A DNA stretch of 64,000 nt from Methanotrichaceae archaeon (GTDB taxonomy: Archaea > Halobacteriota > Methanosarcinia > Methanotrichales > Methanotrichaceae), in the NCBI GenBank assembly GCA_963754945.1, contig CAVWIG010000017.1, positions 192,001 to 256,000 of the forward strand. The letters are read 5' to 3'. The notes under the pieces are model-generated. The model saw nothing but the letters and a program-made list of their open reading frames with translations, was not told the origin of the DNA and ran no database searches. The translations under genes were made by a program, and so were the position numbers. Positions 1-64,000 of this stretch are shown here, piece by piece (position 1 is the first letter of the stretch; each line of letters begins with the position of its first letter).

Positions 1-1821
1 TACGCCTCCTCCACGGCCATATGCGCCAACACCAGAGCCTACCACGGCCTGCTTGTGGCGGCCATGAACCCACCTACGGATCGGCGACTTCTCCTTTCCT
101 CGCTTGACGAAGAGCTGATAACAGATTGCAGATACCAGCTTGCAAATCACCAGTATCCCGGAACCGTTCATCCCCAGGGTTTTAGACACCTACTGGAGTT
201 CAGCCTGGATCCACTTCCACATTTTACATACAAGGCTGGCAACACCAGGGTTGAAAAGACAGTGTTCATGGTCCATGGAGAGAATACCACAGTGACCCAA
301 TACACTGCATCAGGATCCAGTGGCTCGATGAAGATCGTCCCTCTTGTAACCGACAGGAGCTTTCACGCCGCGTCTTTGCTCTCGGCCGTGCGCCAGGAAG
401 AGGTGGACGGCGGAACACGCCTGATCTCGGAATGCGACCTTTTCCTTCTGTCCGATAAAGCCAGGTACGTCAAAAAAGAGGATGTGTACTACAACATCGA
501 GTACGAGGCTGAGCGCCTTCGAGGCCTGCCATGGAGGGAGAACAGCTTTAATCCCGGTTACTTTGAAATCGAACTGGACGGGACGACCTCTTTCAGCATA
601 ATGGCCTCCACTGATAGGCGTGCCATGCCGACGATCCAGAGATTGAAGATGGTTGAGCTGAACCGTCTGGTTGGGCTTGACAGCAAGCTCGAGCCGCAAT
701 TGAGGAGACTTTCCAGTGCTGCGGATTCCTTCGTGGTGAAACGTAGGGACGGCAGGAGCATAATAGCCGGGTACCACTGGTTCGACGACTGGGGCAGAGA
801 TGCCATGATCTCGATGCGGGGTCTTCTGCTGGTGACTGGTCGCTTCGATGATGCCAGATCCGTCCTCGAGACCTTTGCCGGAACCATGAAAGATGGTGTC
901 TTGCCCAACGATCTGGGTGCGGGTTCTTACAATACGGTTGACGCTTCCCTGTGGTTCATACAGGCTGTGTTCAGCTATTTCAGCTATACCAAAGACAAGG
1001 AACTTGTCCGTCGGCTCTGGCAAAAGTTGCTGAGGGTCATAGAACGTTACTCTGGATCTAGTTCTTCTGTTCGTATGGACTCTGACTCGCTGATTATCTC
1101 CGGTCCTGCTCTCACATGGATGGATGCCAAAGTTGACGATCGGCCTGTAACCCCGCGTGCAGGCAAAGCGTGTGAGATCAATGCGCTCTGGTACAGCTCG
1201 CTAAGGATGATGGAGAGTCTCGCTCAGGTCATCGGCCTGCCCTGGGATGTCGATCTGGCTGAGAAGGTGAAGCAGGGCTACCAGAAGTTCTGGAACAGCG
1301 AGAATGGGTGTCTCTTTGACACGCTTAACCCAGAGGATGCATCGATACGCCCAAACCAGATAATAGCCGCTGCAGTTCCCGACCTTCTCCCTGATTTGAA
1401 AAGGAAGAGCGTGGTTGAGGTGGTAACCAGAGAGCTTCTGACGCCCTATGGATTGCGGACGCTGTCGCCTAGGGACCCTCGGTACTGCGGGAGGTACGAG
1501 GGAGGACCGCGCCAGAGAGACGAAGCATACCACCAGGGCACTGTCTGGCCCTGGCTGATTGGGCCCTACGTCGATGCCCTACTGTCCGTAAATGAGCATT
1601 CCACAGAGAGCAGAGGCAGAGCAAAGGAGATCCTAGAGACGCTGATTGACATAAAAGGTACGGGCGTTAACACCATCCCGGAGTTGTTTGATGGCGATGC
1701 ACCGCACCGACAAGGGGGCTGCATATCCCAGGCATGGTCTGTGGCTGAAGTGATGAGGGCCTGGTCGGAGAACGCCCTCGGAAAAGAGACTGAAAGCCAT
1801 CCGATATTATTTGAGGGCTAG
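1..1821 (+). CDS. Glycogen debranching enzyme (amylo-alpha-1,6-glucosidase, archaeal type), 5' end outside window
   Basis: Frame 1 is open from base 1 (YASSTAICANTRAYHGLLVA, N-terminal motif). Also has AGYHWFDDWGRDAMIS, LTWMDAK, YHQGTVWPWL and SQAWSVAE motifs. Confidence 0.9.
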   Translation, partial: YASSTAICANTRAYHGLLVAAMNPPTDRRLLLSSLDEELITDCRYQLANHQYPGTVHPQGFRHLLEFSLDPLPHFTYKAGNTRVEKTVFMVHGENTTVTQYTASGSSGSMKIVPLVTDRSFHAASLLSAVRQEEVDGGTRLISECDLFLLSDKARYVKKEDVYYNIEYEAERLRGLPWRENSFNPGYFEIELDGTTSFSIMASTDRRAMPTIQRLKMVELNRLVGLDSKLEPQLRRLSSAADSFVVKRRDGRSIIAGYHWFDDWGRDAMISMRGLLLVTGRFDDARSVLETFAGTMKDGVLPNDLGAGSYNTVDASLWFIQAVFSYFSYTKDKELVRRLWQKLLRVIERYSGSSSSVRMDSDSLIISGPALTWMDAKVDDRPVTPRAGKACEINALWYSSLRMMESLAQVIGLPWDVDLAEKVKQGYQKFWNSENGCLFDTLNPEDASIRPNQIIAAAVPDLLPDLKRKSVVEVVTRELLTPYGLRTLSPRDPRYCGRYEGGPRQRDEAYHQGTVWPWLIGPYVDALLSVNEHSTESRGRAKEILETLIDIKGTGVNTIPELFDGDAPHRQGGCISQAWSVAEVMRAWSENALGKETESHPILFEG

Positions 1822-2026
1822 ATCACGATTCTAGTAGAAGTGGCCGCATAATATACAAATGCCAAAGGGAATGCCAGCCCACGTGGACGCTCAGTTTGGA
1901 GCAGTGCGGACGATTCAAGGAAGCATGGAAGATGGCCGGATGTCTGGAGTTCGAGCGACTCCAGACCATCCGTTTACCTATTAAGCAGCCTCGCGATTAT
2001 ATTGCAGGACCATTTCGTAGCTCATC

Positions 2027-2950
2027 CTACTTCCCATGTTTGGAAGCTTTTACATCGGATTTGGCATTGCACAGTGGGCCTCGGATGTACACGTACCAAT
2101 AGAGGCAGGCCACGAATAGAACGGCACCTACGATATTTCCCAAGGTTACCGGGATTAGATTGGTTACAAAGAAGTTGTACCAACCGGTCGTTCCTACCAG
2201 ATTCGCTGTGGAGACCTTGGCGGTGACAAGGTTAGCCGCGATAGCCGGATCGTTGGCCACGAATATGCCAAGAGGTATGAAGAACATGTTGGCCACGCTG
2301 TGCTCGAACCCAATGGTAACGAAGGCCATTATTGGGAACCAGATGGCCAGGATTTTGCCAACGACATCATCTGCACTTATTGCCAGCCAAACCGCAAGGC
2401 AGACCAGCCAGTTGCAGCCTACTCCCCTGAGAAACGCCGTCATAGGGTCCAAGCCGCATTTGGTGTTGGCCACAGATGCCGCCCATCCAGCCCAAGGCAT
2501 CGCGTTGAAGAAACCGCACTTGTAGGCGAGGAAGAAGGCCAGAGATATTGAGCCAATAAAGTTTCCGATGTAAACCAAAGTCCAGTTTGCAGCCAGGCCT
2601 TTTAAAGTGCTTTCCTTATTAAGAACGCTTATTGGAGCAAACAGGCAGTTTCCCGTGAACAGCTCGGACCCGGCGATCACTACCAGCATGAGCCCTACCG
2701 GGAATACAGCGCCAGCGGCAAACTTAACCAGGCCGGCAGGTAGAGCAATCTTCCAGATGTTCCCATCTGCGGCGGTAATGGTGCCGTTGGATAGGCCTCC
2801 GGCCACTATCTCGCTCAACAACGCCCCAAAGGCGATGTACGCCCCTGCAAGAAAACCCAAGATAATCAGTTTCTGCCAAGTAATAGAGCATTTCGTACAT
2901 CCCGAGGAGATCGCAGCCTTCGCGATCTCGGCAGGTACTTTAAACGTCAT
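2027..2950 (-). CDS. fdhC: Formate/nitrite transporter family protein (FdhC-like)
   Basis: FNT motifs VFPVGL, GSELFTGN, GCNWLVCLAVW, GFEHSVANMFF and TLGNIVG; six hydrophobic helices. Confidence 0.88.
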   Translation of the reverse strand: MTFKVPAEIAKAAISSGCTKCSITWQKLIILGFLAGAYIAFGALLSEIVAGGLSNGTITAADGNIWKIALPAGLVKFAAGAVFPVGLMLVVIAGSELFTGNCLFAPISVLNKESTLKGLAANWTLVYIGNFIGSISLAFFLAYKCGFFNAMPWAGWAASVANTKCGLDPMTAFLRGVGCNWLVCLAVWLAISADDVVGKILAIWFPIMAFVTIGFEHSVANMFFIPLGIFVANDPAIAANLVTAKVSTANLVGTTGWYNFFVTNLIPVTLGNIVGAVLFVACLYWYVYIRGPLCNAKSDVKASKHGK

Positions 2951-3274
2951 ATCACACCCTCCTTATAATGCACAGGATTGCTGACCACTCCGGCGATGAA
3001 TCCATCTGAAATCAGCGACGAATGGCAGCATATGAAATGAGGTAGAAGGCTACCGGCAGATGATATTTATACTTATCCAATGGATAGAATTATAAGATAT
3101 ATTAGTTCTAAATGACTTTGTGGTTGATGCATTATCTTCACAGTACAGAGATTGTGCATCTCATAAGTACTATATTTATAATATTATCATTGAGTGCAGC
3201 GCCTTTTGCCACTGAGTGTTGCAATAAAATACAAGTGACTTCATCCGAAGTATCTGCATCCCTGCACATCTCTC

Positions 3275-3405
3275 CGTGTCGGTGCGCTTCTAGAAGGCCG
3301 CTTTGATCTTCACGTGCTGCTCTGGCGGGATGTCTGGGGCAGTTTCAGTAGCAGGTCCCTTCATATGCTGTGGAATTACAGATATCTCTCCTGTACAGAA
3401 CCCTT
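3275..3405 (-). pseudogene. Short remnant resembling class II ribonucleotide reductase (NrdJ)
   Basis: Minus strand reads ETAPDIPPEQHVKIKAAF*KRTDT, like the NrdJ motif TAxDIxPExHVxxQAAFQKHTDN, with an internal stop and no start. Confidence 0.5.
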
Positions 3406-3946
3406 CTTGCGACTTCTGTCATCGGTCAATGGTTGTAGATTCTCTTATTCAGATTTTACCCAAACAAGACTAGTGAGGGGCCAAAAAGCCTAGTATCATC
3501 AATTCCTGCATTCATAGCTACTTTTAAGTTCTTAGCCACCATTATCTTCTTTAGATCAATAAGCGAAGGAGATTTATCCTCGATAAATTGCGATAATCTT
3601 GGAGCCATCTTCGATGAGCGATGAAGAAAAAGAGCAGACGATCCGGGAAGAGGACGAGCAAGGAAATATTATAGCCTATCCATCCTGGACCAAGAAGAAT
3701 GCGCCTAAAGACAAGCAGGACAAGTGGGAAGTTCCGATTTATCTCTAAAATATCTTGGATCCATAATAAACAAAGCTTAACACTCGAATCCAATCGACAC
3801 ATTGTCGACGTGGAATTAAGTTCGAGCAGTGATCAGGATCTGTCGTACTGCCACGATCTATGGATAGTGCCTTGTCTTGGTTAAGATTCCCTTTAAAGCC
3901 AAATGTAGATATTTTTGGCCGGTAGTATATTGATAAAGGTTCAAGA

Positions 3947-5125
3947 ATGAATCGAAACGAAACCGATAAGCTTGTCCAAGAAATCATGCTGGACTACGCC
4001 AGTCTTACGGGACTCGCACCCGCCGATCCCCATCCCAGACGCTATCTATGGACGGATGCGTTCGCAGTATGCAACTACCTTGAACTCTTTCGCCGGACTA
4101 ATGACGAAACCTATCGGGATCTCGCGTTAGCCTTGGTCAACCAGGTGCATCACACTCTCGGTCGGCATCGCGACGATGACCCTAGAAGCGGCTGGATCAG
4201 CGGCCTGGATGAGCAAGGGGGAGAGCTGCACCCTACCAGAAGGGGCCTGCGTATCGGAAAAAAGCTGAACGAACGTAAGTCCAACGAGCCGCCCAATGAG
4301 CGTCTGGAATGGGACCAGGACGGTCAGTACTACCACTACCTTACAAAGTGGATGCACGCGCTCAACCGTGTGAGCCGGGTCACAGGAGATCCGACCTATA
4401 CTGGGTGGGCAATAGAGTTAGCGTGGGCGGCGCACGCGCGGTTCACGTATGCTCCCCCGACCGGCGGCCGGAAGAGGATGTACTGGAAGATGAACATCGA
4501 TCTCACCTATCCATCGGTTCCCTCGATGGGCCAGCACGATCCCCTCGACGGCTTTGTCACCTACAATGAGCTTCAGGCGGCTGCCCGGCAATTCAGCGAA
4601 TCGTCGCTGCCCGACCTGAATCATGAGATTGCCGACATGGCCGAAATCTGTCGTAGCATGGGCACGAACTTGGCAACAGACGATCCGCTAGGCATCGGCG
4701 GCCTTCTCTTCGATGCATCACGGATTGCACAATTGATGATACAGAGTGGTCTTAAGTACGAGAATCTGCTGGAGAACGTTGTGAATTCGGCGGTGCTCGG
4801 TCTGGAGTATTTTGTGAGGAACAATCAACTGGAGTACCCCGCAGAGTACCGCCTGGCTTTTCGTGAGCTTGGGCTGTCCATTGGTCTCTCGGCGGTTGAA
4901 AACCTGCAAAAAGGGATTGAGGAGAATCCGGGAGTGTTCAGCCGAGAGAGTCGCTTACACAGTCTTGCCGATGAACTCATGGGGTATTTGCCTCTAGGAA
5001 AAACAATCGAACAGTTCTGGATGGATGAAAGGAACAGACAAGCAAACACCTGGATCGAGCACCGTGAAATAAATATGACTATGCTCGCCACCAGTCTCGC
5101 TTCCGACGAATTTCTGATGATCTGA
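3947..5125 (+). CDS. Conserved hypothetical protein (RYLWTDAF family; possibly six-hairpin glycosidase-like)
   Basis: 392-aa ORF with conserved-looking blocks RRYLWTDAFAV, DGQYYHYLTKWMHAL, SMGQHDPLDG and RLAFRELGL. Confidence 0.7.
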   Translation: MNRNETDKLVQEIMLDYASLTGLAPADPHPRRYLWTDAFAVCNYLELFRRTNDETYRDLALALVNQVHHTLGRHRDDDPRSGWISGLDEQGGELHPTRRGLRIGKKLNERKSNEPPNERLEWDQDGQYYHYLTKWMHALNRVSRVTGDPTYTGWAIELAWAAHARFTYAPPTGGRKRMYWKMNIDLTYPSVPSMGQHDPLDGFVTYNELQAAARQFSESSLPDLNHEIADMAEICRSMGTNLATDDPLGIGGLLFDASRIAQLMIQSGLKYENLLENVVNSAVLGLEYFVRNNQLEYPAEYRLAFRELGLSIGLSAVENLQKGIEENPGVFSRESRLHSLADELMGYLPLGKTIEQFWMDERNRQANTWIEHREINMTMLATSLASDEFLMI

Positions 5126-5702
5126 TCCATCAAATGGAATCAGAGCTGATCCATAGTGGCCCTGGAAGGAGCCGAAGATGGTATTGAAGCTGCACTCTTC
5201 GACCTTGAACCGGCTTTCCAGGGCTTGAATCATCTCCCAATGCGCACGAGGATCTTTAAGGTGCATGTAGACCAAAAGGGAGGATAGGCGGAGCTGATCC
5301 TTTCAAGTCCTTGTCGCAGCTCCAGAGTTCCATGTTGCCCATCCCTCAGCTCCTCTGGGACGACTCGATACTCCTGAAAAGAATCTACTGCTTTCGGACG
5401 TGGGCCACGTCAACACCTGGCTCGTTGGGGATGCGTATTCTGGGGCCGAGCGGGACAAATCTCGCGCGTTCACCTTTACGATAGTTCAATCTGCAGCGAT
5501 GATCATCTGCCCCTGGGCCAGGGGAGCATAGTTCGACCCAGTTCTGGAGATAATTCAACCAAAGGATCAGTGCTGTGTTGGAGACAAGTCTGGTCCGGCT
5601 GTTTGGATACCCGCATGTGTTCCAGAGAGTCACTATACAGAGTGTCACGCCTCCGTAAGGCTGCGAAGGTCCCGAGTTGCGAATCACTATATCACCTAGC
5701 TA

Positions 5703-7682
5703 TCATCGTTGAGAAGCAGAATTCACACCAAGGGGCAGAGTAAAGCATATGGTGCACCCCTTGCCTAGCTCCGACTCTATCCAGATACGGCTGCCGTGGA
5801 CCTCTATGATCTTCTTCACAATGGCCAGGCCAGCTCCGCTGCCTTCGCTCTTTTTGTCAACTTTGTAAAATAACTCGAAGACCTTTTCATGCTGGCCGGG
5901 ATCGATGCCTATTCCGTTGTCTCGGATAAAAAAGATTTTATCGTTTCCCTCGATTCGTTGCCCGATTTCTATTTCTGGATTGTCTTGAGACCCTATGTAC
6001 TTTATGCTGTTTTCTATGAGATTGGACAGAACCTCGGCGATCCTCATTCGGTCTACATTAACGACAGGCAAGTTTCGAGCAACAGATATCTTGAACCCCT
6101 TGGATCTTATTTTCTCGCTAATCTGTCCGAGGGCATCCTCGACGATCTCTTCGAAGAGTTCATCTTCAGGCGGGTTAACTACTCGGCCGATCCGGCTGAG
6201 TTCCAAGGTCTCCAGGAGAAGCCGGTCCATCTTCGTAACGGCATCATTTGCTATATGAAGATCTTCCTCCACCCGTTTGAGGTCTCCCTTCTCTAAATCC
6301 TTCTTGAGGAATCCCAAGAAACCGCTCATGCTTACCAAGGGAGTTCTCAGGTCGTGAGAGACTGTGTAGATGAATCGCTCCATCTCTGTATTCTTAGCTT
6401 CAAGCTCTGCGGTTCTCTCTATAACTCTCTTCTCACACTCATCTCTTGACCTGAGCAGGTCCTCCTCCATTCGCTTGCGCTCGGTGATGTCACGAAAAGT
6501 CCATCTTCGACCGTAATACTCGCCATCTCGACCGATCACCGGCGAAGAATAGCAATCCATAACCAATCCATCTTTGGACTCGATTTCATCTCGGCTGGTC
6601 TCATCCTGACGATAATAAAGGTTCATGACTTTTTCACGGAATTTGTCTGGGTTCTTGACCAGGCCTACCACGTACTCAAGAAGTGCTTTGTCATTCTCCT
6701 GATCGATAATTGATTGAGGCACATTCCACAGAGCCAGAAGTCGCTGGTTGGTAATGATTCGTTTTCCTTGTTCGTCCACCACCAGAATTCCATCCAAAGA
6801 TGATTCGACTTGAGCTTCCAGCTGAGCTGCATGCCATCTCAGTTCCTCCTCTGCTTGCTTGCGTTCGGTGATATCACTTGTAGTGCCAAAGGCCGTGACT
6901 CGACCATCTGACTGGGAATAAGCTGAACCCCTGGAACGAACCCAAATCGTGGTGCCATCGGCCTTTTGAAAGCGGTATTCTGCAGCTATATCCCTCGAAA
7001 GCGTCCTTATCCCGTTGGAAAGCACCTCCTGTACACCCGGCAAGTCGTCTGGATGGATGTAAGAAAAGTATTTTTCAAAGCTATTGCCGATAGTGCCTTC
7101 AGGCAAACCTAGTATCCTTTCCGCAACAGGCGATATGTAGGAGTCAATGTTCTCTCCCTGGGCATTGACATCATACCGCCAGGCGATATCCGAAATCATC
7201 GAAACTACGTTCTTGTACCGGGCTTTGCTGGTTTCTGAGGCTTGCTGGGCTTCTCGCAAAGCCTCCTCTGCTCGCTTGCGTTCAGTTATGTCTCGCAGTG
7301 AGGCGATAACTCCTATGATCTTGCCGCAAGCATTCCAATGAGGTGCATAAGTTCCCACCACCCACCCTTTCTTATCTGTGAAAGGACTGTAGAATTGTAT
7401 GTCAGGCGAAGTGACCGTTTCCCCGTTCAACGCGACCTTTAGTAGTTGGTCTATACCCTGCTCATGTAAGTATGGAAATAGGTCCAACGCATTCCGGCCA
7501 AGTACATCCTCAGCTAGGGCCCCTGTCATGCGTTCCATGAACCGGTTCCAGACTACGTATCGCAGGTTCCGATCGTAAACTATTATCCCTTCACCAGCCT
7601 GGGAGACGATTTCAACATTGAATTGATTTGCATCTCGCAGCGCCTCTTCCGTCTGATTGCGCCCGATGATGTCATCTGCCAT
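5703..7682 (-). CDS. Multi-PAS sensor histidine kinase
   Basis: Three PAS/PAC repeats ending in DITERK, H-box TVSHDLRTPL, N-box NLIENSIKY, G1 DNGIGI and G2 GAGLAI. Confidence 0.92.
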   Translation of the reverse strand: MADDIIGRNQTEEALRDANQFNVEIVSQAGEGIIVYDRNLRYVVWNRFMERMTGALAEDVLGRNALDLFPYLHEQGIDQLLKVALNGETVTSPDIQFYSPFTDKKGWVVGTYAPHWNACGKIIGVIASLRDITERKRAEEALREAQQASETSKARYKNVVSMISDIAWRYDVNAQGENIDSYISPVAERILGLPEGTIGNSFEKYFSYIHPDDLPGVQEVLSNGIRTLSRDIAAEYRFQKADGTTIWVRSRGSAYSQSDGRVTAFGTTSDITERKQAEEELRWHAAQLEAQVESSLDGILVVDEQGKRIITNQRLLALWNVPQSIIDQENDKALLEYVVGLVKNPDKFREKVMNLYYRQDETSRDEIESKDGLVMDCYSSPVIGRDGEYYGRRWTFRDITERKRMEEDLLRSRDECEKRVIERTAELEAKNTEMERFIYTVSHDLRTPLVSMSGFLGFLKKDLEKGDLKRVEEDLHIANDAVTKMDRLLLETLELSRIGRVVNPPEDELFEEIVEDALGQISEKIRSKGFKISVARNLPVVNVDRMRIAEVLSNLIENSIKYIGSQDNPEIEIGQRIEGNDKIFFIRDNGIGIDPGQHEKVFELFYKVDKKSEGSGAGLAIVKKIIEVHGSRIWIESELGKGCTICFTLPLGVNSASQR

Positions 7683-9203
7683 AATTCCTCCTTATTACAG
7701 TTCAGAAAGATATATCTATAGAAATCTATCGGAAGGTTCTATCAGCACCTTTTATCTCTTGTCTTCTACAAGGTAAGCACACGTAGGCTATTGCAAGCTC
7801 CCATTGAGCAGTCCATTTCGGAATCATGGCTATTCCTGTCCATATCCTATCTGGCAGACTTGGAGGGGAAACTGCTACTCGGCCGAATATGCATGGAGTC
7901 ACACTCACGTATCCAGGTTGTCTGGCTCTTTTGCGGTCTCGAATGAGCCTTGAAACAAGCATCATGTTAGCTCTTGGCCCCCGAATCGAAGTAGATACTC
8001 TGTCGGAATTTCTGGTCATATCCTTATCTGAATGATCATGAGCTAAGAATGGTAAGCCTGATCTACGAGTCATGGAACCGGCGGTTAAGATTTCCCAGGA
8101 TTTTTATTTATTTGTCGTACTTTGCTAAAGTTCGATTTCTTCGCCACCATCTCATTTCTTCCAGCTCGCGTTCTCGTTTCCGTTTGGCTATTGTGTCATG
8201 ATTCGAGACCATATCTGTGCCTCACGATTAAGAAGAGGGATGATTAGGAACACCGCTAAGAGGCCAAGCTTATCGGTGTTCATGAGATGCCGAGATCTTC
8301 TTTTGGAGTTTTTTGCGGTATGTTATGGCCTAATCCGATGATGACCGCGCAGGATATATTCATTTTCCAAATACAACAAGACTGATCAGTAATCTATTGT
8401 AACCATTTTCAACAAGCTTATATCATCGAGCTAGAACAATACTCCAGGGAGAGGCCCAAATCCATCCTTGCTTTAACTGCACATCTCTCCCCTCCTGCGA
8501 TTCATTTCTTTGAGCTACATCAATTTATATAGATAGTTTTCCTAACAATGCCTCCTGTATTTCGTAGGTTTGCTATCATGTTCCAACTGTATCTCTGATG
8601 CAGGATTTGCAGCAGCTAAAGCAATTGATGTATAAAAAAAGAGAGCGTTGCATTTTGGTCACCACATAGAATGTCGCCGCCATTAAGCCCGCTAGAATCC
8701 GAAGAACAGCGGCGAATATAAATCAGGCGGGTCATCTTGGAGGAAAAGGGTGGTGGTCACAGGCGCGATACAGATATAGAAATCTGTCTCGTCTATTGTC
8801 TCACCTCATTAATATAACAGGAGTTGTTGCTATTTCAACTTCATCCTCATCCCAGGAGACAATATTCTATTGGCAGCAAACCCAATAATATAGTATATTT
8901 GCGCAATGTGAATATAATCCATCGATCATTGAATTGTCTCGGAGATATCCGTCGTCTCCAAATGAGGCAAGCACCATTTCAGCATCACTCACCAAGGGGA
9001 TCTCTCTGCTTGCCTCTTGTTTCATAATTATAAACCGATGATCGGGAGTCGGGCCAATCATCCGGCCTAATTGAGTAAAGGCTTTCTCAGGCGAACATCC
9101 CAATGCGCTCAGTCACCTGACGCTACAACTAAGGGACCCCGACGTCCTGTACGATCACTGTGAATAAATGTGCAGATAGTAGCAATGAGCTACCTTGCGG
9201 CTC

Positions 9204-9495
9204 TTAAACAGGCTTTAGCTCTCTGAGGACGTAGTCTCTCTCCTGGGACTCAATCTTCCATCTGGTCGTCCTGAGCAGCCCCATGCTCATGAAGAATGGA
9301 AGGGCCTGGGTAACCCTCGTGAAATTCGTTCTCGCTATGGCTGTAGTGCCAGAGGAATGGCCTATATTGGTTCGGTCCTCTCTGCGCCCTTTTCATTCCA
9401 TCCGAAGAACTTCTTCAGCTCCGCAGCAACAACTCCGAGATCGTGAACGGGATTTGCTTGCTCCCAGGCACCCTCGAAGTCGAAAGGCAATCGCA
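9204..9495 (-). pseudogene. C-terminal remnant of an aminoglycoside-phosphotransferase/choline-kinase-like protein
   Basis: Joining frames gives FDFEGAWEQANPVHDLGVVAAELKKFF...IGH-LWHYSHSENEF-RVTQALPFFMSMGLLR. It has DFE and P..DLG kinase-like motifs and several frameshifts. Confidence 0.5.
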
Positions 9496-9786
9496 CGAAA
9501 AATGAGAAGAAATTTTATCAAAGGAAATCCATCAAAACCTACGGATATCCAATATTCTGTGCCACATAGAGGACATGTATATTCTACAAAACTGTCACAA
9601 AGTTTACTCACAAATTTATTGTTTTATCAATATTTAAAATATAATTTATTATTATTCATAGATTCCTACTCGTCACATCTGTCTTGAAGAAAGTTTTTTA
9701 TAGAAGTATGTTACATTAATATTAGTTCTGACTTAATATAAGTATCTTTGATACTGATCTAAGTCGGGCATATGGGAGTTAAAAAA

Positions 9787-10209
9787 ATGGATAGAAGTCT
9801 TAGGCTTGAAGCGATCAAGAATACCGCTACGTTGAAGGCTGCTCTCGATGAACAAAACAAGTCGTTCACTCCAATTGGGGCGGGTACAAATAAAGGAAGC
9901 CTCGAAAATGGAGTACTTGCTCCCTCGACGAATCAGCAATCGATCATCGTTGATGGCAAAGCAGGAACGGTTGGCGTAATCCCCGGTATCGAGAACATAT
10001 GGTTAATCGTCAGCCCGGGAATTTTTTACGATTTCACCGTTTGGGTTCGCGGTGCGTGTCCTAAAGGAAAATGGGATAACCATATGACATTCACGGATCG
10101 ATCGGGAGATACATATCATTTGAGGATATATGATACGACCTTAAAGGACCACTATGTGAACTACCACAGTCCAGATGGAGCCATCACAAGGATAACATGG
10201 GATATTTAA
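9787..10209 (+). CDS. Hypothetical protein (beta-rich, about 140 aa) in an AT-rich island
   Basis: Isolated ORF with GGAG upstream and AT-rich flanks; alternative start at 9772. Confidence 0.65.
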   Translation: MDRSLRLEAIKNTATLKAALDEQNKSFTPIGAGTNKGSLENGVLAPSTNQQSIIVDGKAGTVGVIPGIENIWLIVSPGIFYDFTVWVRGACPKGKWDNHMTFTDRSGDTYHLRIYDTTLKDHYVNYHSPDGAITRITWDI

Positions 10210-10814
10210 ATTTTCATTAAAACGATCCGACGATAATCATTCTTATTTTTTGTAAGGCTATCTATGGGATTTGGCTGAACTATTAAAGAATTAGATTGAG
10301 GCAAAATAATCAGATATTTAGCTCTTAACCGACTCTTGGAGATTAAGAAAGAATAAGAGTGCACGGTAAACTTGAAAAGCCATCGACACATTTATAGTCG
10401 TTAACCAACTATATAATTATACCTAATTTCAATGCCAAGAATACTTCTATCCAATTTGCAGCAAAACTAAGTTTGATGAGAACTTGTAAAATTTCTCTCA
10501 ATCAGATTTTCAAATGATCCACATTACGAATAAATTTGCATGAAACGACTCTCTTAAATGCTATCTCAGATGAATTCAATCGGGTCAAATTGGGCGAATA
10601 AGGTGGTAGAAAATTTAATTAATTTCCATAATCTCAGCATGTCGCCTAGCAATTTCGCCTTGTGGGACGGAAAATCTATCCAGGAACCCCTTAGCATTGT
10701 CCTCTGTCATGGCCGGCCTTACCAATCTTTGACTGCTATTCTCGCCGACTTTATGAAATCATTCCTTCCAGTGGAGTAAAGGATAATAGAGTAGTTCAAA
10801 AGCCCCCGTCAAGC

Positions 10815-11005
10815 TTCTCCCCTAAGACCAACACAATATCCAGTGCCAATCTCGGAAGCAGTCCTTTCGGGGGTCCACTCCCACTTGTGGCATATCTAAT
10901 CACGTAGGGTATATCCAATCCTGGAGCTAACGGAAGCCTTTGCTTCATATGAGCCCTGCACAGCGGAAGCTTAGGCACATCTCCTTGAATAGTTCATCTC
11001 ATGCA
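10815..11005 (-). pseudogene. Remnant resembling the C-terminus of a family B (PolB2-type) DNA polymerase
   Basis: Joined frames read MNYSRRCA*ASAVQ-AHMKQRLPLAPGLDIPYVIR-KWE-DP-ERTASE, which resembles the C-terminus of Methanomicrobia PolB2 as recalled. Contains a stop and frameshifts. Confidence 0.5.
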
Positions 11006-11102
11006 CAGACCATGGGAGTGTTTCGGGAATGCCTAAGCACGAAGTACTTGGCAGCATATCACTATTACTACAAGTATTCTTAGTCCGACTATCCCTAGCC
11101 TA

Positions 11103-11361
11103 TAATTGCGTCTCTGCACATTTAATTAAGCTTAATAGTTTAAATACTACTAATTAATTGGAGCCTCCTGAACTACTCCCTTAAACCCTCGAAGGCTCCC
11201 CTTCACTCCCTATGAAATCCTAAGATACGCTCTCTGATATTGCTTTTGTGCTATTGCTAAAACAGTTATTTCTAACCCGTAATTGCACCCATGCATATTT
11301 AATTAAACTTGAATAGTTTAAAATAGACTTATTTATTGGAGCCTCTGAAAGATTCTACTCC
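11103..11361. repeat. Two imperfect direct repeats of about 80 bp, period about 177 bp
   Basis: TAATTGC..TGCA(C/T)ATTTAATTAA(G/A)CTT(G)AATAGTTTAAA..ATTGGAGCCTC..CTACTCC at 11103-11180 and 11280-11361. Confidence 0.75.
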
Positions 11362-11484
11362 TAGACTATGCTTTCGCGGGCTCCTCCCATACATCCACAG
11401 CGGGCTTCAGAACCCTCCAAGCGTAAACTGATCCTGTAGCTTGCCAATCGGGATAAGACCAGCCACTACAGCCTACCGGGATAG

Positions 11485-11709
11485 TCATTCAACGCTAATT
11501 TCTGTGGAGACGGGATATAGATTATCCCGCTCTTCCGGCACGACAATCCAGGCTATAATGTACGCTATAAGTCCCGCACCGAAGGATAGCACCAAGATCA
11601 AAGTAATCAGCCTGACGATGATCGGATCAATATCAAAATACTCAGCTAGACCGCCACAAATTCCAGCGATTATTCGATTCTTCCTCGAACGATAGAGCTT
11701 CTTGGCCAT
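11485..11709 (-). CDS. pspC: PspC domain protein
   Basis: KKLYRSRKNRIIAGICGGLAEYFDIDPIIVRL...YIIAWIVVP is the canonical PspC domain. ATG 11709 follows GAGG. Confidence 0.9.
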   Translation of the reverse strand: MAKKLYRSRKNRIIAGICGGLAEYFDIDPIIVRLITLILVLSFGAGLIAYIIAWIVVPEERDNLYPVSTEISVE

Positions 11710-11941
11710 TAGGACCTCACGCTTCAATTGTACAACGATTTTAATATAGCTTGTTCTTCATCATGGAAATTATCAATTTGCAGGATTTATAGCATTGCAT
11801 TTAAGAATCTCATCGAGCCACATCTTTTGGCACTTGAGGTTGTCATATCTTCGGGCACATTATTCTCAGCTTACTTCGACAGTTTCATCTATCCTTTCGC
11901 CAAGCTCATTTTGGTCATTCTCGCTTTTATTGCATAAGCGG

Positions 11942-12502
11942 CTATTGCAGTGCTTTCTGCGCGAGTTCTTTGGTCCATTTGCGGATTTCTTCCAAGTCTC
12001 GCGTGTCGATCAATCCTGGACTCGTCTCCTTGAACCCCGCTGCATCGAATTGCTTTATGAGGACACCCAGCGTTCGCCTGAAAATAAAACCCATTTTATT
12101 CTTATCCCAAACGCCGCCGAAAAGGCCCAGAGCAATCGGGTGCAAATGGTACTTCAATGCCTCATCTTCAAGATGCGACTTCTTGATTTTATTCAAGTCT
12201 TCCGTTTTGCCTTGGCGCTCGAAGAGTGATTTCATGGCTGAAGAAACGAAAATCGCAACCTTCTTTTGGGCCAGGTCTTTCTGGAAATCTTTCAGAAAAT
12301 CATCACTCTCACGGGTCCATTTGCCCATCTTGAGGCCGCCGCCAACGATAACAAGATTGAATTCCGAAATATCTTTGATTTCTTCTTTCTTGGCATCGAC
12401 TACTTTTACTTCGAAGTTTTCTTCGCGAAGGATTTTCGCGATTTCTTGTGAGGTTAGAGCTGTTGCACCATAGCGTGTGGCGTAAACGATTAGAGTTTTC
12501 AT
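11942..12502 (-). CDS. Flavodoxin domain protein (HemG-like)
   Basis: MKTLIVYATRYGAT FMN loop, VIVGG and C-terminal DTRDLEEIRKW. Start reassigned to ATG 12502. Confidence 0.85.
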   Translation of the reverse strand: MKTLIVYATRYGATALTSQEIAKILREENFEVKVVDAKKEEIKDISEFNLVIVGGGLKMGKWTRESDDFLKDFQKDLAQKKVAIFVSSAMKSLFERQGKTEDLNKIKKSHLEDEALKYHLHPIALGLFGGVWDKNKMGFIFRRTLGVLIKQFDAAGFKETSPGLIDTRDLEEIRKWTKELAQKALQ

Positions 12503-12600
12503 TTTCTCACATCCGATTGTGATTGAAACAATATAAATAGATCGAACCGTAAATAGTTTTGTGAGTAAACCGCCTCCTGGGTATACCGAACAGTACACTG

Positions 12601-13227
12601 ATGACTTCACAGCCTGCGCTGGTCCAAGAGCTGTGGGTGGAGGCAGCATCGCTGGTCTTCCTCCCGGCAGAGAACGTGTCATCTTCACAGTCATTCCAAG
12701 ATGGCCTGGTCTTCGGCGAAGACAAACAGGGCAATATCAACCACCTCTTCTATACGAATAATCCCACAACTGCCTACGAGAAGGTAGCCTGCTACGATGG
12801 TGCCAATTTCAACTACTCCCTGCTTGGAGCCTGTGTTATTCTTTTTCTATCGACGCTTATCTGGCCAATAGGCTTCATATTCAATCGCTGCCCAACAAAG
12901 ACAAAGCCTGTTAAGCTAGGCCGAGCTGCCAGGTGGCTTGCAGGAGTGGCTTGTTTGCTGGATCTGTTCTTCATAGCCGTACTGGCAGCTTTATTATCGA
13001 TCGACCCGATGTCGATTATTTACGGCATCCCCTCCTCGCTCATTGCTGTCCTAGCTATCGCAATGGCTGCATCGATCCTGGCGCTCTCATCCTCTGCACT
13101 AATAGCGCTTGCCTGGAAGGACGGCTACTGGGGCATTGCAGGACGGGTGCATCACTCTGGTTGTCCTGGCGTTGCTGTCTTTATCTGGTGGCTGAACAAC
13201 TGGAACCTGCTGGGCTTCAGGTTCTAG
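12601..13227 (+). pseudogene. C-terminal membrane part of a beta-lactamase-family serine hydrolase (N-terminus missing)
   Basis: LVFGED..G, RAARWLAG, AWKDGYWGIAGRVH and WLNNWNLLGFRF resemble the transmembrane tail of these hydrolases; no catalytic SxxK domain upstream. Confidence 0.55.
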
Positions 13228-13266
13228 TCCAACCTATTTTTCTGCCATGAGTGTTTATTGATTTTA

Positions 13267-14339
13267 TAGTCCCTAACATAACAGATTTAACTTATCATGT
13301 AAGAATTTGGGAATCCACGTTCTTGCAGAGGAAAGACTCTTCGTCAGGCCAAGAAAGCTGTCTCTCACAATTTCTATGAGTTCCAACTTATTTTCAATTT
13401 CAGATGCAGATATAATCCTCTTTATGCTTTTCCATAGATATTCTATCGGATTTAGGTCTGGAGAATAGGGTGGCAGATAGATCAATTCGATATCCAACGC
13501 TCTTGCTTTTTCTTTTACAATTTTTGCTTTATGTGTTGCGAAATTATCGAGAATCAAACAAATTCTATTTACAGGGTTGTTTCTTCTGACTTCGTATAGA
13601 AATTGGCAAAAATCTTCTTTTTTGGTATGAATTGGAAACTCAATCGTATCAATGCCATTAAGCATAAAACAACCTACGCAATTAGCGCTGAGATGCGCGG
13701 TTATCTTTTTCATCTTAAGTTCCTTAAACGACCAGAGCCGTTCGGTATTTGAGTTGACATTCTGTGATGACTCATCGACAAATCCTAAGATATCCCCCTC
13801 TTTAAGAATCAAGTTTTTTTTAAAATAGTTTCGGCATCATCTGGGCGTCTCTTATCTAGAACATAGGGCTTGGCATGATGCATATTCCACGACGTCAGCA
13901 TTCTCCAAACTTGCATTTCGGAATATTCTACATTGAATTTTTCTTTTATCAATAAGCGCACTTCTTTCAATGTCCAAGCATCTTTTTCACCCAGCAATCG
14001 CTTTAATTCTTCCCGTTCTGAATCCCCCAGTTTAGGCTTTGGACCGCCCGAAAAATTTGGCACAAGGCCAGCATATCCACCTTTGTTCCATGAATCAAGC
14101 CAGCTATAACCAGTCGGCTCTGTTATGTCTATTTTTTCGCAGGCTTCTTTAATCTTATCTCCTTTATAAAGAAACCTTATAAAATATAGTCTTTCAAGAA
14201 CGCGAACGGACTTTTCTTCTTTCTTAATTATTTTATTTAACTCGTCTAGTGTAATATGTTTTATGATCTCTTTCTCTTGCTTTCTTCCCATGAGGTTTTG
14301 TATGTTCTTGTTAGGTTAAAAAAGTTGCGTTAAAGACTA
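13267..14339 (-). mobile_element. IS630-family insertion sequence, about 1.07 kb
   Basis: Imperfect TIRs TAGTCCCTAACATAAC / TAGTCTTTAACGCAAC, each flanked by TA (13265-66, 14340-41); AT-rich; split transposase. Confidence 0.9.
13273..14291 (-). CDS. IS630 transposase, orfA (HTH) joined to orfB (DDE) by a -1 frameshift
   Basis: orfA ends TTA AAA AAA ACT TGA; the -1 frame continues NLILKEG...FVDES...ILDN...LPPYSPDLNPIE. Confidence 0.9.
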
Positions 14340-14479
14340 TAAGTCATATCTTGAATTGATGGCAATTTTCGTATCTCGAAAAAAGATTCTTGGGGAGGAG
14401 AAACCAAAGGACATTTGAATGGTAATTCGATAAATGTCCACTCGAAAGATCTATAGTCCATAAGTTCTTTGAACCGGTC

Positions 14480-14791
14480 ATGGAGTACAAACTGAAGAGG
14501 GGCTTTTCGCCCGACCTGGAGAGAATCAAGGGCGTACTGGAGAAGGAGTTCTCTTCCGAGGCCCGCCTGGATGGGGAAAAGCTCACCCTGAGCTACGGTG
14601 CCCTGAAGAGCATCGAGGTCAGGATCGAAAGCAAGAAGCTGGCGGTTGTTACGCAGTCAGAGCCTGGAGTCAGCGACTATCTGGCGATGGATACAAACAA
14701 GCGATTCAGGAACTTCCTGGAGAGTGCCACAGGGTACACGGCCAAGCAAAGATTGCAGATGGCCAAGAAGGATGTCCAGGGTAAAGACTGA
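14480..14791 (+). CDS. Conserved archaeal protein (DUF5611-like)
   Basis: MEYKLKRGF...SYGALK...FLESATGYTAKQR pattern. Confidence 0.75.
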   Translation: MEYKLKRGFSPDLERIKGVLEKEFSSEARLDGEKLTLSYGALKSIEVRIESKKLAVVTQSEPGVSDYLAMDTNKRFRNFLESATGYTAKQRLQMAKKDVQGKD

Positions 14792-14795
14792 AAAT

Positions 14796-15896
14796 TCAAT
14801 AGACCGTCAGCTTCCCCTGGACGAACTCCTCCACCAGGTCGTCGGTCCGCTCCAGCCAGTAGTCTATGACAGAGTCTATCCTGGCCTCTTTTGAGGCGGT
14901 GAGGTCCAGGTCTCCGCATACCTTCACCCCTCTGAGCAGCGGTTTGTTGAGAGGAGAGCCTATCTTGCTTACCAGGGTGACATAGGCCTCATCCACCCCT
15001 TCCAGCTCGGCGATCTCTTTTGCTATTCTCTCAGCCAGAACATTGTAGATCTTTCCCACATGGCTGACAGGATTTTTTCCTGCAATCGCCTCCATTGTCA
15101 TGGGCCGCATGGGGGTTATGAGCCCGTTTCCACGGTTTCCCCGACCGGTGGCTCCGTCATCTCCCATCTCAATAGAGGTGCCTGTAACCGTAAGAAAGAT
15201 GTCGCTGCCTGAATCAGCGGCATTGACGCTAACGTCCTCGGTCTTCGACCTTTTTACTACTACTTCCTTAACCCTGGCCTTGGCCTCCATGTAATCCTCC
15301 ATGGAGCTGATGTGCCTGGAGACCATAGCAGCAGCTACCACTATCTTGAGGTCTTCGCCCATCTGCACAGCCATTACCTTATTGTCTTCCCCAACACCCG
15401 GGACTGAGCGGATCTCCCTCTCGAGATCGAGGACCATTGTCTCCACGGAGTTCAAGGGTGCAAATCCGACTCCGATGGATGTGTCGTTGGCCCCACGGCC
15501 AATGAGGCTTCTCAGCTCCGGCGCTCCTTCCTCAGCTCTAGGCTCTACCCTGTAATCCACCAGGTTCTTCAGGGTCTTCTGAAAATGAGATGCCACAGCC
15601 TGGTTGAAAATCTCGTCCAGTGCCCTGCCAGACGGCCTGGTTGCCCTTCCGCCAATTACTACAGACGGAGGAATCAACACCCTCCCGCCACCGAACTCCG
15701 GCTCGCTTTTGCCAGCAATGATCAGGACCTTATCCACGTTGTGATGGAGGATCTGGCCATACTCCTCGATGTAATGCCTGCATAGCTCCCTTGAGATGGC
15801 CTCCGAGATGCCGTCGGCCAGGGTGTCGGGGTGCCCGATGCCTTTGCGCTCCACAACCTCAAAAGGAGGGCGAACGAACTTCTGAAGAGTTATCAT
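14796..15896 (-). CDS. mat: Archaeal S-adenosylmethionine synthetase
   Basis: [35 protein letters not shown] and [14 protein letters not shown]. Start at ATG 15896. Confidence 0.95.
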
Positions 15897-15952
15897 CTTA
15901 CCGCCTGAATAAATGACAATCAAGATTAATTATCTTTTCGAAAATTGAAGGG

Positions 15953-15989
15953 AGCACTTGAGTGTAGCACTCTGAGTACAGCACTCTAG
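15953..15989. repeat. Three tandem AGCACT(C)TGAGT-like units between divergent mat and pan
   Basis: AGCACTTGAGTGT, AGCACTCTGAGTAC and AGCACTCTAG at 15953, 15966 and 15980. Confidence 0.65.
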
Positions 15990-16170
15990 GGAGGCGAAGA
16001 TAATCTATCCCATGCAAGGATCGATCAAGGCGTCAATACATCACGGGATACATCAGTGCATCCCTGTTAGAAAATCACCAAAATGACTCAGAATATCCGG
16101 TCTCATATCCGATCTCCGAATATATTACAGGCATGGGTTTATATCCAAAAAAACCCAAGGTTTGTTTCAT

Positions 16171-17406
16171 ATGAGTGAATCAACGACAGTGTCGGACCAA
16201 GGCACAATTCAAGAGTCATTCGCAAAAAGGATCTCCGCTCTGGAGATGGAGATCAAGAACACAGCCGAGGAGCTGGAGTCCACAAAGATGGAACGGGAAG
16301 AGATAAGGGCCAAGCTCTTCGAATCCCTGATAACAAACAAGAAATACCTGCGCGAGGTGGAGAGGCTCAAGAAAGAGAACACTCTCCTACGAAGGATGCC
16401 TCTTTTCATGGCCACTGTGATGGAGGTGGCAGAGGATTACGTTCTTCTAAGGCAGCACGGAAACAACCAGGAGTTCATAACAGCAGCGCCTCCGGAGCTG
16501 ATGAGCAAGCTCGAGCCTAATACCCGCGTTGCAATTAACAACTCCCTGACCATAGTCAGGATTCTAGACAGATCCGTGGACGTCAGGGCCAAGACGATGG
16601 AGCTCATAGAGGCTCCAGACATCTCCTATGACCAGGTGGGTGGGTTGGATGAGCAGATCAATGAGATAAAGGAAACAGTGGAGCTGCCTTTAACAAGTCC
16701 CGAGATCTTTGCCGAGATCGGCATCGAGCCGCCAAGAGGTGTCCTGCTCTACGGCCTGCCTGGCACAGGCAAGACAATGCTGGCCAAGGCAGTAGCCCAC
16801 GAGTCCAAGGCCACCTTCATTCACATGTCCGGCTCAGAGCTGGTTCACAAATTCATAGGCGAGGGTGCTCAGCTAGTCCGTGACATCTTCCAGATGGCCA
16901 GAGAAAAGGCCCCGTCCATTCTGTTCATTGACGAGATAGACGCCGTAGGCAGCATCAGGACCCACGACGGGACAACAGGAAGCGCTGAGGTCAACAGGAC
17001 CATGATGCAGCTCCTGGCGGAGATGGACGGTTTTAGGACCAGGGGAGACATCAAGATAATCGCAGCCACAAACAGAATAGACATCCTGGACCCAGCACTT
17101 CTCCGGCCCGGACGGTTTGACAGGATAATCGAGATACCCATGCCTACTTTAGAGGGCAGGCATAAGATCTTGGAGATTCACGCCCGTAAGATGAAGAAGG
17201 CTCAAAATATAGATCTCCTGGAGATCGCAAAGCAAACCGAGGATGCGAGCGGAGCAGACCTGAAATCCATTGTTGTCGAGGCAGGCATGAACGCCATCAG
17301 AACAGGCGCACACGAAGTGACAGTCCAGGATTTCGAGAAGGCCATAAAGAAGGTGCTGGGTGATGAGGAGGATAGCACCTTAGAAGCCATGAGGATGTTC
17401 ACCTAA
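16171..17406 (+). CDS. pan: Proteasome-activating nucleotidase
   Basis: N-terminal coiled coil and OB region, Walker A GLPGTGKT, Walker B FIDEID, SRH ATNRIDILDPALLRPGRFDR and C-terminal HbYX-like MFT. Confidence 0.95.
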   Translation: MSESTTVSDQGTIQESFAKRISALEMEIKNTAEELESTKMEREEIRAKLFESLITNKKYLREVERLKKENTLLRRMPLFMATVMEVAEDYVLLRQHGNNQEFITAAPPELMSKLEPNTRVAINNSLTIVRILDRSVDVRAKTMELIEAPDISYDQVGGLDEQINEIKETVELPLTSPEIFAEIGIEPPRGVLLYGLPGTGKTMLAKAVAHESKATFIHMSGSELVHKFIGEGAQLVRDIFQMAREKAPSILFIDEIDAVGSIRTHDGTTGSAEVNRTMMQLLAEMDGFRTRGDIKIIAATNRIDILDPALLRPGRFDRIIEIPMPTLEGRHKILEIHARKMKKAQNIDLLEIAKQTEDASGADLKSIVVEAGMNAIRTGAHEVTVQDFEKAIKKVLGDEEDSTLEAMRMFT

Positions 17407-17618
17407 ATTTGCCCAAAATCAGGCGGATAGAGTTCCGCCTCCTCTTTCTTTATGCGCTTCTTGCTGAAGTATCTAAAACCATAAGATCCTTTAACTCATA
17501 ATATTCTTTGACCTACAAATTCGTTTCTTCCGAGATCTCGTAACTCGTTTAGCATTTTGAAAACCTCTTTCCCATCCATCGGAAACTTTTATGTAGACTC
17601 AACCTATATTCGGTATCG

Positions 17619-18545
17619 ATGGATGTCAATACGATCAAAGACTTGGCCGATCCCTTGATTCTTAGTCACAGGATTCAGGCGAGCGTTGATTCCATTGCAG
17701 GTCAGCACGTCAACATGACCTCCATCGACATTCTCCTCCAGACCATTCACGACATTAACCCGATACCAACTCTTATCAACCTGATCATAATCCTGATCAT
17801 CGCATTTCTTACCTATTATGCCGCCAAGTTCGCAGATAGGATGCTGGCAAACTACATTCCCAAGGTAGTAGGTAGGGCCGAGATCGAGCTGGATGAGACT
17901 GTTGGCGTAATGATAAGAAGAGTGGTCTCCGCCTCCATCTACGTCCTGGGATTAATGCTGATAATTCTTCAGATACCTCAGCTCCATAGCCTGGCTACAG
18001 TGATGCTGGCATCAGCAGGCTTGGCAGGCCTGGCAATCGGTTATGCAGCTAAGGATTCCCTGGCAAACTTCACCTCGGGCGTATTCATAGCAATCTTCAG
18101 GCCATTTCGGGTGGGGGATTGGGTAGACTTCCGGAGCGACTACGGTGTTATAGAGGATTTGACGTTTCGACACACAGTGATTCTGACCAAGGATTACCGC
18201 AGGATCATTGTGCCAAACAACATCATGAGCAACGAGCCGATCATAAACTGGACCATAAAAGAGCCGGTGATCACCTGGAACGTGGACTTCGATCTAGCAC
18301 GGGCATCCGATATCGATAAGGCCAAGGAAATCATACTAGAAGAGGCCAGAAAACATCCCTATGTGCTGAAGGACAGGACAATAAAAGTGCTTGTGAGCGA
18401 TTCGAGATACGCGGAGCTGAACCTGAAACTCTACATAGACATCCCTGGAAGAGCCATGGCCAGCGACATAGCTTCAGACGTCAGGGAAGCTGTCAAGAAG
18501 AGGTTCGAGGCGGAGGGCATACCGCCGGCAAAAAGGGAAGACTGA
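17619..18545 (+). CDS. mscS: Small-conductance mechanosensitive channel (MscS family)
   Basis: Three TM helices, GLAIGYAAKDSLANFTSG, RPFRVGDWV and IVPN. Confidence 0.92.
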   Translation: MDVNTIKDLADPLILSHRIQASVDSIAGQHVNMTSIDILLQTIHDINPIPTLINLIIILIIAFLTYYAAKFADRMLANYIPKVVGRAEIELDETVGVMIRRVVSASIYVLGLMLIILQIPQLHSLATVMLASAGLAGLAIGYAAKDSLANFTSGVFIAIFRPFRVGDWVDFRSDYGVIEDLTFRHTVILTKDYRRIIVPNNIMSNEPIINWTIKEPVITWNVDFDLARASDIDKAKEIILEEARKHPYVLKDRTIKVLVSDSRYAELNLKLYIDIPGRAMASDIASDVREAVKKRFEAEGIPPAKRED

Positions 18546-19115
18546 TCATACCTTTGTGAGCTTGTCTCTTATTATCCTCTGTAGTGGCTCAATCTGTCCG
18601 CGCTTTGCGCTTATGGGGGCTATCTTTTCCGACCATTGACGCCAAGGAGGAAGCATTCCGAGGCGCTCGGCTATGGCATCCAGGACCCAGTCCGTATCTT
18701 TTTTGGCTATCCTGTCTATCTTGTTCGCCGCCATAACCACGTCCAGTCCCAGATCACTTAAAAACTCATAAAGCTCGATTTCCAGGGGAACCTCTCCCCG
18801 GCCCTCCCATCGATCGGCAATGTCCAGGAAAGACCCAGTGTCTATCACTTGAACTGCCAGGAGGATCTCGCTTGCGTTCTCTTCGAAATAGTTAACTATT
18901 AGGTCTTTGGCCTTGTCCTGATCCGCCTTGCTAATATTCTGCATGAAACCATAACCCGGCATATCCACGTAGAAGACGTTGCCAACCTGGACTTTGAAAT
19001 AGTACCTAGTGATCCCGGGCCTCCTACCGACTCTGACCTTCTTTCCAGTAAGCGCCTTGAAAAGAGTAGACTTGCCGACGTTAGACCTGCCGATTAGGAC
19101 AATCTCCTTGGGCAT
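18546..19115 (-). CDS. engB: GTP-binding protein EngB
   Basis: GRSNVGKS, PGIT, DMPGYG, NKID and ISAK motifs. Confidence 0.93.
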   Translation of the reverse strand: MPKEIVLIGRSNVGKSTLFKALTGKKVRVGRRPGITRYYFKVQVGNVFYVDMPGYGFMQNISKADQDKAKDLIVNYFEENASEILLAVQVIDTGSFLDIADRWEGRGEVPLEIELYEFLSDLGLDVVMAANKIDRIAKKDTDWVLDAIAERLGMLPPWRQWSEKIAPISAKRGQIEPLQRIIRDKLTKV

Positions 19116-19185
19116 AGCCCAATAAATGTAGCCCGTATTGAAAAGGTTGTCTTTGATAGAGCTAAGATTAGAGCTAATTAAAGAG

Positions 19186-20034
19186 CTAAAAAGTGCCTCG
19201 GGATTTCATGGCTCTGTGCCAGTTCTCTCTCTCCCAGAGGTCCAAGGCACCCGTTTCCTCGTCCAGATAGCTTCTCATCCGCTCGATTAACAGATTCCAA
19301 TCCACCTGATGAGCATCGAACTCTGGACCATCCACACAGCCGAACTTGACCTCGCCGCCCACTGAGCACCGGCAAGCTCCGCACATCCCAGTCCCATCAA
19401 CCATCAATGGCATTAGGCTGACCCTTGTCTTCACATCGAGCGGCCTGGTGGTGTTGGCAATCTCCATCATCATGAAGCTGCAGCCCACGGCGAAGACTCT
19501 GTCTATTTTCTCCTCGCCCATAAGTTTTGCCAGCGGCTTGGTTCCAAAGGCGGCCTCGGCGCTTCCGTCTCCGCAGGTGGTTATGAGCCGATCGGAGACG
19601 GCTTTCAGTTTGTCCAGCCAGAAGAGCCAGTCTTTGTTCCTGGCCTCCACAATGAAGATAACCCTGTTTCCTGCTTCCTTAAGGGCTCTGGCAAGGGCAT
19701 AGCCCGGCCCGATTCCAAAGCAGCCGCCAACAACGACCACAGTACCGTAGTTCTCGATCCGGGCCGGAGTCCCAAGGGGTCCGGCTACGTTGAGAATAGA
19801 ATCTCCCTTCTCAAGAGCCGCCAGCTTTCGAGTGGAAACCCCGACGTCCTGCACGATCACTGTGATGGAATCTTCATCCCAGTCGGCCAGGCTGAGGGGA
19901 ACACGCTCTCCAGTCTCATCGACGCGAACGATCACGAATTGACCGGGCTTTACCTTTCCGGCCACATCGGGTGCGCTGATCCTAAGCCTCACAAGGCCCG
20001 GTGACAGAAGCTCCTTCTCAAGGACTTCATACAT
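19186..20034 (-). CDS. NfnA/SudB/PyrK-type FAD/NAD-binding [2Fe-2S] subunit
   Basis: PGQFVIVR..GERVPLSL, GPLG, GGCFG and DGTGMCGACRC...CVDGPEFD; overlaps the upstream gene. Confidence 0.9.
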   Translation of the reverse strand: MYEVLEKELLSPGLVRLRISAPDVAGKVKPGQFVIVRVDETGERVPLSLADWDEDSITVIVQDVGVSTRKLAALEKGDSILNVAGPLGTPARIENYGTVVVVGGCFGIGPGYALARALKEAGNRVIFIVEARNKDWLFWLDKLKAVSDRLITTCGDGSAEAAFGTKPLAKLMGEEKIDRVFAVGCSFMMMEIANTTRPLDVKTRVSLMPLMVDGTGMCGACRCSVGGEVKFGCVDGPEFDAHQVDWNLLIERMRSYLDEETGALDLWERENWHRAMKSRGTF

Positions 20035-22294
20035 CCCTTCTTACCCCCACATAGCAGACCCTGCCGTCCATGATCCTGCTCAAATCTGATTGAATATCTA
20101 TTCGGAGAACTCCTCTGGGGACTCTTATTGATACTTTCGAAACGGCTTTGATGCTTCCCCTGTTCGTATCGAGGATAATCCTGTCACCGCTGGAGATCCC
20201 CAGGGATTTGGCGTCCTCAGGATTCAACTCCGCCCATCTATCCCTGGTCAAGTACCTCAGATCGGGAATCCTGGACGTCCTTGTGCCGCTTCCAAAGGAA
20301 TACAGGCTTGGACCAGCCAAAAGGATAAACTGGGCGTTGTCTGAAGGCTTTTCTGGAGCCTTCAGGACAGAAGACTCTATGTCTGCCTCATTCTGTGCGG
20401 GTTGACCTTGCATCTCCCTGAGGACAGATTCAGGACCTTCAAAATCGAATCCAACAGCGCTCATTTTAGCTGCAAGCAGGGCTGTGATCTGCCAGTCTGA
20501 CCTCGACCCGGCCAGAGGCTCTATTGCCTTTTTAAGCCTCAACAGCTCTCCGCCGGGTCCTGAGTAGGTGCCATCGACTTCGGCAAAGCTGGCCGCTGGA
20601 AAGACCACACTCGCCAGCTTGGCAGTCTCTGTCAGGAAGATGTCCTGGACAACAAGGAACTCCAGCCCGGACAGAGACTCTACCATCTCCGGCATCGCCC
20701 TAGCCGGGTTGCTGCCCACGATATAGGCAGCCTTGATCTTTCCTAGGGAGATAGCCTGAATGGTCTCATGGTAATCTCGGCCCATGCCGAGAATGGAGAC
20801 CCCCTGAGAGTTGCAGTTTGCACCCAAAACCGCCAGCCTCCCCTTCAGGGCCTTGGCCAATCGGCTTGCAGCTACGACTATATCGGCACAGCAGTCCGGC
20901 CCGATCACCAGAGTTGCGCCCGCCAGCGAGAGAGCCACGTTACGTATCTCTTCTTCGGTCACTCCTGAGCCGTTCAAATCCAGATCCTCTCCCGAGATCG
21001 CTCTGGTGAGAGCTACAAGGATGCTGGCCTCTTGCCCGGGCACTGGCGCTAGCCACGTGGAGGACGCCCTGGCTAGGCCGGTCTTCAATGGGCTTATAAC
21101 AACCAGGTTCTTTGCCGATCTAAGGGCCAGTTCTGTCGCAGGATTGGTTTCGGCCAGGTCGCCCACGACGAGAACAGAGCCGGCTGAAATTAGATCCTCA
21201 TGCTTTATTCCTGAGGCTATTGCGTCCGGGGCCACGGCAACGCTATTCATGACCTCACGGGCAAACTTCTGGACAAGGTAGAGGGCTTCGTTTGTGCAGA
21301 CACCGGAGGTGATTGCTGCGAACTGCTCACCTGAGTATCTGGCAAGCCCCTCCGCCGCCACAGCCAATGCCTCGTCCCAGCCAGCCTCGACCAGTTTTCC
21401 GTTCTTCCGGATTAGAGGCAACTTCAGCCTGGACGGATCCTGGACGAAACCTGTCCCGAATCTTCCCCGAACGCATAGTTTATCTCCGACAGATGTCACC
21501 CGCAGCAGCTTTCCGCCAGCAACCTCTAGGCCGATCTGACAATTGGCGCTGCAGAAGGGACAGGTGGTAATTATCACGTCATCGGACGGGCCCGACCACC
21601 TCTCCGCTCGTTCAGCCAGAGCGCCTGTGGGACAGACGTCGACACACGCCCCGCAGAACCTGCACCCCACTTCTTCCAGCGGCTTCTCGAAGGCAGTTCC
21701 AATGCCCGCCTCGAACCCCCGGAAGATGAAAGAGATGGCGCCAGCTAATCGTTCCTCACAGGCGCGAACGCAACGGCCGCACAGGATACACAAGTTGGGG
21801 TCACGATCGAAGAAGGGGCTCCGTACAACTTGTTTGGATGAGCCGATGTGGGAAAGCTCAACCTTCTCCAGGCCGATAAGCTCCACAGTCTCCTGGAGGG
21901 CGCACCTTTGGTCTTTTGGGCAATACCGGCATCCCATGGTCTGGGGCACCTTTCTCATGGGTTCTCTGGCCTCATCACACCTACCGGCGCGCTCGCAGGT
22001 CAAACAATTCGATGGATGTTCGGAGAGGAGCATCTCCAGGATACTTTTCCGGAGATCCAAAAGGGCGGGAGTGCTGGTCCGGACGACCATCCCTTCATTG
22101 ACGGGCAAGGTGCAGGATGAAGGAAAACCGCGGATGCCCTCGATCTCAACAAGGCACAGCCTGCAGCCGCCATAGGGCTTCAGGCCGGGGTAATCGCACA
22201 GGCCAGGTATCCTTATCCCGGACCGCATTGCAGCTTCCTTGACGGTGGTACCAGCCGGAACATCTACCAGAACGTCGTCGATCTTCAGATGCAC
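20027..22294 (-). CDS. NuoG/FdhA-like Fe-S subunit with a degenerate molybdopterin domain
   Basis: N-terminal [2Fe-2S], HxxxCxxC cluster, two [4Fe-4S] motifs and CPFCSANC. The FdhA catalytic CARL(C/U)H segment after QKFARE is absent. Confidence 0.85.
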   Translation of the reverse strand: MHLKIDDVLVDVPAGTTVKEAAMRSGIRIPGLCDYPGLKPYGGCRLCLVEIEGIRGFPSSCTLPVNEGMVVRTSTPALLDLRKSILEMLLSEHPSNCLTCERAGRCDEAREPMRKVPQTMGCRYCPKDQRCALQETVELIGLEKVELSHIGSSKQVVRSPFFDRDPNLCILCGRCVRACEERLAGAISFIFRGFEAGIGTAFEKPLEEVGCRFCGACVDVCPTGALAERAERWSGPSDDVIITTCPFCSANCQIGLEVAGGKLLRVTSVGDKLCVRGRFGTGFVQDPSRLKLPLIRKNGKLVEAGWDEALAVAAEGLARYSGEQFAAITSGVCTNEALYLVQKFAREVMNSVAVAPDAIASGIKHEDLISAGSVLVVGDLAETNPATELALRSAKNLVVISPLKTGLARASSTWLAPVPGQEASILVALTRAISGEDLDLNGSGVTEEEIRNVALSLAGATLVIGPDCCADIVVAASRLAKALKGRLAVLGANCNSQGVSILGMGRDYHETIQAISLGKIKAAYIVGSNPARAMPEMVESLSGLEFLVVQDIFLTETAKLASVVFPAASFAEVDGTYSGPGGELLRLKKAIEPLAGSRSDWQITALLAAKMSAVGFDFEGPESVLREMQGQPAQNEADIESSVLKAPEKPSDNAQFILLAGPSLYSFGSGTRTSRIPDLRYLTRDRWAELNPEDAKSLGISSGDRIILDTNRGSIKAVSKVSIRVPRGVLRIDIQSDLSRIMDGRVCYVGVRRDV

Positions 22295-24210
22295 TGGACC
22301 ACCTTCTTCCCTGACTTTCTGGTTACCGCGCTGAACTTCTCAGGGCATACGGAGATGCAGACGCCACACCTTATGCATTTGTCCTGGTCGATGACGTGCG
22401 CCGTCTTGAACTGGCTGGAGATGGCCTCAGCCGGACAGCTTTCCGCGCATATTCCGCAGGATCTGCATTTTCCTGGGTCAATGTGGAAAGAGGTCAGATC
22501 TTTGCAGACGAGTGAAGGACAATTTCCCCTGAGAATGTGCTCCTCGAACTCACTCCTAAAGAACTTCAATGTCGTGATAACGGGGTTGGGGGCACCCGCG
22601 CCAAGGCCGCAGAGCGAGCCGCTCCTCACAGCGTTGGCCAGTCGCTCCAGCTTTGATAGATCGGATAGATCGGCTTCGCCTCTCGTTATCTTCTCGAGGA
22701 TTCCCAGCATCTGCCTTGTGCCTATTCTACAGGGCGTGCATTTTCCACATGACTCTCTGTGGGTGAAGGTCAGGAAGAATCGGGCAAGGTCAACGATACA
22801 GGTGCCCTCGTCTATTATTATCATGCTTCCTGAACCCATGATCGATCCTTCTTTAGCGAGAGACTCGTAGTCCACGGGTGTATCCAGGTGGGCAGCAGGT
22901 ATGCACCCGCCAGAAGGGCCGCCTGTCAGTACACCTTTGCAGGCACGGTCTCCAGGTATGCCTCCGCCGATATCGAAGATGATCTCGCGAAGAGTCATGC
23001 CCATGGGAACCTCGATGAGTCCCGCCCTTCTGACCGCTCCGGCAAGAGACAGTGTCTTGGTGCCCTTGCTCCTTCCTATGCCGATTGAGTTGTACCAGTC
23101 TCCTCCACGATTTATTATGGCCGACAGGTTGGCAAAGGTCTCAACGTTGTTTATGTTCGTCGGTTTGGACCAGAGCCCTGCGTTGGCCGGGAAAGGCGGC
23201 CTGGTCTTGGGCATTCCCCTATGTCCTTCGATAGAGGCCATGAGCGCGGTCTCTTCACCGCAAACAAAAGCTCCAGCTCCCTCTTTTATGGTGATGTCGA
23301 AATCCATTCCCGATCCCAGGATGTCATCTCCTAGGAGACCGTAATCCCTGGCCTGGCGGAGCGCTATCTTCAGCCTCTGGAGGGCCAGAGGATACTCAGC
23401 CCTACAGTAAATTATGCCAGCGGTAGAGCCTATGGCGTAAGCTGCAATCAACATCCCTTCCAGGACAGAATGGGGGTCGCCCTCCAGGACGGAGCGATCC
23501 ATAAATGCCCCCGGATCTCCCTCATCTGCGTTGCATATCAGGTACTTCTCTAGGCCAGGAGCCTTGCGGCAGAACTCCCACTTCATCCCAGTGGGGAATC
23601 CTGCTCCGCCGCGACCTCTGAGTCCCGATCTCTTGACCTCTTCTATGACAGCCTCAGGCTTGGTGCTCAGAGCCTTTGCAAGGGCGCTATAACCGCCCCT
23701 GGCCAGGTAATGGTCTATCCTCTCAGGATCGATGATGCCGCAGTTCCGAAGGGCAATCCTAATCTGGGGTTTGAGCATCGGATGGTCCCAGATCGAAGGG
23801 ATGGAGATGTCAGTAGGTGCACCTTGGTCCTTAACATCCAACAAATCCACGACACCCAAAGCCCGTTCTTTCCATAGGTCATCTCCCAAGATGACCCTGT
23901 CCACTAAGGATGGGACAACCTCAGGTGTCACATAGCCGTAACAGACCATCGGCTGGCCTGGTTTTTTTACATAAACCAAAGGCTCAGCGTAGCACAGCCC
24001 CAGGCATCCCACCTTCATGTACCTGGCCCGAAAATCCCTTCCTGATAGCCCCGCCTTTATGGCGTCTTGGGTCTGGCAGGCCTGAGCGGATATGCCGCAG
24101 GTGGACATGCCTGTGCACACAAGGGTATCCTCGGAGAATAGATCGTCCCAGGCCTTCTTGGCCTCTCTGCGGATCTTTTCCAGATCTTCAGAATCCGAAG
24201 CAAGCTTCAT
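22285..24210 (-). CDS. NuoF/HydB-type flavoprotein (bifurcating-type signature)
   Basis: N-terminal thioredoxin-like [2Fe-2S], GRGGAGFPTG, NADEGDPGAFMDR, GAGAFVCGEET, SCGKCTPCR and C-terminal 2x[4Fe-4S]. Confidence 0.93.
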   Translation of the reverse strand: MKLASDSEDLEKIRREAKKAWDDLFSEDTLVCTGMSTCGISAQACQTQDAIKAGLSGRDFRARYMKVGCLGLCYAEPLVYVKKPGQPMVCYGYVTPEVVPSLVDRVILGDDLWKERALGVVDLLDVKDQGAPTDISIPSIWDHPMLKPQIRIALRNCGIIDPERIDHYLARGGYSALAKALSTKPEAVIEEVKRSGLRGRGGAGFPTGMKWEFCRKAPGLEKYLICNADEGDPGAFMDRSVLEGDPHSVLEGMLIAAYAIGSTAGIIYCRAEYPLALQRLKIALRQARDYGLLGDDILGSGMDFDITIKEGAGAFVCGEETALMASIEGHRGMPKTRPPFPANAGLWSKPTNINNVETFANLSAIINRGGDWYNSIGIGRSKGTKTLSLAGAVRRAGLIEVPMGMTLREIIFDIGGGIPGDRACKGVLTGGPSGGCIPAAHLDTPVDYESLAKEGSIMGSGSMIIIDEGTCIVDLARFFLTFTHRESCGKCTPCRIGTRQMLGILEKITRGEADLSDLSKLERLANAVRSGSLCGLGAGAPNPVITTLKFFRSEFEEHILRGNCPSLVCKDLTSFHIDPGKCRSCGICAESCPAEAISSQFKTAHVIDQDKCIRCGVCISVCPEKFSAVTRKSGKKVVQCI

Positions 24211-24229
24211 AAAACCTAATCAAGATCGC

Positions 24230-24679
24230 TTAATCCAAATCGTCAATAATTGCCTCGGCCTGGAGCGGGGTTAGGTTTCCGTAAACCACGCCGTCTACAG
24301 CCATAACAGGAGACCGGGAGCAGCAGCCTAGACAGGCGACCGTCTCCAGGCTGAACCTTTCATCCTGAGTGGTGTGACCCGGCTGAACGCCCAGGCTTCT
24401 AGAGAGGCGTTCCAGCAGGTCTTTTCCCCCCTTGAGATAGCACGATGTTCCCAGGCAAACCTTTACCTGATGCTCTCCGGGCTCAAAGAGCCTGAACTCA
24501 GAATAAAAGGTGGCCACCCCATAGACCTCGCTCTCTGAGATCCCTAAAACCTCACTTATTACTTCCACAGCATCCTGGGAGATATAGCCTAGCGTAGATT
24601 GAACTCCCTGCAACAGGGGTATCAAAGCTCCTTCCTTCCCCGGAAGCTCTTCGAGCAGTGCTCTTATTTTAGCCTCCAT
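24230..24679 (-). CDS. NuoE/HydC-type [2Fe-2S] subunit
   Basis: LIPLLQ..Q...GY, VATFYS.F, CLGTSC and CLGCC motifs. ATG 24679. Confidence 0.92.
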   Translation of the reverse strand: MEAKIRALLEELPGKEGALIPLLQGVQSTLGYISQDAVEVISEVLGISESEVYGVATFYSEFRLFEPGEHQVKVCLGTSCYLKGGKDLLERLSRSLGVQPGHTTQDERFSLETVACLGCCSRSPVMAVDGVVYGNLTPLQAEAIIDDLD

Positions 24680-24899
24680 CGCATCTCCAAGGTATGAATC
24701 CAAATAGTGCAGGTAAGCCTAGCCTACTTCGAGGTACTTTAAATTATCGATCGTTACGATAAGGAATCGTCATCATCTGCGATCAGATCTAAGTTGTGGT
24801 CGTCCGCGAACGTTAGTAGGCAGGATAGTTCTTTTTATAGTCCTGGATATTGGATGCGGGAAAGGTTAATAGCATGGGAAATAGATGTTGTAGACGTTT

Positions 24900-24990
24900 G
24901 GGCTCGTGGGGTAGAGGACATCCTAGCGGGCTTCGGAGACCAGATCGGAGAAACCCGCTGACCTGGGTTCGATTCCCAGCGAGTCCGCCA
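24900..24990 (+). tRNA. tRNA-Arg(TCG) with a 16-nt intron (24937-24952) and encoded CCA
   Basis: Acceptor GGGCTCG/CGAGTCC, anticodon stem GCGGG/CCCGC, T-loop TTCGATT. BHB-like motif: CTTC/GGAG helix with GGA and AAA bulges; splicing gives loop CT-TCG-GA. Confidence 0.92.
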
Positions 24991-25090
24991 TTCTAACCAA
25001 TCTTCAATCCTAGCCAATGCAATGGAAATCCTTTAGGCAAAGGGAAACTCATTTCTTTTCGTAAAGACATTTGTCCCAATAGGTGAGGGC

Positions 25091-26032
25091 TTGGTTGATC
25101 TTTTCGGGACAAAGAAGTACACAGATCGAATCAGTGAGCTTGAGTTGCTCGTCTCAAAGTTGACGGAGGAGAAGCTTGAGCAGGCCTCCCAGCTCGAAAA
25201 GCGGGAGGAGAAGATTCGAAAGATGACTAGCGCCTATCAGGAGGCCAACTTGGCCCTGAAGGCAGCAGAGGTGAAATCTTCCTCTTCTTCGGCTATGCCC
25301 CAGAAGGCTGATGTCGAGATGAAAATTGGCCAGACGGTCCATGGACTTAGGCTCGGGCCAACGGAGGTGGATAAGCTACTGGAAAGGCTTGATGCCATCA
25401 GATCTCCAGAGGACGATCTTCTCACAGCTTACCTTGAGAGTCCGGTCGATCTACCTCCTGAAGCGGAGAAGCTTGCAGTATCGATCAAATCCGACCGGGG
25501 AATGGCTGTTCTTCACTGCCCTTTTATCTTCACCCTGGTCCTGGTGCCGCCGTTGCCTGTGACGCAAAGTCCTCTCACTTTCGGCAGCGCGTTCCAGCTC
25601 GATCAGCTCCGGGATTTTATGGAGACTCCGGTCCTTGTCGTATCAGCCCATGCAGGAGACACCTTCATAGGTTTGGCCCTGACCAAAAGCGATTTTGAGA
25701 TTCAGGAGCGGGTGGAAAGCCCGGTTAAAGAGAAGCACTCCAAGGGCGGCTGGAGCCAGAAGAGATTCGAGAGGCTTCGCGAGGAGGATATCCGCAACCA
25801 TGCCGATGCCGTGGTCCAGAAGCTCGGGGAGATGAGTGTAAGATTCAGATCCATAGCTAAGTACGCGGTGATTGGCGGAGATCATGACCTCCTGAGGATG
25901 ATATCGCCATCGCTGGATTTACCTGTCGTCGAAAGGAAGCTTGAAAGGCACGACGAAAGGAGGTCCGACAAGCTGTTGGAGGAGGTTTACAGCTTCTATT
26001 GCTATCGTAGGCTACCGGATTTGAAAGAGTGA
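25091..26032 (+). CDS. Vms1/ANKZF1-like release factor family protein (archaeal VLRF1)
   Basis: N-terminal coiled coil and KHSKGGWSQKRFER catalytic-loop motif of the VLRF1 clade. Confidence 0.82.
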   Translation: MVDLFGTKKYTDRISELELLVSKLTEEKLEQASQLEKREEKIRKMTSAYQEANLALKAAEVKSSSSSAMPQKADVEMKIGQTVHGLRLGPTEVDKLLERLDAIRSPEDDLLTAYLESPVDLPPEAEKLAVSIKSDRGMAVLHCPFIFTLVLVPPLPVTQSPLTFGSAFQLDQLRDFMETPVLVVSAHAGDTFIGLALTKSDFEIQERVESPVKEKHSKGGWSQKRFERLREEDIRNHADAVVQKLGEMSVRFRSIAKYAVIGGDHDLLRMISPSLDLPVVERKLERHDERRSDKLLEEVYSFYCYRRLPDLKE

Positions 26033-26038
26033 AAGACA

Positions 26039-26938
26039 ATGGTTGAAGCCGAAAAAGGAAAAAAAGTCGAAAAAAAGACTTCAGAGGGTTGTGAGACCCC
26101 AAAGGTTAACCTTGCCGAGCAAGCCCTTTCTTTCGACTGGCATGTGAGAAGGAGGGTGGCCTGGAATCCGGGCACCGGGGAGGAGGTTCTGCGGCGGCTG
26201 GCAAAAGATGATGTACAGTGGGTCCGGGAGGCAGTAGCTGGCAATGAAAGAACCCCGGAGGATGTCCTAGTTCGACTGGCAGGCGACAGTGATGGATTCG
26301 TCAGGGCCGCAGTGGCTCTGAACGGAAGAACACCCGCAGTCTTGGATGATCTGGCCGTGGATGAGGCGGTGGACTACGACTACACCCTCAACAAAAATCG
26401 CTATCTCATAAAAGAAGCAGTAGCCAGGAACCCGAACGTCACCCAGGAAGCTCTTCGAGTCCTCTCATCCGATGGCGACGAGCATGTCCGGGCATCGGCC
26501 GCGTCTAACCCTGGGATTACGCCAGAACTGCTTGCCAAGCTGTCCAAGGACGTGAGCTGGCTGGTCAGAGACGGGATTGCCAAAAACGAGGTAACTCCTG
26601 AGGCCATGCTTGCTTACCTCTCCGCTGACAGGATTATGGATGTGAGGATCTCTGTAGCTCTGAACGCCAAGACGCCTCAGACGGCATTGGACGCCCTAGC
26701 CTTGGACAAAAGCTGGGAAGTTAGGGAAGCAGTCGGCCGTAACCCCAACCTGGACAAGAAAGCCCTTGCAGAGCTCTCTAGCCATTGGTCGTGGAAGGTT
26801 AGGGAAGCGGTTGCTCTAAACTCCAGCACGCCTGAAGAAATCGTGGAGCATCTGGCCATAGATCCGGATCAAAGCGTCAACAAGTCTGCACGAGAGCGCC
26901 TGGCTAAACTGGCTAAAACCATACAGCAAAAGCTCTAA
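26039..26938 (+). CDS. HEAT/leucine-rich-repeat-variant (LRV) repeat protein
   Basis: About ten 24-aa repeats of VRxAVAxNxxTPxxxLxxLAxD. Confidence 0.85.
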   Translation: MVEAEKGKKVEKKTSEGCETPKVNLAEQALSFDWHVRRRVAWNPGTGEEVLRRLAKDDVQWVREAVAGNERTPEDVLVRLAGDSDGFVRAAVALNGRTPAVLDDLAVDEAVDYDYTLNKNRYLIKEAVARNPNVTQEALRVLSSDGDEHVRASAASNPGITPELLAKLSKDVSWLVRDGIAKNEVTPEAMLAYLSADRIMDVRISVALNAKTPQTALDALALDKSWEVREAVGRNPNLDKKALAELSSHWSWKVREAVALNSSTPEEIVEHLAIDPDQSVNKSARERLAKLAKTIQQKL

Positions 26939-27527
26939 TCTCTGAAACTTGCCATCCGCCTTCTCCAAATGTGCCGCCCTGGCTCCGCTTGAATATCTCT
27001 TTGGTATGGGGCTCTATGAGGGTCAACTCCGCCTTCGGGCTCAAGTCAGGGGCTTCTTTGGGCCTCCAGGGTGGCCTCAGCCTTCTGGGCCGCTCAGCAG
27101 TGGGCTTGACCGGTAGGGTTTGACATGGATCGGGAACAGAAACGCCCTGAATCTCTGACAGATCATCGTTGAGCATCTCTCTGTCCAGGTAGGACACACC
27201 CGTCGATGTCTTGATATCCATCCCAAGAAGGTCCTCGGCGGTCACTATGCCCACCAGGTCGTTTGGAACTGGCGACATGAGCCTCACAATTCCACACGCA
27301 CACCTGGGGTGGTAATCCTTGAACCTGTACCACAGCCTTCTGGCCTGGTCATGGCTGCTCTCGGCCGCAGAGCTGGGCTTAGAGTCAAAAGAGGCAAGAA
27401 TGGACTTAACGGTATCCAGCGTGATAGCCACATAATTGCAGTCGTCGGGGTAGACGGAACCCCGGGCATCAGTGGCAGTAAACACTGCATCCATCAGAGT
27501 CTGGTAAGAGAACGTATCCTCAGGCAT
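26913..27527 (-). CDS. Hypothetical protein
   Basis: 204-aa ORF with ATG after an AT-rich promoter-like region; convergent overlap with the LRV gene. Confidence 0.65.
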   Translation of the reverse strand: MPEDTFSYQTLMDAVFTATDARGSVYPDDCNYVAITLDTVKSILASFDSKPSSAAESSHDQARRLWYRFKDYHPRCACGIVRLMSPVPNDLVGIVTAEDLLGMDIKTSTGVSYLDREMLNDDLSEIQGVSVPDPCQTLPVKPTAERPRRLRPPWRPKEAPDLSPKAELTLIEPHTKEIFKRSQGGTFGEGGWQVSEIRAFAVWF

Positions 27528-27915
27528 GCCATATACTAATATTCTTATAGGATAAAAATGTTTTGAATGTTGTGCTAATAGAACTTGAATATGGGCTATA
27601 TGTCGCCTACAGGTTGAGGGGATCTATTTGACACACGAACTAAATCAGTTTGTTGTTCCTGATCAGATTATACAACTAAAAAAAAACGGCCTAACTGCTC
27701 TTCTGCAAACTATCTATCCACAAACTTTAGGCATAGATCTGCCAGATCGCCTGTCATCTTTCGATTATGGCAATGAATAGCGATTATGACGATATAGAAT
27801 TTATGCTACGAAAGCTGGGGAGTTCGAGGCTAAATTGCTATTTGTAGTATACGCTAGGGTTACATAGCTAAAGAAAAAGACGATAGCTTACTACAAGTTA
27901 TGCATACCTGGCTTG

Positions 27916-27972
27916 CATGCGAGGGCCTCGTCGTACTTGCCATGATGGTAGAGCGACTCCTTATTGAACCAA
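27916..27972 (-). pseudogene. Single TPR-repeat remnant
   Basis: Reads WFNKESLYHHGKYDEALAC, close to the TPR consensus W.NKG.AL...GKYDEA..C. Confidence 0.4.
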
Positions 27973-28135
27973 TTTTCTGCGGTGAGCCCGTCTCAGCATA
28001 CCATCATATTGAGCGTTGCAAATTGACTCTCGCAGTAGTATCTCCTGGCTGTATTTCAAACCCACTATTACCAACATATTTACTCGAATTATCTTCATAT
28101 TGTGCACTAACCGTGTGATAACCGAGGGATAGATC

Positions 28136-29124
28136 TGCTGTGTCGATTAAGCTTAAATAGTTTAAATATAAATATTATATCATGAACTATGTTGATAATA
28201 GAGACTGGCCAGAATATAATGCCCAACTTGTTCGAAGAGGCGAATTCTATCTCGATTTGAGTTGTGTGAAGAACTGGAGTTGGGAATTAAGAGAAATGAA
28301 TAGAAAGAAAACAGGCGCTCCATACAAATACCCTAACACTTTTATAACTTTTGCATCAATAATATACTCTTTTTTTCGAATGCCATATCGTCAACTTGAA
28401 GGATTCTTTGGACGACTTTCGACCTATGAACCAGGATTGGTGGCGGCAGATTATACCACCCTCCATAAGCGAATCTCTAAGCAAGATCTTGGAATAGAGA
28501 TACCAGAGAACGACGCTGTTGTTGCAGTTGATTCAACTGGGATAAAGGTAACAAATAGAGGGGATTGGATGCGCGAGAAACACGGAAAGCAGCGGCGAGG
28601 ATGGCTTAAAGTTCATGTGGCAGTCGACGTTGAATCAAAGAGATTATTGTCTATGGAAATTACAGAAGAAGACACCTCGGATAGCGAGGTTTTGCGCCCT
28701 TTGTTGAAAGACGTCAATATTGAGGAGGGGTTGATGGATGGCGCATATGACACAAACGACGCATTTGAATTTATGAAATCGAAAGGTGTAGATTGTCCAG
28801 GGATTAAGATCAGAGAGAACGCGATAGTAGGTAAAGATGCATCAGCCAGGTCAACAGCTGTTCTGGAATTCAAAAAAATGGGCTACAAGGGTTGGAAGCA
28901 AATGCATCAGTACGGTAGAAGGTGGGCAGTTGAAGGCTTCTTCTCATCGATCAAGCGTATCTTTGGTGAGACGGTTCGGGCATCTTCACCCGAAGGAATG
29001 GTCGCCGAGATTAAAAGAGCATTCATTTTGTATAATATACTTAGGAGCATATAAGTAATTAGTTAAAATAAATTATGAATTCTTGAATAACGAAATAATA
29101 CTATAATAATCATGCGACACAGCA
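28136..29124 (+). mobile_element. IS5-family insertion sequence, 989 bp
   Basis: TIR TGCTGTGTCG / CGACACAGCA and perfect 8-bp TSD GATAGATC at 28128-35 and 29125-32. Confidence 0.93.
28182..29054 (+). CDS. IS5-family DDE transposase
   Basis: DWPEYNAQLVRRG, AVDSTGIK, WLKVHVAVD, DGAYD and Y..RWAVEGFFSSIKR. Confidence 0.93.
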   Translation: MNYVDNRDWPEYNAQLVRRGEFYLDLSCVKNWSWELREMNRKKTGAPYKYPNTFITFASIIYSFFRMPYRQLEGFFGRLSTYEPGLVAADYTTLHKRISKQDLGIEIPENDAVVAVDSTGIKVTNRGDWMREKHGKQRRGWLKVHVAVDVESKRLLSMEITEEDTSDSEVLRPLLKDVNIEEGLMDGAYDTNDAFEFMKSKGVDCPGIKIRENAIVGKDASARSTAVLEFKKMGYKGWKQMHQYGRRWAVEGFFSSIKRIFGETVRASSPEGMVAEIKRAFILYNILRSI

Positions 29125-29737
29125 GATAGATCTGGAATATACAGGTAACCACCCATGCCTGTCACTCCCTTATACTGGCCATCAACCCGCACACTTGCAT
29201 TATCGACTCCCACACCGTCCTTGAGCACAGTTACATCTACAGAAGATGTTATAATCGCCGTTCCCACAACAATGAGTAAGGCAAAAAGAATTGCAACCAG
29301 TAAGCAAGTCAGAGTCTTTTCTTTCATAGATTTCATTAAGAATCTTCAAGGACAAATGTTTTGCTGCGGATATAGTCTTTGCCAAGGCCAAAGAGTCGGG
29401 CTGGGGTCTCATCTCCCCCGCACGTGAACATCAGTGAACGCTCACCATATTTAAACCACAGTAGGGGCCGAGTATCTGGATCAGTATCAAGACAAATCCC
29501 ACTACTAGGCCCTTCGAAACGGTCCACATTTCCTCCTTTGCTACATCCTGTTCCCACATCGCGGAAAGGTTTCAACCCTTTCAAGTATATCTATTGTTTA
29601 TTTTATAAATATATTTCTTGTTGTGAAAATAATAGTACAACAACTAAAACATACGGAACTTCGAGAGCGCGTACACCAGTAAAAAATCGAAAAAATGATG
29701 GCCTCATGAAACCACCATCCCCGATCCGAGGCTAGTA

Positions 29738-30148
29738 TTATGCCGTTATCCGGTGAAGCTTATCAATGGCCACCGATGCATTTTTTCCGTCAGTAAGATA
29801 TATCAGCTCCATCTCATCGTTGGAAATGATCGTCCCCAGGGAATAACCCTTATTAAACTCGGTGATGTAGAGCGTTTTATTATCCAAACCAATGGCTCCG
29901 GCAAAACCTTCACCGATCTCTGTCTCATTCTTAAGATTGATTGTCAAATTCCCAGCGAAAATTCGATCCATCTGCTCCAAGAACGTAAAATTGATGATTC
30001 CACTCGCAGTCGAGTTGGAGTACCCTTTTCCTTCATCATACCCACTCCACGAACCAGTCCATTTACCTAGCAGGTCTGGAACTTTCGCAGCACAGATCCC
30101 AGTGGACAAGACCAGGACCAACAATGCTAAACACAGAATCTTTTTCAT
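29738..30148 (-). CDS. Secreted hypothetical protein (beta-barrel-like)
   Basis: Signal peptide MKKILCLALLVLVL, then VPDLLGKWTGSW. Confidence 0.75.
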   Translation of the reverse strand: MKKILCLALLVLVLSTGICAAKVPDLLGKWTGSWSGYDEGKGYSNSTASGIINFTFLEQMDRIFAGNLTINLKNETEIGEGFAGAIGLDNKTLYITEFNKGYSLGTIISNDEMELIYLTDGKNASVAIDKLHRITA

Positions 30149-30360
30149 ACATATCCTTCAGTGAGTTTCGATTATTAATTTTCCTGAAGATAGACATCTT
30201 ATCTATGGAGCTGGGGAGAAAGCCTTTGTTTACCGATCCCATAATCCTCTCAGCTTCCGTTCTACACATGCACATCACAATAGTGGCCGTGTTGTGGTTA
30301 GCCTTTGGCCATGTGCAAAAGTATTTCCATGAGGTTTATCGTCGCACAACAGTGGTATAT

Positions 30361-30876
30361 ATGAAAAACTGGAAGGTGCTGATGGTGGCAATATTGCTGC
30401 TGACTGCGGCGGTTTTCGTTATGCAATTGGCTTATGCAAAAGAAGAATCTATGGGCATGGCAAATGCATCACTAAGCGCCTCATCCAACAAGACAGCACT
30501 CGTCTCATTTGTCGAGTCTGCTGTGGCCTATGCCCAAGAGAACGGCAAAGATAAAGCGCTCAAGGAGTTCAGCAATAAGACCGGCACGTTTGTCCGTGGA
30601 GATCTCTACATCTATGCCTATGACTTCAATGGAACTAACATTGCACATCCATTCAAACCCGATTGGATAGGCAAGAGCAAGCTAAACATGACTGATTCCA
30701 ATGGCGTACCATTCATCAAGAACCTGATCAATGTTGCCGAGGAGGGAAAAGGATTTACTTACTTCATCTTCCCGAACCCTGCTCACGGTAACAGAGATGA
30801 GTTCAAGATCGCCTACGTTATGAAAGTGGATGACAATTGGTGGCTGGGCTCTGGAATCTACCTATCATGTTCGTGA
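30361..30876 (+). CDS. Stand-alone secreted Cache-domain protein
   Basis: Signal peptide, G.DKALKEF...G.F..GDLYIYAYDFNG..IAHP, D.NG..FIK and WWLGSGIY (single Cache). No TM or output domain follows. Confidence 0.85.
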   Translation: MKNWKVLMVAILLLTAAVFVMQLAYAKEESMGMANASLSASSNKTALVSFVESAVAYAQENGKDKALKEFSNKTGTFVRGDLYIYAYDFNGTNIAHPFKPDWIGKSKLNMTDSNGVPFIKNLINVAEEGKGFTYFIFPNPAHGNRDEFKIAYVMKVDDNWWLGSGIYLSCS

Positions 30877-30999
30877 TCGATGGCTATTTCCTTTTTGATA
30901 GGCGAGGAGATGCAGCACATCTATTTTTCATCGATAGCAGTGAATCTTCGTGGGCAGGTCTTACCAGTAAATGATCTAATCCGCCTATAAACGGTAATT

Positions 31000-31447
31000 T
31001 TATTTTAAAACGCAATACCCCGCAGCTTGCTGCGGCTGGGATAAAGAGCATGTAACTCCAACTTAAGGATGCTTCAGATTTTGTAGAGCATTTTTATGCG
31101 TCGGCGGGAACATGCCCCGCTGCTTGCAGCGGGGTCCGCCGACGCAACGTTGACTCAGCGAAAAGTTGGCTTGCTGGATCAATATAAAATAAATATATTT
31201 TGAATATATCCGGATTCAAACAATTTTATATAGCGCACTAATAGTATTGTTCGATGATTTTAGCATACGAAATCAATATACGGAAAATCGCTATACGCCA
31301 ACAAGCGCCTATTTCTCATGAAAGTGTGCCAACAGATATCAATTTCATTTTTCGTGCATGAGCCTCTGTCCTGATCTTTAGGCTTATGTGGGTTTTATAT
31401 GCCATTTATCCAGCCGCAGCAAGCTACGGGTATACGTTTAAAATAAT
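31000..31447. repeat. Non-coding element with about 45-bp inverted termini and GC hairpins (IS200/IS605-end-like, non-autonomous)
   Basis: TTATTTTAAAACGCAATACCCCGCAGCTTGCTGCGGCTGGGATAAA (31000-45) recurs inverted at 31405-47. Nested hairpin TGCGTCGGCGG...CCCCGCTGC-TT-GCAGCGGGG...CCGCCGACGCA at 31097-31146. Confidence 0.7.
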
Positions 31448-31544
31448 ATTCTGAGAGGACGCCATTACTTTGATGATACAATAAAGCGAAATAAACGAGA
31501 GTTGCATCCTAAGAGGATCGTTGTCCTGCCCCTTTCTTGCACTC

Positions 31545-32183
31545 TCAATGTTGCATATCGAGCAATACCTGGTAGCTTCCGATTAGCTGGCCTTTGGCTA
31601 TTGTCAGCTTTCCGTGGCCTTTTAGTTCACCTTCGTCGCTGGTGGTATTTACTATTATTCGACCCACGGTCTCTGTAGAATTGCTATCAGCAGGTTTTTC
31701 CAGAGGCTCATTAAGATCAGCGCTTAGTGTTATGTTGCTTCGAGCGAGCGTCACTTCAACATTGGTCAGCAAGTAGGTGCTCTCGCCAAGTCTGAGATGA
31801 CCCCTATATGTTACATTACCTTCCTCTGCTAAAATCTCCTTTCCCACCTCATCAAGGGTTTTATTAGATGCTAGGAGTTTTCTAACATTCACAGGCCCGA
31901 CAGGCCTAACGCTTTCAATGCTGATCCTTAAGATGTACGATTGGTCGCCCATCAAGGCAAATCCTTGCCAGTGGTGGAAGATTATTCCTACGGGTGCACC
32001 GTCCATATTCCCAAAAGGTTGGACATGAGGAGCATTATTTTGTCCAAGCTCATTGCGAGTCATGTTGCCAATTTCTCCCATATCCGCTGGCTGAGCAAAG
32101 CAGACGGGGGTCAAACTCACCAGTCCTAATGCCGTTAATACGAGGAACAGAAATCTTACCTTTAGCCTCATTTTCAAACCCAT
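31545..32183 (-). CDS. Secreted hypothetical protein, paralog of 32355-33215
   Basis: Signal peptide; GFALMGDQ..ILRISIE, KLL..NKTL, Y.G.L.LG.S.Y.L.N and G.G.LT...G...G.Y.VL shared with the neighbour. Confidence 0.8.
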   Translation of the reverse strand: MGLKMRLKVRFLFLVLTALGLVSLTPVCFAQPADMGEIGNMTRNELGQNNAPHVQPFGNMDGAPVGIIFHHWQGFALMGDQSYILRISIESVRPVGPVNVRKLLASNKTLDEVGKEILAEEGNVTYRGHLRLGESTYLLTNVEVTLARSNITLSADLNEPLEKPADSNSTETVGRIIVNTTSDEGELKGHGKLTIAKGQLIGSYQVLLDMQH

Positions 32184-32354
32184 TTAACTATCGATTGCCT
32201 CGGATGAGGACAGTGTTGAAGTAGAACCATTGAACGGTTTACTAACCGATTTCTCAAAAAGTGATGGAAGATCTTCAGAGGTCCTCGGATCTTTCATCAG
32301 AGATTCATAGCTTCCTCGCAAACACTCCCCTACCCTGCTTGCAAGCCTTCGCTC

Positions 32355-33215
32355 TCAAGCTTTCTGAGGCGTTTTATCGTTTGGCTTTACCATATCCATG
32401 TTCATTCCAAATCTCTTGCCCATCTGGTTCATTCCACCAAAAGCGCAGCCTCTCATGCCGTTGTGCTCTCCCATGCCGCGCTTCATCTCTATGAGGACTT
32501 TGTATTGGCCGCTGTACTGACCACTGTTCATGGTAAGTGTGCCCTCTCCAACAGTGCTGTTATCCTGACGAGATGTGGTTACGGTGATATGGCCTACGAC
32601 TGCGGTGGGCTTATCCTTAGCGTTATGCTTGGGGCCGGCAACGTCGGCGTTTATTGAGGAGCTGTTGTTACCCGAAAGGGTCAGTTTGATGTTCAATAGA
32701 TTATAGTTGCTCTGGCCCATGTGCAAGCTGCCGTTGTAGGATGCTGCCGATATCTCAGCGTTCATCTTCGCTTTTATGTCAGACTTGATTTGGCCCAGGG
32801 TCTTATTATCTGATATGAGCTTCTTGATGTCCGCAAAATCGGGCTTTATTTGGCCTTCAATGTTCATCCTGATAACGTGGTTCTGGTTGCCGCTCATGGC
32901 AAAGCCGCTGCCCATCTTACGGATTTCAATGGCTTTGGTTGCATTCCAATTTTCATTCTTCCAGGATCCATTCTTCTCCGCCATCCCGAAGGCTTCCTTT
33001 CCGCGCGTTACCATCTCAGGATTTCCCCAGGGCCCCATTCCGGAATTCCACATTGGCCTCATTCCGGGCTGGAAGGCGTTACAACTGGACTTCTCTGAGG
33101 CGTTACAAGGTGTCTTTGAAGCTCCGTCATTCGTGGGCGCAGACAGGGCAGGCACAGCGATTAGGCACATGGCCACGATGCCTACCAGCGCTAAAGATTT
33201 TATTGTCAATTTCAT
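32355..33215 (-). CDS. Secreted hypothetical protein with Met/Gly-rich flanks, paralog of 31545-32183
   Basis: ATG 33215 after GGAGG; signal peptide; same core domain as the neighbour. Confidence 0.8.
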   Translation of the reverse strand: MKLTIKSLALVGIVAMCLIAVPALSAPTNDGASKTPCNASEKSSCNAFQPGMRPMWNSGMGPWGNPEMVTRGKEAFGMAEKNGSWKNENWNATKAIEIRKMGSGFAMSGNQNHVIRMNIEGQIKPDFADIKKLISDNKTLGQIKSDIKAKMNAEISAASYNGSLHMGQSNYNLLNIKLTLSGNNSSSINADVAGPKHNAKDKPTAVVGHITVTTSRQDNSTVGEGTLTMNSGQYSGQYKVLIEMKRGMGEHNGMRGCAFGGMNQMGKRFGMNMDMVKPNDKTPQKA

Positions 33216-33283
33216 GGTTTTACTAACCTCCAAGAACGACCATCTATAATGTCAAGCGATCGTTCTGCAACTTGCCTATTATC

Positions 33284-33319
33284 TTGAACGATAGATGAAT
33301 GTATGACCGAACGAACAAT
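33284..33319 (-). promoter_or_regulatory. Promoter-embedded motif shared with 33919-33954
   Basis: Minus strand ATTGTTCGTTCGGTCATACATTCATCTATCGTTCAA is 28/36 identical to the divergent copy. Confidence 0.6.
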
Positions 33320-33918
33320 AAATCAGGTAGTCGTAAAGTTCGTATAAAACGTTCAATTATAGATTAATACCAGCATTATAGTTCTATTTTGTTTTTATTG
33401 TTTATTTTCGGTTTTATTATCATTTTAAGCATCTATTTGGATCTAAAATGCCAAAATGACTATGAATTCACGCATTGACTTCTTATCCCCTAATATGCCA
33501 GGTTATTCTGGAATAGAAGTGGTTTTCGTGGGACCTGCTGAAAGAGCCTTCTTTGAAAGCTCGAATTATCATGAATCCAAGAGTTCCCCCAAATCCGCCT
33601 TCATCTTACGATTATGGACCTAATCAAATGAACCTGAGGAGATCTCTCTGGGTGCTCTTGACTGGATAGATTGATGCAGATATGTGATGTAGACATGTAA
33701 TCGGGCACATTCAATGAGGATTACGAACAGCAGTTCAAACGCTGCTCCTTGATCTTCGCTGAGTCTAACAATTCAGATACATAAGCGTTTCAAGAAATCG
33801 CGCAAGAGCCACGCTTGATAAAGGCATAGACTTGATGCAAACGGAACTAAAATTTAGGTTATAATCGAATACTGAACGTTCATGAGAGTTTGTTAACTGT
33901 TCGCTGAGAGTCAGTCAG

Positions 33919-33954
33919 ATAGTTCGTTCGGTCCAGTTTTTATATATCGTTCAA
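33919..33954 (+). promoter_or_regulatory. Promoter with TATA box TTTATATA flanked by GTTCGTTCGGTC and TCGTTCAA
   Basis: ATAGTTCGTTCGGTCCAGTTTTTATATATCGTTCAA lies about 56 nt before ATG 34010. Confidence 0.65.
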
Positions 33955-34009
33955 ATGCAAGGGGTGGTGTGGCTGGTCTACAATGAGATCATCCGCGTGG
34001 GGGTTGATT

Positions 34010-34204
34010 ATGAAATCCATTAGAGAATACCTAAAACGTAAGCCAGGACTAAAGGGTCAGATCCTCGACCGTGGAGAGCTTAAGCGAGTAGCTCGTGCCT
34101 GTGAATTGAGCCCTCAAGAGGCTAGATCTGAATTAAGAAAGCTGGGGTTTAACTTAACAAAGAACAATCATGGGCTGCCGATATGGATGAAACAAGCAGA
34201 TTGA
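34010..34204 (+). CDS. Small basic hypothetical protein (possible HTH)
   Basis: 64 aa after GGGGGTTGA; helical pattern ELKRVARACELSPQEARSELRKLGF. Confidence 0.65.
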   Translation: MKSIREYLKRKPGLKGQILDRGELKRVARACELSPQEARSELRKLGFNLTKNNHGLPIWMKQAD

Positions 34205-34240
34205 AACAAATCAGAGTTACAACGATATTGAGGTTGAATC

Positions 34241-34483
34241 ATGTCAATCACGAAGATGGACGCAAACGGTAGAGTGCTGCTTCCTATCAGCTTAAGATAC
34301 AGACTTGATTTAAATGATGGAGATAAGTTTGCCATAGATCAGCTTGGAGACGGCACCATAATCCTAAAAAAAGTAAGAAAACGGATGGGTTTCGAAAGAT
34401 GGGTGAACGAAGAAACCTTTCGAGTATCCAAAGACCTTTGTGCCAATGACGAGAAACATTCGCCATCGCTCAATAGCCGTTAG
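34241..34483 (+). CDS. AbrB/MazE/SpoVT-family DNA-binding protein
   Basis: TKMDANGRVLLPISLRYRLDLNDGDKF...IILKK; RBS GAGG. Confidence 0.85.
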   Translation: MSITKMDANGRVLLPISLRYRLDLNDGDKFAIDQLGDGTIILKKVRKRMGFERWVNEETFRVSKDLCANDEKHSPSLNSR

Positions 34484-34620
34484 CTCAACAAGCCGTCAAC
34501 TCAATCAGACAACTAACTGAACTCATTAGATTCATAAATGAGGTATGACGTCGGTAATTGTCAACCTACCGCGCACACGAGAGCTTTTACCCTGTAAAGA
34601 AAGCGACTGGCAGTGCCAAG

Positions 34621-36549
34621 TCACTCCTTCAGGCTTCCTTCTTTAATTCTCGAACCACCCGGCGGTAGGAATTGAACAATCCTGTCAACAGAGGCAATGG
34701 ATTTCAAGTACGCCCTATCATCGATCTTCTCTGAGAAGGACCTATAGATTCTCTTGGCCAGATCGTCCGCGTTGTACTCTCCCGGCTCGATCTCAAACGC
34801 CTGGCCCACTTTTGGCTTAACAGCAGAAGTCGGACCTCCAATCAGCGTCTCGTCCTCGATCCCGATGGTTGTCCCAACCGGCGTATCTCTGAAGTACCGG
34901 CGCTCGCCCCTGATAACAAACGCTCCTTTTTTTAGATACTCGCCGTGTTCAGGAGTCTTGGTGACTTGCTCGGCATTAACCATGTAGCAGTCACCTGCAG
35001 CCAGGCCTGCCTTCCAGATGCTTGAGTAGCTGACGGCGAACTGCGCAGCCTCAAGCAAGGTGGTTTCCGGGACTTCTTCGCCCTCTGTTTTAATGATTGT
35101 CAGAGGCGCACCGGGAGCGTCGGTATGGAATACCAGGTCCCGCTTCTCCATGTACTTGGCGTAGATCTCTTCATTTGTTTCCGCATCCCGACCGCCGATG
35201 ACCAGGAAGCCGTCGGAGGATGTGAACCACCTGAACCTCTCATACCACTTGGGCTTCCTCCTCCGGATTACCATCCTGGTCTTCTTGGGCACTGCTTTGC
35301 TTACTTTCAACGCCTCGGTTATCAGAAGTGCCTCTTTAGCGCCCTTCGCCTTCTTGGCCATCTCCTTGGCAGAATCGTAGTATCGTTGGGCGTTCTGAGG
35401 CACTGTGAGGCCTGCGTTCAGGTCAATCTCGACCCCGTCAAGAACAATGCCCACCTTGCCAGTGTGGTCCATTGACCTGATCATTCGAGCCTGAGGGAGC
35501 TCGGATGTCCTTATCCTCTCCCAGATCTGGGTGAATGAGAAACCCTTTTCTTTAGCGGCGGAGATTACCTTGAGCAACTGTTCTATATCTCTGTACTTCT
35601 GGTAGATCAGCTCGCCAATTACCACCAGCTCCTTTTCCTTGGATGCAAACTCTTCGATGGCCTTGCGCTGAATCTCGATTCTGCGGTCTATGGGATTCTG
35701 CTTTGGCTCCGCGACCCTGTCCACGAAGAAAGCGTCCAGGGCATCGCTAAAGGTATCGTAGCTTTTTCTCTCCAAACCTTCGTAGAGTTTTAAGGGTTTG
35801 GGCAGGGCGTCAAAGGGAAGTCCGTCTTTCAGAACAATGTGCGGCTCGATTGTATCTGGCATGAAGACATCGGCAAGAGCCTTATGAACTCGATCTATCT
35901 CCTCAGTCTCAAGTTCAGCAGCAGGCTTGTTCTTGTCCACGCCAGCCTGTAGGCAGACCTCCTCTCCGTAGGTTCCGCCCATGTTCAAGCATCTGACTAT
36001 TGTCCTGACCAGGTCCTGTTCGGAAGTGGCCAGCAGACCTGAAAGCTCTGACCGGGAGATTGTCCTCGGGTCAAGCTGGATGGTGTGGTACAGGTACTCC
36101 TCGCCTTTGGCCATCTTCCTGCCCCGGAAGACCATCTTTTTCAGCATGGTGAGAATACGTCTTGACTCGTCCAGGAGGATCATGCTCCCCTTCGGGAACA
36201 GCTCGACGATGAGGTAATTGCTTACGCCGTCGCGGTCCACGGTTATCTCCACAACCCTGTCCAGGTCAAACTGTTGAATGTCGGCGATCCTTCCACCCGA
36301 TAGGCGAATCCTGAGCATTGTAGGAAACTGGGGCGGAGTCTTGGAAGCTTTCCGCTCTTTCTTCGTCAGGTGGATGCGACGGCCTGCTTCCATTAAGAGG
36401 TCCATCCGGCCCTCTCTGGGGGACTGGACTGAGAGAGAAATCGTTTCTGCATTTAGCTGGTATGCCTTCCCCACATGGCCGTCCACCAGCCTCTCCCGGA
36501 GTTCAGCAACCATGGCTGCAACATCCACGTTGCTCATCGCCTTCTTCAT
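34621..36549 (-). CDS. rqcH: Ribosome quality-control NFACT protein (RqcH/Rqc2)
   Basis: MSNVDVAA, Q.DLDRV, ELF..G, NAQRYY..AK, WYERFRWF.SSDG.LVIGGRDA.TNE and EYL.KGAFVIRG. Start reassigned to ATG 36549. Confidence 0.92.
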   Translation of the reverse strand: MKKAMSNVDVAAMVAELRERLVDGHVGKAYQLNAETISLSVQSPREGRMDLLMEAGRRIHLTKKERKASKTPPQFPTMLRIRLSGGRIADIQQFDLDRVVEITVDRDGVSNYLIVELFPKGSMILLDESRRILTMLKKMVFRGRKMAKGEEYLYHTIQLDPRTISRSELSGLLATSEQDLVRTIVRCLNMGGTYGEEVCLQAGVDKNKPAAELETEEIDRVHKALADVFMPDTIEPHIVLKDGLPFDALPKPLKLYEGLERKSYDTFSDALDAFFVDRVAEPKQNPIDRRIEIQRKAIEEFASKEKELVVIGELIYQKYRDIEQLLKVISAAKEKGFSFTQIWERIRTSELPQARMIRSMDHTGKVGIVLDGVEIDLNAGLTVPQNAQRYYDSAKEMAKKAKGAKEALLITEALKVSKAVPKKTRMVIRRRKPKWYERFRWFTSSDGFLVIGGRDAETNEEIYAKYMEKRDLVFHTDAPGAPLTIIKTEGEEVPETTLLEAAQFAVSYSSIWKAGLAAGDCYMVNAEQVTKTPEHGEYLKKGAFVIRGERRYFRDTPVGTTIGIEDETLIGGPTSAVKPKVGQAFEIEPGEYNADDLAKRIYRSFSEKIDDRAYLKSIASVDRIVQFLPPGGSRIKEGSLKE

Positions 36550-36600
36550 AGGCGTTGTGGCGTGATCAATCGATAAATAGTTGCGGATTATATATTTCGT

Positions 36601-37041
36601 GTGGAACGATTCTTGGTCGATCAAATGCTGATGAGCCTGGGGAGGTGGCTGAGGCTTGTAGGCATGGACGTGGCCAACCCCGGAGTTGCTGACGATCCAG
36701 AGCTCATGATCAAGGCCAGGCAAGAGAACAGGGTCCTTATAACCCGAGATAAACGCCTGGCCGAAAACTGCAGAACCGCTAGGGTAGAATGCATTCTCAT
36801 ACAATCAACTAGCCTCCTTGGCCAGCTTAATGAGATGGCCAAGATAGGTGTAAAAATGGAGTTGAACCCCCTGAGATGCACTGTCTGCAACGGTCCCCTT
36901 CAAGCATTTAGAGGAGCTGACCACCATCCTCTCCATGAACGGACCTGGGAGTGCGAAGTATGCAGGAAGCTCTATTGGGAGGGATCGCACTGGAAAAGAA
37001 TTGAGGATACGCTCAAACAGATCCGTTCAGAAAAGGACTAA
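36601..37041 (+). CDS. Mut7-C RNase (PIN-like plus Zn ribbon) protein
   Basis: RFLVDQML..LGRWLRLVG.D, RVLITRD, RCTVCN and C..C.KLYWEGSH. Confidence 0.9.
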   Translation: MERFLVDQMLMSLGRWLRLVGMDVANPGVADDPELMIKARQENRVLITRDKRLAENCRTARVECILIQSTSLLGQLNEMAKIGVKMELNPLRCTVCNGPLQAFRGADHHPLHERTWECEVCRKLYWEGSHWKRIEDTLKQIRSEKD

Positions 37042-37061
37042 TTCTTAAAAGAGAGTAGGGG

Positions 37062-37469
37062 TCAAGACTTTAGCTTGAAATGATAGAACCTGGCATCTCC
37101 AAGATTGACCAGGATCTTTCTAAAGCCAGGCAGATCCGCTATCTCGTCCTCTAAAGGCCTGATAATGACGTCTGCGCCGATCTCTGCGGCCAATCTGCCC
37201 ATAGCAATCTGGACCTCGATAGGCGGCCTTATTGAGTACAGAATGCTAGCACCCTCGTAAATCTCCTTACGCGGCGAAAAGATGTCATCAGCTTCTACTG
37301 CCAACCCATCGAGATTTCGCTTCTCTTTATCAGTGGCTACTACTTTCAGGTGCCGGCTTATTATTAGGGCCACTTCAGGGACAAATCCCGCCCCTACCTC
37401 TACAGCCTTTCCTGAATAGTTTCGCAGAATAAAGTCGGCAATCTCAGACGCACCTCGAAGCCCAATCAA
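37062..37469 (-). CDS. UPF0146 family protein
   Basis: VEVGAG, DDIFSP...IY.GA..LYSIRPP.E. Confidence 0.88.
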   Translation of the reverse strand: MIGLRGASEIADFILRNYSGKAVEVGAGFVPEVALIISRHLKVVATDKEKRNLDGLAVEADDIFSPRKEIYEGASILYSIRPPIEVQIAMGRLAAEIGADVIIRPLEDEIADLPGFRKILVNLGDARFYHFKLKS

Positions 37470-37778
37470 GCTCTAACCACCTTGTACCACTTTAGGTCGT
37501 CTCCATCATAAAAGATCATTGTAGCTGCGGATGCGCGCAGCCAGCATGACCTCGATCCATACGACCAGCTGCCTCAAGCCCGATCGGTGATAAAGTTATC
37601 TTTTAAATAGTAGAAAATCTTATCTAGTATAATATAGAACTAATCATCACATTCACGGGCTTAAGCAGGTAGCAAGGAGACAGGATTCTCTGAGGAGATA
37701 TTGTAGGTCTCGGTAATCAGCTTGGTCTTGCTTGATTCCTGTCGCGTGAAGATTGAGACAAAAGATAGATGTGAAAAG

Positions 37779-37874
37779 ATGAATGAACTGATGCTCCAGA
37801 TCATTTCCTTGATACTGACCATTGTGCTGGGAGTGGCCACAGTCTACAGCATCCGTTTGTACCTCGAGATCTGA
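37779..37874 (+). CDS. Putative 31-aa single-TM small protein (not in ORF track)
   Basis: MNELMLQIISLILTIVLGVATVYSIRLYLEI*, one clean hydrophobic helix; GTGA upstream and hairpin AAGTGGATTG/CAATCCACTT (37944-78) downstream. Confidence 0.55.
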   Translation: MNELMLQIISLILTIVLGVATVYSIRLYLEI

Positions 37875-38133
37875 ATTAGGGCTGACAGCCTACTATAACC
37901 AAGCTAGGGCGAACGACGACTGGATTTGGCATGAAATACTTTGAAGTGGATTGTCTAGATCACTTTGCCAATCCACTTAACTTCAATTTGCGACAATGTG
38001 GCAACTAAATCAAGCAATTGCTGAGAACATATCAGAAACCATAGCCTATTGGCTCATAATAGTCTGTGAAAAAGATAGGTTTGATGTACCAAAGTGCATA
38101 TAGCTCTCCTGAACATCAACAACTGTAAAATTG

Positions 38134-39393
38134 TTATCCTTTCTTTATAACCCTCTCGAATTTCCAAAGCTTATCCAGCCTGGCCGTAGCATCAATTCCG
38201 ACCTTGGTAGTAATGCCGTTCACGGACCTCGGGTCTAGGGTGCTTCCGCGGACCCCTGGATGCATGACGACGTCCTCGTCGCCGCGAAAGCGTGTGGCTA
38301 TGGCATACTCAAGATCAGTCGGATCATGGATGTCTATGTCTGTGTCCACGACCAGCACATGTTTCAGTGACCTGTGGGCTTCCAGTGCTGCGTCTATGGC
38401 ACGCCTGGCGTCCGACTCCGTCTGCTTTTCAATCTGCACAACTGCATGGAAGTAGCAACACCCACCGTCGGTCAGGAGAACATCTATAACCTTAGCTACC
38501 TTAGAGACTGCCTTGAAGATCAACGGCTCGTAGGGAACTCCCATGAGCATCTTGTGCTCTCCTCCACCAGGCAGCAGTCCATGGTAGATTGGGTCTATGC
38601 GGGTCATCATTTTAGTTAGCTTAATGACCGGCTCCTGACGGACAAGGTCTCTCGTACCGGTTATATCTACAAAGGGGCCCTCGCTGGCGCGCTCGCCTGT
38701 GATGTAGCCCTCGAGGACTATCTCGGCATGAGGGACCGGCACACCGTTATCCAGATTCACAAGCTCTACAGGCTCGCCTCGAAGGGCGCTGGCATACTGG
38801 AACTCCATGTCGGTAGGGACCCTTGTACTCGCCGCAATGAGCACCAGAGGATCGACGCCTATAGCGATTGCAACCGGCACGTCGTGCCCAGTCTCATGCG
38901 CTTGCTGGCACAGCGTATGGGTGTGCCTGCCCGGGACCAGCCTTGCTGCCAGACGGTCTTTACCCAGGACCATCAGGCGGTGAACACAGGCGTTGATGTG
39001 GTCATTATAACGGGACACAACAACGGCGGACGTGATGTACGGGCCGCCGTCGCCCTTGAAATAGGTCAATATCGGCAGCCTGGACAGGTCGGGCTCAGTG
39101 ACAACCTCTTGGAAGGGAGACGAATTCACGTATCGAATCTGGCCTTTGGACTCGTATTCAATGCCGCTCAGGTACCTGATCATCTCCTCAGTCCGAATAC
39201 CCAGAGCCCTGGCGAGCAAGTCCCGAGTGCCCAGGATGTTCAGGCAGCACCTGTGACCGTCCACGTTTTGGAACATCACCGGCCCTGCGCCCAAGGATCT
39301 ATTGGCCACTTCATGGACAGGTGACACCGGCTCGTGCACCTCTTTGAGCAGCCTCGCTTCCTTTAGCTCATCCAGGAAACCCCTGAAGCTCAT
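38134..39393 (-). CDS. UbiD-family decarboxylase (likely anhydromevalonate phosphate decarboxylase)
   Basis: MSFRGFL, DL..LP......DGGPYIT, EIVLEG, EGPFVDITG and VVD.DIDI.D. Start ATG 39393. Confidence 0.88.
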   Translation of the reverse strand: MSFRGFLDELKEARLLKEVHEPVSPVHEVANRSLGAGPVMFQNVDGHRCCLNILGTRDLLARALGIRTEEMIRYLSGIEYESKGQIRYVNSSPFQEVVTEPDLSRLPILTYFKGDGGPYITSAVVVSRYNDHINACVHRLMVLGKDRLAARLVPGRHTHTLCQQAHETGHDVPVAIAIGVDPLVLIAASTRVPTDMEFQYASALRGEPVELVNLDNGVPVPHAEIVLEGYITGERASEGPFVDITGTRDLVRQEPVIKLTKMMTRIDPIYHGLLPGGGEHKMLMGVPYEPLIFKAVSKVAKVIDVLLTDGGCCYFHAVVQIEKQTESDARRAIDAALEAHRSLKHVLVVDTDIDIHDPTDLEYAIATRFRGDEDVVMHPGVRGSTLDPRSVNGITTKVGIDATARLDKLWKFERVIKKG

Positions 39394-39469
39394 AGCCCTG
39401 CCTTCCGTTCGATGTTCATTTGATTTTTCCAGTCGAACATAATGAGATCCTTTCCAGTCAACCTTCCAG

Positions 39470-40177
39470 TCAAACCAGAAGCACTGCAATTATTCCGCTG
39501 AGGAATACTCCGTCAAAAGTACCGGCTCCGCCGATGCTCGCCACAGGTGCTCCCATGTCCCTGATCTTGTTGAGGTTGAGCAGATCGGCACCGATCAGCG
39601 TTCCAAGCGTTCCTCCCACGTAGGCGATGAGAAACACGAAATCGTGAGGTGCATTGAACAGATAAACCAGAGCAAGAGCCCCCAGGGCTGCCGTCAGTGG
39701 GGGAAGCAGAGCTGGAGTGACGATGCCCAACCCTTTGACAGGACGGGCTACTCGGTTGGTCACCATGGCCACGAAGACAACACCGACAACTGCATAGATC
39801 AAGGCACCGGGAAATTGACGGAGCAGTAGGATGGATATGAGCGTTGGTATGATCGCGCCGCCTACATTAACTGCCAGAATCGTATTGCAGGCTATATCCT
39901 CCATCACAGGGATCCTGTAGGTGACGCCGAAAACCCTGACGTATCTCTCCGTCACCATGGGCGTGCTGCACTTCATATTCGTCACGGGGATGTTGATGTT
40001 GCTTCCAAGGAGAGACGCTAACAGGATTATGAGGGCGTGCTGCCAGGTGAAACCGATCTTAGTAAAAGCCGTGCCAATGACGTTTAGAAAGAGAAAACCA
40101 ACCACTAAGAACAGCAAAAACGCCAGGAGCAGCATGAACAGCATTCCGAAGGGGTTGTAGACCAACCGGTTTTCCAT
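39470..40177 (-). CDS. DUF1614 membrane protein
   Basis: GS.INIP, AVNVGGAIIP, GTLGTLIGADL.NL and SIGGAGTFDGVFL.G. Confidence 0.9.
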   Translation of the reverse strand: MENRLVYNPFGMLFMLLLAFLLFLVVGFLFLNVIGTAFTKIGFTWQHALIILLASLLGSNINIPVTNMKCSTPMVTERYVRVFGVTYRIPVMEDIACNTILAVNVGGAIIPTLISILLLRQFPGALIYAVVGVVFVAMVTNRVARPVKGLGIVTPALLPPLTAALGALALVYLFNAPHDFVFLIAYVGGTLGTLIGADLLNLNKIRDMGAPVASIGGAGTFDGVFLSGIIAVLLV

Positions 40178-40396
40178 GAGCTATAGTTGGCTTCTTTGGT
40201 TATAACTTTTTTTGAGCTTAATCAATAACTCAAAAATGGATTATTAAGTAAAAATTAAGATTTATATAAATACCTCAGCTTTCGGGAGCGATCCATCAAT
40301 TTCTCAATATTACTATTAGAAAAATATATACGTAGCTTTACGCAATTCTCATCCACCCCAGGGCAATGAATTGACCTATCTCCGAGGAGGGGAATT

Positions 40397-42379
40397 ATGA
40401 AAAGCAGAATATTCGCAGGAACGATGACTTTGGTTTTACTATTGATGGCATCCGCTATGGTCTTTTGTCCGATATCACCGGCAAAGGACATCAATGGCAA
40501 TAACTCGTCAAGTCTAGACGTCAATAACTCGTCAAATCTGGATGTCAATAAAATAACTACATCCTGGAACTTGTCCCTCTTGTATCCAAACAAGGATGCT
40601 GCCACGGCTGAACTTGCGAGGATGAGAAATGAGATTCAGGAGATGAACGGGACTTACCGCCCACTGTTCGTGAACTTAACCGGTGCGGTGCTGCTCGATT
40701 ACATCCAGAGCGAGGAGAACTTCTCCAAATCGCTAGATGTTCTTGGCGCTTATGCCACTGCAGGGAACAGTCTGGATGTCAACGATAAGTTCTTCGAGGT
40801 TCTCCTATCCGATGCTCAAAACCTGTCGACCGAACACGACAAGAATACTTCATTCGCGGAGGTGAAGCTGAAATCATTGCCCAAAGCGGAGTGGGAAAGG
40901 CTTTTTGTCGAGGAACCGGGATTGAGCAAATACCGGGCCTATTTTGAGGCGAACTACATCCGCTATGCAGATCATCGTCCCAAGAACGAGAACCAGGCAG
41001 CGCTCCTCGCCGACCTGAACAACAAGCTCATGAAACTGGATACAAAAGCTGGGAAGCTGATCACCAATAACGTCACAAAAGCCGGCAACATAACTCTGGG
41101 CAACGGGACAGAGTACGCCGTCGACTCACAGTCGTACTACGATCTTCTCTACACCGATCAGGACCGAGGCAACAGGCAGAAGGCCTACGATAAGAGATAC
41201 AATCATCTCTTCAACGAATCCGAGGAGATGGGAAAGCTCTACGTCAACAAATCGATGCTCGATGACCAGTATGCTAGAGAGCTGAACTTCTCCGATGCCT
41301 ACGAAGCCAAGATGTTCGATTACTACCTGAATGCATCTCAGATCGACGAGATGAACCAGGTGTTCAAGGAACGCAGAGGAGATTTCGACGGCTACTATGA
41401 GTTCCGCATGGCCTTGATGGGCTTAAAACAGCTACGGCCCTATGACCTGTTCTTGCAGCTCATGAAGGACCCCAATAAGAAGGACAACTATACCAATGCC
41501 CTGAGACAGATCGAGGCGTCATTTTCAAAGATGGACCCGGCATTCAAACAGATATTCATAAAGACGGCCACAAGCAACTCGGTGGATGTCTATCCCAACC
41601 CCGGTCACGGGAAGCAGTCCATCGAATTCGCAGAGGATCAGTTCGCCCTGAAGAGACCAGCGCTCATATTCCTGAACTACAAAGGACTGATCACTGACAA
41701 GCGCGCCTTAGCCCACGAGATGGGCCATGCCATAAACATGTACTTGATGGAGAATTCTGTGGACTTTCTCTACTGCGGAGGCCCAATGTACGAGGCTGAG
41801 GTTCCCTCTACTTTCGACGAGGAGCTCTTCGTGGACTACGCAGTCAAAAACTACGACAAAGATACGGCGGTGGCGGTTCTGGCCGATCAGATCAACAACT
41901 ACGCCAACTATTTCACCTTCCAGACAATGATCACCGAGTTTGAGCATAAGGCTCACCAGCTCATAAGCCAGAAGAAAGGAAATGTGAGCGGGCCGGATCT
42001 GGATACACTATGGACCAGCATTGACAAGGAATACCAGAACAGCAAGGTCAGTTACTACAATGAGAGCGAGCAAAAATGGACTTATGTGGATCACATCTAC
42101 TTCGCTATGGACAACTACTACACCTTCAACTACGCTCTTTCAAAGGCCATAACCCTGTCACTGTTCAAGAGATACCAGGAAGACCCCATGGAGTTCAATA
42201 AGAACTACATAGCTTACCTATCGGCAGGGACCACAATGACTCCGCCCGAGAAGCTGAAGAAATACTTTGGCCTGGAGATCAACCGGAAGCTCTTCGAGGA
42301 CGCCATGGACATGGTGGATTTGAGGGTAAAGCAACTGATGGATCTGGAGAAAGGAGGGCGTCACTTAGGTGCCTCTTAA
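40397..42379 (+). CDS. M3B oligoendopeptidase F family, with signal peptide
   Basis: WNLS.LY, HEMGH zinc motif, AEVPSTFDE, H.Y...YY.FNY and YL.AG; N-terminal signal peptide plus 21-bp NNSSxLDV repeats. Confidence 0.88.
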   Translation: MKSRIFAGTMTLVLLLMASAMVFCPISPAKDINGNNSSSLDVNNSSNLDVNKITTSWNLSLLYPNKDAATAELARMRNEIQEMNGTYRPLFVNLTGAVLLDYIQSEENFSKSLDVLGAYATAGNSLDVNDKFFEVLLSDAQNLSTEHDKNTSFAEVKLKSLPKAEWERLFVEEPGLSKYRAYFEANYIRYADHRPKNENQAALLADLNNKLMKLDTKAGKLITNNVTKAGNITLGNGTEYAVDSQSYYDLLYTDQDRGNRQKAYDKRYNHLFNESEEMGKLYVNKSMLDDQYARELNFSDAYEAKMFDYYLNASQIDEMNQVFKERRGDFDGYYEFRMALMGLKQLRPYDLFLQLMKDPNKKDNYTNALRQIEASFSKMDPAFKQIFIKTATSNSVDVYPNPGHGKQSIEFAEDQFALKRPALIFLNYKGLITDKRALAHEMGHAINMYLMENSVDFLYCGGPMYEAEVPSTFDEELFVDYAVKNYDKDTAVAVLADQINNYANYFTFQTMITEFEHKAHQLISQKKGNVSGPDLDTLWTSIDKEYQNSKVSYYNESEQKWTYVDHIYFAMDNYYTFNYALSKAITLSLFKRYQEDPMEFNKNYIAYLSAGTTMTPPEKLKKYFGLEINRKLFEDAMDMVDLRVKQLMDLEKGGRHLGAS

Positions 42380-42618
42380 TTCTTCAAATCAATCGAATTC
42401 TCAGAGGACTTGCGCTCTAAGGCGTTGGTCGATATGACTACTCTAAATCGACGGCCGGTCTTCACTCTTGCGGTAGTATCGTCACTATAAGAGGATTAAT
42501 GGCTAGATAGAAGATGCCTAAAGCATATATGCTTAAATTTTTGTTAAAAAAATTTCCTTTGTTCCAATAAATTTATAAGTCAGGAAAAACATGAGTGAAT
42601 AAATATCGGGTGCTTAAA

Positions 42619-42744
42619 ATGTCTAAACAAGATATTGTTGAGAAGCAACAAAACGAAGCTTATCGCGGACGCGGTAGCAAGTTAGATACAAGCGGGAAAA
42701 AACAGAGTGAACCAGGGAAAAATACTAGCAAAAAGGAAACTTAG
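42619..42744 (+). CDS. Putative 41-aa hydrophilic small protein (not in ORF track)
   Basis: MSKQDIVEKQQNEAYRGRGSKLDTSGKKQSEPGKNTSKKET*; GGGTG RBS; TTTATAA box upstream. Confidence 0.45.
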   Translation: MSKQDIVEKQQNEAYRGRGSKLDTSGKKQSEPGKNTSKKET

Positions 42745-42766
42745 GCTAGTTAGCTGAAAATTGCAC

Positions 42767-43816
42767 ATGGCAGCAAGTGACGTTCCTGATAGTTTTGGCT
42801 TTCCTACGCTCATAAGGATCTTTTTTCCAGGTTTAATCAGTACAATTATTGCGGTTTATGCTTTTTCTTCACTTATTACGGACTATTTTTTAAATATGCA
42901 GCTGCTGGACAAACTAGCAAGCGTAACTATAATTGGATTATTAATCGGCGTGGTTTTAAACTCCTTGGATTTATACATATATCAATTTTTTGAAGGAATA
43001 CGATTTTGGCCAGAGCCGATTTGGTGGTGTTTGTACAAGAGAGAATTGAAGAATTATAAAGCATTAGATTCCGATTTAGAATTAAAAGAGAAAGATCTAG
43101 AATCAAAAATGGGCGAATTGGTCGCAAAGGAAACCGATAATGAAATAAATAAAATCGAAGAGGAAATAAAAAAATTGGATATGGAAATTCTCGATATATC
43201 TAAAAAGATTAGGGAATATCCTTACGATCCTCAAGAAAAATTCCGAAGTAAACGACATCCAGTAGAATGTACAAACCTAGGAAACATACTTGCGGAATAC
43301 GAAAGTTATCCTAAAGAACAATACGGAATGGATTTTGGAGTCTTCTGGTATCATATTTGGCTAACTTTGTCAAAAGAGGTAAGAGAGGAAATTGATATAT
43401 CCGCAGCCAAAGCCGATTTCTTGTTATATCTTTCTTTTATTTTCCTTGTTACTCCATTCCTGATTATTATTAAAACACTTTTTATCAGAGATACGATTTA
43501 TCTGGCCATCAGGGATCTTATACATTTTGATCATTATTTTTTAGATATAGTATTATTTCTAATATTTATGACATCCTTGTCTATCATTATTGCATATTTG
43601 TTTTATAAGATTTCTATCCTGGCTCATAAGAGCTATGGTAGATACATGAAATCAGTATTTGATCTTTATCGAATTGATTTATCAAAGAAAGCAGAAATTC
43701 CGATTACACTCTGCCCTAACAAGGAGGAAAGAGAAATTTGGGAAGAATATGGTAAATTCCTGGCGGATTATAAAGGCCTTCGGCTTCGAGAGTTTCGGAA
43801 AATAATAAAACGATAA
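42767..43816 (+). CDS. Low-GC membrane protein with 4 TM helices and a coiled coil
   Basis: Two TM pairs around a soluble region containing T.LGNIL...ESYP...YGMD....W; clearly AT-rich. Confidence 0.75.
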   Translation: MAASDVPDSFGFPTLIRIFFPGLISTIIAVYAFSSLITDYFLNMQLLDKLASVTIIGLLIGVVLNSLDLYIYQFFEGIRFWPEPIWWCLYKRELKNYKALDSDLELKEKDLESKMGELVAKETDNEINKIEEEIKKLDMEILDISKKIREYPYDPQEKFRSKRHPVECTNLGNILAEYESYPKEQYGMDFGVFWYHIWLTLSKEVREEIDISAAKADFLLYLSFIFLVTPFLIIIKTLFIRDTIYLAIRDLIHFDHYFLDIVLFLIFMTSLSIIIAYLFYKISILAHKSYGRYMKSVFDLYRIDLSKKAEIPITLCPNKEEREIWEEYGKFLADYKGLRLREFRKIIKR

Positions 43817-43943
43817 CGTTCCTACCAGTGGTTTTCCCTTTCACTCGTTATCGCTCTTTAATTTTTGTTCGTGTATTCTTTTGCTCAACACTGATTTATT
43901 ATTGATAAATATATAAGGTAGGTGGCCCCACCTTCAGAGCTTA

Positions 43944-44219
43944 TTAACAGCAGCCTGCGCAGTTACTGCCGCAGCAACTATGGCAGCCGCCTGCAGATCC
44001 ACACCCGCCGAGGGGGCAATGGCTTCCACATGGTGTCGCTGTAGATCCGGCTGCTGAGCACGATCCTCCGCAGCTCGCCCCGCATGTCGATTGCGAACAA
44101 GCTGTGCCCGCGGGGCAGTTACAGTTTCCAGTACATTGCCCCGCTTGTCCAAGAGTCAATCCAATTCCTGCAAACAGCAGGACTATTAATATCAATGCCA
44201 TTTTTCTCAAATCGAACAC
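43944..44219 (-). CDS. Small secreted Cys-rich protein (16 Cys)
   Basis: Signal peptide followed by a roughly 65-aa Cys/Gly/Ser-rich region ending in CC; GC-rich relative to flanks. Confidence 0.75.
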   Translation of the reverse strand: MFDLRKMALILIVLLFAGIGLTLGQAGQCTGNCNCPAGTACSQSTCGASCGGSCSAAGSTATPCGSHCPLGGCGSAGGCHSCCGSNCAGCC

Positions 44220-44631
44220 CCACTTTTTTCTTCTTGAACTGGCTCACAGTTCGAGCACTACGTTGTCCTTGTGGCTTATGGTCATTTGGATTTAGGCAAA
44301 TGTCGTAGTAATTTGGAGGCAAATTAGAGGGCAAATGGGGAATAAAAACGTATATAATTTACGTCTTTGTAGTTATTTGCTTCGATATGCACAAATATCC
44401 GTGCAAGGTCGACATCAGGATGACCGAGCCACAAGAAAAAAATAGGTGCATACGCCGTTTGGAACTTCTGGGATTCGGTCTGAAATTATGCCATCGATGC
44501 CGTATTTTCGCGGGCGACTTCTTGTAGAACGACTGAACAAGTCAGGATCGCAGATAGCTCTTTATACTACGACGATTGCCTTTTATATGGCTATTCACGA
44601 TTGTGAATCGTCGAAAAAGGGAAAGAGGTGA

Positions 44632-45225
44632 GTGGGATTGATCATTACAAGACTGCTTGGAGTATTGGCGGTTATCAGCCTTCTAATGGCTCCTGTCCTT
44701 TCAGAGCAAATTGCAAAGACCTGTACATGCACGTCCATCGGTTGTCCCAGCCCAAAGGTAATGAGCTGTTGCGAGGGTAAACAGGATAGCGCCTGCTTTT
44801 CTCAAGAATGTCACTGCCCAACCCTTGTATCGCCATCCGGCAGCACGGATGTCTATGATCCTGGCTATTCTTACTTTGGGGAGAGCAGTTCACGGACATA
44901 CGGCAGACAGGGTCCGTCGACAGGCAGTTCCGGCTCAGTTGGTGAGAGCAGGTATTCGGGCCCAGCTCCAGACAATTCTAACAATGGGCCGCCGGATCTG
45001 GATGTAGTGGAATATCTTCCGCCCTCCGCAAGGCACGTATTCGATGTCCTGGCAACGAATGGCCCTCTGACACAAAAAGACCTGATCAGCAAGACCGATC
45101 TTCCTCCCAGAACTGTCAGGTACGCCCTGAACAGGCTAAAGGGTGAGGACATCCTCGAAGAACGCTTCTGTTTTCAAGATGCGCGTCAGAGCCTTTACAG
45201 CTTGGCCATGACCGGCCTGAAGTGA
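44632..45225 (+). CDS. Hydrophobic leader + Cys-rich domain + winged-helix (MarR-like) domain
   Basis: N-terminal hydrophobic helix, 8 Cys, S/G linker, then LPPSARHVFDVL...LTQKDL...LPPRTVRYAL.RL...F.FQDARQSLY.L. Confidence 0.8.
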   Translation: MGLIITRLLGVLAVISLLMAPVLSEQIAKTCTCTSIGCPSPKVMSCCEGKQDSACFSQECHCPTLVSPSGSTDVYDPGYSYFGESSSRTYGRQGPSTGSSGSVGESRYSGPAPDNSNNGPPDLDVVEYLPPSARHVFDVLATNGPLTQKDLISKTDLPPRTVRYALNRLKGEDILEERFCFQDARQSLYSLAMTGLK

Positions 45226-45729
45226 AAGATGTGGCTTCCACCGGTCGCCTTTAATTTTTTTTCCCCCATTTCAATTAGGTCTGCAAGCGAGTTCTAAACG
45301 AACCTACACTCAAGCTCAGATGCCGTTGCCGATAGGGGGCCGCAAGCTCTGGAGCGCCAAATTTATTATATTATGTATTTTCTAACGGATGTCCAGATTC
45401 TGGAGAGATGCGGGTGATTTGCAGCTATAAGGACTCAGCTCTATTCGATGATATTCTAGCCCGTTGATTTTTTCCCCCCTATGTGCTCGCTCCTGATGTT
45501 ACTTTTTTGATCTCTTTATGAAAGTGTTAAATATAGGTGCCTCATCATCGAAAAGGACTTGATGAAATTCAAAAGCAATAATAATTATATAAAAAATATT
45601 GGTGATAATAAGGCGAGAATAATTATGTCAAAGCGAAGATAATTATACTATGCAAACAGAATATAGTTAGTTCTGTGAAGGGTAGCAAAGGCAGCGCTTT
45701 GGTTTAAAACCAGTTGGCGAAGAGATCAT

Positions 45730-48700
45730 ATGAAACCAAATGATAAAAATCCAAAAAAAAATAAGGTCGTCAGAGCATCTCCCGCTTCTCCTCAAACGAA
45801 AGTTGCAACCATCGAGACGGGCCGAAAGAAATCATTCTACATTGTGGGAATGGGCGGGTCAGCCGGCTCACTGGAGGCCTTTGAGGAGTTCTTTCACAAC
45901 ATGCCCGCTGATACCGGCATGGCCTATGTTCTCGTGTCCCATCTTGACCCAACTCACAAAGGCATCATGCCGGAGCTGATCCAGCGCGCCACGAAGATGG
46001 AAGTCCAACAGGTTAAGGATGGAATGAAGGTTCAACCGGACCATGTTTACGTGATCCCGCCGAACAAGGATATGTCCATCCTGCACGGAACCCTCCAGTT
46101 ACTTGAGCCCTCCAAGCCCAGGGGAATGCGAACGCCCATCGACTTCTTTTTCAGGAACCTGGCCGTGGACCAGAAAGAGAAGGGCATAGGCATCATCTTC
46201 TCAGGAATGGGAACGGACGGCACCCTGGGACTAAAGGCCATCAAAGAGAAGATGGGCATGGTGATGGTGCAGGATGTGAACTCGGCCAAGTACACCGGCA
46301 TGCCTGAAAGCGCTATCAATACCGGTCGGGCTGATTATATTTCTCCGGCGGGCGAGCTGCCTGCAAAGCTTGTAGGATATGCTCATCACTTTGCCGGGAT
46401 AATCAGAGAAGTGACGCCTTCAGGGGAGATTCGCTCCACGGGGTCCATTCAAAAGATATTCGCCCTTCTCCGGGCTCAAACAGGAAATGACTTTTCCCTC
46501 TACAAGAAGAATACCGTTCGCCGCCGAATTGAAAGGCGGATGAATCTCCATCAAATTAGTAATATAAACAAATACGTTCGCTACCTTCAGGAGAATTCGC
46601 AGGAGATCGATCTGCTCTTCAAAGAGCTTCTGATCGGCGTGACGAGTTTTTTCAGGGAACCTGAAGCATTTGCCATCCTTAAAGACAAGGTCATTCCGGA
46701 GCTGCTTAAGAACAAGATAGGGGGAGAAACCATTCGCGTTTGGGTTGTCGGCTGCTCCACAGGAGAGGAGGCGTATTCCATCGCCATCGTTCTCGGAGAG
46801 TGCCTTGACGATCTTAAGCTGAAGGGCATCAAGGTTCAGATCTATGCGACTGACTTAGATAAAGAGGCCATTGACGTAGCTCGCCAGGGTCGGTACCCGG
46901 AAAACATCGCTGCGGATATATCAGATGAGCGTTTGCAGCGGTTCTTCACGAAAGAGGACGAACACTACAGCATCAAGAAAAATATCCGGGATGAGATCGT
47001 CTTTGCACAGCAGAACATTCTCACCGATCCGCCGTTTACAAAGCTTGACATGCTCAGTTGCCGAAATCTCTTCATTTATCTTAACTCCGAGACGCAGAAG
47101 AAGCTCCTGCCCCTCTTCCATTACACCCTGAATGCAGGAGGCTTCCTCTTCCTCGGATCTTCCGAGACAATAGGAGGCTACGCCGATCTCTTCTCTCCGC
47201 TGGACAACAAATGGAAGGTCTTCAAGCGCAGGGAGACGCTCCTCGCCCGCAAGGGAATGGTCGAATTCCCCGCAACTCGAATGCCCTTTGAAGCACGGAC
47301 TGTGGCCCCCGTCGGCACACAAAAAGAACCTGAGGTCAGCGTCACTGAGACTGCCAAGGCGTTCATCCTTCAGAACATCGCGCCGCCTGTGGTGCTCATC
47401 AATGACAATGGAGATATCCTTTACCTCACCCGGAAAACGGGAAAATACCTGGAACTGCCTGTCGGAAAAGCGAATTTGAACATATATGCCATGGCCCGCG
47501 AGGGTCTACGAATGGAGCTGGGAATCGCCATTCGTAAAGTGATTGCAGACTGGAAGAGCACAACAGTGAAGAATCTCCGGGTCCAGACGAACGGAAACTA
47601 TCAGACAGTTAACCTCACTGTCAGTCCTTTCGAGGAGCCAGAAGCGATGCGCGGCCTATTGATGGTTATGTTTGATGACGTGGAAGTGCCCGCTCTTGAG
47701 GCTCAATCATCATCCAGGAAAAAATCGAGATCTTCTTCCAGGTTGGAGGCAATCAACTCCGATCTGGAGAAGAATCTGCAGTCCACGAAGGAACATCTTC
47801 AGACCGTCATCGAAGAGATGGAGACCTCCCAGGAAGAACTGAAATCAGCGAACGAGGAGCTTCAATCGACCAACGAGGAGCTGCAGAGCACAAACGAGGA
47901 GATGATAACATCCAAAGAGGAGCTGCAATCCCTTAATGAGGAGCTGACAACCCTCAATGCTGAGCTTCAGTCCAAGAATGAAGAGCTCTCCGAGGTCAAC
48001 AACGATATGAAGAACCTCCTCGACAGCACTCAGATTCCTACCATATATCTAGACAACAATCTGTTGATCAAGCGGTTCACACCCTATGCAACCAAGATCG
48101 CCAATCTCATCCAAAGCGACGTAGGTCGTCCGATCACGGACATCGTATCCAACCTCCAGTACGAAGATCTGGTCGAGGATGTGCGTAATGTGCTGCAGAC
48201 GCTGGTGTTCAAGGAAAATTCAGTGCAGACCAAAGACGGGTCCTGGTTCAGGATAAGGATAGTTCCCTATCGAACGGCTGACAACGTCATAGATGGCGTT
48301 GTGATCACCTTCACCGACATCACCGATATCAAGAATATGACGGAACGCCTGGAGGAGCGATCTCTGTATGCAGAGAGCATCGTCCGCACTGTCAGGGAAC
48401 CGATGGTCGTGTTGAACGGCGATCTGAGGGTTGTTTCAGCCAATCCCTCATTCTATCGATCATTCAATGTGACGCCTAAGCATACCGAGGGGCAGCTCCT
48501 CTACGACCTGGGAAACGGGCAGTGGAACATTCCTGACCTTCGTCGGCTTCTTGAGGAGATCCTTCCCAAAGATGCCCAGGTTGAGGACTTTCTCGTCGAG
48601 CATGATTTTCCAGAGGTCGGGCGGCGGAGGATGCTCCTCAATGCCCGAAGGGTAGCGCAAGAGGACGGCCATACACAGCTAATTCTTCTCGCAATAGAAG

Positions 48701-48759
48701 ACATCACGAATCGCAGAGAGTTATCCGAAACTAAAGTTGGTAAGGGCCATGAAGAATAA
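45730..48759 (+). CDS. CheB/CheR fusion with coiled coil and PAS domains
   Basis: GGSAG/HLDP/SGMGTDG methylesterase motifs, VTSFFRE, GCSTGEEAYS, SCRNL.IY, NEELQS repeats and PAS. Confidence 0.93.
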   Translation: MKPNDKNPKKNKVVRASPASPQTKVATIETGRKKSFYIVGMGGSAGSLEAFEEFFHNMPADTGMAYVLVSHLDPTHKGIMPELIQRATKMEVQQVKDGMKVQPDHVYVIPPNKDMSILHGTLQLLEPSKPRGMRTPIDFFFRNLAVDQKEKGIGIIFSGMGTDGTLGLKAIKEKMGMVMVQDVNSAKYTGMPESAINTGRADYISPAGELPAKLVGYAHHFAGIIREVTPSGEIRSTGSIQKIFALLRAQTGNDFSLYKKNTVRRRIERRMNLHQISNINKYVRYLQENSQEIDLLFKELLIGVTSFFREPEAFAILKDKVIPELLKNKIGGETIRVWVVGCSTGEEAYSIAIVLGECLDDLKLKGIKVQIYATDLDKEAIDVARQGRYPENIAADISDERLQRFFTKEDEHYSIKKNIRDEIVFAQQNILTDPPFTKLDMLSCRNLFIYLNSETQKKLLPLFHYTLNAGGFLFLGSSETIGGYADLFSPLDNKWKVFKRRETLLARKGMVEFPATRMPFEARTVAPVGTQKEPEVSVTETAKAFILQNIAPPVVLINDNGDILYLTRKTGKYLELPVGKANLNIYAMAREGLRMELGIAIRKVIADWKSTTVKNLRVQTNGNYQTVNLTVSPFEEPEAMRGLLMVMFDDVEVPALEAQSSSRKKSRSSSRLEAINSDLEKNLQSTKEHLQTVIEEMETSQEELKSANEELQSTNEELQSTNEEMITSKEELQSLNEELTTLNAELQSKNEELSEVNNDMKNLLDSTQIPTIYLDNNLLIKRFTPYATKIANLIQSDVGRPITDIVSNLQYEDLVEDVRNVLQTLVFKENSVQTKDGSWFRIRIVPYRTADNVIDGVVITFTDITDIKNMTERLEERSLYAESIVRTVREPMVVLNGDLRVVSANPSFYRSFNVTPKHTEGQLLYDLGNGQWNIPDLRRLLEEILPKDAQVEDFLVEHDFPEVGRRRMLLNARRVAQEDGHTQLILLAIEDITNRRELSETKVGKGHEE

Positions 48760-50843
48760 GAAAGCTGGATCGAACCTGAGCAACGATTTGCGCCTCCAGG
48801 CGGAGGAGCGTTTGAAGGACAGCGGAAGAGATTCAGTCCGATTCTACGAAAGAAGAAATAGATCACCTTGCTCTGGTTCACGAGCTGCAGGTCCACCAGA
48901 TTGAGCTGGAGATGCAGAATGAAGAGCTGAAGCGCGCCAGGCTGGAGGCCGAGGATGCTCTGATAAAATATTCCGACCTATACGACTTTGCGCCCATCGG
49001 CCTATTCACCATCGATGTGCAGGGACTAGTCCAGGAACTAAACCTGTCAGGAGCGGCGCTCCTTGGCAAAGAGAGGAGCAAACTATTGCACATGCCTTTC
49101 TGGCGGTTTGTTGTACCTAAGTACCGACCCACCTTTGATGATTTCTGCAAAAAAGCGTTCGATACCTGTACCAAGCAAACGTGCGAATTGGAACTCATCG
49201 TGACAGAAGGTGATGCGGCCTATGTCCGCATCGAGGGCATAGTCACTGAAGATCTCCCGCAAAGCAAGGGAATGTGCCGGATCGCAGTCATCGACATAAC
49301 CGAGCGCAAGAGGGCTGAAGAGATGATGATGAAGGCCAAAGAAGCCGCGTTGGATGCTGTCCGCATAAAGTCCGAGTTCCTGGCCAACATGTCCCACGAG
49401 ATAAGAACCCCCATGAACGCAGTGATAGGCATGACGTCCCTTCTTTTGGAAGAAGATCTTACACCGGACCAGAAGGACTATGCCGAGACCATTCGAGGCT
49501 GCGGCGATGCTCTTATGACCGTCATAAACGACATCCTGGACTTCTCCAAGATGGAAAGCGATAAGGTAACCCTCGATGAACAGAAGTTCGACATAAAAGC
49601 CTGCATTGAGGAAGCCCTGGATCTTGTGGCTCATGTCGCTGCCAAGAAGATGTTGAACCTTGCTTACACGATTGACGAAGAAGTCCCGGACTCCATCATC
49701 GGAGATCCCACCAGGTTGCGGCAGATCCTTGTTAACCTGCTTTCCAACGCCGCCAAATTCACCGATAAAGGAGAGATCGAGCTGTCTGTGTCCTTGAATA
49801 AGGAAGACGGTCGTGAGATTCACTTTGCAGTAAGGGACACGGGCATAGGCATCCGCGAGGACAGAATGGAGAGGCTCTTCCAGGCTTTCAGCCAGGTGGA
49901 CGGATCGACCTCTCGCCTGTACGGCGGAACCGGTCTCGGCCTGGCCATCAGCAAAAGGCTGGTCGAGCTTATGGGCGGCAGAATCTGGGCCGAGTCAGAA
50001 CCTGGAATCGGCTCGACCTTCCACTTTACCATCCGGACAGAGGCCGTTTCGAGCGTTCCAAAGGCGCCTCAGGCACCTCAGTTAATCGGCAGGCGAGTTC
50101 TGATAGCCGATGACAATAGGACCAACCGTCTTATTCTGGGACGACAGGTATATTCTTGGGGCATGATGCCCATGGCAGCTTCGTCTGGCCAGGAAGCTCT
50201 CGGCTGGATCCGGAGAGGAGATGAGTTCGACGTCGCCATCCTGGACGTGTCGGAAATGGATGGCCAGGAGCTGGCAAATGAGATACGCAAGTACGACAAA
50301 TCTCTGCCGCTGGTGATATTCACTTCCATCGGCAAACATGTGACCTCAGACATGTTTGCAGCATCTCTTCCCAAGCCGATTCGAACCACCCAGCTCCACG
50401 AAGTCCTTGTCAACGTCTTCGCCGCCAAGCCAGTTAGGGAGCTATATTCGGCTGAGACCGTCAGCAATGAAGCTCAGATAAGCCCTCTGAGAATCCTGCT
50501 CGCCGAGGACAATACATCAAGCCAGAAGGTTGCAACGGCGATGCTCAAACGTCTGGGTTACAGAGTGGATACTGTAGCCGATGGAATAGAAGCCCTGGAA
50601 GCTCTTAAGCGTCAGCACTACGATGTTGTCCTCATGGATGTCAGGATGCCTGAGATGGATGGCCTGGAGGCCACCAGGGCCATTCGCAAGCTATGGCCGG
50701 ACAATGGACCGAAGGTAATAGCAATCACAGCCTACGCCCTCGAAGGCGACAGAGAGTCGTGCATCGAAGCGGGAATGGACGATTACATCCCCAAGCCCGT
50801 GAAGCTGGAGGATCTCAAGGCCGTCCTTGAGCGAAGCCTGTGA
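48749..50843 (+). CDS. Hybrid sensor histidine kinase (PAS-HK-REC-REC) with a +1 frameshift near its 5' end
   Basis: ATG 48749 frame gives LRLQAEERL; the +1 frame gives LVHELQVHQIELEMQNEEL, FLANMSHEIRTPMN, GGTGLGL and two receiver domains. Confidence 0.85.
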
Positions 50844-51087
50844 TATGCAGCTTCAAAATGCGAGCTATTCGACAATGCTCCCAAGCTTTCTGTTGAGGCT
50901 GCTATTGCACAGATCATCTTGAGTGAAGGAGAGTAGAACTCTAGAAGTCGCTAATATATATTATAATCTGAATAATTACTGGTGATTCTGTGACCTCGCG
51001 ATGTCGGTCGATTACAGGATTCAACAAACCATTTGCCGCTACCGGCAAATATTAGTCTACCCTTTTCTATTAAGAAGTGCATAGAGT

Positions 51088-51158
51088 GCCGGGGTGACTG
51101 ACCGGTTAAGTGCGCGGCTGCAGACCGCGAGAATTGGGTTCGACTCCCAACCCCGGCC
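51088..51158 (+). tRNA. tRNA-Cys(GCA)-like cloverleaf with atypical C73, abutting cysS
   Basis: Acceptor GCCGGGG/CCCCGGC, D stem ACT/AGT, anticodon stem CGCGG/CCGCG with loop CT-GCA-GA, T arm TTGGG-TTCGACT-CCCAA. Followed by C, T, then ATG. Confidence 0.85.
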
Positions 51159-51159
51159 T

Positions 51160-52617
51160 ATGATTATCTACAACACCATGAGCGGCAAGAAAGAGCCGTT
51201 TCAGCCAATTCACAAGAATCGCGTCAACATATTCGTCTGCGGACCAACTGTTTACGACAACTCTCACATCGGACACGCCAGGACCTACATAGCATTCGAT
51301 GTCGTCGCTCGCTACCTCAAGTACAAGGGCTTTTCCGTGTTTTATCTTCAGAACATCACCGATGTTGACGATAAGATCATACAGAGGGCTTCGGAGCTAG
51401 GCATTGAGCCGGACGCTTTGGCGCGCAAGTTTGAGCGAAGGTACTTGGAGGATATGCAGGCGTTGGGCGTGACAAATGTCAACCTCTACGCCAGGGCGAC
51501 AGAGCACATTCCCGAGATCATCAGCCAGATTGAGCGGCTCGTGGAGTTGGGTTTTGCTTACGAGACGGAGACTGGTGTTTACTTCGACGAATCTAGATTC
51601 GAGGACTTCGGGAAGCTGTCGCATCAGACTTTTGAGGAGGTTGCGCGCCACAGGATAGAGCCCGATCCGACCAAGAGGAACCCGGGAGATTTCTCTTTAT
51701 GGAAGAAACGGGAAGACGGGGCTAAGGTAACCTGGGATTCGTCTTGGGGAAGAGGACGACCAGGATGGCACATCGAGGACACGGCCATCACGGAGACCTA
51801 TTTCGGACCTCAGTACGATATCCATGGCGGAGCAATGGACCTAATATTCCCCCACCACGAGGCAGAGATCGCTCAGATGGAGGCGACGTCAGGAAAAAAG
51901 CCACTGGTTAGGGCTTGGATGCACACCGGCTTTCTCAACGTCAAGGGCGAGAAGATGTCTAAGTCCCTGGGAAATTTCATGACCATAAGGGAAATGCTGG
52001 AGAGATGCGATGCCGAAGCTTTCAGATTGTTCGTCCTCCTTGCTCACTACCGATCACCAATTGATTTTTCCGAAGAGGTGCTGGAGCAGTCTCGAAAGAG
52101 CCTTGAAAGAATTCGCCATCTGATCAAGGTCATCGAAGAACAATTAGAAACGCCCGGCGAGATCTCGGAAAGCGAAGGTGTCGACCCAATACTGATCAAG
52201 GCAAGAGCTGAGTTCTTGGATGCGATGGACGATGATTTCAATACGCCTTACGCGCTTCGAACCGTATTCGACCTGGTGAGGGATATAAACCGCAGAATAA
52301 ACGAAAAAAACGTATCGAAGGAGACTTTAAAGGATACGAAACTGCTGCTGGAGGAGTTCGGCAGGGTCTTCGGAATCAGCTTTTCTTCCGGGTCAGAAAA
52401 ATCCATAGGAAAAGAAGAAGACATGGCTCGCGACCTGATCGAGCTGCTTATCGAAATAAGGCAGAAGCTCCGCGAAAAAAAGGACTGGCAGCTCGCCGAT
52501 GAGATACGTAACAGGATGAAGGAATTGAACGTCGTGTTGGAGGATGCCGAAGGAGGTGGCAAATATACACTTCGAGGAGAGAATTGCCTTAATCGCAAAA
52601 CTTATAACCTTCAATAA
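51160..52617 (+). CDS. cysS: Cysteine--tRNA ligase
   Basis: MIIYNTMSGKKE, CGPTVY, HIGH, NITDVDDKII, GRPGWHIE, FPHHEAE and KMSKS. True start is ATG 51160; the track start 51094 lies inside the tRNA. Confidence 0.96.
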   Translation: MIIYNTMSGKKEPFQPIHKNRVNIFVCGPTVYDNSHIGHARTYIAFDVVARYLKYKGFSVFYLQNITDVDDKIIQRASELGIEPDALARKFERRYLEDMQALGVTNVNLYARATEHIPEIISQIERLVELGFAYETETGVYFDESRFEDFGKLSHQTFEEVARHRIEPDPTKRNPGDFSLWKKREDGAKVTWDSSWGRGRPGWHIEDTAITETYFGPQYDIHGGAMDLIFPHHEAEIAQMEATSGKKPLVRAWMHTGFLNVKGEKMSKSLGNFMTIREMLERCDAEAFRLFVLLAHYRSPIDFSEEVLEQSRKSLERIRHLIKVIEEQLETPGEISESEGVDPILIKARAEFLDAMDDDFNTPYALRTVFDLVRDINRRINEKNVSKETLKDTKLLLEEFGRVFGISFSSGSEKSIGKEEDMARDLIELLIEIRQKLREKKDWQLADEIRNRMKELNVVLEDAEGGGKYTLRGENCLNRKTYNLQ

Positions 52618-52642
52618 CAAGTGTTAATTCGGTGAGCTTAAA

Positions 52643-52925
52643 ATGAGGGATCTATTTTGCCAACCCCGGATATGAACAGCCGAGTTCGAAGATAGAGCGC
52701 CTGCCGCCATCAGCAAAGCTTGTTCTTAAAGTGCTGGAGTCAGGCAGCCTTTTAACGCAGAAGGACATAATAAGAAAGACGTATCTTCCGGCAAGAACCG
52801 TAAGGTACGCTTTGAGCAGACTTAAAGACGAGGACCTTCTTCAGGAACGCTTCTATTTCCAGGATGCGCGCCAGAGCCTCTATGGGCTGAATGCCCAAGC
52901 CCTGGAGGTGACGACGACCGCATAA
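52643..52925 (+). CDS. Winged-helix (MarR-like) regulator requiring a +1 frameshift at TTT-TGC
   Basis: RBS GGTGAG and ATG 52643 open a 10-aa ORF. The +1 frame, bounded by TGA 52644, encodes ...KIERLPPSAKLVLKVL...RTVRYAL...DARQSLY, paralogous to the C-terminus of 44632-45225. Confidence 0.8.
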
Positions 52926-54208
52926 ATTATTTTCTAATTATTATGTATAAAGTTATCAGGTGATGGGGATTGCAATCACGGATCGTTGAACAGTTCAATT
53001 GGATATTCCCGTGCTGATGCTGCCTGGCCAGGTTGGTTTGCCTGGTATGGGTTCTTCTTCTCCGCTGCCACCTTCCACATTTCGGGAGGCTTTAGTTTGG
53101 GCGTACTGATAAAGGAATTCGAGGGATAAACGACTGTGCTATTTTGGGAGACCTAAGAGGCAAGGAGCACCAATATGGCACGCCTCCTGGATGATAGAAT
53201 TCAAGATGCGCAACGTGTGCCTGGGCAGAAAGCTGAGAAGAGCCTTTTGTAGCGCCGTGAAAGGCTATGTGTCGTAATAAGGAGGGAGGCAAAAGTCTTG
53301 GTGTAGGAGGGAGAAAAGAGGTGTATCGACTTTTGCCTATTACTAATACGACTATTGCCGAAATATAAGGTTTTCGCTCCAGGGTAGTGAGGTGTAGTCT
53401 CATACAATAAATGACCGAAATAGAGAAAATCGAATACTCAAGCGGGGCCAACGCCGATCCACAGCGCCCTTGTAGGAGGAACCTGTCAGTGTGCAGGCCT
53501 GACTCCGCTCAGAGTTCGATCATATGCCTGGGCTAGAAGGCGGCACGGCACTGGAATTTCACACAGCGCCCATTTCATAGGGACCCCAAGGCATCGTGAG
53601 ATGTGGGTCTCGTGCTCGCCTTCCGCCTTCGGCTTGTGACGCGTCATGCCCCGGCCGTGTATTGACGCCAAGCTGTCGGCAGATTGCTACGCAAGTTACG
53701 GCGTGCAACTTTCCTCTGCTGAATATCAGCTTAACAGGCTCGTAGCCGAATGCAGTGCCACGAAGGCATGCATCTCCTGGAACAAGGACGCGATCCACCC
53801 TAGAAGCGACCGCATGCTCACCCATCGATAGGGCAAACATCCAAATCTCCTTGCCAAACAGAGCATTATCAGATACGTTAAGCCCACGGCACACCCGCCA
53901 CCCTTTGCATGGCGCGCCAAATTAACTATATAATCGTTATACATATTTGTAGTTGTCGCTCGGAAACCAGCCTTTGGGTAAGTGCATAAACTGTTATTCG
54001 GAAGGAATAGCGAGCTTAAGGCAGGCGCTGGGTCAAACACAACCACGGCGTGGTGGCCGATTCAATCGGACGCCTCTCCTAGTTGGCAGGCGTGGGCCCA
54101 CAATAGATTTGATATTGCAGAAAGATAATATTGTGGACAGCGCAAACCTATGAATGACTAGCAATTGCTCCGATTCGATATCAGCAATCTTGGAATGGTG
54201 GGCGAGAT

Positions 54209-54664
54209 ATGATCGAAAATAAGACACAGCTTTTGGCTGATTTGGCCTACATTGGCTCGAAAGTTCAAGCAAAGACCAGCGTGTACCTGATCGCTGGTGC
54301 GGCCCTTCTGTGGCATGGCTTGAAAGATGTCACTAAGGATATCGATATCTGTTGCTCATATGAAGAAGCTGACAGTATTGTATCGGAACTCAGGCTGTCT
54401 GGCAGGATGGAGTCGGTCACTGGTATCAACGAAATTCACTTCCTCCGGTTATTCCTGAAATCATTCACGCTTCAGATCTTCATCAACGAGGTGTGGATGG
54501 GCGATGAATACCAGCTTCTGGAAGCAGCCCACTGTGATTCACTCACATTTGGTGGTGTGGCCTTCTTGATTCCCGATATCAAAACTCTCATTATGATCCA
54601 GGATAGGCACATCCAAGCACTGTTCAACGATTGGAAGAAACTGAAAGGAGAGGTATCTGTCTGA
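54209..54664 (+). CDS. Nucleotidyltransferase-like protein (DUF6036/AbiEii-like)
   Basis: VYLIAGAALL.HGL...TKDIDI matches the Pol-beta-superfamily hG[GA]...DxD signature. Confidence 0.65.
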   Translation: MIENKTQLLADLAYIGSKVQAKTSVYLIAGAALLWHGLKDVTKDIDICCSYEEADSIVSELRLSGRMESVTGINEIHFLRLFLKSFTLQIFINEVWMGDEYQLLEAAHCDSLTFGGVAFLIPDIKTLIMIQDRHIQALFNDWKKLKGEVSV

Positions 54665-54719
54665 ATTGTGATGAGGATATCAGCCTTTAGAGATTACTAA
54701 TCTAAAGAGGGCAATGGCC

Positions 54720-54986
54720 TTATCTTTCTCCTTTTAAAACACCCCATCCACGTTCTGTAAGCCGGATTTGATTCATGCCATTTTTGAGAGATTGCCCTTC
54801 TTCATAAGTACCAGATTGTGTATTTATGAAACCCCATCTTTCCAAGCGTGTTAAGCGATCTCCAAATTCCGTTTCATCAAGCCCGAGGGCTCTATTGACA
54901 TTGACCGGATTGACCCATTTGGTCAGGGATCTTTCAAGGATCGATTCGAGGATCTTCCTATCTGTTCCAACTATGTAATCAATCAT
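54720..54986 (-). CDS. Small winged-helix-like protein
   Basis: DRKILE.I...L.L....FGDRL..LE..GFI...LTERG pattern; GGAG RBS. Confidence 0.65.
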   Translation of the reverse strand: MIDYIVGTDRKILESILERSLTKWVNPVNVNRALGLDETEFGDRLTRLERWGFINTQSGTYEEGQSLKNGMNQIRLTERGWGVLKGER

Positions 54987-55393
54987 CTCTACTCCAATTT
55001 ATCCTAGCACGATGGATCTTCGCTGCGTATCTATCATACTAGCTAACAAATATCTATAATGATTGTTATTAACATATAAATACCATTCATAAGCTGAATG
55101 CGACCACCTCCGGCATGTTAAATGCCGACCGAATATTCTATTTGACGAGGGCAGGAAATCCTGGAGACCTTTCAATTCCCAACCTTCGTATGCAGAGGGA
55201 ATGCTCCAGAGGGCTGGTGGAGAAGACCTTCGTAAGGTACAATCTTATAATGCACTTATAAGTCGCTACGCCTAGTTACAGGACATTACATATATATAGA
55301 TTATAATACTTATCGATTTGGGAACCAAAAGCTTTTTATTTAAAAATATCGTATTAAGAGAATCGCAGAATAAGTTTAAATGGAGAATTTAAA

Positions 55394-55540
55394 ATGCAAA
55401 ATAAAAAAGATAAGAGAACAAAGGCTGATGTAGGGAAGACAGCGGCATCTGGAATCGCAGATGCAAAGAAAGGGGTAGCGGATGTGGGGAAGAAGGGAGC
55501 ACATGGAAAAACTGATGGAAAGAAAGGGTGGAAAAAGTAG
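55394..55540 (+). CDS. Putative 48-aa Lys/Gly-rich basic small protein (not in ORF track)
   Basis: GGAG RBS; MQNKKDKRTKADVGKTAASGIADAKKGVADVGKKGAHGKTDGKKGWKK*; AT-rich TATA region upstream. Confidence 0.55.
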   Translation: MQNKKDKRTKADVGKTAASGIADAKKGVADVGKKGAHGKTDGKKGWKK

Positions 55541-55704
55541 GAAAAAAAGTAGGAACCTGCTATTCCCAAATGATTAGTTGTCCAAGCAGCCGGCCTGCAC
55601 CTAGTCGAGCGGTAGCAGTGATGATTGAATGATGCCACCTTCCTGTCTCATTTTTGAATTAACGGCTCGCCTGCCTTTCGACCCTGTCCTTTTCGCACCA
55701 TTCC

Positions 55705-56469
55705 TTAATGATCATAGTAGATTTGGGGCTGATTCCTCATCATGTACCCGAACCCTAATCCCACTAACAGGCCCGTCAGATGTGCAGCATGAGCTATGCT
55801 GTCTCCTGTTCCCATCATCATGAAGTCCATGAAGGCAAAGAGAACGACTGCATACTGAATCCTCAAGGGAATTATAAAGAATAGCAGTACTCGAATTTCA
55901 GGGGCAATTATGGCCAGACATCCCATGACACCGAAGAGGGCTCCGCTTGCGCCTAGAAGGGTTCCTGTGGACACCAGCATCTGTCCCAGAGCAGCAGCCA
56001 ACCCCGAGAACATGTATATCTCAAGGAAACGGGTCTCGCCAACGCGCCTCTCCAGTTCTACGCCAAAGAAGAAGAGGAACAACATGTTCCAGAAGAGGTG
56101 GTCGAAGTTGGCATGGACGAACATGTGAGTAATGAGCGTCCAGGGCCTCTGCATAACATATGCCGGGTTCAGAGCGAGATAGCCGTAAACGAACCCCGGA
56201 GCAATTAGACTTAAGAGGGATACAAACACGCAAATGGCCAGTATAGCCATTGAGTAGCTCACGGGAAGACCGGTCGGAATCTTGCTCTTCCAGCTTCGGT
56301 TCTCCCAAGGTGCTGGGTCGTTCCAGTCATCTTTGTGCCTGAAATCATCCCTGCCGCCTATTGAGGCAAGAATTGGCCCAAGAATCAATGATCTTGTATA
56401 CCTGAGACGGTCGTTTAGGCTTTTGCCAGTATAATTTTTGCTAATATTATTTATCTCCTCACTTGCCAT
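55705..56469 (-). CDS. Rhomboid-family intramembrane serine protease
   Basis: PWTLITHMFVH...HLFWNM, GASGA catalytic Ser and AHAAHLTG catalytic His. Confidence 0.93.
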   Translation of the reverse strand: MASEEINNISKNYTGKSLNDRLRYTRSLILGPILASIGGRDDFRHKDDWNDPAPWENRSWKSKIPTGLPVSYSMAILAICVFVSLLSLIAPGFVYGYLALNPAYVMQRPWTLITHMFVHANFDHLFWNMLFLFFFGVELERRVGETRFLEIYMFSGLAAALGQMLVSTGTLLGASGALFGVMGCLAIIAPEIRVLLFFIIPLRIQYAVVLFAFMDFMMMGTGDSIAHAAHLTGLLVGLGFGYMMRNQPQIYYDH

Positions 56470-56600
56470 GATCCCTCAAAATGTTTCTTGAAACACCATT
56501 GTTGAGTATATTATTGAGTACATTACAGCGTGCATAGAATATGCTATCAATAAAGTTCGCCAATGCATTATAATTTATCCATTTATCTCTTACTATCGAA

Positions 56601-57086
56601 CTATTCAGTCACATACTGGCCGTCGCGCAGCACTATGACGTAATCCGCTGAGTTCCTGAGGGCCACTGAAAAGCCTGGCTCGGCTCCGAAGATTATGGTC
56701 TCCTTGCCGTGCTCCATGGCTTTCATCAGAACAGGTTTTAAGTCAGCGTCTCTGGTGACCATGGCGATGGTATCTATGACTGGATTATAGATCATGTCGA
56801 TGCCCTCGACTGCCATCCTGACGTCAACGTCACTGGTGCATATGACAGGTTCGAACCCCTGGTTCTCCACTGCCTCAACGAGTTTCTCAGATGCGTACTG
56901 GTTCAGGAACACCTTGCCCATCTTGATGTCGCCGTAATCCTTAAGGATGTCCCTAATCTCCTCAAGATCCATCTGGAACTCCTTGCGAAGCATGTTTGGA
57001 CCATCCACTAGAAGACCTATCTTCTTTCTGCCTCTTTCCTTCTTGGAGCCAAGATAATTCATGATGTGTTCGAAGTGTATCGCCAT
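56601..57086 (-). CDS. TIGR00288-family NYN domain protein
   Basis: LLVDGPNMLRKEF, DVDVRMAVE, TRDADL.P and FSVALRNSAD. Confidence 0.9.
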   Translation of the reverse strand: MAIHFEHIMNYLGSKKERGRKKIGLLVDGPNMLRKEFQMDLEEIRDILKDYGDIKMGKVFLNQYASEKLVEAVENQGFEPVICTSDVDVRMAVEGIDMIYNPVIDTIAMVTRDADLKPVLMKAMEHGKETIIFGAEPGFSVALRNSADYVIVLRDGQYVTE

Positions 57087-57198
57087 CAGATCACATAATC
57101 CTTGAGATAACCCCAGACTGTATCATATAAAAATCTATCTCATATATTATTTTATCTATCTTATACTCCGTCTACTCTTGTGTGTCCGTGCTCTCTTG

Positions 57199-57969
57199 TC
57201 ACGGAATTTTGTAGATCTTCTTTATGTTCTTGGTGGTGGCAGAAGCGACCTCAGATGGCGATAGTCCTTTTATCTTGGCGATTAGCCTTACCGATTCGAG
57301 AACATTCATAGGTTCGTTCCTCCCTCGTTTTGGGGCAAGGAAAGGGCTGTCAGTCTCCACGAGAAGGTGATCTAGAGGGACGTTTCTAGCCAGCACTTGA
57401 TGCTGACCGGAGCGGCACACAACTGTTGCTAAAGAGATGTAGAAGCCTCGGTCCACTGCCTGCTTCATTGTATCCATGCTGCCGCCGTAACAGTGAAACA
57501 CGACCTTGTCCAGGTCCTTTACCATATCCAGGGCCTGCTGCTCGGCATCCCTTGAGTGGATAACCAGCGGAAGATCGACGGATTTGGCTAGGTCAATTAC
57601 CTTCTGAAAGACCTGAACCTGATGGTTCCTGGCCGCTTCATCTTTACACCTGTAATGATCCAGGCCCGCCTCCCCTATGCCAACGGCCTGACCGGCATTC
57701 TCTTTGATAAAATCAAGCTGAGATTCCAGGTCCTTGTTGCTTGTCCCTTCCAGGGAGTTGGGTGAAAGCCCAAGAGTCGCCCGCATGAAGTCGTGCTTTT
57801 TCGCCAACTCCAGGCTCTTCCTGTTTGTGGCAATGTCGACGCCGGAGTTGATCATCATCACGACGCCCGCTTCTCGGGCCCTATTCATCACCGCGTCCCT
57901 GTCTTTATCGAAATGCTTGAAATCGAGGTGACAGTGGGAATCTATTACCCCATCTCCGAACTCGTTCAA
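57199..57969 (-). CDS. tatD: TatD-family hydrolase
   Basis: IDSHCHLD, IGEAGLD, IHSRDA, FHC and ETDSPFL; TTG start overlaps the leuA stop. Confidence 0.92.
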   Translation of the reverse strand: MNEFGDGVIDSHCHLDFKHFDKDRDAVMNRAREAGVVMMINSGVDIATNRKSLELAKKHDFMRATLGLSPNSLEGTSNKDLESQLDFIKENAGQAVGIGEAGLDHYRCKDEAARNHQVQVFQKVIDLAKSVDLPLVIHSRDAEQQALDMVKDLDKVVFHCYGGSMDTMKQAVDRGFYISLATVVCRSGQHQVLARNVPLDHLLVETDSPFLAPKRGRNEPMNVLESVRLIAKIKGLSPSEVASATTKNIKKIYKIP

Positions 57970-59526
57970 TTGTGGTTTTCCTCCAAAAGCATCAATCTGT
58001 TTATGGCGCTGACAAGGGCCTCAACCGAGGCCATAACTATGTCCTCGCGTGCCGATCGGGCACTTACTTTCCTTCCGCGGTCGTCCTCGACCCCTATCAC
58101 TACCTCAGCCAGGGCGTCTGAACCTCCGGATATGGCCTCTATCCTGAAATCAGAGAGGCGTATGGACGCGTCGCCGTCCATGAGTCCCTGTACTGCCTTT
58201 AAAGCGGCATCGACAGGTCCAACGCCGATGCTGGCCAGGACCTTCTCGTGACCACGCACTACGGCCTTAACAGTGGCTGTGGGGGTTATAATGTTCCCGG
58301 TCATCACTGAGACCTCTTTGAGCACCATAGCCTGGCTGGCCTTGGCCACCTCTCCAATGACCACGTCGGCTATGGTCTGAAGGTCGGCATCGGTGATCTG
58401 CTTTCCCTTGTCTCCCAGCTCTTTTATCCTATCCAGGATCTCATGGAGCTGCTCATCCGTTGGCCTGTAGCCAGCATCCTCGAGGACCTTCTTAACAGCG
58501 TGCCGGCCTGTGTGCTTTCCAAGGACTATCCTTCTTCTGTGGCCAACCATCTCAGGAGTCATTATGCCCGGCTCAAAGGTCTTGCTGTTTTCGAGGATTC
58601 CGTGGCTATGAATTCCGCTCTCGTGAGAGAAGGCGTTTTCACCGACTATGGGGGCAGTTATTGGTATTTTCGCTCCTGTTAACCGCTCAACAAGCCTTGC
58701 AGTCTCTACCAGGTACTCCGTTTTTATGCTCGTGGTTGCACCGTAAATTGAGTGCAGGCTCATCACAGTCTCTGCCAAATTTGCATTGCCAGCCCGCTCC
58801 CCCAGACCGTTGACGGTAACCTGGATCTCTCTCGCACCGGCCTCCACTGCGGAAAGGCTGTTGGCAACAGCGAGGCCGAAGTCGTTATGGCAGTGGACAT
58901 CCACGACCATGTCAACGTACTCGCAGATCCCCTTCACAAAGGCGTAGAAGGCCGAAGGGACAGCAACTCCCACGGTGTCTGGGATGTTGATGATGTCGCA
59001 GTGGACCTCCTCGACTGCCTTGAAAATTCTGTGGAGGAACTCCGGGGATGTCCTGGTGGCGTCCATGGCAGAGAAGAGGCATGTCCTTCCCTGATCCTTC
59101 ACGTATTCCACTGTCTCAACTGCCCCGGCCACTATCTCGTCGTGGCTCTTCTTTATCGTGTGGGCTATCTGGATGTCTGACGTTGGCACGAAGACGTGGA
59201 CGAGACCAACATCAGCATCGAGACAGGCTTGTGCGTCTGCCTTGACAATTCTGGAAAGTCCGCAGACCTGGGCAGAGAGGCCAGCTCGGGCAATTTGCCG
59301 GACGCTCTCGAACTCGCCCTTGGAAGACACAGGAAAACCAGCCTCGATGATGTTCACACCGAGCTTATCGAGCTGCCTGGCAATAGCAAGTTTCTTTTCA
59401 GGGGTGAGTGAAACACCCGGGGTCTGCTCTCCATCGCGGAGAGTCGTGTCAAAAATTCTAACTCTCTCGCCGCGAAGATCTCTTACATCGTAGAAGACGA
59501 TCCCTCATAGAGGCTTCTTGCGTCAT
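57966..59526 (-). CDS. leuA: 2-isopropylmalate synthase (LeuA/CimA family) needing a +1 frameshift at CTT-CTA near the start
   Basis: [47 protein letters not shown] and C-terminal regulatory domain GVGPVDA. There is no ATG/GTG/TTG between TGA 59507-05 and GTG 59357; ATGs at 59526 and 59508 are one base out of frame. Confidence 0.85.
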
Positions 59527-59549
59527 GTTTCATTGAGTGAGCCTCCGTT

Positions 59550-59557
59550 CTATAAAA
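59550..59557 (-). promoter_or_regulatory. TATA box for leuA, predicting a near-leaderless transcript
   Basis: TTTTATAG lies about 24 nt upstream of ATG 59526. Confidence 0.5.
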
Positions 59558-59652
59558 CTCTTGCCCCGAGGCCGCAATGCTACAAGGAATATTCAGCAAA
59601 GAATTCAGTAATTAATCTGGCGAAAAAAGAATTATGCAGGCGAGATTCACCT

Positions 59653-60432
59653 TCAGGTTGGCGAAGCACCCTGGTCCTTTGATGCCTGTTCCGCCTCGGC
59701 TGCCTTCTCTTCTGATTCCTTCGTCTCCTCAGAGCCCTCTTTGGCCGGAGGGGATATTACCTCGGCGCTGACCTTAGCCTCAGTGTGCTTCTCGATGAAA
59801 TCGACCTCTTTCAAGCTGAGGTGCTGGATGATCATGTCCGCCAGGCCACGCCTGATCATCAGCCACTCTTTGTAGTAACCAAGCTCCCAGGGAACGATGA
59901 TCGTGGCCACATCGTCCTCAATCTTGGATTCCAGGTCCAATCGGGCGAAGGTCTTGATCAGGCTCTTGAGCTTCTCGGCCCGGTCTTCGATGCTCTCAAG
60001 GATCTTGTACTCGTAGACGATGGTCTTGTCTGCCAGGGGGTGGTTGAAGTCAACGATTGCCTTTCTTCCGATAATCCTGGTGACTGTCCCAACCTTGTTC
60101 TCGACACCTACTCTCATCCCGGGCACGGGTTTCTTATCCTTGAATTTGTTGATGGGTATGCTCTCCACTTTCGTGGGATCGTGGGTTCCAAAGGCCTTTT
60201 CAGGCGGGATCTCGACCAACCCTGCGTATCCTATCTCCTTGCCGATTAGGTCTTCCTCCATGCCTGCTACGAGCTGACCAGAACCTACAACGATTAAGTG
60301 GGGGCCGTACTGGCACTCTTCATCGAAGATGCCTTTGGCAGTGGCCACCTCTTTATCGGTAGCTGCTATGACTTGTCCATCAACGCTCTCAGTATAATCG
60401 ATCCTTATAAAATCGCCATTTTTTACAGCCAT
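59653..60432 (-). CDS. slyD: FKBP-type peptidyl-prolyl isomerase (long SlyD type)
   Basis: GDFIRIDYT, IPPEKAFG, VDFNHPLA and acidic tail. ATG 60432. Confidence 0.9.
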   Translation of the reverse strand: MAVKNGDFIRIDYTESVDGQVIAATDKEVATAKGIFDEECQYGPHLIVVGSGQLVAGMEEDLIGKEIGYAGLVEIPPEKAFGTHDPTKVESIPINKFKDKKPVPGMRVGVENKVGTVTRIIGRKAIVDFNHPLADKTIVYEYKILESIEDRAEKLKSLIKTFARLDLESKIEDDVATIIVPWELGYYKEWLMIRRGLADMIIQHLSLKEVDFIEKHTEAKVSAEVISPPAKEGSEETKESEEKAAEAEQASKDQGASPT

Positions 60433-60508
60433 CTTGAAATCCATCCTAGCTTTGTTGCTGTTCACCGGATCTATTTATATGCTTTCTGTCTGCCGTGAGG
60501 CAATTCGC

Positions 60509-60973
60509 CTAGATTAGGTAATCTGCAATCCTCTCAGTGATGGGCTGCTCGCAGTAGACGCACCGCAGCACAACAGGGTTCTTGGTCTTTACGAGCATCC
60601 TGGACTTTATGGGCTCCTCTGTGTTGGATATGCAGCTAGGGTTCTGGCAGCGTATAACGTCTATTATCAGGTCCGGCAGGTCTACTAGGTGCTTCTCGAT
60701 CACCAAAAAGTCGCGAATGATGTTGATAGTGGCATCTGGGGCTATCAGGGCTATCCTGTTTACCTCTTCCTCTTTCAGCTCCCTGTCTTCGACCTTGACT
60801 ATATCCTTCTTGCCCAGCTTGCTGCTCTCAACGTTCATGACCACTGAAACCGTTGCATCGGTTGTTCCGGATATTCCCAGGATCTTCAGGACGTTCAGGG
60901 CCTGGCCTCCGGCTATGTGGTCTATTACAGTGCCGTTTTTAATGGGTTTGACTCTCAGCTCGACTTCGGCCAT
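60509..60973 (-). CDS. pyrI: Aspartate carbamoyltransferase regulatory subunit
   Basis: [31 protein letters not shown] and C.YCE. Confidence 0.95.
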
Positions 60974-60978
60974 TTCGA

Positions 60979-61974
60979 TCACCCTCCTACCCTGTCTTCG
61001 GTGTCAGCTCTGCGACTCTCATTGCTCTCATTGCTCTCATCGCCTATCAGCACTCTATTTCCATCGCCTATCAACATCTTTAGGAGGGCCATCCGCACCG
61101 TGACACCGTAGAAGCTTTGTTTGAAGTACATCGCGTGTTTGGTTGAGTCCACAGATGGCGATATCTCGTCAACTCTGGGCAGTGGATGCATTATGATCAG
61201 ATTTTCCCTCACTCCGGCCAGGTACTCCGGGGTGATCCGGTAGCTTCTGGCTACTTTGTTGTACTCCACAGGATCGGGGAATCTCTCTCTCTGGATTCTG
61301 GTCATGTAGAGGACGTCGACGTTTCGTATGACCTCGCTCAGGTCGCAGGTCTCGCGAACCTTGGTATTTTTGCTGGAAAGGTCTGACTTTATCTGCTCGG
61401 GCATTCGAAGAGTTGGCGGCGAGACCAGGGTTATGTCCGCACCGTAAAGGGATAAGGCATAGGCCAGAGAGTGAACCGTCCGGCCGTACTTGAGGTCGCC
61501 CACCAGGGCAATGCTCAGGTTCTCTAGATGGCTTTCTTTCTTTATTGTGTAGAGGTCCAGGAGAGTTTGGGTTGGGTGGTGGCCCGCTCCGTCTCCTGCG
61601 TTCAGGACGGGCACAGGTGAGAACTCCGAGGCAAGGCGGGCCGAGCCCTCTTTGGGATGGCGGATGACCAAGGCGTCCGCATAGCCGCCTATAACCCGCA
61701 CCGTATCGGCCAGAGACTCACCCTTTGAGATGGAGCTGCCCTCAGCCGGGCCCAGGTTGATCACTCCGCCGCCCAGACGCTTCATAGCCGTCTCAAAGGA
61801 CATGCGCGTGCGGGTGGACGGCTCGAAGAACAGCAAAGCGAGAATCTTTCCGGAGAGCATATCGCTACGCTTGCCGCGGGCATAGGGTTCCAGATCCGAT
61901 GCGAGGTCGAGGACGGAGTCGATCTCCTCCCTGGAGAAGTCCCGCATGGAGAGGACGTGCCTCTTCTTGAACAT
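60979..61974 (-). CDS. pyrB: Aspartate carbamoyltransferase catalytic subunit
   Basis: [38 protein letters not shown] and HPLPR. ATG 61974. Confidence 0.96.
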
Positions 61975-62075
61975 GATTATTCCTCGGCAGTATGGGATAT
62001 AATGTTTCTGATAAATCCTCTGAATCCTGATTAAATTGAACGCCAGCGACTCTCTTATTTGTACCAATCTCGACA

Positions 62076-62196
62076 TCACTTTATTCGCAGCTGGTAGTAT
62101 GTGTGATGGCTGCCTCTTACCCGCTTAAGAACAAATCCATTTCTTTTCCAGTGCTTTCGCTAGTTCCTCAGGGGAAACCGAAGACAGCTTAGGCGT
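62076..62196 (-). pseudogene. hicA: HicA toxin remnant
   Basis: (ACG)PKLSSVSPEELAKALEK-GFVLKRVRGSHHTYYQ with the HicA GSH motif; start mutated, frameshifted and truncated. Confidence 0.7.
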
Positions 62197-62307
62197 GGGC
62201 TTCAACTACTACGGTGTATTCCAAGGAGCCCTCTTCGGTTGGAACTTCTTTGCCAAGATCTATGAGAGTTTGCCATGAAAACGCCCTAAATAAAAGGATC
62301 AGCGGCC

Positions 62308-63558
62308 TTAACCGCCTTCCCTGTATTCGTTTCTCCTCACCTCATATCCTGCTTTGATGATAGTTTTGATCATTTCATCGAGGCTCATCGATGTAGTTGA
62401 ATGTACACTGGAATGCTTAACACATCTTGGTTTGCTGAGCAGGTCATCTTGATAGAGCTCTTGACTGATCAGCAAATGATAAAGTATGCAGAGCACTTTT
62501 CTTGCAAGAGCAACGACACCAATTTTTGTACCTCTTCTTGCCTTGATCCTCAAGAAGAACTTCTTGAGTTTCGAGTTTCGCTTTGATCGAATAATGGCAT
62601 GTGCCACCTCAATAATCATCCCTCTTATGTGAGGTGAACCATGCTTTGTGATATGGCCGTTTATCTGCTTGCCTGCCGATTGATAAACAGATGGCACAAG
62701 TCCGCAATAAGCAGCAAGCTTATTCGGGGAACTGAAGTCTCTGAAATCTCCGACCTCTGCCAGGATAGTAGATGCAGAAACGACTCCCATTCCCGGCATG
62801 GATAAAGCGATCCTCATGTCTTCATTCCGTGAAGAGATCTGATCCGAAATCTTAGCGTCGATTTCTACAATCTGTTTGGTAATGGCATCAATCATATTCA
62901 GATGAGATCGAAGGAGAAAGATCTGTGAAGGAGATAGGTTAGCCTGGATGATTCCACGTATCTCCTCTTTAATCGCTCTTACCCTTTTCGAAGGTATGCT
63001 TTCCAATATCTTCTCCAAATCCATGCCGTTAAGAAGTCCATCGACGATATGTCTTCCTGACTTGCCAAAAACGTCAGATAGCACCGAGGAAAGCTTGATA
63101 CATGCAGCCTCTAGCTCGTGAGTAACCCGATTCTTGATCTTGGTTCTTACTTTAATCAGGCTCTCTCTCGTCCTTGTAAGAGATCTCAATTCGCGGTGAT
63201 CTCTGGGAAAGATTCGGGATGGAGAGATCAGATTCTTCAAACAAATCTCCGCAATCCACTCGGAATCCAGCGCGTCTGTCTTTCTTCCTGGAATATGCTT
63301 AATCTGATAGGCATTTGCCAGAATAAAATTTACAGACCCCTCTAAGACATTGTAAATCGGAAGCCAGTAATTGCCCGTAGATTCCACGGCCACTTTATGG
63401 CAACCATTCTCCTTTAGCCAATTCTTGAACTTCAAAAGCTCTTCTAAGCTTGTTTCAAATCGATCTTGAAGCTTCAAGCCGTCGCTGGAAAGAATAGTCG
63501 CCACAATAAACTTATTGTGTACATCAACTCCGCAAGCTATTTCTCTTTTTCCAGACAT
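62308..63558 (-). CDS. IS110 DEDD recombinase/transposase
   Basis: CGVDVHN, AVESTGNYW, RKTDALDSEW, PGMG, AYCGLVPSVYQSAG and VALARK. ATG 63558. Confidence 0.93.
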   Translation of the reverse strand: MSGKREIACGVDVHNKFIVATILSSDGLKLQDRFETSLEELLKFKNWLKENGCHKVAVESTGNYWLPIYNVLEGSVNFILANAYQIKHIPGRKTDALDSEWIAEICLKNLISPSRIFPRDHRELRSLTRTRESLIKVRTKIKNRVTHELEAACIKLSSVLSDVFGKSGRHIVDGLLNGMDLEKILESIPSKRVRAIKEEIRGIIQANLSPSQIFLLRSHLNMIDAITKQIVEIDAKISDQISSRNEDMRIALSMPGMGVVSASTILAEVGDFRDFSSPNKLAAYCGLVPSVYQSAGKQINGHITKHGSPHIRGMIIEVAHAIIRSKRNSKLKKFFLRIKARRGTKIGVVALARKVLCILYHLLISQELYQDDLLSKPRCVKHSSVHSTTSMSLDEMIKTIIKAGYEVRRNEYREGG

Positions 63559-63565
63559 TATGCCC

Positions 63566-63723
63566 TCGCAGTTGCGATATGGGCAGATGAGTAATCCCTG
63601 GTGGTGAATTGCCATTCGCGTTCAGCGACGCATTTGGGTGCTCAAGAAGTCTGGCTACTTTCTATGACGGGATCCAAGTCCCGAACTAATTAGCAGCCTT
63701 CACTACCCATATCAATACTGCAA
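63566..63723 (-). ncRNA. Putative IS110 bridge RNA
   Basis: Roughly 24-bp outer stem (63723-63700 with 63590-63566) enclosing two stem/internal-loop/hairpin modules that carry target-matching CATAGAAAG and donor-matching ATGGCAA. Confidence 0.7.
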
Positions 63724-64000
63724 TCCGCTGCAATCGTTTTCATAGTTTTGGGTGCGAATCAGGATTCATGATTGCTTTCTATGTATCCTTCAATCGCCTC
63801 TTTTGCCATCTCGATAGCTTCTTCTATCGACTTTCCAAAAGTATGGCAACCTGGAAGGAACTGACACGATGTAAACGCCTTCCTCGGGGTCCTTCTTAAG
63901 CACGATATGGTATTTCAGGGCTTTCATAGTTTGCTCAATGCCTGTCCATAATATATCGGTCCCAGGAGTTAAAGTGTCCCATATGCTTCGCGGCAGGCCT

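What the first reader, a model, noticed from the sequence alone, without database searches (positions are those of the whole stretch)
51088..51162. tRNA-Cys-like cloverleaf forms the whole 5' leader of cysS and has the wrong discriminator base
Seen: a full cloverleaf with GCA anticodon and G37 ends at 51158, one base before the cysS ATG (51160), leaving no room for an SD. N73 is C, the 15:48 pair is C:A and no CCA is encoded. Known: U73 is a major identity element for CysRS and SepRS, and E. coli thrS is autoregulated through tRNA mimicry in its leader. Inference: either a non-chargeable tRNA mimic that lets CysRS (or SepRS) control cysS translation, or a processing signal where RNase Z cleavage releases a leaderless cysS mRNA.
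Basis: partly seen in the sequence, partly recalled or inferred. Interest (0 to 1): 0.8.

Follow-up and report, generated by a model that had tools for sequence, protein, structure and literature searches.

The report
Cysteine tRNA fused to its synthetase gene
A real but unusual cysteine tRNA sits one base in front of the gene for the enzyme that probably charges it, so cutting out the tRNA would leave a messenger RNA with almost no leader; this tRNA-plus-enzyme unit recurs in a whole family of methane-producing archaea.

Summary
Window 51088-51158 is a bona fide 71-nt tRNA-Cys(GCA) with C at position 73. It is followed by one T and then the cysS ATG at 51160.

It is neither a sequencing error nor a dead mimic. 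The same tRNA abuts cysS in every related genome searched that has cysS, and in 69 of 70 metagenome hits the ATG lies 1, 2 or 5 nt after C73. All four helices show compensatory changes.

The genome also has two canonical U73 tRNA-Cys genes and SepRS. CysRS and the C73 tRNA form an accessory, co-inherited cassette shared with Methanobacteriaceae. The CysRS residue in front of the G-K-L-S motif tracks the neighbouring tRNA's base 73: Y with U, F with C, I with A, N with G.

Best reading: a matched CysRS/tRNA-Cys(C73) pair, probably insulated from the U73-dependent SepRS route, is made as one transcript. RNase Z cutting after C73 then yields an essentially leaderless cysS mRNA. That processing step is inferred, because no RNA data could be obtained.

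Non-U73 tRNA-Cys with altered CysRS is already in print for other methanogens. I did not find the 1-2 nt fusion in print. First-stage notes of this scan record similar junctions in other genomes.

The parts
50985..51087 (+). Conserved upstream block of the cassette. It holds a TTGCCGC motif (51033-51039) and an AAATATTAG TATA-like box (51047-51055), about 32 nt before the tRNA 5' end. This is the inferred archaeal promoter, with an inferred transcription start near 51076-51079 (a 9-12 nt tRNA leader).
   Evidence: The three genomes of the genus align only from about 110 nt upstream of the tRNA (A3). By my reading of the upstream regions printed, most of the 20 distinct Methanotrichaceae loci carry an ATTGCCGC-like motif followed after a gap by a TATT-type box, at about -57 to -30 from the tRNA 5' end. 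L007, L009, L012 and L023 do not. Coordinates were checked. Promoter function and the start site are inferred, not measured.
51088..51158 (+). tRNA-Cys(GCA), 71 nt, G37, 4-nt variable loop, discriminator C73 (51158), no encoded CCA.
   Evidence: ARAGORN; Rfam RF00005 at 53.4 bits. Covariation on 24 distinct homologues: 99.8% of cells paired, 8 of 20 pairs changed on both sides, and 0 of 500 shuffles reach the covariation score.
51159..51159 (+). Single-nucleotide spacer (T) between the discriminator and the start codon. It is the predicted first nucleotide of the RNase Z trailer, that is, of the cysS mRNA.
   Evidence: The spacer is 1 nt in this genus and 2 nt elsewhere in the family. In 70 metagenome hits it is 2 nt in 62, 1 nt in 5, 5 nt in 2, and 1 has no ATG.
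51160..52617 (+). cysS, cysteinyl-tRNA synthetase (485 aa, stop TAA at 52615-52617). Codon 51607-51609 is Phe150 in the motif F-E-D-F-G-K-L-S, the position that co-varies with base 73 of the neighbouring tRNA.
   Evidence: Translation; NCBIfam cysS 501 bits against a cut-off of 340, the only copy in the genome; Pfam. Residue/N73 table. It aligns with Tyr152 of the E. coli CysRS chain (numbered by my count along the printed alignment).

Best explanation
This is a two-gene 'direct cysteine-charging' cassette in a Methanotrichaceae (Methanothrix-type) methanogen whose core route to Cys-tRNA is SepRS/SepCysS acting on U73 tRNA-Cys. The cassette holds a functional extra tRNA-Cys isoacceptor with C73 and, 1 nt downstream, the CysRS variant (Phe150 before G-K-L-S) that has co-evolved with it. 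Because U73 is an identity element for SepRS and SepCysS, the C73 tRNA is probably invisible to the indirect route and reserved for CysRS (inferred). Both genes are transcribed from one promoter about 35-40 nt upstream of the tRNA. There is no room for a terminator, promoter or SD motif between them, so the tRNA transcript must run into cysS. RNase P trims the 5' leader. RNase Z cuts after C73, the CCA enzyme completes the tRNA, and the trailer begins U-AUG (UC/UU-AUG in other genera). That trailer is a leaderless cysS mRNA with a 5' monophosphate. tRNA and enzyme are therefore made from one transcript, and cysS translation would depend on tRNA 3' processing. Shown: the tRNA is real and under selection as a whole cloverleaf; the junction, C73 and the cassette are conserved and co-inherited; the enzyme residue co-varies with N73; the processing enzymes are encoded. 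Inferred: charging specificity, co-transcription, the cleavage, and leaderless translation.
For: (1) Real tRNA. (2) The genome has three tRNA-Cys(GCA): this one, plus two identical U73 copies on other contigs. (3) SepRS is in the window's genome and in 24 of 24 family relatives. SepCysS is in 24 of 24 relatives. cysS is over cut-off in only 10 of 24. Those 10, plus G023 whose copy is cut by a contig end, are exactly the 11 of 24 that hold the tRNA-cysS junction. All 11 also keep a canonical tRNA-Cys. (4) Spacing: 1-2 nt in 34 locus rows (20 distinct loci) from relatives and named Methanotrichaceae assemblies, and 1, 2 or 5 nt in 69 of 70 metagenome hits. (5) Co-inheritance: Methanotrichaceae (23 rows) and Methanobacteriaceae (16 rows) CysRS form one clade with SH-aLRT 100 in a 94-row tree. 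Their tRNAs share on average 54.8 of 71 positions, against 46.8 of 72 with the host's own U73 tRNA. (6) Enzyme-tRNA match over 58 cysS loci with an adjacent tRNA-Cys: U73 with Y in 11 of 12, C73 with F in 32 of 33, A73 with I in 8 of 8, G73 with N in 5 of 5. A further family has V or I at this position and an A73 tRNA-Cys elsewhere in 5 of 5 genomes checked. A review reports, citing Perona et al. 2018, that non-U73 tRNA-Cys in methanogens come with changes in the acceptor-binding region of CysRS (PMC8762117, passage seen). U73 is stated to be an identity element for SepRS and SepCysS (PMC9499178 and PMC8762117, passages seen). (7) Processing machinery is in this genome: RNase Z 360 bits, archaeal CCA enzyme 458 bits, RNase P RNA 208 bits. 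(8) Genus g10 (G011, G023) keeps the promoter block, a CCGGGG 5' strand, the T arm, the 3' acceptor strand, C73 and 'TC-ATG', but has lost the anticodon arm. That pattern is expected if the acceptor/T-arm half is needed for cysS expression. (9) tRNA-like elements cut by tRNase Z and RNase P to make the ends of other RNAs are known in archaea (PMC4326828, passages seen) and in plant mitochondria (PMC1920247, search listing only).
Against: No transcript data: no RNA run was listed and no reads were laid, so co-transcription, the RNase Z cut and the mRNA 5' end are unobserved. Translation of a 5'-monophosphate leaderless mRNA has not been shown for this group. SD-like motifs are enriched upstream of this genome's ORFs (331 of 1637 crude ORFs against 72 in a control window), so SD-led initiation is in use here. 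The residue-150/N73 link is co-variation only. I could not check a contact in the solved E. coli complex, and each N73 class is largely one clade, so the independent events are few. Within the C73 clade one locus changes both partners (L066, U73 with Y), but two change only one (L056, U73 with F; L060, C73 with Y). In g10 the CysRS still has F, yet only U73 tRNA-Cys genes were found (genomes 94% and 87% complete). Strict dependence on C73 is therefore doubtful, or that enzyme has another role. The A/T-rich variable loop lies about 27 nt before the ATG, where an internal TATA box would sit.
Confidence: 0.55

Rival explanations
1. Internal promoter. The tRNA gene and cysS are separate transcription units that overlap. 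The A/T-rich variable-loop region inside the tRNA gene (AGAATT here; ATATT, TTATT, ATAAT or ACAAT in other genera) acts as a weak TATA box about 27 nt before the ATG. It would produce a primary, triphosphorylated leaderless cysS mRNA. The 1-2 nt spacing is then fixed by the TATA-to-start distance, not by RNase Z.
For: The A/T-rich 4-6-mer is centred 25-30 nt upstream of the ATG in all family members. In genus g10 the sequence upstream of it has become A-rich (…AAACGAAAGAATC…), which looks more promoter-like.
Against: The stretch is only 4-6 A/T bases flanked by G+C, with no purine-rich BRE-like element before it in the intact tRNAs. The same A/T-rich variable region occurs in the host's U73 tRNA-Cys and in the Methanobacteriaceae tRNAs that are not fused to cysS, so nothing shows selection for a promoter. 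Even with such a promoter, the tRNA's own transcript has no terminator before cysS, so the RNase Z product would still be made.
Confidence: 0.15
2. Autoregulatory tRNA mimic. The cloverleaf is not used in translation. It is a decoy that binds CysRS (or SepRS) on the cysS transcript and represses translation or processing, as the thrS operator does in E. coli.
For: The cognate-type tRNA shape sits directly against the start codon, and C73 departs from the classical CysRS/SepRS identity set. Feedback by CysRS binding to the unprocessed precursor is not excluded as an added layer.
Against: It is a full tRNA with all universal nucleotides and an invariant anticodon loop, and it has compensatory changes in the anticodon and D stems. 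The same tRNA occurs 29-209 nt away from cysS in Methanobacteriaceae. The enzyme carries a matching change. Decayed extra copies lose the tRNA and cysS together.
Confidence: 0.07
3. Plain hitch-hiking. The tRNA is an ordinary redundant tRNA-Cys charged by whatever enzyme is present, C73 is neutral, and the tight junction is only genome compaction of an old tRNA-cysS gene pair with no consequence for expression.
For: tRNA-Cys directly upstream of cysS is widespread in archaea with normal U73 and short SD-bearing spacers of 8-38 nt (ANME-1-type and DPANN loci). In g10, CysRS persists without an intact C73 tRNA.
Against: Neutral compaction does not explain a spacer held at 1-2 nt across about 90 independent sequences while the flanking sequence diverges. 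It also does not explain four different N73 bases each pairing with its own CysRS residue, or the strict co-occurrence of the C73 tRNA with cysS in a family that always keeps U73 tRNAs and SepRS.
Confidence: 0.12

Closest known systems
Non-U73 tRNA-Cys with co-varying CysRS in SepRS-containing methanogens (Perona et al. 2018, as summarised in Front Genet 2022, PMC8762117)
   Same: An extra tRNA-Cys whose discriminator is not U (G73 in Methanospirillum/Methanoregula, C73 in some Methanobacterium, A73 in Methanolobus/Methanocella), together with changes in the acceptor-binding part of CysRS. It was proposed to make the SepRS and CysRS systems orthogonal. My data reproduce this and tie it to one residue position.
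   Different: The passage I saw does not mention Methanothrix/Methanotrichaceae, the physical linkage of the odd tRNA to cysS, or the 1-2 nt fusion. The original chapter could not be read, so it may say more.
tRNA punctuation of mitochondrial transcripts and plant mitochondrial t-elements (PMC1920247, search listing only; the animal mitochondrial model is recalled)
   Same: A tRNA or tRNA-like structure abuts an mRNA. RNase P and RNase Z cleavage create the mRNA ends, and in animal mitochondria the resulting mRNAs are essentially leaderless.
   Different: This is a free-living archaeon and a single nuclear-type operon. The tRNA is the cognate substrate of the encoded enzyme. Cleavage is not yet shown.
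Haloferax volcanii t-element upstream of 5S rRNA (Hölzle et al. 2008, 2012, as described in PMC4326828)
   Same: An archaeal tRNase Z cuts at a tRNA-like element to make the 5' end of the downstream RNA. The g10 relic (acceptor-like stem plus T arm, no anticodon arm) resembles such an element.
   Different: There the downstream RNA is an rRNA and the element is not a functional tRNA. Here the downstream RNA is an mRNA and, outside g10, the element is a complete tRNA.
Dedicated tRNA/synthetase gene cassettes: selC* tRNA-Cys with cysS* in Desulfobacterales (PMC5389517); pylT-pylS (recalled)
   Same: An unusual tRNA is encoded next to a synthetase variant adapted to it (CP1-domain changes for the 1:72 pair in cysS*), and the unit moves between lineages.
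   Different: Those pairs recode a stop codon or use an odd tRNA shape. Here the anticodon and shape are standard and only the discriminator and variable loop differ, and the tRNA is fused to the start codon.
E. coli thrS translational operator
   Same: A cognate-tRNA-like structure next to the start codon of a synthetase gene.
   Different: The thrS operator is a partial mimic that contains the ribosome-binding site and is never processed or charged. Here a complete, conserved tRNA gene is present and there is no ribosome-binding site at all.

Membership tests
tRNA (Rfam RF00005) | Covariance-model score above the gathering score over the full model | tested here: met
   53.4 bits against 29, model positions 1-71 of 71, E 3.5e-10; ARAGORN agrees.
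tRNA (Rfam RF00005) | Cloverleaf kept by compensatory changes in all four helices | tested here: met
   24 distinct sequences: 99.8% of 480 cells paired. Both-side changes occur in 3 of 7 acceptor pairs, 1 of 3 D pairs, 3 of 5 anticodon pairs and 1 of 5 T pairs. Slid controls give 28-47% paired.
tRNA (Rfam RF00005) | Universal tertiary nucleotides (U8, A14, G18G19, U33, T54-Psi55-C56, A58, C61) | tested here: met
   All are present in the window and invariant in the 24-sequence alignment.
tRNA (Rfam RF00005) | Matured, CCA-tailed and aminoacylated in the cell | not testable with these tools
   No RNA run was listed. RNase Z, the CCA enzyme and RNase P RNA genes are present.
Classical tRNA-Cys identity set for CysRS/SepRS | GCA anticodon, G37, G1:C72 | tested here: met
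   The anticodon loop CTGCAGA is unchanged in all 13 Methanotrichaceae rows of A1.
Classical tRNA-Cys identity set for CysRS/SepRS | U73 discriminator | tested here: not met
   C73 here and in 22 of 24 distinct cassette tRNAs. The two U73 genes of the genome are elsewhere.
Classical tRNA-Cys identity set for CysRS/SepRS | 5-nt variable loop with A47 (a minor SepRS element according to PMC9976931, passage seen) | tested here: not met
   The variable loop is 4 nt in all 24 cassette tRNAs (71 nt total), against 5 nt in the host's U73 tRNA-Cys (72 nt). The position numbering is mine.
Synthetase-leader tRNA mimic (thrS-operator type) | A partial mimic that is not itself a tRNA gene | tested here: not met
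   It is a complete tRNA under whole-cloverleaf selection.
Synthetase-leader tRNA mimic (thrS-operator type) | Binding of the cognate synthetase represses translation | not testable with these tools
   Needs binding or toeprint assays.
tRNA-punctuated / t-element-processed transcript | A tRNA(-like) structure directly abuts the mature end of another RNA, with no promoter or terminator between them | tested here: met
   1-nt spacer here; 1-2 nt in 34 locus rows and in 67 of 70 metagenome hits. The first T run of 5 or more after the tRNA is at 52065, inside cysS.
tRNA-punctuated / t-element-processed transcript | Endonucleolytic cleavage by RNase Z/P at the junction demonstrated | not testable with these tools
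   No reads were available. The enzymes are encoded.
Leaderless mRNA | 5' UTR of a few nucleotides at most, AUG start, no SD | tested here: inconclusive
   ATG is conserved in 69 of 70 metagenome hits and there is no space for an SD motif. The actual 5' end is unmapped.
Cysteinyl-tRNA synthetase (NCBIfam TIGR00435 / Pfam PF01406) | Score above the curated cut-off over the full length | tested here: met
   501 bits against 340; PF01406 E 1.2e-115 plus the DALR_2 domain; best solved relative 8qhp at E 2e-137.

The most novel reading that the evidence does not exclude
In Methanotrichaceae the cysS messenger has no promoter or leader of its own. It is born by RNase Z cleavage at the 3' end of its own cognate, C73-marked tRNA. 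This would be a mitochondrion-style 'tRNA punctuation' event in a free-living archaeon that produces a 5'-monophosphate leaderless mRNA. It would tie production of the enzyme one-to-one to production and processing of a private tRNA that the parallel SepRS/SepCysS route cannot use. The g10 relic would show the element surviving as a pure processing signal after the tRNA function was lost. CysRS binding to the unprocessed precursor could add feedback control.
Probability: 0.4. Interest if true: 0.8.

Novelty: new variant of a known kind. Interest (0 to 1): 0.62.

Why it matters
If the reading holds, it gives three things.

1. It gives a natural, sequence-defined pair of parallel cysteine-decoding channels in one cell: SepRS/SepCysS with U73 tRNA, and CysRS with C73 tRNA. 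A single candidate specificity residue, Y/F/I/N before G-K-L-S, appears to read U/C/A/G at position 73. This can be tested directly by residue and base swaps, and it is useful for engineering orthogonal tRNA/synthetase pairs.

2. It gives a prokaryotic case in which tRNA 3' processing creates a translatable leaderless mRNA. This bears on how leaderless initiation copes with 5'-monophosphate ends in archaea, and on how the mitochondrial punctuation style of gene expression could arise.

3. It shows that cysS is a mobile, often duplicated and often decaying accessory cassette in an environmentally dominant group of acetate-using methanogens. This bears on when these organisms use free cysteine instead of tRNA-dependent cysteine synthesis.

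Tried and rejected
Sequencing error or pseudo-tRNA: rejected, because C73 and the full cloverleaf recur in many independent assemblies.

RNA evidence: the look-up of sequencing runs (kind rna, window 49500-53000) listed no RNA holder. This is no evidence either way.

Cys-rich leader mini-ORF, a lead from earlier scan notes on DPANN archaea: the only candidate is a 12-codon ORF with two Cys at 50858-50896. It lies upstream of the conserved block and is missing in the congeneric genome G002, so I dropped it.

5' leader/3' trailer pairing (CAUAG with CUAUG, seen in the fold): it is not conserved in other genera, so I dropped it.

Rfam scan of the g10 relic: no tRNA match even at E up to 10. The relic is no longer a tRNA by that model. 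Its folds have unremarkable z-scores (-1.2 and -0.6), so the t-element reading rests on which parts are retained, not on folding energy.

Structural role of residue 150: I looked for a published contact between this residue and U73 in the E. coli complex and found none in the passages seen. The E. coli equivalent, Tyr152, comes from my count along the alignment.

A BLAST search for A73 tRNA-Cys in family f13 using the distant g24 tRNA found only U73 genes. A pattern search then found the A73 genes.

Literature: eight completed searches found no paper describing a tRNA-Cys fused to the cysS start codon or a C73 tRNA-Cys in Methanothrix. The Perona et al. 2018 chapter is not in the library, and supplements were closed, so prior description cannot be excluded.

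Family names: 'Methanotrichaceae' comes from the record titles of the nearest loci. My equating of the unnamed families f3/g24, f13, f14 and f16 with named taxa is a guess from genome sizes and from one titled record each.
Full report
WHAT IS THERE. ARAGORN finds a tRNA-Cys(GCA) at window 51088-51158. The Rfam tRNA model matches the same 71 nt end to end at 53.4 bits, against a gathering score of 29. Reading the sequence gives acceptor stem GCCGGGG/CCCCGGC, U8, A14, G18G19, anticodon loop CUGCAGA with G37, a 4-nt variable loop, T loop TTCGACT, and C at position 73 (51158). Then come a single T (51159) and ATG (51160). That ATG opens a 485-aa cysteinyl-tRNA synthetase: NCBIfam cysS 501 bits against a cut-off of 340, the only copy in the genome, with Pfam confirmation. 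It aligns from residue 3 to solved CysRS structures, so the start is right. No CCA is encoded, but that is the rule for this genome's tRNA genes.

THE GENOME AROUND IT. The assembly has 54 contigs and 2.97 Mb and is 87.7% complete. It has two more tRNA-Cys(GCA) genes on other contigs; these are identical to each other and carry the canonical U73. It encodes SepRS (754 bits). SepCysS was not found in it but is present in 24 of 24 relatives of the family, so it probably lies in the unassembled part. Record titles of the nearest CysRS loci place the organism in Methanotrichaceae (Methanothrix, Methanosaeta, Methanocrinis).

THE JUNCTION IS CONSERVED AND THE UNIT IS ACCESSORY.
- Among 24 genomes of the family, SepRS is in 24 and a canonical tRNA-Cys was found in 19.
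- cysS is over cut-off in only 10.
- Those 10, plus G023 whose copy is cut by a contig end, are exactly the 11 that match the tRNA-cysS junction. All 11 also keep the canonical tRNA.
- Wherever the tRNA 3' end and an intact cysS start lie on one contig, the tRNA has C73 and ends 1 nt (this genus) or 2 nt (all other genera) before the ATG. That covers 34 locus rows, 20 of them distinct.
- A metagenome scan with the tRNA's 3'-end pattern gave 90 stretches, of which 80 became loci. Ten were unrelated chance hits. Of the 70 tRNA hits, 62 have a 2-nt spacer, 5 have 1 nt, 2 have 5 nt (the first ATG has become ATT and the next ATG follows), and 1 has no ATG.
- Several genomes hold extra, decaying copies: deletions joining the 5' part of the tRNA to mid-cysS, a cysS with an ACG start and stop codons, and a mutated tRNA with no cysS. 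The unit duplicates and decays like an accessory cassette.
- The conserved block begins about 110 nt upstream of the tRNA.

IT IS A TRNA, NOT A MIMIC. In 24 distinct cassette tRNAs, 99.8% of 480 pair cells are standard pairs. Eight of 20 pairs change on both sides, spread over all four helices, including 3 of 5 anticodon-stem pairs and the D stem. None of 500 shuffles reaches the covariation score, and slid controls pair only 28-47%. The anticodon loop and all tertiary nucleotides are invariant or nearly so. A processing signal or protein decoy would need only part of this. The whole cloverleaf is under selection.

THE 'WRONG' DISCRIMINATOR HAS A MATCHING ENZYME.
- In a 94-row CysRS tree, the Methanotrichaceae (23) and Methanobacteriaceae (16) enzymes form one clade with SH-aLRT 100.
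- In Methanobacteriaceae the same kind of 71-nt tRNA lies 29-209 nt upstream of cysS behind an A/T-rich spacer. It has C73 in 13 loci and U73 in 2.
- The cassette tRNAs of the two families share on average 54.8 of 71 positions. Against the host's own U73 tRNA-Cys the figure is 46.8 of 72. tRNA and enzyme were therefore inherited or transferred together.
- Two alignment columns separate this clade from 46 other CysRS: F150 (Y elsewhere) and F288 (L elsewhere).
- Position 150 is the residue before the G-K-L-S motif of the CP domain. It aligns with Tyr152 of E. coli CysRS (my count).
- I widened the sample with 60 cysS 5' regions from 251 genomes of the phylum. Over 58 loci with an adjacent tRNA-Cys the pairing is: U73 with Y in 11 of 12, C73 with F in 32 of 33, A73 with I in 8 of 8, G73 with N in 5 of 5.
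- A further family (f13, 10 genomes) has V or I at this position and no adjacent tRNA. It does have an A73 tRNA-Cys elsewhere in 5 of 5 genomes checked, 5-6 kb from cysS in three of them, beside U73 tRNA-Cys genes.
- Caveats: each class is mostly one clade, so the independent events are few. Inside the C73 clade one locus changes both partners (L066) and two change only one (L056, L060). I could not verify a physical contact.
- The pattern agrees with a published statement, citing Perona et al. 2018, that G73, C73 and A73 tRNA-Cys in methanogens are accompanied by changes in the acceptor-binding region of CysRS and may make the two charging systems orthogonal (PMC8762117, passage seen). U73 is described there and in PMC9499178 as an identity element for SepRS and SepCysS.
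- The cassette tRNA also lacks one variable-loop nucleotide relative to the host tRNA.

HOW CYSS IS PROBABLY EXPRESSED.
- By my reading of the upstream regions printed, most Methanotrichaceae loci share an ATTGCCGC-like motif and, further on, a TATT-type A/T box. In the window these are at 51033-51039 and 51047-51055, about 32 nt before the tRNA. This is the expected geometry for an archaeal promoter that starts roughly 10 nt upstream of the tRNA (inferred).
- Between C73 and the ATG there is room for nothing. The first run of five T's is 900 nt into cysS. Any transcript that makes the tRNA must therefore continue into cysS, and tRNA 3' maturation by RNase Z must leave an RNA that begins U-AUG.
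- RNase Z, the archaeal CCA enzyme and RNase P RNA are all encoded.
- SD-like motifs are enriched before this genome's ORFs, so a gene with no leader at all stands out.
- In other archaea the same gene order occurs with short spacers that keep a GGTGA-like motif: ANME-1-type loci at 8-12 nt, and DPANN loci at 9-38 nt, some with intron-containing tRNA-Cys. The Methanolobus-like A73 loci (24-30 nt) and the G73 loci (20-24 nt) also have spacers. The Methanotrichaceae arrangement is thus the extreme of a widespread tRNA-Cys-cysS operon, collapsed to a leaderless form.
- Two genomes outside the family carry the collapsed form: G179 with spacer TT, and G068 with spacer TTT. This reflects either transfer or, for the first, bin contamination.

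THE G10 RELIC. In two genomes of one genus (G011, G023) cysS is preceded by a degenerate element rather than a tRNA. It keeps the promoter block at the usual distance, a CCGGGG 5' strand, a small D-like hairpin, an intact T arm, the 3' acceptor strand, C73 and TC-ATG. The anticodon arm is replaced by about 37 unpaired, fast-diverging bases. Rfam no longer sees a tRNA there. All tRNA-Cys genes found elsewhere in these genomes read T (U) after the acceptor stem; two of them, L179 and L180, have imperfect acceptor stems. Retention of exactly the half that RNase P and RNase Z recognise argues that this half is needed for cysS expression. The relic also shows that an F150 CysRS can persist without an intact C73 tRNA, which weakens strict orthogonality. 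It is only one lineage, and the genomes are 94% and 87% complete.

RIVALS.
- An internal promoter is not excluded. The A/T-rich variable loop sits about 27 nt before the ATG. However, it is only 4-6 A/T bases, it has no BRE-like element before it, and it is equally A/T-rich in unfused tRNA-Cys genes.
- A pure mimic is contradicted by the whole-cloverleaf selection.
- Neutral hitch-hiking does not explain the fixed spacer or the four-way enzyme/base match.

KNOWN OR NEW. Non-U73 tRNA-Cys with altered CysRS is in print. So are tRNase Z-processed tRNA-like elements in Haloferax (PMC4326828, passages seen), plant mitochondrial t-elements (PMC1920247, search listing only), and dedicated tRNA-Cys/CysRS* pairs in bacteria (PMC5389517, passages seen). 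In eight completed searches I did not find the fusion of a private tRNA to the start codon of its synthetase, the family-wide 1-2 nt spacing, the physical linkage of every non-U73 tRNA-Cys class to cysS, or the single co-varying residue. The key chapter could not be read. First-stage notes of this scan record the same C73 junction at 2 nt in another genome and a 3-nt junction in a third. A followed-up case describes an intron-containing tRNA-Cys 15 nt before cysS.

VERDICT. The mimic reading is rejected. The processing/leaderless reading is well motivated but unproven. I class this as a new variant of known kinds, of moderate to high interest because the decisive experiments are simple.

Noticed in passing
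L010:1448-1530 (G011:C46) and L011:96-178 minus strand (G023:C93): In one Methanotrichaceae genus the tRNA upstream of cysS has decayed to a relic. It keeps an acceptor-like stem, the T arm, C73 and TC-ATG but has no anticodon arm. All tRNA-Cys genes found elsewhere in those genomes read U at position 73.
   Followed up: partly
G002:C78:27134-28270, G018:C65:10960-12093, G005:C64:5074-6210: A second, divergent SepCysS paralogue (about 400 bits, against about 550 for the main copy) lies 3-6 kb from the tRNA-cysS cassette on the same contig in three genomes. In G019 it is about 25 kb away. It was not found in the window's own genome.
   Followed up: no
L026/L049, L027, L028, L030, L022 (G005, G019, G018): There are multiple decaying extra copies of the cassette in some genomes. 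These include deletions joining the tRNA 5' part to mid-cysS, a cysS with an ACG start and internal stops, and a mutated tRNA with no cysS. This suggests recurrent duplication of the unit together with its promoter block.
   Followed up: partly
window 24900-24990: A 91-nt tRNA is called tRNA-Pro(cgg) by ARAGORN in plain mode but tRNA-SeC(tca) when introns are allowed. Its identity is ambiguous; it may be an intron-containing tRNA.
   Followed up: no
window 50858-50896: A 12-codon ORF (MRAIRQCSQAFC) with two Cys codons lies between the upstream histidine-kinase gene and the cassette. It is present in G000 and G001 but the region is absent in G002, so it is probably chance.
   Followed up: partly
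L294, L297-L299 (family f14); L077, L080, L100, L087, L073 (DPANN); L290-L293 (family f16); L319-L322, L337 (genus g24): tRNA-Cys directly upstream of cysS, with 8-53 nt spacers that often hold a GGTGA/AGGAG-like motif, is widespread in archaea. Every non-U73 class seen adjacent (A73, G73, C73) is linked to cysS in this way.
   Followed up: partly
G058:C1:196134, G076:C1:2165514, G083:C3:60289: In family f13 an A73 tRNA-Cys (GCAGGGA...TCCCTGC-A) lies 5-6 kb from a cysS whose product has V or I at the co-varying position. It sits alongside ordinary U73 tRNA-Cys genes.
   Followed up: partly
window 45730-50843: Upstream of the cassette are a CheB-CheR-PAS fusion protein (1009 aa) and a hybrid histidine kinase/response regulator (643 aa). 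No link to the cassette is evident.
   Followed up: no

Follow-up and report, generated by a model that had tools for sequence, protein, structure and literature searches.

A conserved two-frame cassette suggests a +1 frameshift at a cysteine codon gating a small wHTH regulator in methanogenic archaea

In the 64,000-nucleotide stretch of Methanotrichaceae DNA analysed here (hereafter called "the window"), a small wHTH regulator is apparently made only through a one-base slip at a cysteine codon. We consider it reasonably probable that a programmed +1 frameshift gates the synthesis of this regulator, and that the frameshift most likely senses the supply of Cys-tRNA(Cys). The proposal builds on the two-frame architecture of the locus, its conservation among relatives, the coding constraint on the +1 frame, the complementarity of the message to the 16S rRNA and the gene neighbourhood.

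How is the locus organised? The SD GGTGAG (52631-52636, + strand) serves the ATG at 52643-52645, from which the zero-frame leader ORF ATG AGG GAT CTA TTT TGC CAA CCC CGG ATA TGA (52643-52675, + strand) runs to the TGA at 52673-52675 and encodes MRDLFCQPRI* and nothing more. From 52647, the wHTH frame stays open to 52925, ending with the TAA at 52923-52925 (92 aa; P0001). It is directly preceded by the TGA at 52644-52646, which overlaps the leader ATG, and has no canonical start ahead of helix 1. Its first ATG, GTG or TTG codon is the GTG at 52731-52733 (+ strand), residue 29 of P0001, which is unlikely to be the real start because it falls inside helix 1 of the structure model (residues 21-32). 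The LPPSAK motif (residues 19-24 of P0001) lies upstream of this GTG.

The slippery sequence U UUU is located at 52655-52658 (+ strand), where a P-site tRNA on the UUU at 52655-52657 would be able to re-pair at 52656-52658. The zero-frame A-site codon, which we propose as the sensor, is UGC (Cys; 52658-52660, + strand), and the +1-frame coding part of the regulator (52659-52925, + strand) comprises 88 codons and the TAA stop. When TTTT 52655-52658 is read as one step, the predicted product has 93 aa (P0122), including leader codons 1-5. The internal SD-like element GAGGGAUC (52645-52652, + strand) ends 2 nt ahead of the slip codon, and nothing else in the region complements the 16S 3′ end as strongly; its calculated duplex with the 16S 3′ end of the same genome amounts to -12.2 kcal/mol, as compared to -7.8 kcal/mol for the initiating SD.

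The regulator gene is contiguous with a tRNA-Cys gene (anticodon GCA; 51088-51158, + strand), detected by ARAGORN, and with cysS, encoding cysteinyl-tRNA synthetase (51160-52617, + strand; TAA 52615-52617). The tRNA gene ends 1 nt before ATG 51160, the likely true start of cysS; the ORF finder places this start at GTG 51094, within the tRNA-Cys gene. The cysS of the window (L032) clusters by blastp with the ORF L124:4391-5890, which matches the Pfam families tRNA-synt_1e (E 5e-114), DALR_2 and CysS_C. The cysS stop is separated from the leader ATG 52643 by 25 nt. This position, the leader-only peptide, the placement of LPPSAK in the +1 frame ahead of GTG 52731 and the 93-aa wHTH product predicted on a +1 slip at TTT-T had all been described in an initial annotation, and our reading of the locus agrees with it on each. 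The internal SD-like element and the tRNA-Cys gene ahead of cysS are additions to that description.

A TATA-like box, ACTTATAAC (52600-52608, + strand), lies about 40 nt before the ATG, within the end of cysS, and is a candidate for the regulator gene's own promoter; similar A/T boxes are found at an equal distance in homologues without cysS. An imperfect palindrome, TAACAAGTGTTA (52615-52626), is a candidate operator. The consensus core of this palindrome family, ACAATTGT, occurs with at most one mismatch in the -70 to -1 region of 53/112 cassette sites, as compared to 6/112 shuffled upstream regions. A scan of the window's own genome with a degenerate 12-mer gave 84 scattered matches and no clear regulon, and visual inspection upstream of tRNA-Cys revealed no palindrome resembling ACAATTGT.

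The wHTH product matches Pfam HTH_24 (PF13412) over residues 26-65 with 22.7 bits, against a cut-off of 21.9, and falls short of MarR_2 (PF12802) with 21.2 bits, against a gathering cut-off of 27. The structure model predicts helices at residues 21-32, 38-45 and 49-61, and the N-terminus and the tail of the 93-aa product are disordered in it; besides the wHTH of about 75 residues, there is no ligand-binding or dimerisation domain. The three-helix winged-helix fold is shared with the small archaeal wHTH regulators, such as the HTH_24/MarR-like proteins, the N-domains of Lrp/AsnC and TFE-alpha. A profile search of the PDB sequences returned one MarR-family chain (E 0.0095) and Foldseek against the PDB returned generic winged-helix matches only (MarR, Lrp/AsnC and TFE-alpha; best E 0.12), neither of which assigns a function, and no characterised member of the regulator family was found in the Pfam, PDB profile and Foldseek comparisons. 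The window also encodes a long paralogue (44632-45225, + strand), in which a hydrophobic N-terminus and a Cys-rich stretch accompany the same wHTH, with an ordinary start and no cassette. The kinship between the two domains, proposed earlier, is borne out by 64% identity over residues 15-86.

We described the head of the gene by the 18-nt pattern ATG AGG GAT CNN YTT TGY, hereafter called the "cassette", and used the reversed pattern as the control. Among loci found by protein similarity alone, the cassette heads 92 of the 104 distinct wHTH ORFs; the remaining 12 are eight long paralogues, one ORF with a normal ATG, one in-frame TGG variant and two variant cassettes. The exact cassette occurs once in the window's own genome. 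It is present in 96/301 genomes of the class (control: one match, in G001, among the matches listed) and in 52/401 genomes of the phylum (control: 0 matches), the cassette-bearing genomes being related and thus not independent of one another. The carriers include single-contig genomes, many have several copies, and they belong to four NCBI orders—Methanotrichales, Methanosarcinales, Methanomicrobiales and Methanocellales—with Methanothrix, Methanocrinis, Methanoperedens, Methanosarcina, Methanolobus, Methanococcoides, Methanoregula, Methanoculleus palmolei and Methanocellaceae among those named. A relaxed scan of the own genome for other A-site codons gave 54 matches, and an ATG with a short zero frame and a long +1 frame was found at the window site only. 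Judged by these comparisons, the two-frame arrangement is far beyond chance.

In the protein-based set, the P-site codon is CTT (47/92) or TTT (45/92) and is always followed by T, and the A-site codon is TGC (52/92) or TGT (40/92) and nothing else. Both same-genus genomes read CTA CTT TGC, and therefore the TTT-T of the window is a local substitution of CTT-T. The slip site TTT-TGC of the initial annotation thus stands as YTT-TGY in all 92 ORFs, while its exact form does not generalise. The SD-like element takes the forms AGGGATC (75), AGGAATC (12), AGTGATC (4) and AGGGATT (1) among the 92. The leader has 6-16 codons at 111/112 sites and 32 codons at the other one, with 10 in the window, and the initiating SD lies 5-8 nt ahead of the ATG across the homologues. 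In the Methanoperedens copies, the leader is three codons longer and AGGAATCGTCTTTGC is kept; what is conserved as a module therefore consists of the element and the slip site, and does not include the distance from the ATG.

Next, we consider which frame is under selection. In the linker from the slip site to LPPSAK, compared over 34 non-overlapping pairs, the differences at codon positions 1/2/3 of the wHTH frame number 66/66/136, and the ratio of synonymous to non-synonymous changed codons is 81:138 in this frame, as compared to 37:179 and 35:188 in the other frames. By this substitution pattern, translation uses the +1 frame downstream of the slip site. Natural variants in which TGG replaces the TGA also exist, together with an upstream in-frame ATG (P0003, P0036 and L122). 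Ahead of the linker, AGG GAT is conserved despite alternatives that would be silent in both frames, and the Phe codon at the slip site is always TTT, while the genome prefers TTC (24.3 versus 12.9 per 1000). The base that forms the third position of a leader codon and the second position of the third wHTH codon varies freely (T 79, A 21 and C 12 of 112). These patterns indicate that selection acts on the nucleotides themselves, as would be expected for a recoding signal. As for conserved RNA structure, RNAalifold predicted 0 pairs for 40 diverse cassettes from -30 to +80.

How is the cassette linked to cysteine? Its products contain 12 Cys in 10,892 residues, with any Cys in 10 of the 112; relative to the genome average of about 1.2%, they are depleted approximately ten-fold. 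In the same domain, Cys is present in 8/8 unshifted long paralogues, as compared to 10/109 cassette proteins. The genes for tRNA-Cys, CysRS, SepCysS, CysK, CysE, MetX or MetY, labelled by a single annotated member of each blastp cluster, are found no further than 4.5 kb from 45/112 sites (tRNA-Cys 28, CysRS 22, MetY 19, MetX 18, SepCysS 10, CysK 10 and CysE 6). Where at least 3 kb is available on both sides, 19/38 sites have at least one such neighbour. Among the tRNA genes near the sites, 39/57 are tRNA-Cys, as compared to 3/35 in the own genome. The enrichment is strong in three families, and adjacency to cysS is found in Methanotrichaceae and Methanoregulaceae. At 13 named sites, no Cys-related neighbour, cysS included, was found within 4.5 kb (Methanosarcina 0/4, Methanosarcinaceae 0/3, Methanolobus 0/2, Methanocellaceae 0/3 and Methanoculleus 0/1). 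The cysteine-gene linkage anticipated by the initial annotation thus holds at 45 of the 112 sites, while the cysS adjacency is limited. As in an amino-acid-sensing leader, each of the 92 leaders has one Cys codon and genes of the Cys-tRNA, Cys or Hcy pathways lie near those 45 sites. Together, the ortholog and linkage results support the earlier interpretation of the locus as a cysteine-reporting frameshift, with a putative slip product and a putative response to cysteine.

We propose the following model. Initiation at ATG 52643 would be aided by the SD GGTGAG, and the first residues made would be Met-Arg-Asp-Leu-Phe. Once UUU occupies the P site (the codon there being CUU in most relatives), GAGGGAUC, 2 nt upstream, could base-pair with the 16S rRNA 3′ end, and the A site would then hold the message's only Cys codon. 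When Cys-tRNA arrives fast, the frame would be kept and translation would terminate after 6-16 residues (10 in the window). When Cys-tRNA arrives slowly, the peptidyl-tRNA would slip by one base, from UUU or CUU to UUU, the next codon would be GCC (Ala), and the slipped ribosome would make the 93-aa, cysteine-free wHTH protein. This protein would act on promoters, likely its own and those of the adjacent tRNA-Cys, cysS, SepCysS, cysK/E and metX/Y. Our inferences concern the occurrence of the slip, the part that Cys-tRNA plays in it and the choice of targets. With the slip at codon 5, the pairing of the initiating SD may still be in place, and the response of an archaeal ribosome to an internal SD-like element is an assumption of the model. 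As a counterpoint, in a search of sequencing runs in which the shares of the stretch were at most 0.23, the RNA-library contig (two RNA runs) covers 52667-52884 and thus falls short of the slip site. In its widest form, the model says that four methanogen orders gauge Cys-tRNA(Cys) through the ribosome: an empty A site at the single UGY would cause a prfB-like shift, producing a cysteine-free transcription factor that induces the genes for tRNA-Cys, CysRS, SepCysS and cysteine/homocysteine synthesis. We regard the chances of this wider form as evenly balanced.

Could the frameshift be real but constitutive, providing a fixed low yield of the regulator or a hidden start, with a merely mechanical Cys codon? 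The evidence from architecture and conservation fits this equally well, and so do the 13 named sites without Cys-related neighbours (Methanosarcinaceae, Methanolobus, Methanocellaceae and Methanoculleus) and the gene number of tRNA-Cys, which is not scarce with 3 of the 35 tRNA genes in the own genome. UGY could also be retained for a reason other than sensing, such as sequence context: it places a G behind UUU and restricts the first +1 codon to Ala or Val. We nevertheless consider a constitutive shift rather improbable: TGC and TGT (52 and 40 of 92) are synonymous in the leader only and change the product from Ala to Val, the roughly ten-fold Cys depletion of the products does not extend to the unshifted paralogues of the same domain, and the surroundings of the cassette in three families are strongly enriched in genes for tRNA-Cys and the Cys pathway. 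It is more doubtful still that there is no frameshift at all, the ATG ORF (6-16 codons) being a regulatory uORF and the wHTH protein starting at a non-canonical codon such as the conserved AUC of GGG AUC, by reinitiation, or at the GTG in AGTGATC. Gene callers do give the starts MIVFA..., MDFA... and MPPSAK..., and from the natural TGG variants it is clear that GIxF can be translated; furthermore, in the four Methanoregula copies with AGTGATC, the TGA is immediately followed by a GTG of the wHTH frame, so that these copies could start without a slip. However, at 93/112 sites the interval from the slip site to helix 1 lacks ATG, GTG and TTG altogether (any of the three is found in the linker at 19/112 sites, and ATG at 6/112), and this reading would leave the strict YTT-T (with TTT but not TTC) and UGY without a function. 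The AUC would be occluded by a ribosome starting at the strong ATG and lies 12-15 nt from the SD, because the SD is placed 5-8 nt before the ATG, while the free variation at position 2 of the third codon of the wHTH frame fits reading in the leader frame.

Two further groups of explanations place the change of frame outside ordinary decoding or deny the gene its integrity. Slippage during transcription of the T run, editing or a quadruplet-reading tRNA would suit the T4-T6 runs at the site in the window and in 45/92 relatives, but 47/92 sites read CTTTG with three T only—a run too short for known polymerase slippage—and the 35 tRNAs that ARAGORN finds in the own genome, which is 88% complete, have ordinary three-letter anticodons only; we consider such mechanisms highly unlikely. 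The least likely of all is an assembly error, a private mutation, a decaying pseudogene or a truncated 64-aa protein from GTG 52731. The assembly does consist of 54 contigs and is 88% complete, and broken relatives are known (L009 and L022 with TAA in frame, and a decayed copy in L008). Against this, the same layout is found in 96/301 and 52/401 genomes, independent metagenome DNA contigs span 52636-52700 with no indel, the stretch upstream of GTG 52731 is under purifying selection, and a start at this GTG would cost helix 1, which has 12 residues, 8 of them. We rejected a homopolymer error, a pseudogene and a start at GTG 52731, all of them contradicted by the conservation of the cassette, the indel-free contigs and the selection on the linker. 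The initial annotation had named a homopolymer error, a private mutation or an in-frame TTT GCC in relatives as what would undo it, and the relatives instead keep the two-frame YTT-TGY (92/92).

If true, the frameshift sensing Cys-tRNA would give archaea their first cellular gene with a programmed +1 frameshift, and would be the first natural hungry-codon frameshift making a functional protein, which would fill a gap stated in the available part of the review PMC5009743. The available parts of the recoding reviews PMC5009743 (2016) and PMC8211752 (2021) do not list any archaeal cellular gene with a +1 frameshift, and a +1 case would be added to the single experimentally demonstrated archaeal frameshift in the latter. 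No published description of the cassette was found in the main texts searched. To our knowledge, archaea lack the bacterial T-box and classical attenuation systems, and their sensing of amino-acid or tRNA-charging status is largely undescribed; the proposed frameshift would be, if true, an archaeal counterpart to these bacterial controls. The regulon would likely take in the tRNA-dependent cysteine pathway (SepCysS), which is characteristic of methanogens. The cassette offers a concrete and testable mechanism, as its 18 nt can be transferred to a reporter, and hundreds of these regulator genes are entered in public databases with wrongly annotated starts, either truncated or artificial.

How does the cassette compare with known systems? 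In common with prfB, the gene for bacterial RF2, it has a short zero-frame ORF and a functional protein in the +1 frame, together with a CUU/UUU-U shift site, an internal SD-like element just upstream and a slow A-site codon that would decide between termination and slip. All 92 cassettes combine CUU or UUU followed by U with the SD-like element in one of its four forms, which is presumed to be stimulatory. The slip occurs at codon 26 in prfB and would occur at codon 5 in the cassette, the host of which is archaeal, and the spacer from GAGGGAUC to the slip codon is 2 nt, as compared to 3 nt in E. coli prfB. While the A-site UGA of prfB is read by its own product, the cassette has UGC or UGU (92/92) and a wHTH product; the cassette would therefore work like prfB without being a member of the prfB family. 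Since its product is a transcription factor and not the reader of the A site, any feedback would have to run through the regulon. Curran and Yarus reportedly measured rates of aa-tRNA selection with sense codons placed at the RF2 site. The available part of PMC5009743 describes the prfB shift site as CUU_U, with UUU_U as the minority form, and with an internal SD as the stimulator.

The "hungry-codon" +1 shift (Gallant) and that of yeast Ty1 involve the same slip as proposed here, with a sense codon waiting in the A site: at CUU_AGG_C, the P-site tRNA-Leu on CUU slips +1 at a slowly decoded sense codon, as described in the same part of PMC5009743. That part, dating from 2016, knows of no starvation-type hungry-codon frameshift that yields a functional trans-frame protein. 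Ty1 differs in its constitutively rare tRNA and its fixed product ratio. In bacteria, the attenuation and T-box leaders of amino-acid and aaRS operons report tRNA charging via the ribosome, and use a tiny leader ORF with codons for the amino acid of the neighbouring pathway. The cassette likewise has a leader codon for the amino acid that the neighbouring pathway or synthetase genes serve, but it has no terminator or antiterminator hairpins, and its output would be a change of frame and a trans-acting regulator instead of termination in cis. Finally, the programmed -1 frameshift in fucA1 of Saccharolobus solfataricus is, according to the available part of PMC8211752 (2021), the only archaeal cellular recoding of frame shown experimentally. 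It is a case of recoding in an archaeal cellular gene, as we propose for the cassette; while fucA1 shifts by -1 on an A-AAA-AAT heptamer in mid-gene and in one lineage, the cassette would shift by +1 in a prfB-like manner, at codon 5 and in four orders.

The regulator ATG follows the end of cysS by 25 nt, and in the window the association with cysteine genes takes its most compact form, with tRNA-Cys, cysS and the regulator in that order. The Shine-Dalgarno (SD) sequence GGTGAG (52631-52636) is complementary to the 3′ end of the genome's own 16S rRNA, GGATCACCTCCT, and six bases past it, the ATG at 52643 opens a leader that reads MRDLFCQPRI and stops at 52673-52675. The wHTH protein is encoded in the +1 frame, which is open from 52647, right behind the TGA overlapping the ATG (aATGA), to the TAA at 52923-52925. 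Its first ATG, GTG or TTG is the GTG at 52731, which encodes residue 29 of that frame and falls midway along the first predicted helix (residues 21-32, PSAKLVLKVLES; AlphaFold2 model from 12 aligned sequences, in which pLDDT averages 67 and is 79-89 in the core blocks). When TTTT (52655-52658) is read as one step, a 93-residue product results. Pfam HTH_24 matches residues 26-65 just over the cut-off, and MarR_2 scores under its own. The initial annotation had reported that GGTGAG and ATG 52643 yield only MRDLFCQPRI, with a 93-residue wHTH protein in the +1 frame, GTG 52731 as its first in-frame start and cysS 25 nt upstream, and this observation is correct in every detail.

Is the frame break genuine? 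The window comes from contig 17 of an 88%-complete genome in 54 contigs, which the names of close relatives assign to Methanotrichaceae, and the initial annotation had allowed for a homopolymer error or a private mutation. Both same-genus genomes have the same two-frame layout, with CTA CTT TGC in place of CTA TTT TGC, and contigs of two other metagenomes cover 52636-52700 with zero insertions or deletions. A protein search found homologues in 23 of 41 related genomes, nearly all opening with the 18-nt cassette ATG AGG GAT CNN YTT TGY. This exact pattern occurs once in the window's genome. A sample of the class contained it in 96 of 301 genomes (the reversed-pattern control gave one match, genome G001, among the matches listed), and a sample of the phylum in 52 of 401 (control matches, 0). 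In the first set of loci, the LPxSAK helix follows in the +1 frame at 48 of 51 distinct pattern sites, and a stop shortens one of the 48. Of the three remaining sites, one is a chance match in another ORF, one meets a TAA after five codons, and one is decayed. We also assembled a pattern-free sample from the loci of the 41-genome search and the best 80 of 588 relatives' loci, the relatives having been found in named public genomes with two wHTH peptide motifs. The cassette heads 92 of its 104 distinct wHTH ORFs. The remaining 12 comprise eight long paralogues with an ordinary start and a hydrophobic, Cys-rich N-terminal extension, one gene with a normal ATG, one in-frame TGG variant and two variant cassettes. 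Named carriers include Methanothrix, Methanocrinis, Candidatus Methanoperedens, Methanosarcina, Methanolobus, Methanococcoides, Methanoregula, Methanoculleus palmolei and Methanocellaceae, from the orders Methanotrichales, Methanosarcinales, Methanomicrobiales and Methanocellales (NCBI taxonomy). Sequencing error and private mutation are ruled out by this recurrence, together with the indel-free metagenome contigs.

How is the frameshift signal built? The expectation that orthologs keep TTT-TGY held for the A-site codon, which is TGC in 52 and TGT in 40 of the 92 cassettes, with no other codon found; the P-site codon is divided between CTT (47) and TTT (45), with T next in every case. The element ahead of the slip site reads AGGGATC in 75 cassettes, AGGAATC in 12, AGTGATC in four and AGGGATT in one. 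The leader peptides are MRDRFC (58) and MRDRLC (33) with a few variants, and the leader is 6-16 codons long at 111 of the 112 sites compared. As judged from these copies, the signal is constrained on nucleotides rather than residues, because AGG and GAT show zero synonymous swaps, even where these are silent in both frames, the Phe codon of the site is invariably TTT (TTC is twice as frequent in the window's genome), and free variation is seen at the base that the leader frame reads third and the wHTH frame second. The SD-like GAGGGAUC (52645-52652) is the region's best complement to the 16S 3′ end (−12.2 kcal/mol versus −7.8 for the initiating SD) and stops 2 nt short of the slip codon. Methanoperedens and its relatives (loci L081, L082, L087, L091, L093 and L096) have a leader three codons longer, e.g. 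MNSRRNRLC, and retain the core AGGAATCGTCTTTGC; thus the conserved module is the SD-like element together with the slip site, and the spacing from the ATG is no part of it. Across 40 diverse copies, no conserved RNA secondary structure was predicted between −30 and +80. Four Methanoregula copies (L126, L129, L130, L137) carry the variant ATG AGT GAT C, a better match to the 16S 3′ end (GUGAUC); their AGTGATC makes a GTG in the wHTH frame right behind the TGA, a limit on the frameshift reading.

The comparison indicates that translation is in the +1 frame from the slip site on. The stretch between the slip site and LPPSAK varies in length and composition, and in 34 non-overlapping pairs its differences number 66, 66 and 136 at wHTH codon positions 1, 2 and 3. 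Synonymous changes account for 81 of 219 changed codons in the wHTH frame versus 37 of 216 and 35 of 223 in the others, and are thus more than twice as frequent there as in either. The other two frames contain 175 and 243 stops per ~2,020 codons each and the wHTH frame contains none, partly a product of site selection. In this stretch, potential start codons (ATG, GTG or TTG) are confined to 19 of the 112 sites, and ATG to six. Public gene calls begin as MIVFA, MDFA or MPPSAK, with Ile or Leu codons taken as Met, or are cut to 57-74 residues; hundreds of relatives in public protein databases carry such artificial starts or truncations, under names from MarR family to 'transcription initiation factor IIE alpha subunit'. 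In the rare natural variants P0003 and P0036, TGG replaces TGA and an ATG two to five codons earlier is in frame; they illustrate an unshifted solution. A further variant (L122, 5881 onward) has TGG at the ATG overlap and an upstream in-frame start, and all three TGG variants (…KWGIVFA…) look like evolutionary escapes from the frameshift requirement.

What might the cassette sense? Three independent lines—the use of UGC and UGU, the Cys-poor products and the gene neighbourhood—point to cysteine. Both codons are in use, and their swap is silent in the leader frame only, changing Ala to Val in the product. The cassette products contain 12 Cys among 10,892 residues, with any Cys in 10 of 112; long ORFs of the window's genome contain ~1.2%. 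In the same domain, Cys is present in 8 of 8 unshifted long paralogues versus 10 of 109 cassette proteins. ORFs within 4.5 kb of each site were clustered by blastp, and one representative per cluster was annotated (Pfam, NCBIfam). In counts that are lower bounds (flanks are just 1.5 kb for loci from the genome searches) and that pool related, non-independent genomes, the neighbours at the 112 sites include CysRS (22), SepCysS (10), CysK (10), CysE (6), O-acetylhomoserine sulfhydrylase/homocysteine synthase (19) and MetX with CBS domains (18). tRNA-Cys lies near 28 sites (ARAGORN) and makes up 39 of 57 tRNA genes near sites versus 3 of 35 in the window's genome, where it is not rare by gene count. 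The anticipated linkage was borne out at 45 of 112 sites with at least one cysteine-related neighbour, and at 19 of 38 with flanks of at least 3 kb on both sides: Methanoregula 10/10, Methanoregulaceae 4/4, Methanothrix 8/11, Methanotrichaceae 8/15 and Methanoperedens 4/10. Within 4.5 kb, no such neighbour was found in Methanosarcina (0/4), Methanosarcinaceae (0/3), Methanolobus (0/2), Methanocellaceae (0/3) or Methanoculleus (0/1).

Several loci have further features. The tRNA-Cys(GCA) gene of the window (51088-51158) ends one base short of the cysS ATG at 51160, too close for an SD to fit; cysS may share a transcript with tRNA-Cys and become a leaderless mRNA once the tRNA 3′ end is processed. 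The tRNA-Cys/CysRS offset (~22 nt from the tRNA start to an over-extended ORF start) recurs at L064, L065, L075, L078, L103, L117 and L124, and at L082, L087 and L092 a tRNA-Cys gene follows on the same strand, 330-460 nt downstream. At Methanosarcinaceae loci (L046-L063, L104, L105), the neighbours are DUF169, a PHO4-type transporter, a B12-binding corrinoid protein and radical-SAM, with no cysteine genes; in Methanosarcina, a NifH/frxC-family gene lies ~2 kb upstream. At 13 sites, the next gene after the regulator, on the same strand, encodes a DUF1805 protein (PF08827) and may be co-transcribed with it; in Methanotrichaceae (L066-L068, L075, L076, L079, L094, L117) it lies 250-420 nt past the ATG.

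A palindrome with the core ACAATTGT separates the TATA-like box from the SD at 53 of 112 sites, versus 6 of 112 after shuffling (−70 to −1). In the window it reads TAACAAGTGTTA (52615-52626); its commonest form, TAACAATTGTGA, peaks at −37 and −24/−25 from the ATG. This candidate operator suggests autoregulation. A related palindrome, ATTCACGATTGTGAAT (44593-44608), follows a TATA-like box (44580-44589) upstream of the long paralogue (44632-45225, forward strand), which has an ordinary GTG start, a hydrophobic N-terminus, a Cys-rich stretch and a wHTH Cys in RFCFQ. Long paralogues adjoin cassette genes in several genomes, e.g. G018 and G019.

In the proposed mechanism, peptidyl-tRNA(Phe) would slip +1 in the window, in competition with UGY decoding, and peptidyl-tRNA(Leu) would be the slipping species in most relatives. 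The genome encodes tRNA-Phe(GAA), tRNA-Leu(GAG) and three tRNA-Cys(GCA), and an RNA-library contig begins 9 nt beyond the slip site. We regard a programmed +1 frameshift of some kind as likely, and its combination with Cys-tRNA sensing as somewhat more likely than not. Within the reach of sequence comparison, the interpretation in the initial annotation is supported.

How does the cassette relate to known systems? In the accessible text of reviews from 2016 (PMC5009743) and 2021 (PMC8211752), the −1 event of fucA1 is the sole programmed frameshift reported from an archaeon; the latter mentions +1 solely for a haloarchaeal virus, and the former states that no hungry-codon frameshift is known to yield a functional protein specific to starvation. 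The one archaeal mention in the accessible part of the GeneTack survey is magnesium chelatase (PMC3711429); a shift at codon 5 is probably hard to see for a method of this type. Full-text literature searches, with supplements outside their reach, found no description of this cassette. Five features characterize it: initiation at an ATG with a strong SD, a zero frame of few codons, an SD-like element immediately ahead of CUU/UUU-U, a single critical A-site codon and a functional +1-frame protein. Bacterial prfB has the same layout except for the A-site codon, which is UGA in prfB and a cysteine codon in the cassette. The spacer in E. coli prfB is 3 nt. According to the accessible text of the 2016 review (PMC5009743), prfB shifts at CUU_U, or at UUU_U in a minority of species, and its internal SD is a major stimulator of the shift. 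Because the defining UGA/RF2 feedback is absent, the cassette falls outside the prfB family; by its sequence, it is an archaeal system that is prfB-like in its working, with a Cys sense codon at the A site.

Follow-up and report, generated by a model that had tools for sequence, protein, structure and literature searches.

How are leuA and the gene of a 92-residue regulator translated in this genome of a methane-producing archaeon (Methanothrix), when neither has an in-frame start and the ATG from which each is entered is displaced by one base from the reading frame? Both genes lie in the stretch of 64,000 nucleotides that was analysed (the window). As a preliminary description of this DNA had noticed, no in-frame start precedes conserved sequence in either gene: the first canonical one is GTG 59357 in leuA, beyond the catalytic DTTLRDGEQ motif, and GTG 52731 in the regulator, within the winged-helix domain. 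An identical 10-mer, one base out of frame, had also been reported in the two genes, and ATGAGGGATC indeed has exactly two matches in the window, at 52643-52652 (plus strand) and 59508-59499 (minus strand). In both genes the TGA within the 10-mer shuts the long frame just before GGG ATC (seen in the translations of 57966-59507 for leuA and 52644-52928 for the regulator), and the codons had been read correctly. The long frame of leuA matched NCBIfam NF002085 with 713.9 bits. The features of leuA are:

59551 to 59562, minus strand: TATA/BRE-like box AAGAGTTTTATA, putative promoter 24 nt ahead of the leader ATG
59458 to 59526, minus strand: leader (zero-frame) ORF, ATG 59526, 22 sense codons, TAG 59460-59458
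59499 to 59506, minus strand: Shine-Dalgarno (SD)-like stimulator GAGGGATC, predicted to pair with the 3' tail of the genome's own 16S rRNA (-9.9 kcal/mol)
59494 to 59496, minus strand: proposed P-site slip codon CTT of the zero frame, with putative +1 re-pairing on TTC
59491 to 59493, minus strand: proposed A-site sensor codon CTA (Leu), at zero-frame codon 5
57966 to 59504, minus strand: long (+1) frame, 2-isopropylmalate synthase, 512 codons from GGG to stop

The ATG within the 10-mer had been taken as the start of the leuA leader. This has to be corrected, the start being the conserved ATG 59526, 22 nt upstream of GGG and with the TATA-like box ahead of it.

Such frames could come from an indel introduced in sequencing or assembly, or from pseudogenes in decay that share the 10-mer by chance. 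The 10-mer alone is not enriched, with two copies in the window against 0.35 expected (at least two in 6 of 100 shuffles) and five in the 2.97-Mb genome, about the chance level by our own arithmetic; the above-chance property of ATGAGGGATC is its position and conservation, not its copy number. Against an artefact or decay, the DNA contigs of two runs span the leuA site without an indel and agree with the window, an outcome in line with the preliminary description. Across 59490-59526, two RNA runs and two DNA runs list no insertion or deletion, the contigs being those of relatives with rare variants dropped. The RNA contigs end at 59514 and 59504, short of the leader ATG 59526, and the extra base has coverage in a single RNA run. 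Dozens of genomes assembled independently, single-contig ones included, share the identical frame structure, and full-length open frames of 500-530 codons are retained. The missing in-frame starts are real and no assembly error; conservation among orthologues and indel-free DNA contigs refute the indel or pseudogene reading for practical purposes, and we give it a negligible probability. A correction at the RNA level, in which transcriptional slippage or editing drops one base before ordinary translation, is very improbable. It would profit from the runs of 4-6 U at the site in some orthologues (GCT TTT TAC, GTT TTT TAC), but leuA of this genome has only TCTTCT there, and the indel-free interval, covered at the extra base by that single RNA run of relatives' contigs, also speaks against it.

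A cassette-like 5' end was found in leuA of 76 of the 81 genomes examined, from 12 families of the phylum, while several families of the phylum gave no match at E<=1e-40. In 58 of the 76, the interval from the upstream long-frame stop to the cassette has no ATG, GTG or TTG. The out-of-frame ATG is conserved at a 3n+1 spacing across families. Of 37 class-level sequences, 34 have it 22 nt before GGG, and in 35 the 45 nt ahead of it include a TATA-like hexamer, with a modal spacing of 24 nt (12/37; 22-25 nt in 21/37). Leader codons 2-6 (T/S/A-Q-E-x-S) vary synonymously in the zero frame within Methanotrichaceae, and long-frame coding restarts right after the cassette (GAT GTA AGA versus GAC GTT CGT in two genera, both D V R). 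The expectation that orthologous 5' ends would keep an out-of-frame ATG, an SD-like stretch, YTT and a cognate codon was confirmed across class and phylum.

The regulator had been described as linked to cysS, and the cysteine--tRNA ligase gene does lie directly upstream, its TIGR00435 match beginning at residue 23 of the 51094 GTG ORF. The long frame of the regulator matched Pfam HTH_24 (E 7e-5) and MarR_2, and MsvR weakly. The features of this locus are:

51088 to 51158, plus strand: tRNA-Cys (GCA) gene, by ARAGORN, abutting cysS
~51160 to 52617, plus strand: cysS, TIGR00435, 501 bits
52612 to 52629, no strand: candidate operator, an imperfect palindrome (AATAACA AG TGTTAATT) that precedes the regulator SD
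52631 to 52636, plus strand: genuine SD of the regulator leader, GGTGAG, ending 6 nt ahead of the ATG
52643 to 52675, plus strand: regulator leader (zero-frame) ORF, ATG AGG GAT CTA TTT TGC ... TGA, 10 sense codons
52645 to 52652, plus strand: SD-like stimulator GAGGGATC, invariant in 32/32 copies, predicted duplex -9.9 kcal/mol
52655 to 52657, plus strand: proposed P-site slip codon TTT (TTT_T), zero-frame codon 4
52658 to 52660, plus strand: proposed A-site sensor codon TGC (Cys), TGC/TGT in 32/32 copies and in 2 from another family
52647 to 52925, plus strand: long (+1) frame, small winged-helix DNA-binding protein, 92 codons plus stop

This layout is present in 34 copies from 30 genomes. 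All 32 distinct aligned copies, and 2 more from another family, open with the exact 10-mer, that is with ATG-A-GGG and the TGA shutting the long frame; leuA orthologues retain its 8-mer core and register. GGTGA or GGAG precedes the ATG by ~6-9 nt in the 32 aligned copies, an equivalent short leader ORF exists in all copies, and each of the 17 distinct cassette variants has CTT or TTT as zero-frame codon 4.

A third kind of gene, unseen in the preliminary description, is a paralogue annotated as citramalate synthase (cimA), which has the same layout, with Ile encoded by the sensor codon, in 38 genomes (31/31 rows plus 5, 2 and 1, minus one duplicate). We take it to be CimA from database names and general pathway knowledge, LeuA and CimA not being separated by NCBIfam models. 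Its Ile codon strengthens the amino-acid idea. In the three gene kinds the module is always at the very 5' end, in the order of a purine-rich stretch (here GAGGGAUC) complementary to the own 16S 3' end, a one-codon spacer, NUU and the sensor codon.

The cassettes are under nucleotide-level constraint. In cimA, Gly is GGG and Leu is TTA in 30/30 cassettes; as a control for degeneracy, two or more codons occur in each of the 30 other invariant degenerate columns, and 3-6 in the eight other invariant Leu columns. In the regulator, GGG, ATC and TTT are each found in 32/32 copies, against at least two codons in 23/23 control columns, and the cassette Phe is always TTT while two other invariant Phe columns are TTC in 29/32 and 27/32. 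Where the leuA long frame encodes Phe-Phe, TTC serves for the first Phe in 14/14 cases; TTT would make the sensor codon Phe. Third-base changes of the sensor codon leave the zero-frame amino acid unchanged but are radical for the long frame (Y/F/C in leuA, S/F/L in cimA, A/V in the regulator), and the spacer codon is CGT, CGC or CGA, with V, A or D as its long-frame equivalent.

As had been proposed, the putative A-site codon is one for the gene's own amino acid in every case: Leu in 76/76 leuA genomes (TTA 33, CTA 27, CTT 14, CTG 2), Ile (ATC/ATT) in 38/38 cimA genomes and Cys in 34/34 regulators. The leuA count is informative only for 14 F-F and 2 F-C cases, since a long-frame F-Y alone forces Leu in the zero frame. 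CTA (9.7%) and TTA (7.2%) are the two rarest Leu codons of this genome, and the Cys-codon sensing reading is supported by the tRNA-Cys and cysS genes directly upstream of the regulator. The preceding leuA codon, zero-frame codon 4, is CTT in 29, TTT in 45 and GTT in 2 of the 76 genomes.

Pairing of GAGG-GAUC with the archaeal 16S 3' end had been predicted with one bulge. With the 3' end taken from the genome itself (...GGAUCACCUCCU), it does pair, with one bulged A and a predicted -9.9 kcal/mol at both window sites, within the top ~2.4% of intragenic 12-mers (2.4% of 10,000 reach -9 kcal/mol or lower). In leuA, 58 of 80 rows read GGGATC at +1 to +6, and the variants are still purine-rich and anti-SD-complementary. 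One leuA family has GGUGGUC in place of GGGAUC, closer to a canonical SD and in unchanged register, so the Gly codon is not the conserved thing. The duplexes of cimA are modest (mean -6.2 kcal/mol). The genome has the G34 tRNAs Leu(GAG), Phe(GAA) and Ile(GAU).

The best reading of these data, which we regard as probable, is a modular programmed +1 ribosomal frameshift, similar to the prfB type, that would be triggered by a scarce cognate aminoacyl-tRNA. Translation would start at the normal zero-frame codon, after a TATA box at leaderless distance in leuA and after a true SD in the regulator. A few codons on, the SD-like stretch (G-N-GGG-AU-Y) just behind the ribosome would pair with the 16S 3' end and, one codon later, NUU would occupy the P site, held by tRNA-Leu(GAG), tRNA-Phe(GAA) or tRNA-Ile(GAU) through a G34:U wobble, with the codon of the gene's own amino acid in the A site (Leu for LeuA, Ile for CimA, Cys for the regulator by tRNA-Cys/cysS). 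With plentiful aminoacyl-tRNA, the leader would be read to its nearby stop, giving only a peptide of 10-22 residues, which in leuA would be the product without a shift. When it is scarce, the strained P-site tRNA would re-pair one base downstream (YUU_Y to UUY) and full protein would be made, +1 decoding of leuA beginning at TAC 59492-59490; the shift would thus occur at NUU while the sensor codon occupies the A site, more efficiently on starvation. This amino-acid-sensing frameshift had been put forward in the preliminary description, and every proposed check that could be run supports it, comparative data being what speaks for the slip and for the response to Leu, Ile or Cys. No prior description of such a module was found in literature searches, and the match of sensor codon and gene suggests a so far undescribed kind of amino acid shortage sensing in archaea.

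The simple slip model leaves some cases uncovered, since the proposed P-site codon of Methanosarcinaceae-like cimA is AUU, with poor +1 re-pairing and no slippery YUU; in Methanotrichaceae cimA, a UUU to UUA slip ends in a G:A wobble mismatch. The frameshift may be real but occur elsewhere or sense no amino acid, which we consider rather unlikely. The frame would change right after NNG, with GGG-AUY read as Gly-Ile, through out-of-frame binding of Gly-tRNA, possibly helped, where NNG serves as start codon, by the E site being empty; or the shift would be constitutive, the downstream conserved bases being a 3' stimulator or by-products of dual coding. The cassette is most invariant at G-N-GGG-AUY, and the fairly conserved long-frame peptide G-I-[VAID]-[FL]-x, common to the three gene kinds, would also fit a shift just ahead of GGG. 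Where lineages have an in-frame start, the protein begins M-R/W-G-I-V-F-F, which implies that GIVF is translated there, and a start codon stands directly before the extra base in regulators, Methanocella-like leuA and Methanosarcinaceae-like cimA. However, GUG, GAG or GGU may replace GGG with the purine-rich anti-SD character and the register to NUU retained, and widely differing codons stand before the extra base (GCG, GTG, ATG, CTG, CAG, AGA, GCA, TCG, AAG), showing no sign of a shared slip or special-tRNA mechanism. A shift after NNG also leaves the exclusive TTA/TTT/TTC at +10 to +12 and the family-specific sensor codon unexplained.

An in-frame ATG or TTG also stands two codons before the cassette in one leuA family (7/7 genomes) and in 24 of 26 Methanotrichaceae cimA rows. 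Frameshifting is therefore not obligatory everywhere, and in these genes the zero-frame ORF may simply be an overlapping uORF. Extended to all cassettes, this means no frameshift at all, a Leu/Ile/Cys-sensitive leader uORF modulating independent initiation of the main ORF at the in-frame ATG/TTG or, elsewhere, at a non-canonical CUG, AUC or AUU. Many Methanotrichaceae leuA carry an in-frame CTG, gene callers choose CTG or ATC, and AUY at +4 to +6 is almost invariant. We nevertheless judge it improbable: in this genome and many others the TGA immediately before GGG makes CTG unusable, AUC lies 0-3 nt past the purine stretch and ~13 nt past the regulator SD, presumably a poor initiation geometry, and +4 to +6 is GUC in one family. 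The 3n+1 ATG spacing is needed by a frameshift, not by a uORF, and in one genus's cimA the in-frame ATG was lost through a zero-frame-synonymous change (AAT to AAC) while the cassette was kept.

The cysS-regulator linkage was found in three genera of the family including this one, with fragments at two more loci; other regulator copies adjoin a Cys/Met PLP enzyme gene or a transporter permease gene (BPD_transp_1). Many regulator orthologues have a better palindrome, GTTAACAATTGTTAAT, at the place equivalent to the candidate operator.

We examined the 5' ends of leuA and of the small cysS-linked regulator gene, which carry an identical 10-mer on opposite strands:

52643-52652, plus strand: 10-mer ATGAGGGATC, regulator 5' end
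59508-59499, minus strand: 10-mer ATGAGGGATC, leuA 5' end

The TGA of the 10-mer closes the 512-codon leuA frame (minus strand) directly before GGG ATC GTC TTC TAC, and the 92-codon frame of the regulator (plus strand), a small winged-helix protein, is closed upstream by TGA in the same way. The LeuA identity is given by NF002085 (713.9 bits, cutoff 517) and TIGR02090 (496.8 bits, cutoff 484.75), the match being full-length with the catalytic DTTLRDGEQ region; no canonical in-frame start occurs before GTG 59357, which is 3' of this motif. In the regulator the first in-frame start is GTG 52731, inside the winged helix-turn-helix, which matches HTH_24 with 22.7 bits (cutoff 21.9), MarR_2 below cutoff and MsvR weakly (21.8 bits). 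Read from the upstream ATG in the zero frame without shift, the leaders comprise 10 residues (regulator) and 22 residues (leuA). As a word, the 10-mer is enriched neither in the window nor in the genome, and the case therefore rests on its position and on conservation in orthologues. Below, cassette means the conserved 5' module in which an SD-like stretch and a spacer codon precede NUU, the proposed P-site slip codon, and a sensor codon in the proposed A site; the long frame is the +1 frame of the enzyme or regulator. Public gene calls place the starts of cassette genes on CTG or ATC, or truncate the N-termini past the catalytic motif, which indicates that the site goes unrecognised by annotation pipelines.

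Judging from how near-identical proteins are named, the organism is a Methanothrix. The 5' end of leuA, a gene present in 41/41 relatives, was inspected across 15 families of the phylum (81 genomes). The cassette architecture was found in 76/81 genomes, representing at least 12 families, and the other five have ordinary in-frame starts with a different N-terminus. No ATG, GTG or TTG occurs from the upstream long-frame stop to the cassette in 58 of the 76. At class level, a zero-frame ATG stands 22 nt 5' of GGG in 34/37 sequences, with a TATA-like hexamer 22-25 nt 5' of that ATG in 21/37; the TATA-ATG spacing suggests a leuA mRNA that is leaderless or nearly so. The first six leader codons of Methanotrichaceae leuA vary synonymously in the ATG frame, and directly 3' of the cassette synonymous change occurs in the long frame (GAT GTA AGA vs GAC GTT CGT). 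A hairpin AUCGU...ACGAU seen in the genome's leuA was set aside, being not kept in orthologues as judged by eye.

An assembly indel was rejected on the basis of this conserved frame structure and of DNA contigs that are gap-free at the site. The contig of DNA run 1 is identical to the window over 59449-59556, and that of DNA run 2 spans 59307-59642 with its sole gap at 59623. No indel at the leuA site was found in the contigs of these two public DNA runs and none was listed for two RNA runs, all four being Logan contigs of relatives and not raw reads, in which rare variants could be missed. The out-of-frame 10-mer ahead of two start-less genes, noted in the preliminary description, is confirmed as a real feature. 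For leuA, the RNA contigs break off at 59514 and 59504, with adapter letters after each, and there is no depth past 59516; these ends fall short of the leader ATG and may reflect either a true 5' end or 5' under-coverage of a leaderless mRNA, a weak hint that is not counted as evidence.

For the regulator, all 32 distinct copies (32/32), drawn from Methanotrichaceae, a Methanosarcinaceae-like family and one more family, begin with a genuine SD, either GGTGA or GGAG, followed after about 6-9 nt by ATG A GGG ATC. Two additional cassette regulators occur, one in a Methanocella-like genome and one in a further genome. In a family of small genomes, one orthologue starts in the ordinary way. The cassette is absent from the long regulator paralogues of 197-240 aa (window 44632-45225 and orthologues L030, L045 and L050), whose N-terminus resembles a signal peptide and which contain a Cys-rich region. 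The regulator begins 26 nt 3' of cysS, so that tRNA-Cys, cysS and the Cys-codon regulator form one tight cluster:

51088-51158, plus strand: tRNA-Cys (GCA), found with ARAGORN, ending one base 5' of the likely cysS ATG
51160-52617, plus strand: cysS (TIGR00435)

Three of the 37 tRNAs found in the genome are tRNA-Cys genes. The linkage of cysS and regulator is seen in three genera, and other regulator copies adjoin a Cys/Met PLP enzyme and a transporter permease gene (BPD_transp_1), a genomic context that fits a cysteine role. An imperfect palindrome lies just 5' of the regulator SD (window ~52612-52629) and takes a near-perfect form, GTTAACAATTGTTAAT, in many orthologues; it might be an operator through which the regulator controls its own gene.

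The same cassette heads a third family, represented in this genome outside the window:

contig C41, ~9500-11013 (L071/L072), minus strand: cimA-annotated paralogue, 503 codons, cassette with Ile sensor codon

Its 5' end reads SD-N4-ATG AAT, then GCG T GGG ATC GCT TTA TC. The JGI cluster name is D-/(R)-citramalate synthase and the NCBI names are mixed, either (R)-citramalate synthase or 2-isopropylmalate synthase; NCBIfam places the protein in LeuA/CimA/homocitrate subfamily models that also match LeuA, and CimA is not separated from LeuA by them. The claim that one module is common to two unrelated genes is confirmed and extended to a third family, and Methanosarcina bears the same cassette ahead of leuA, cimA and the regulator. 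Methanosarcinaceae-like cimA starts as [ATG/GTG/CTG] A GGG ATT RYA TTA TTC, without in-frame start. In three of these loci (L095, L100 and L149) a perfect hairpin, GCTGCTAC TAA GTAGCAGAC, is found about 10 nt 5' of the GTG-A-GGG start.

In some groups an in-frame start does exist. A second, overlapping ATG (ATGAATG) stands in the cimA long frame in 24/26 Methanotrichaceae rows, one genus having AAT changed to AAC, which removes the in-frame ATG and is synonymous in the leader frame; in one leuA family, 7/7 genomes have an in-frame ATG or TTG two codons 5' of the cassette. Frameshifting is therefore not obligatory in that leuA family and in most Methanotrichaceae cimA, and there the leader could function as an overlapping uORF or provide a second, inducible route.

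We then considered the module at nucleotide level, the first G of GGG being numbered +1. Positions -1 to +6 read G-N-GGG-AU-Y, +7/+8 form a loose spacer, +10/+11 are invariably UU and +12 to +14 are characteristic of each family. The leader-frame reading is an SD-like stretch and one spacer codon, followed by NUU and a codon of one amino acid per family. The sensor codon is Leu in 76/76 leuA genomes (TTA 33, CTA 27, CTT 14, CTG 2), Cys in 34/34 regulator copies and Ile in 38/38 cimA genomes; the proposed match between this codon and the gene's own amino acid stands for Leu and Cys, with Ile for the cimA-annotated family added to it. The 60 leuA cases with Phe-Tyr in the long frame carry no independent weight, since the Leu codon is there an automatic by-product. 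Where the long frame has Phe-Phe, the first Phe is TTC in 14/14 genomes, and TTT would give a Phe sensor codon. Substitutions at +14 do not alter the leader peptide but exchange Tyr/Phe/Cys, Ser/Phe/Leu or Ala/Val in the enzyme frame; similarly, CGT, CGC and CGA at +8 are silent in the leader frame and would read Val, Ala and Asp in the other.

Codon choice outside the cassette served as control. Among 30 cimA sequences with 33 invariant degenerate columns, the cassette Gly is only GGG, the cassette Leu only TTA and the cassette Ile ATC or ATT; all invariant columns outside the cassette (30/30) use at least two codons, and the eight further invariant Leu columns have 3-6 each. The regulator has GGG, ATC and TTT without exception (32/32 copies each), 23/23 control columns use at least two codons, and two other invariant Phe columns favour TTC (29/32 and 27/32). 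The Leu codons used least in the genome are CTA and TTA (9.7% and 7.2%), and Cys usage, at 12.2 per 1000 codons, is the lowest among six amino acids tabulated. A shift directly before GGG is a less probable alternative, which would fit the conservation of the long-frame peptide G-I-x-F/L itself.

The 3' end of the genome's 16S rRNA is ...CUGGAUCACCUCCU. GAGG-GAUC pairs with this tail (...GAUCACCUCCU) with one bulged A and a predicted energy of -9.9 kcal/mol at both window sites, as the preliminary description had proposed for the archaeal 16S 3' end; only 2.4% of 10,000 random intragenic 12-mers of the genome reach -9 kcal/mol or lower. Mean duplex energies are -8.0 kcal/mol for leuA, -9.9 kcal/mol for the regulator and -6.2 kcal/mol for cimA, a weaker match. 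In all three families GAUY and NUU are separated by 2 nt, a constant register that corresponds to the one recognised in the preliminary description as that of bacterial prfB (SD, one codon, CUU-type codon, slow A-site codon). In one family GUG GUC (AGGUGGUC) takes the place of GGG AUC, nearer to a canonical SD and with the register unchanged, and GAG AUU and GGU AUC occur elsewhere. Since GGG is replaced in some families, what is conserved is not a Gly codon but a purine-rich complement of the anti-SD, kept at a set distance from NUU. The same replacements, of GGG by GUG, GAG or GGU, led us to reject a special Gly-tRNA and the reading of NGGG as a four-base codon; none of the 37 tRNAs found (genome 88% complete) was reported as unusual.

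The genome contains G34 tRNAs for CUU, UUU and AUU (tRNA-Leu GAG, tRNA-Phe GAA and tRNA-Ile GAU), and the P-site pair on NUU therefore ends in a G:U wobble. A +1 move at CUU_C or UUU_C onto UUC would make the third pair Watson-Crick, and the SD-like duplex one codon behind, together with an A site awaiting a scarce aminoacyl-tRNA, would favour this re-pairing; without the shift, the leader would end at 10 (regulator) or 22 (leuA) residues. The proposed P-site codon is YUU_Y in 74/76 leuA genomes and in all regulators, UUU_A in Methanotrichaceae cimA and AUU_A, which re-pairs poorly, in Methanosarcinaceae-like cimA. In the latter, the AUU AUU sequence and the poor re-pairing of the P-site tRNA point to either a no-slip mechanism (out-of-frame A-site binding) or a different shift site. 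Every comparative test available supports the interpretation of the preliminary description, and from these sequences we infer a +1 frameshift mechanism with a sensing role, which we regard as well motivated. We give an even chance to the broader proposition that methanogenic and related archaea of this phylum own a portable translational sensor, in which shortage of a given aminoacyl-tRNA would lead to a +1 frameshift and thereby to LeuA, CimA or the Cys regulator.

The closest known arrangement is bacterial prfB, in which RF2 autoregulates its synthesis by a +1 frameshift with an internal SD, a one-codon spacer, a CUU P-site codon and a slow A-site codon. The proposed elements of the cassette stand in the same order, and the level of the factor decoding the A site would likewise set the yield. 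However, the cassette has a sense codon for Leu, Ile or Cys where prfB has a UGA stop read by the gene's own product RF2, so that it would sense an aminoacyl-tRNA and not a release factor; its host is archaeal, its site lies within the first 5-12 codons and one module serves three gene families. Its logic would be induction on metabolite shortage, in contrast to prfB autoregulation. The cassette would work like prfB but, owing to the sense A-site codon, is outside the prfB class. The yeast Ty1/Ty3 +1 sites depend on a constitutively rare tRNA and have no SD-like stimulator. Like these sites and hungry-codon shifting, the cassette is proposed to couple a slow A-site sense codon with wobble P-site pairing, but it has an SD-like stimulator that the Ty sites lack.

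In bacterial leu/ilv attenuation, a short leader ORF contains codons for the end product, and the speed of the ribosome on them sets biosynthetic expression. The cassette leader also carries a codon for the pathway's end product; nevertheless, leader-peptide attenuation uses a run of codons and transcription read-through, whereas the cassette would use one or two codons and a frame change within the run of one ribosome. The cassette leader overlaps the enzyme's own 5' end, and a terminator/antiterminator RNA is unlikely, since this overlap leaves no room for a separate attenuator. To our knowledge, little has been described of how translation matches archaeal amino-acid biosynthesis to supply.

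In E. coli, hungry codons cause +1 shifts at a slowly decoded A-site sense codon with a wobble-paired P-site peptidyl-tRNA, and a 2016 frameshifting review states that no trans-frame proteins are known to be made specifically under starvation (PMC5009743). Hungry-codon shifting counts as an error or a laboratory phenomenon, of which the cassette is proposed as a natural use. The antizyme +1 frameshift is metabolite sensor and effector in one (PMC8211752, PMC5009743), a combination that the cassette would share; antizyme is, however, found in eukaryotes, where it responds to polyamines and shifts at a stop codon with different stimulators. For cellular archaeal genes, a 2021 review of archaeal recoding gives the -1 event of Saccharolobus solfataricus fucA1 as the only programmed frameshift backed by experiment and contains no cellular +1 case (PMC8211752). 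Unlike the cassette, fucA1 shifts by -1 on an A-AAA-AAT heptamer, mid-gene, with no known sensing role and in a single lineage. The literature searched, mostly at abstract level, describes no frameshift in archaeal leuA or cimA and no amino-acid-sensing frameshift, in agreement with the preliminary description, to whose author no archaeal account was known.

An SD-stimulated +1 frameshift turned amino-acid sensor would, if true, play in archaea the part that attenuation and T-box control play in bacteria, and would be the first natural use of hungry-codon frameshifting, re-targetable by one codon change. Its confirmation would supply a cellular archaeal +1 frameshift and a starvation-specific hungry-codon case, explain the mis-annotation of leuA, cimA and regulators in public methanogen genomes, correct the N-termini used in enzyme work and provide synthetic biology in methanogens with a compact codon-programmable sensor.

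Two whole-genome scans, for GGGATY..YTT or a looser form heading long frames closed upstream, returned only leuA, the regulator and cimA, such scans being blind to cassettes with a divergent SD-like part. A radical-SAM gene (contig C24:115095-116648, minus strand) has a zero-frame ATG and AGG T GGG ATC TTT TTG, and was rejected, an in-frame ATG lying 10 codons downstream. In the class, the pattern RTGAGGGATYNNNTT matches in 104/121 genomes; 20 hits that were neither regulators nor known cimA were examined from among the matches listed (150), of which 2/20 are cimA and the remaining 18/20, among the matches listed, represent in-frame ORFs of the ordinary kind, short frames due to chance or a repeat element. 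In five complete genomes the pattern GNGGGATCGNYTT gave 15 hits vs 0 for the reversed control, and 12 of the 15 were examined, corresponding to two regulators (in a further family), one cimA and nine ordinary or chance frames. An intergenic ATG T GGG ATC GAT TTT TAG in a Methanosarcina-like genome (L204/L211, G059:C1 ~3064064, minus strand) carries amber where the sensor codon would stand; its +1 frame has 24 codons with no gene within ~1.4 kb, and it was rejected as probably due to chance. Finally, a repeated intergenic element starting GTGAGGGATTRTATTT, unrelated to the cassette, was observed in two genomes of one genus, g24 (L132, L133, L143 and L151), with a conserved stretch of ~40 nt on its 5' side.
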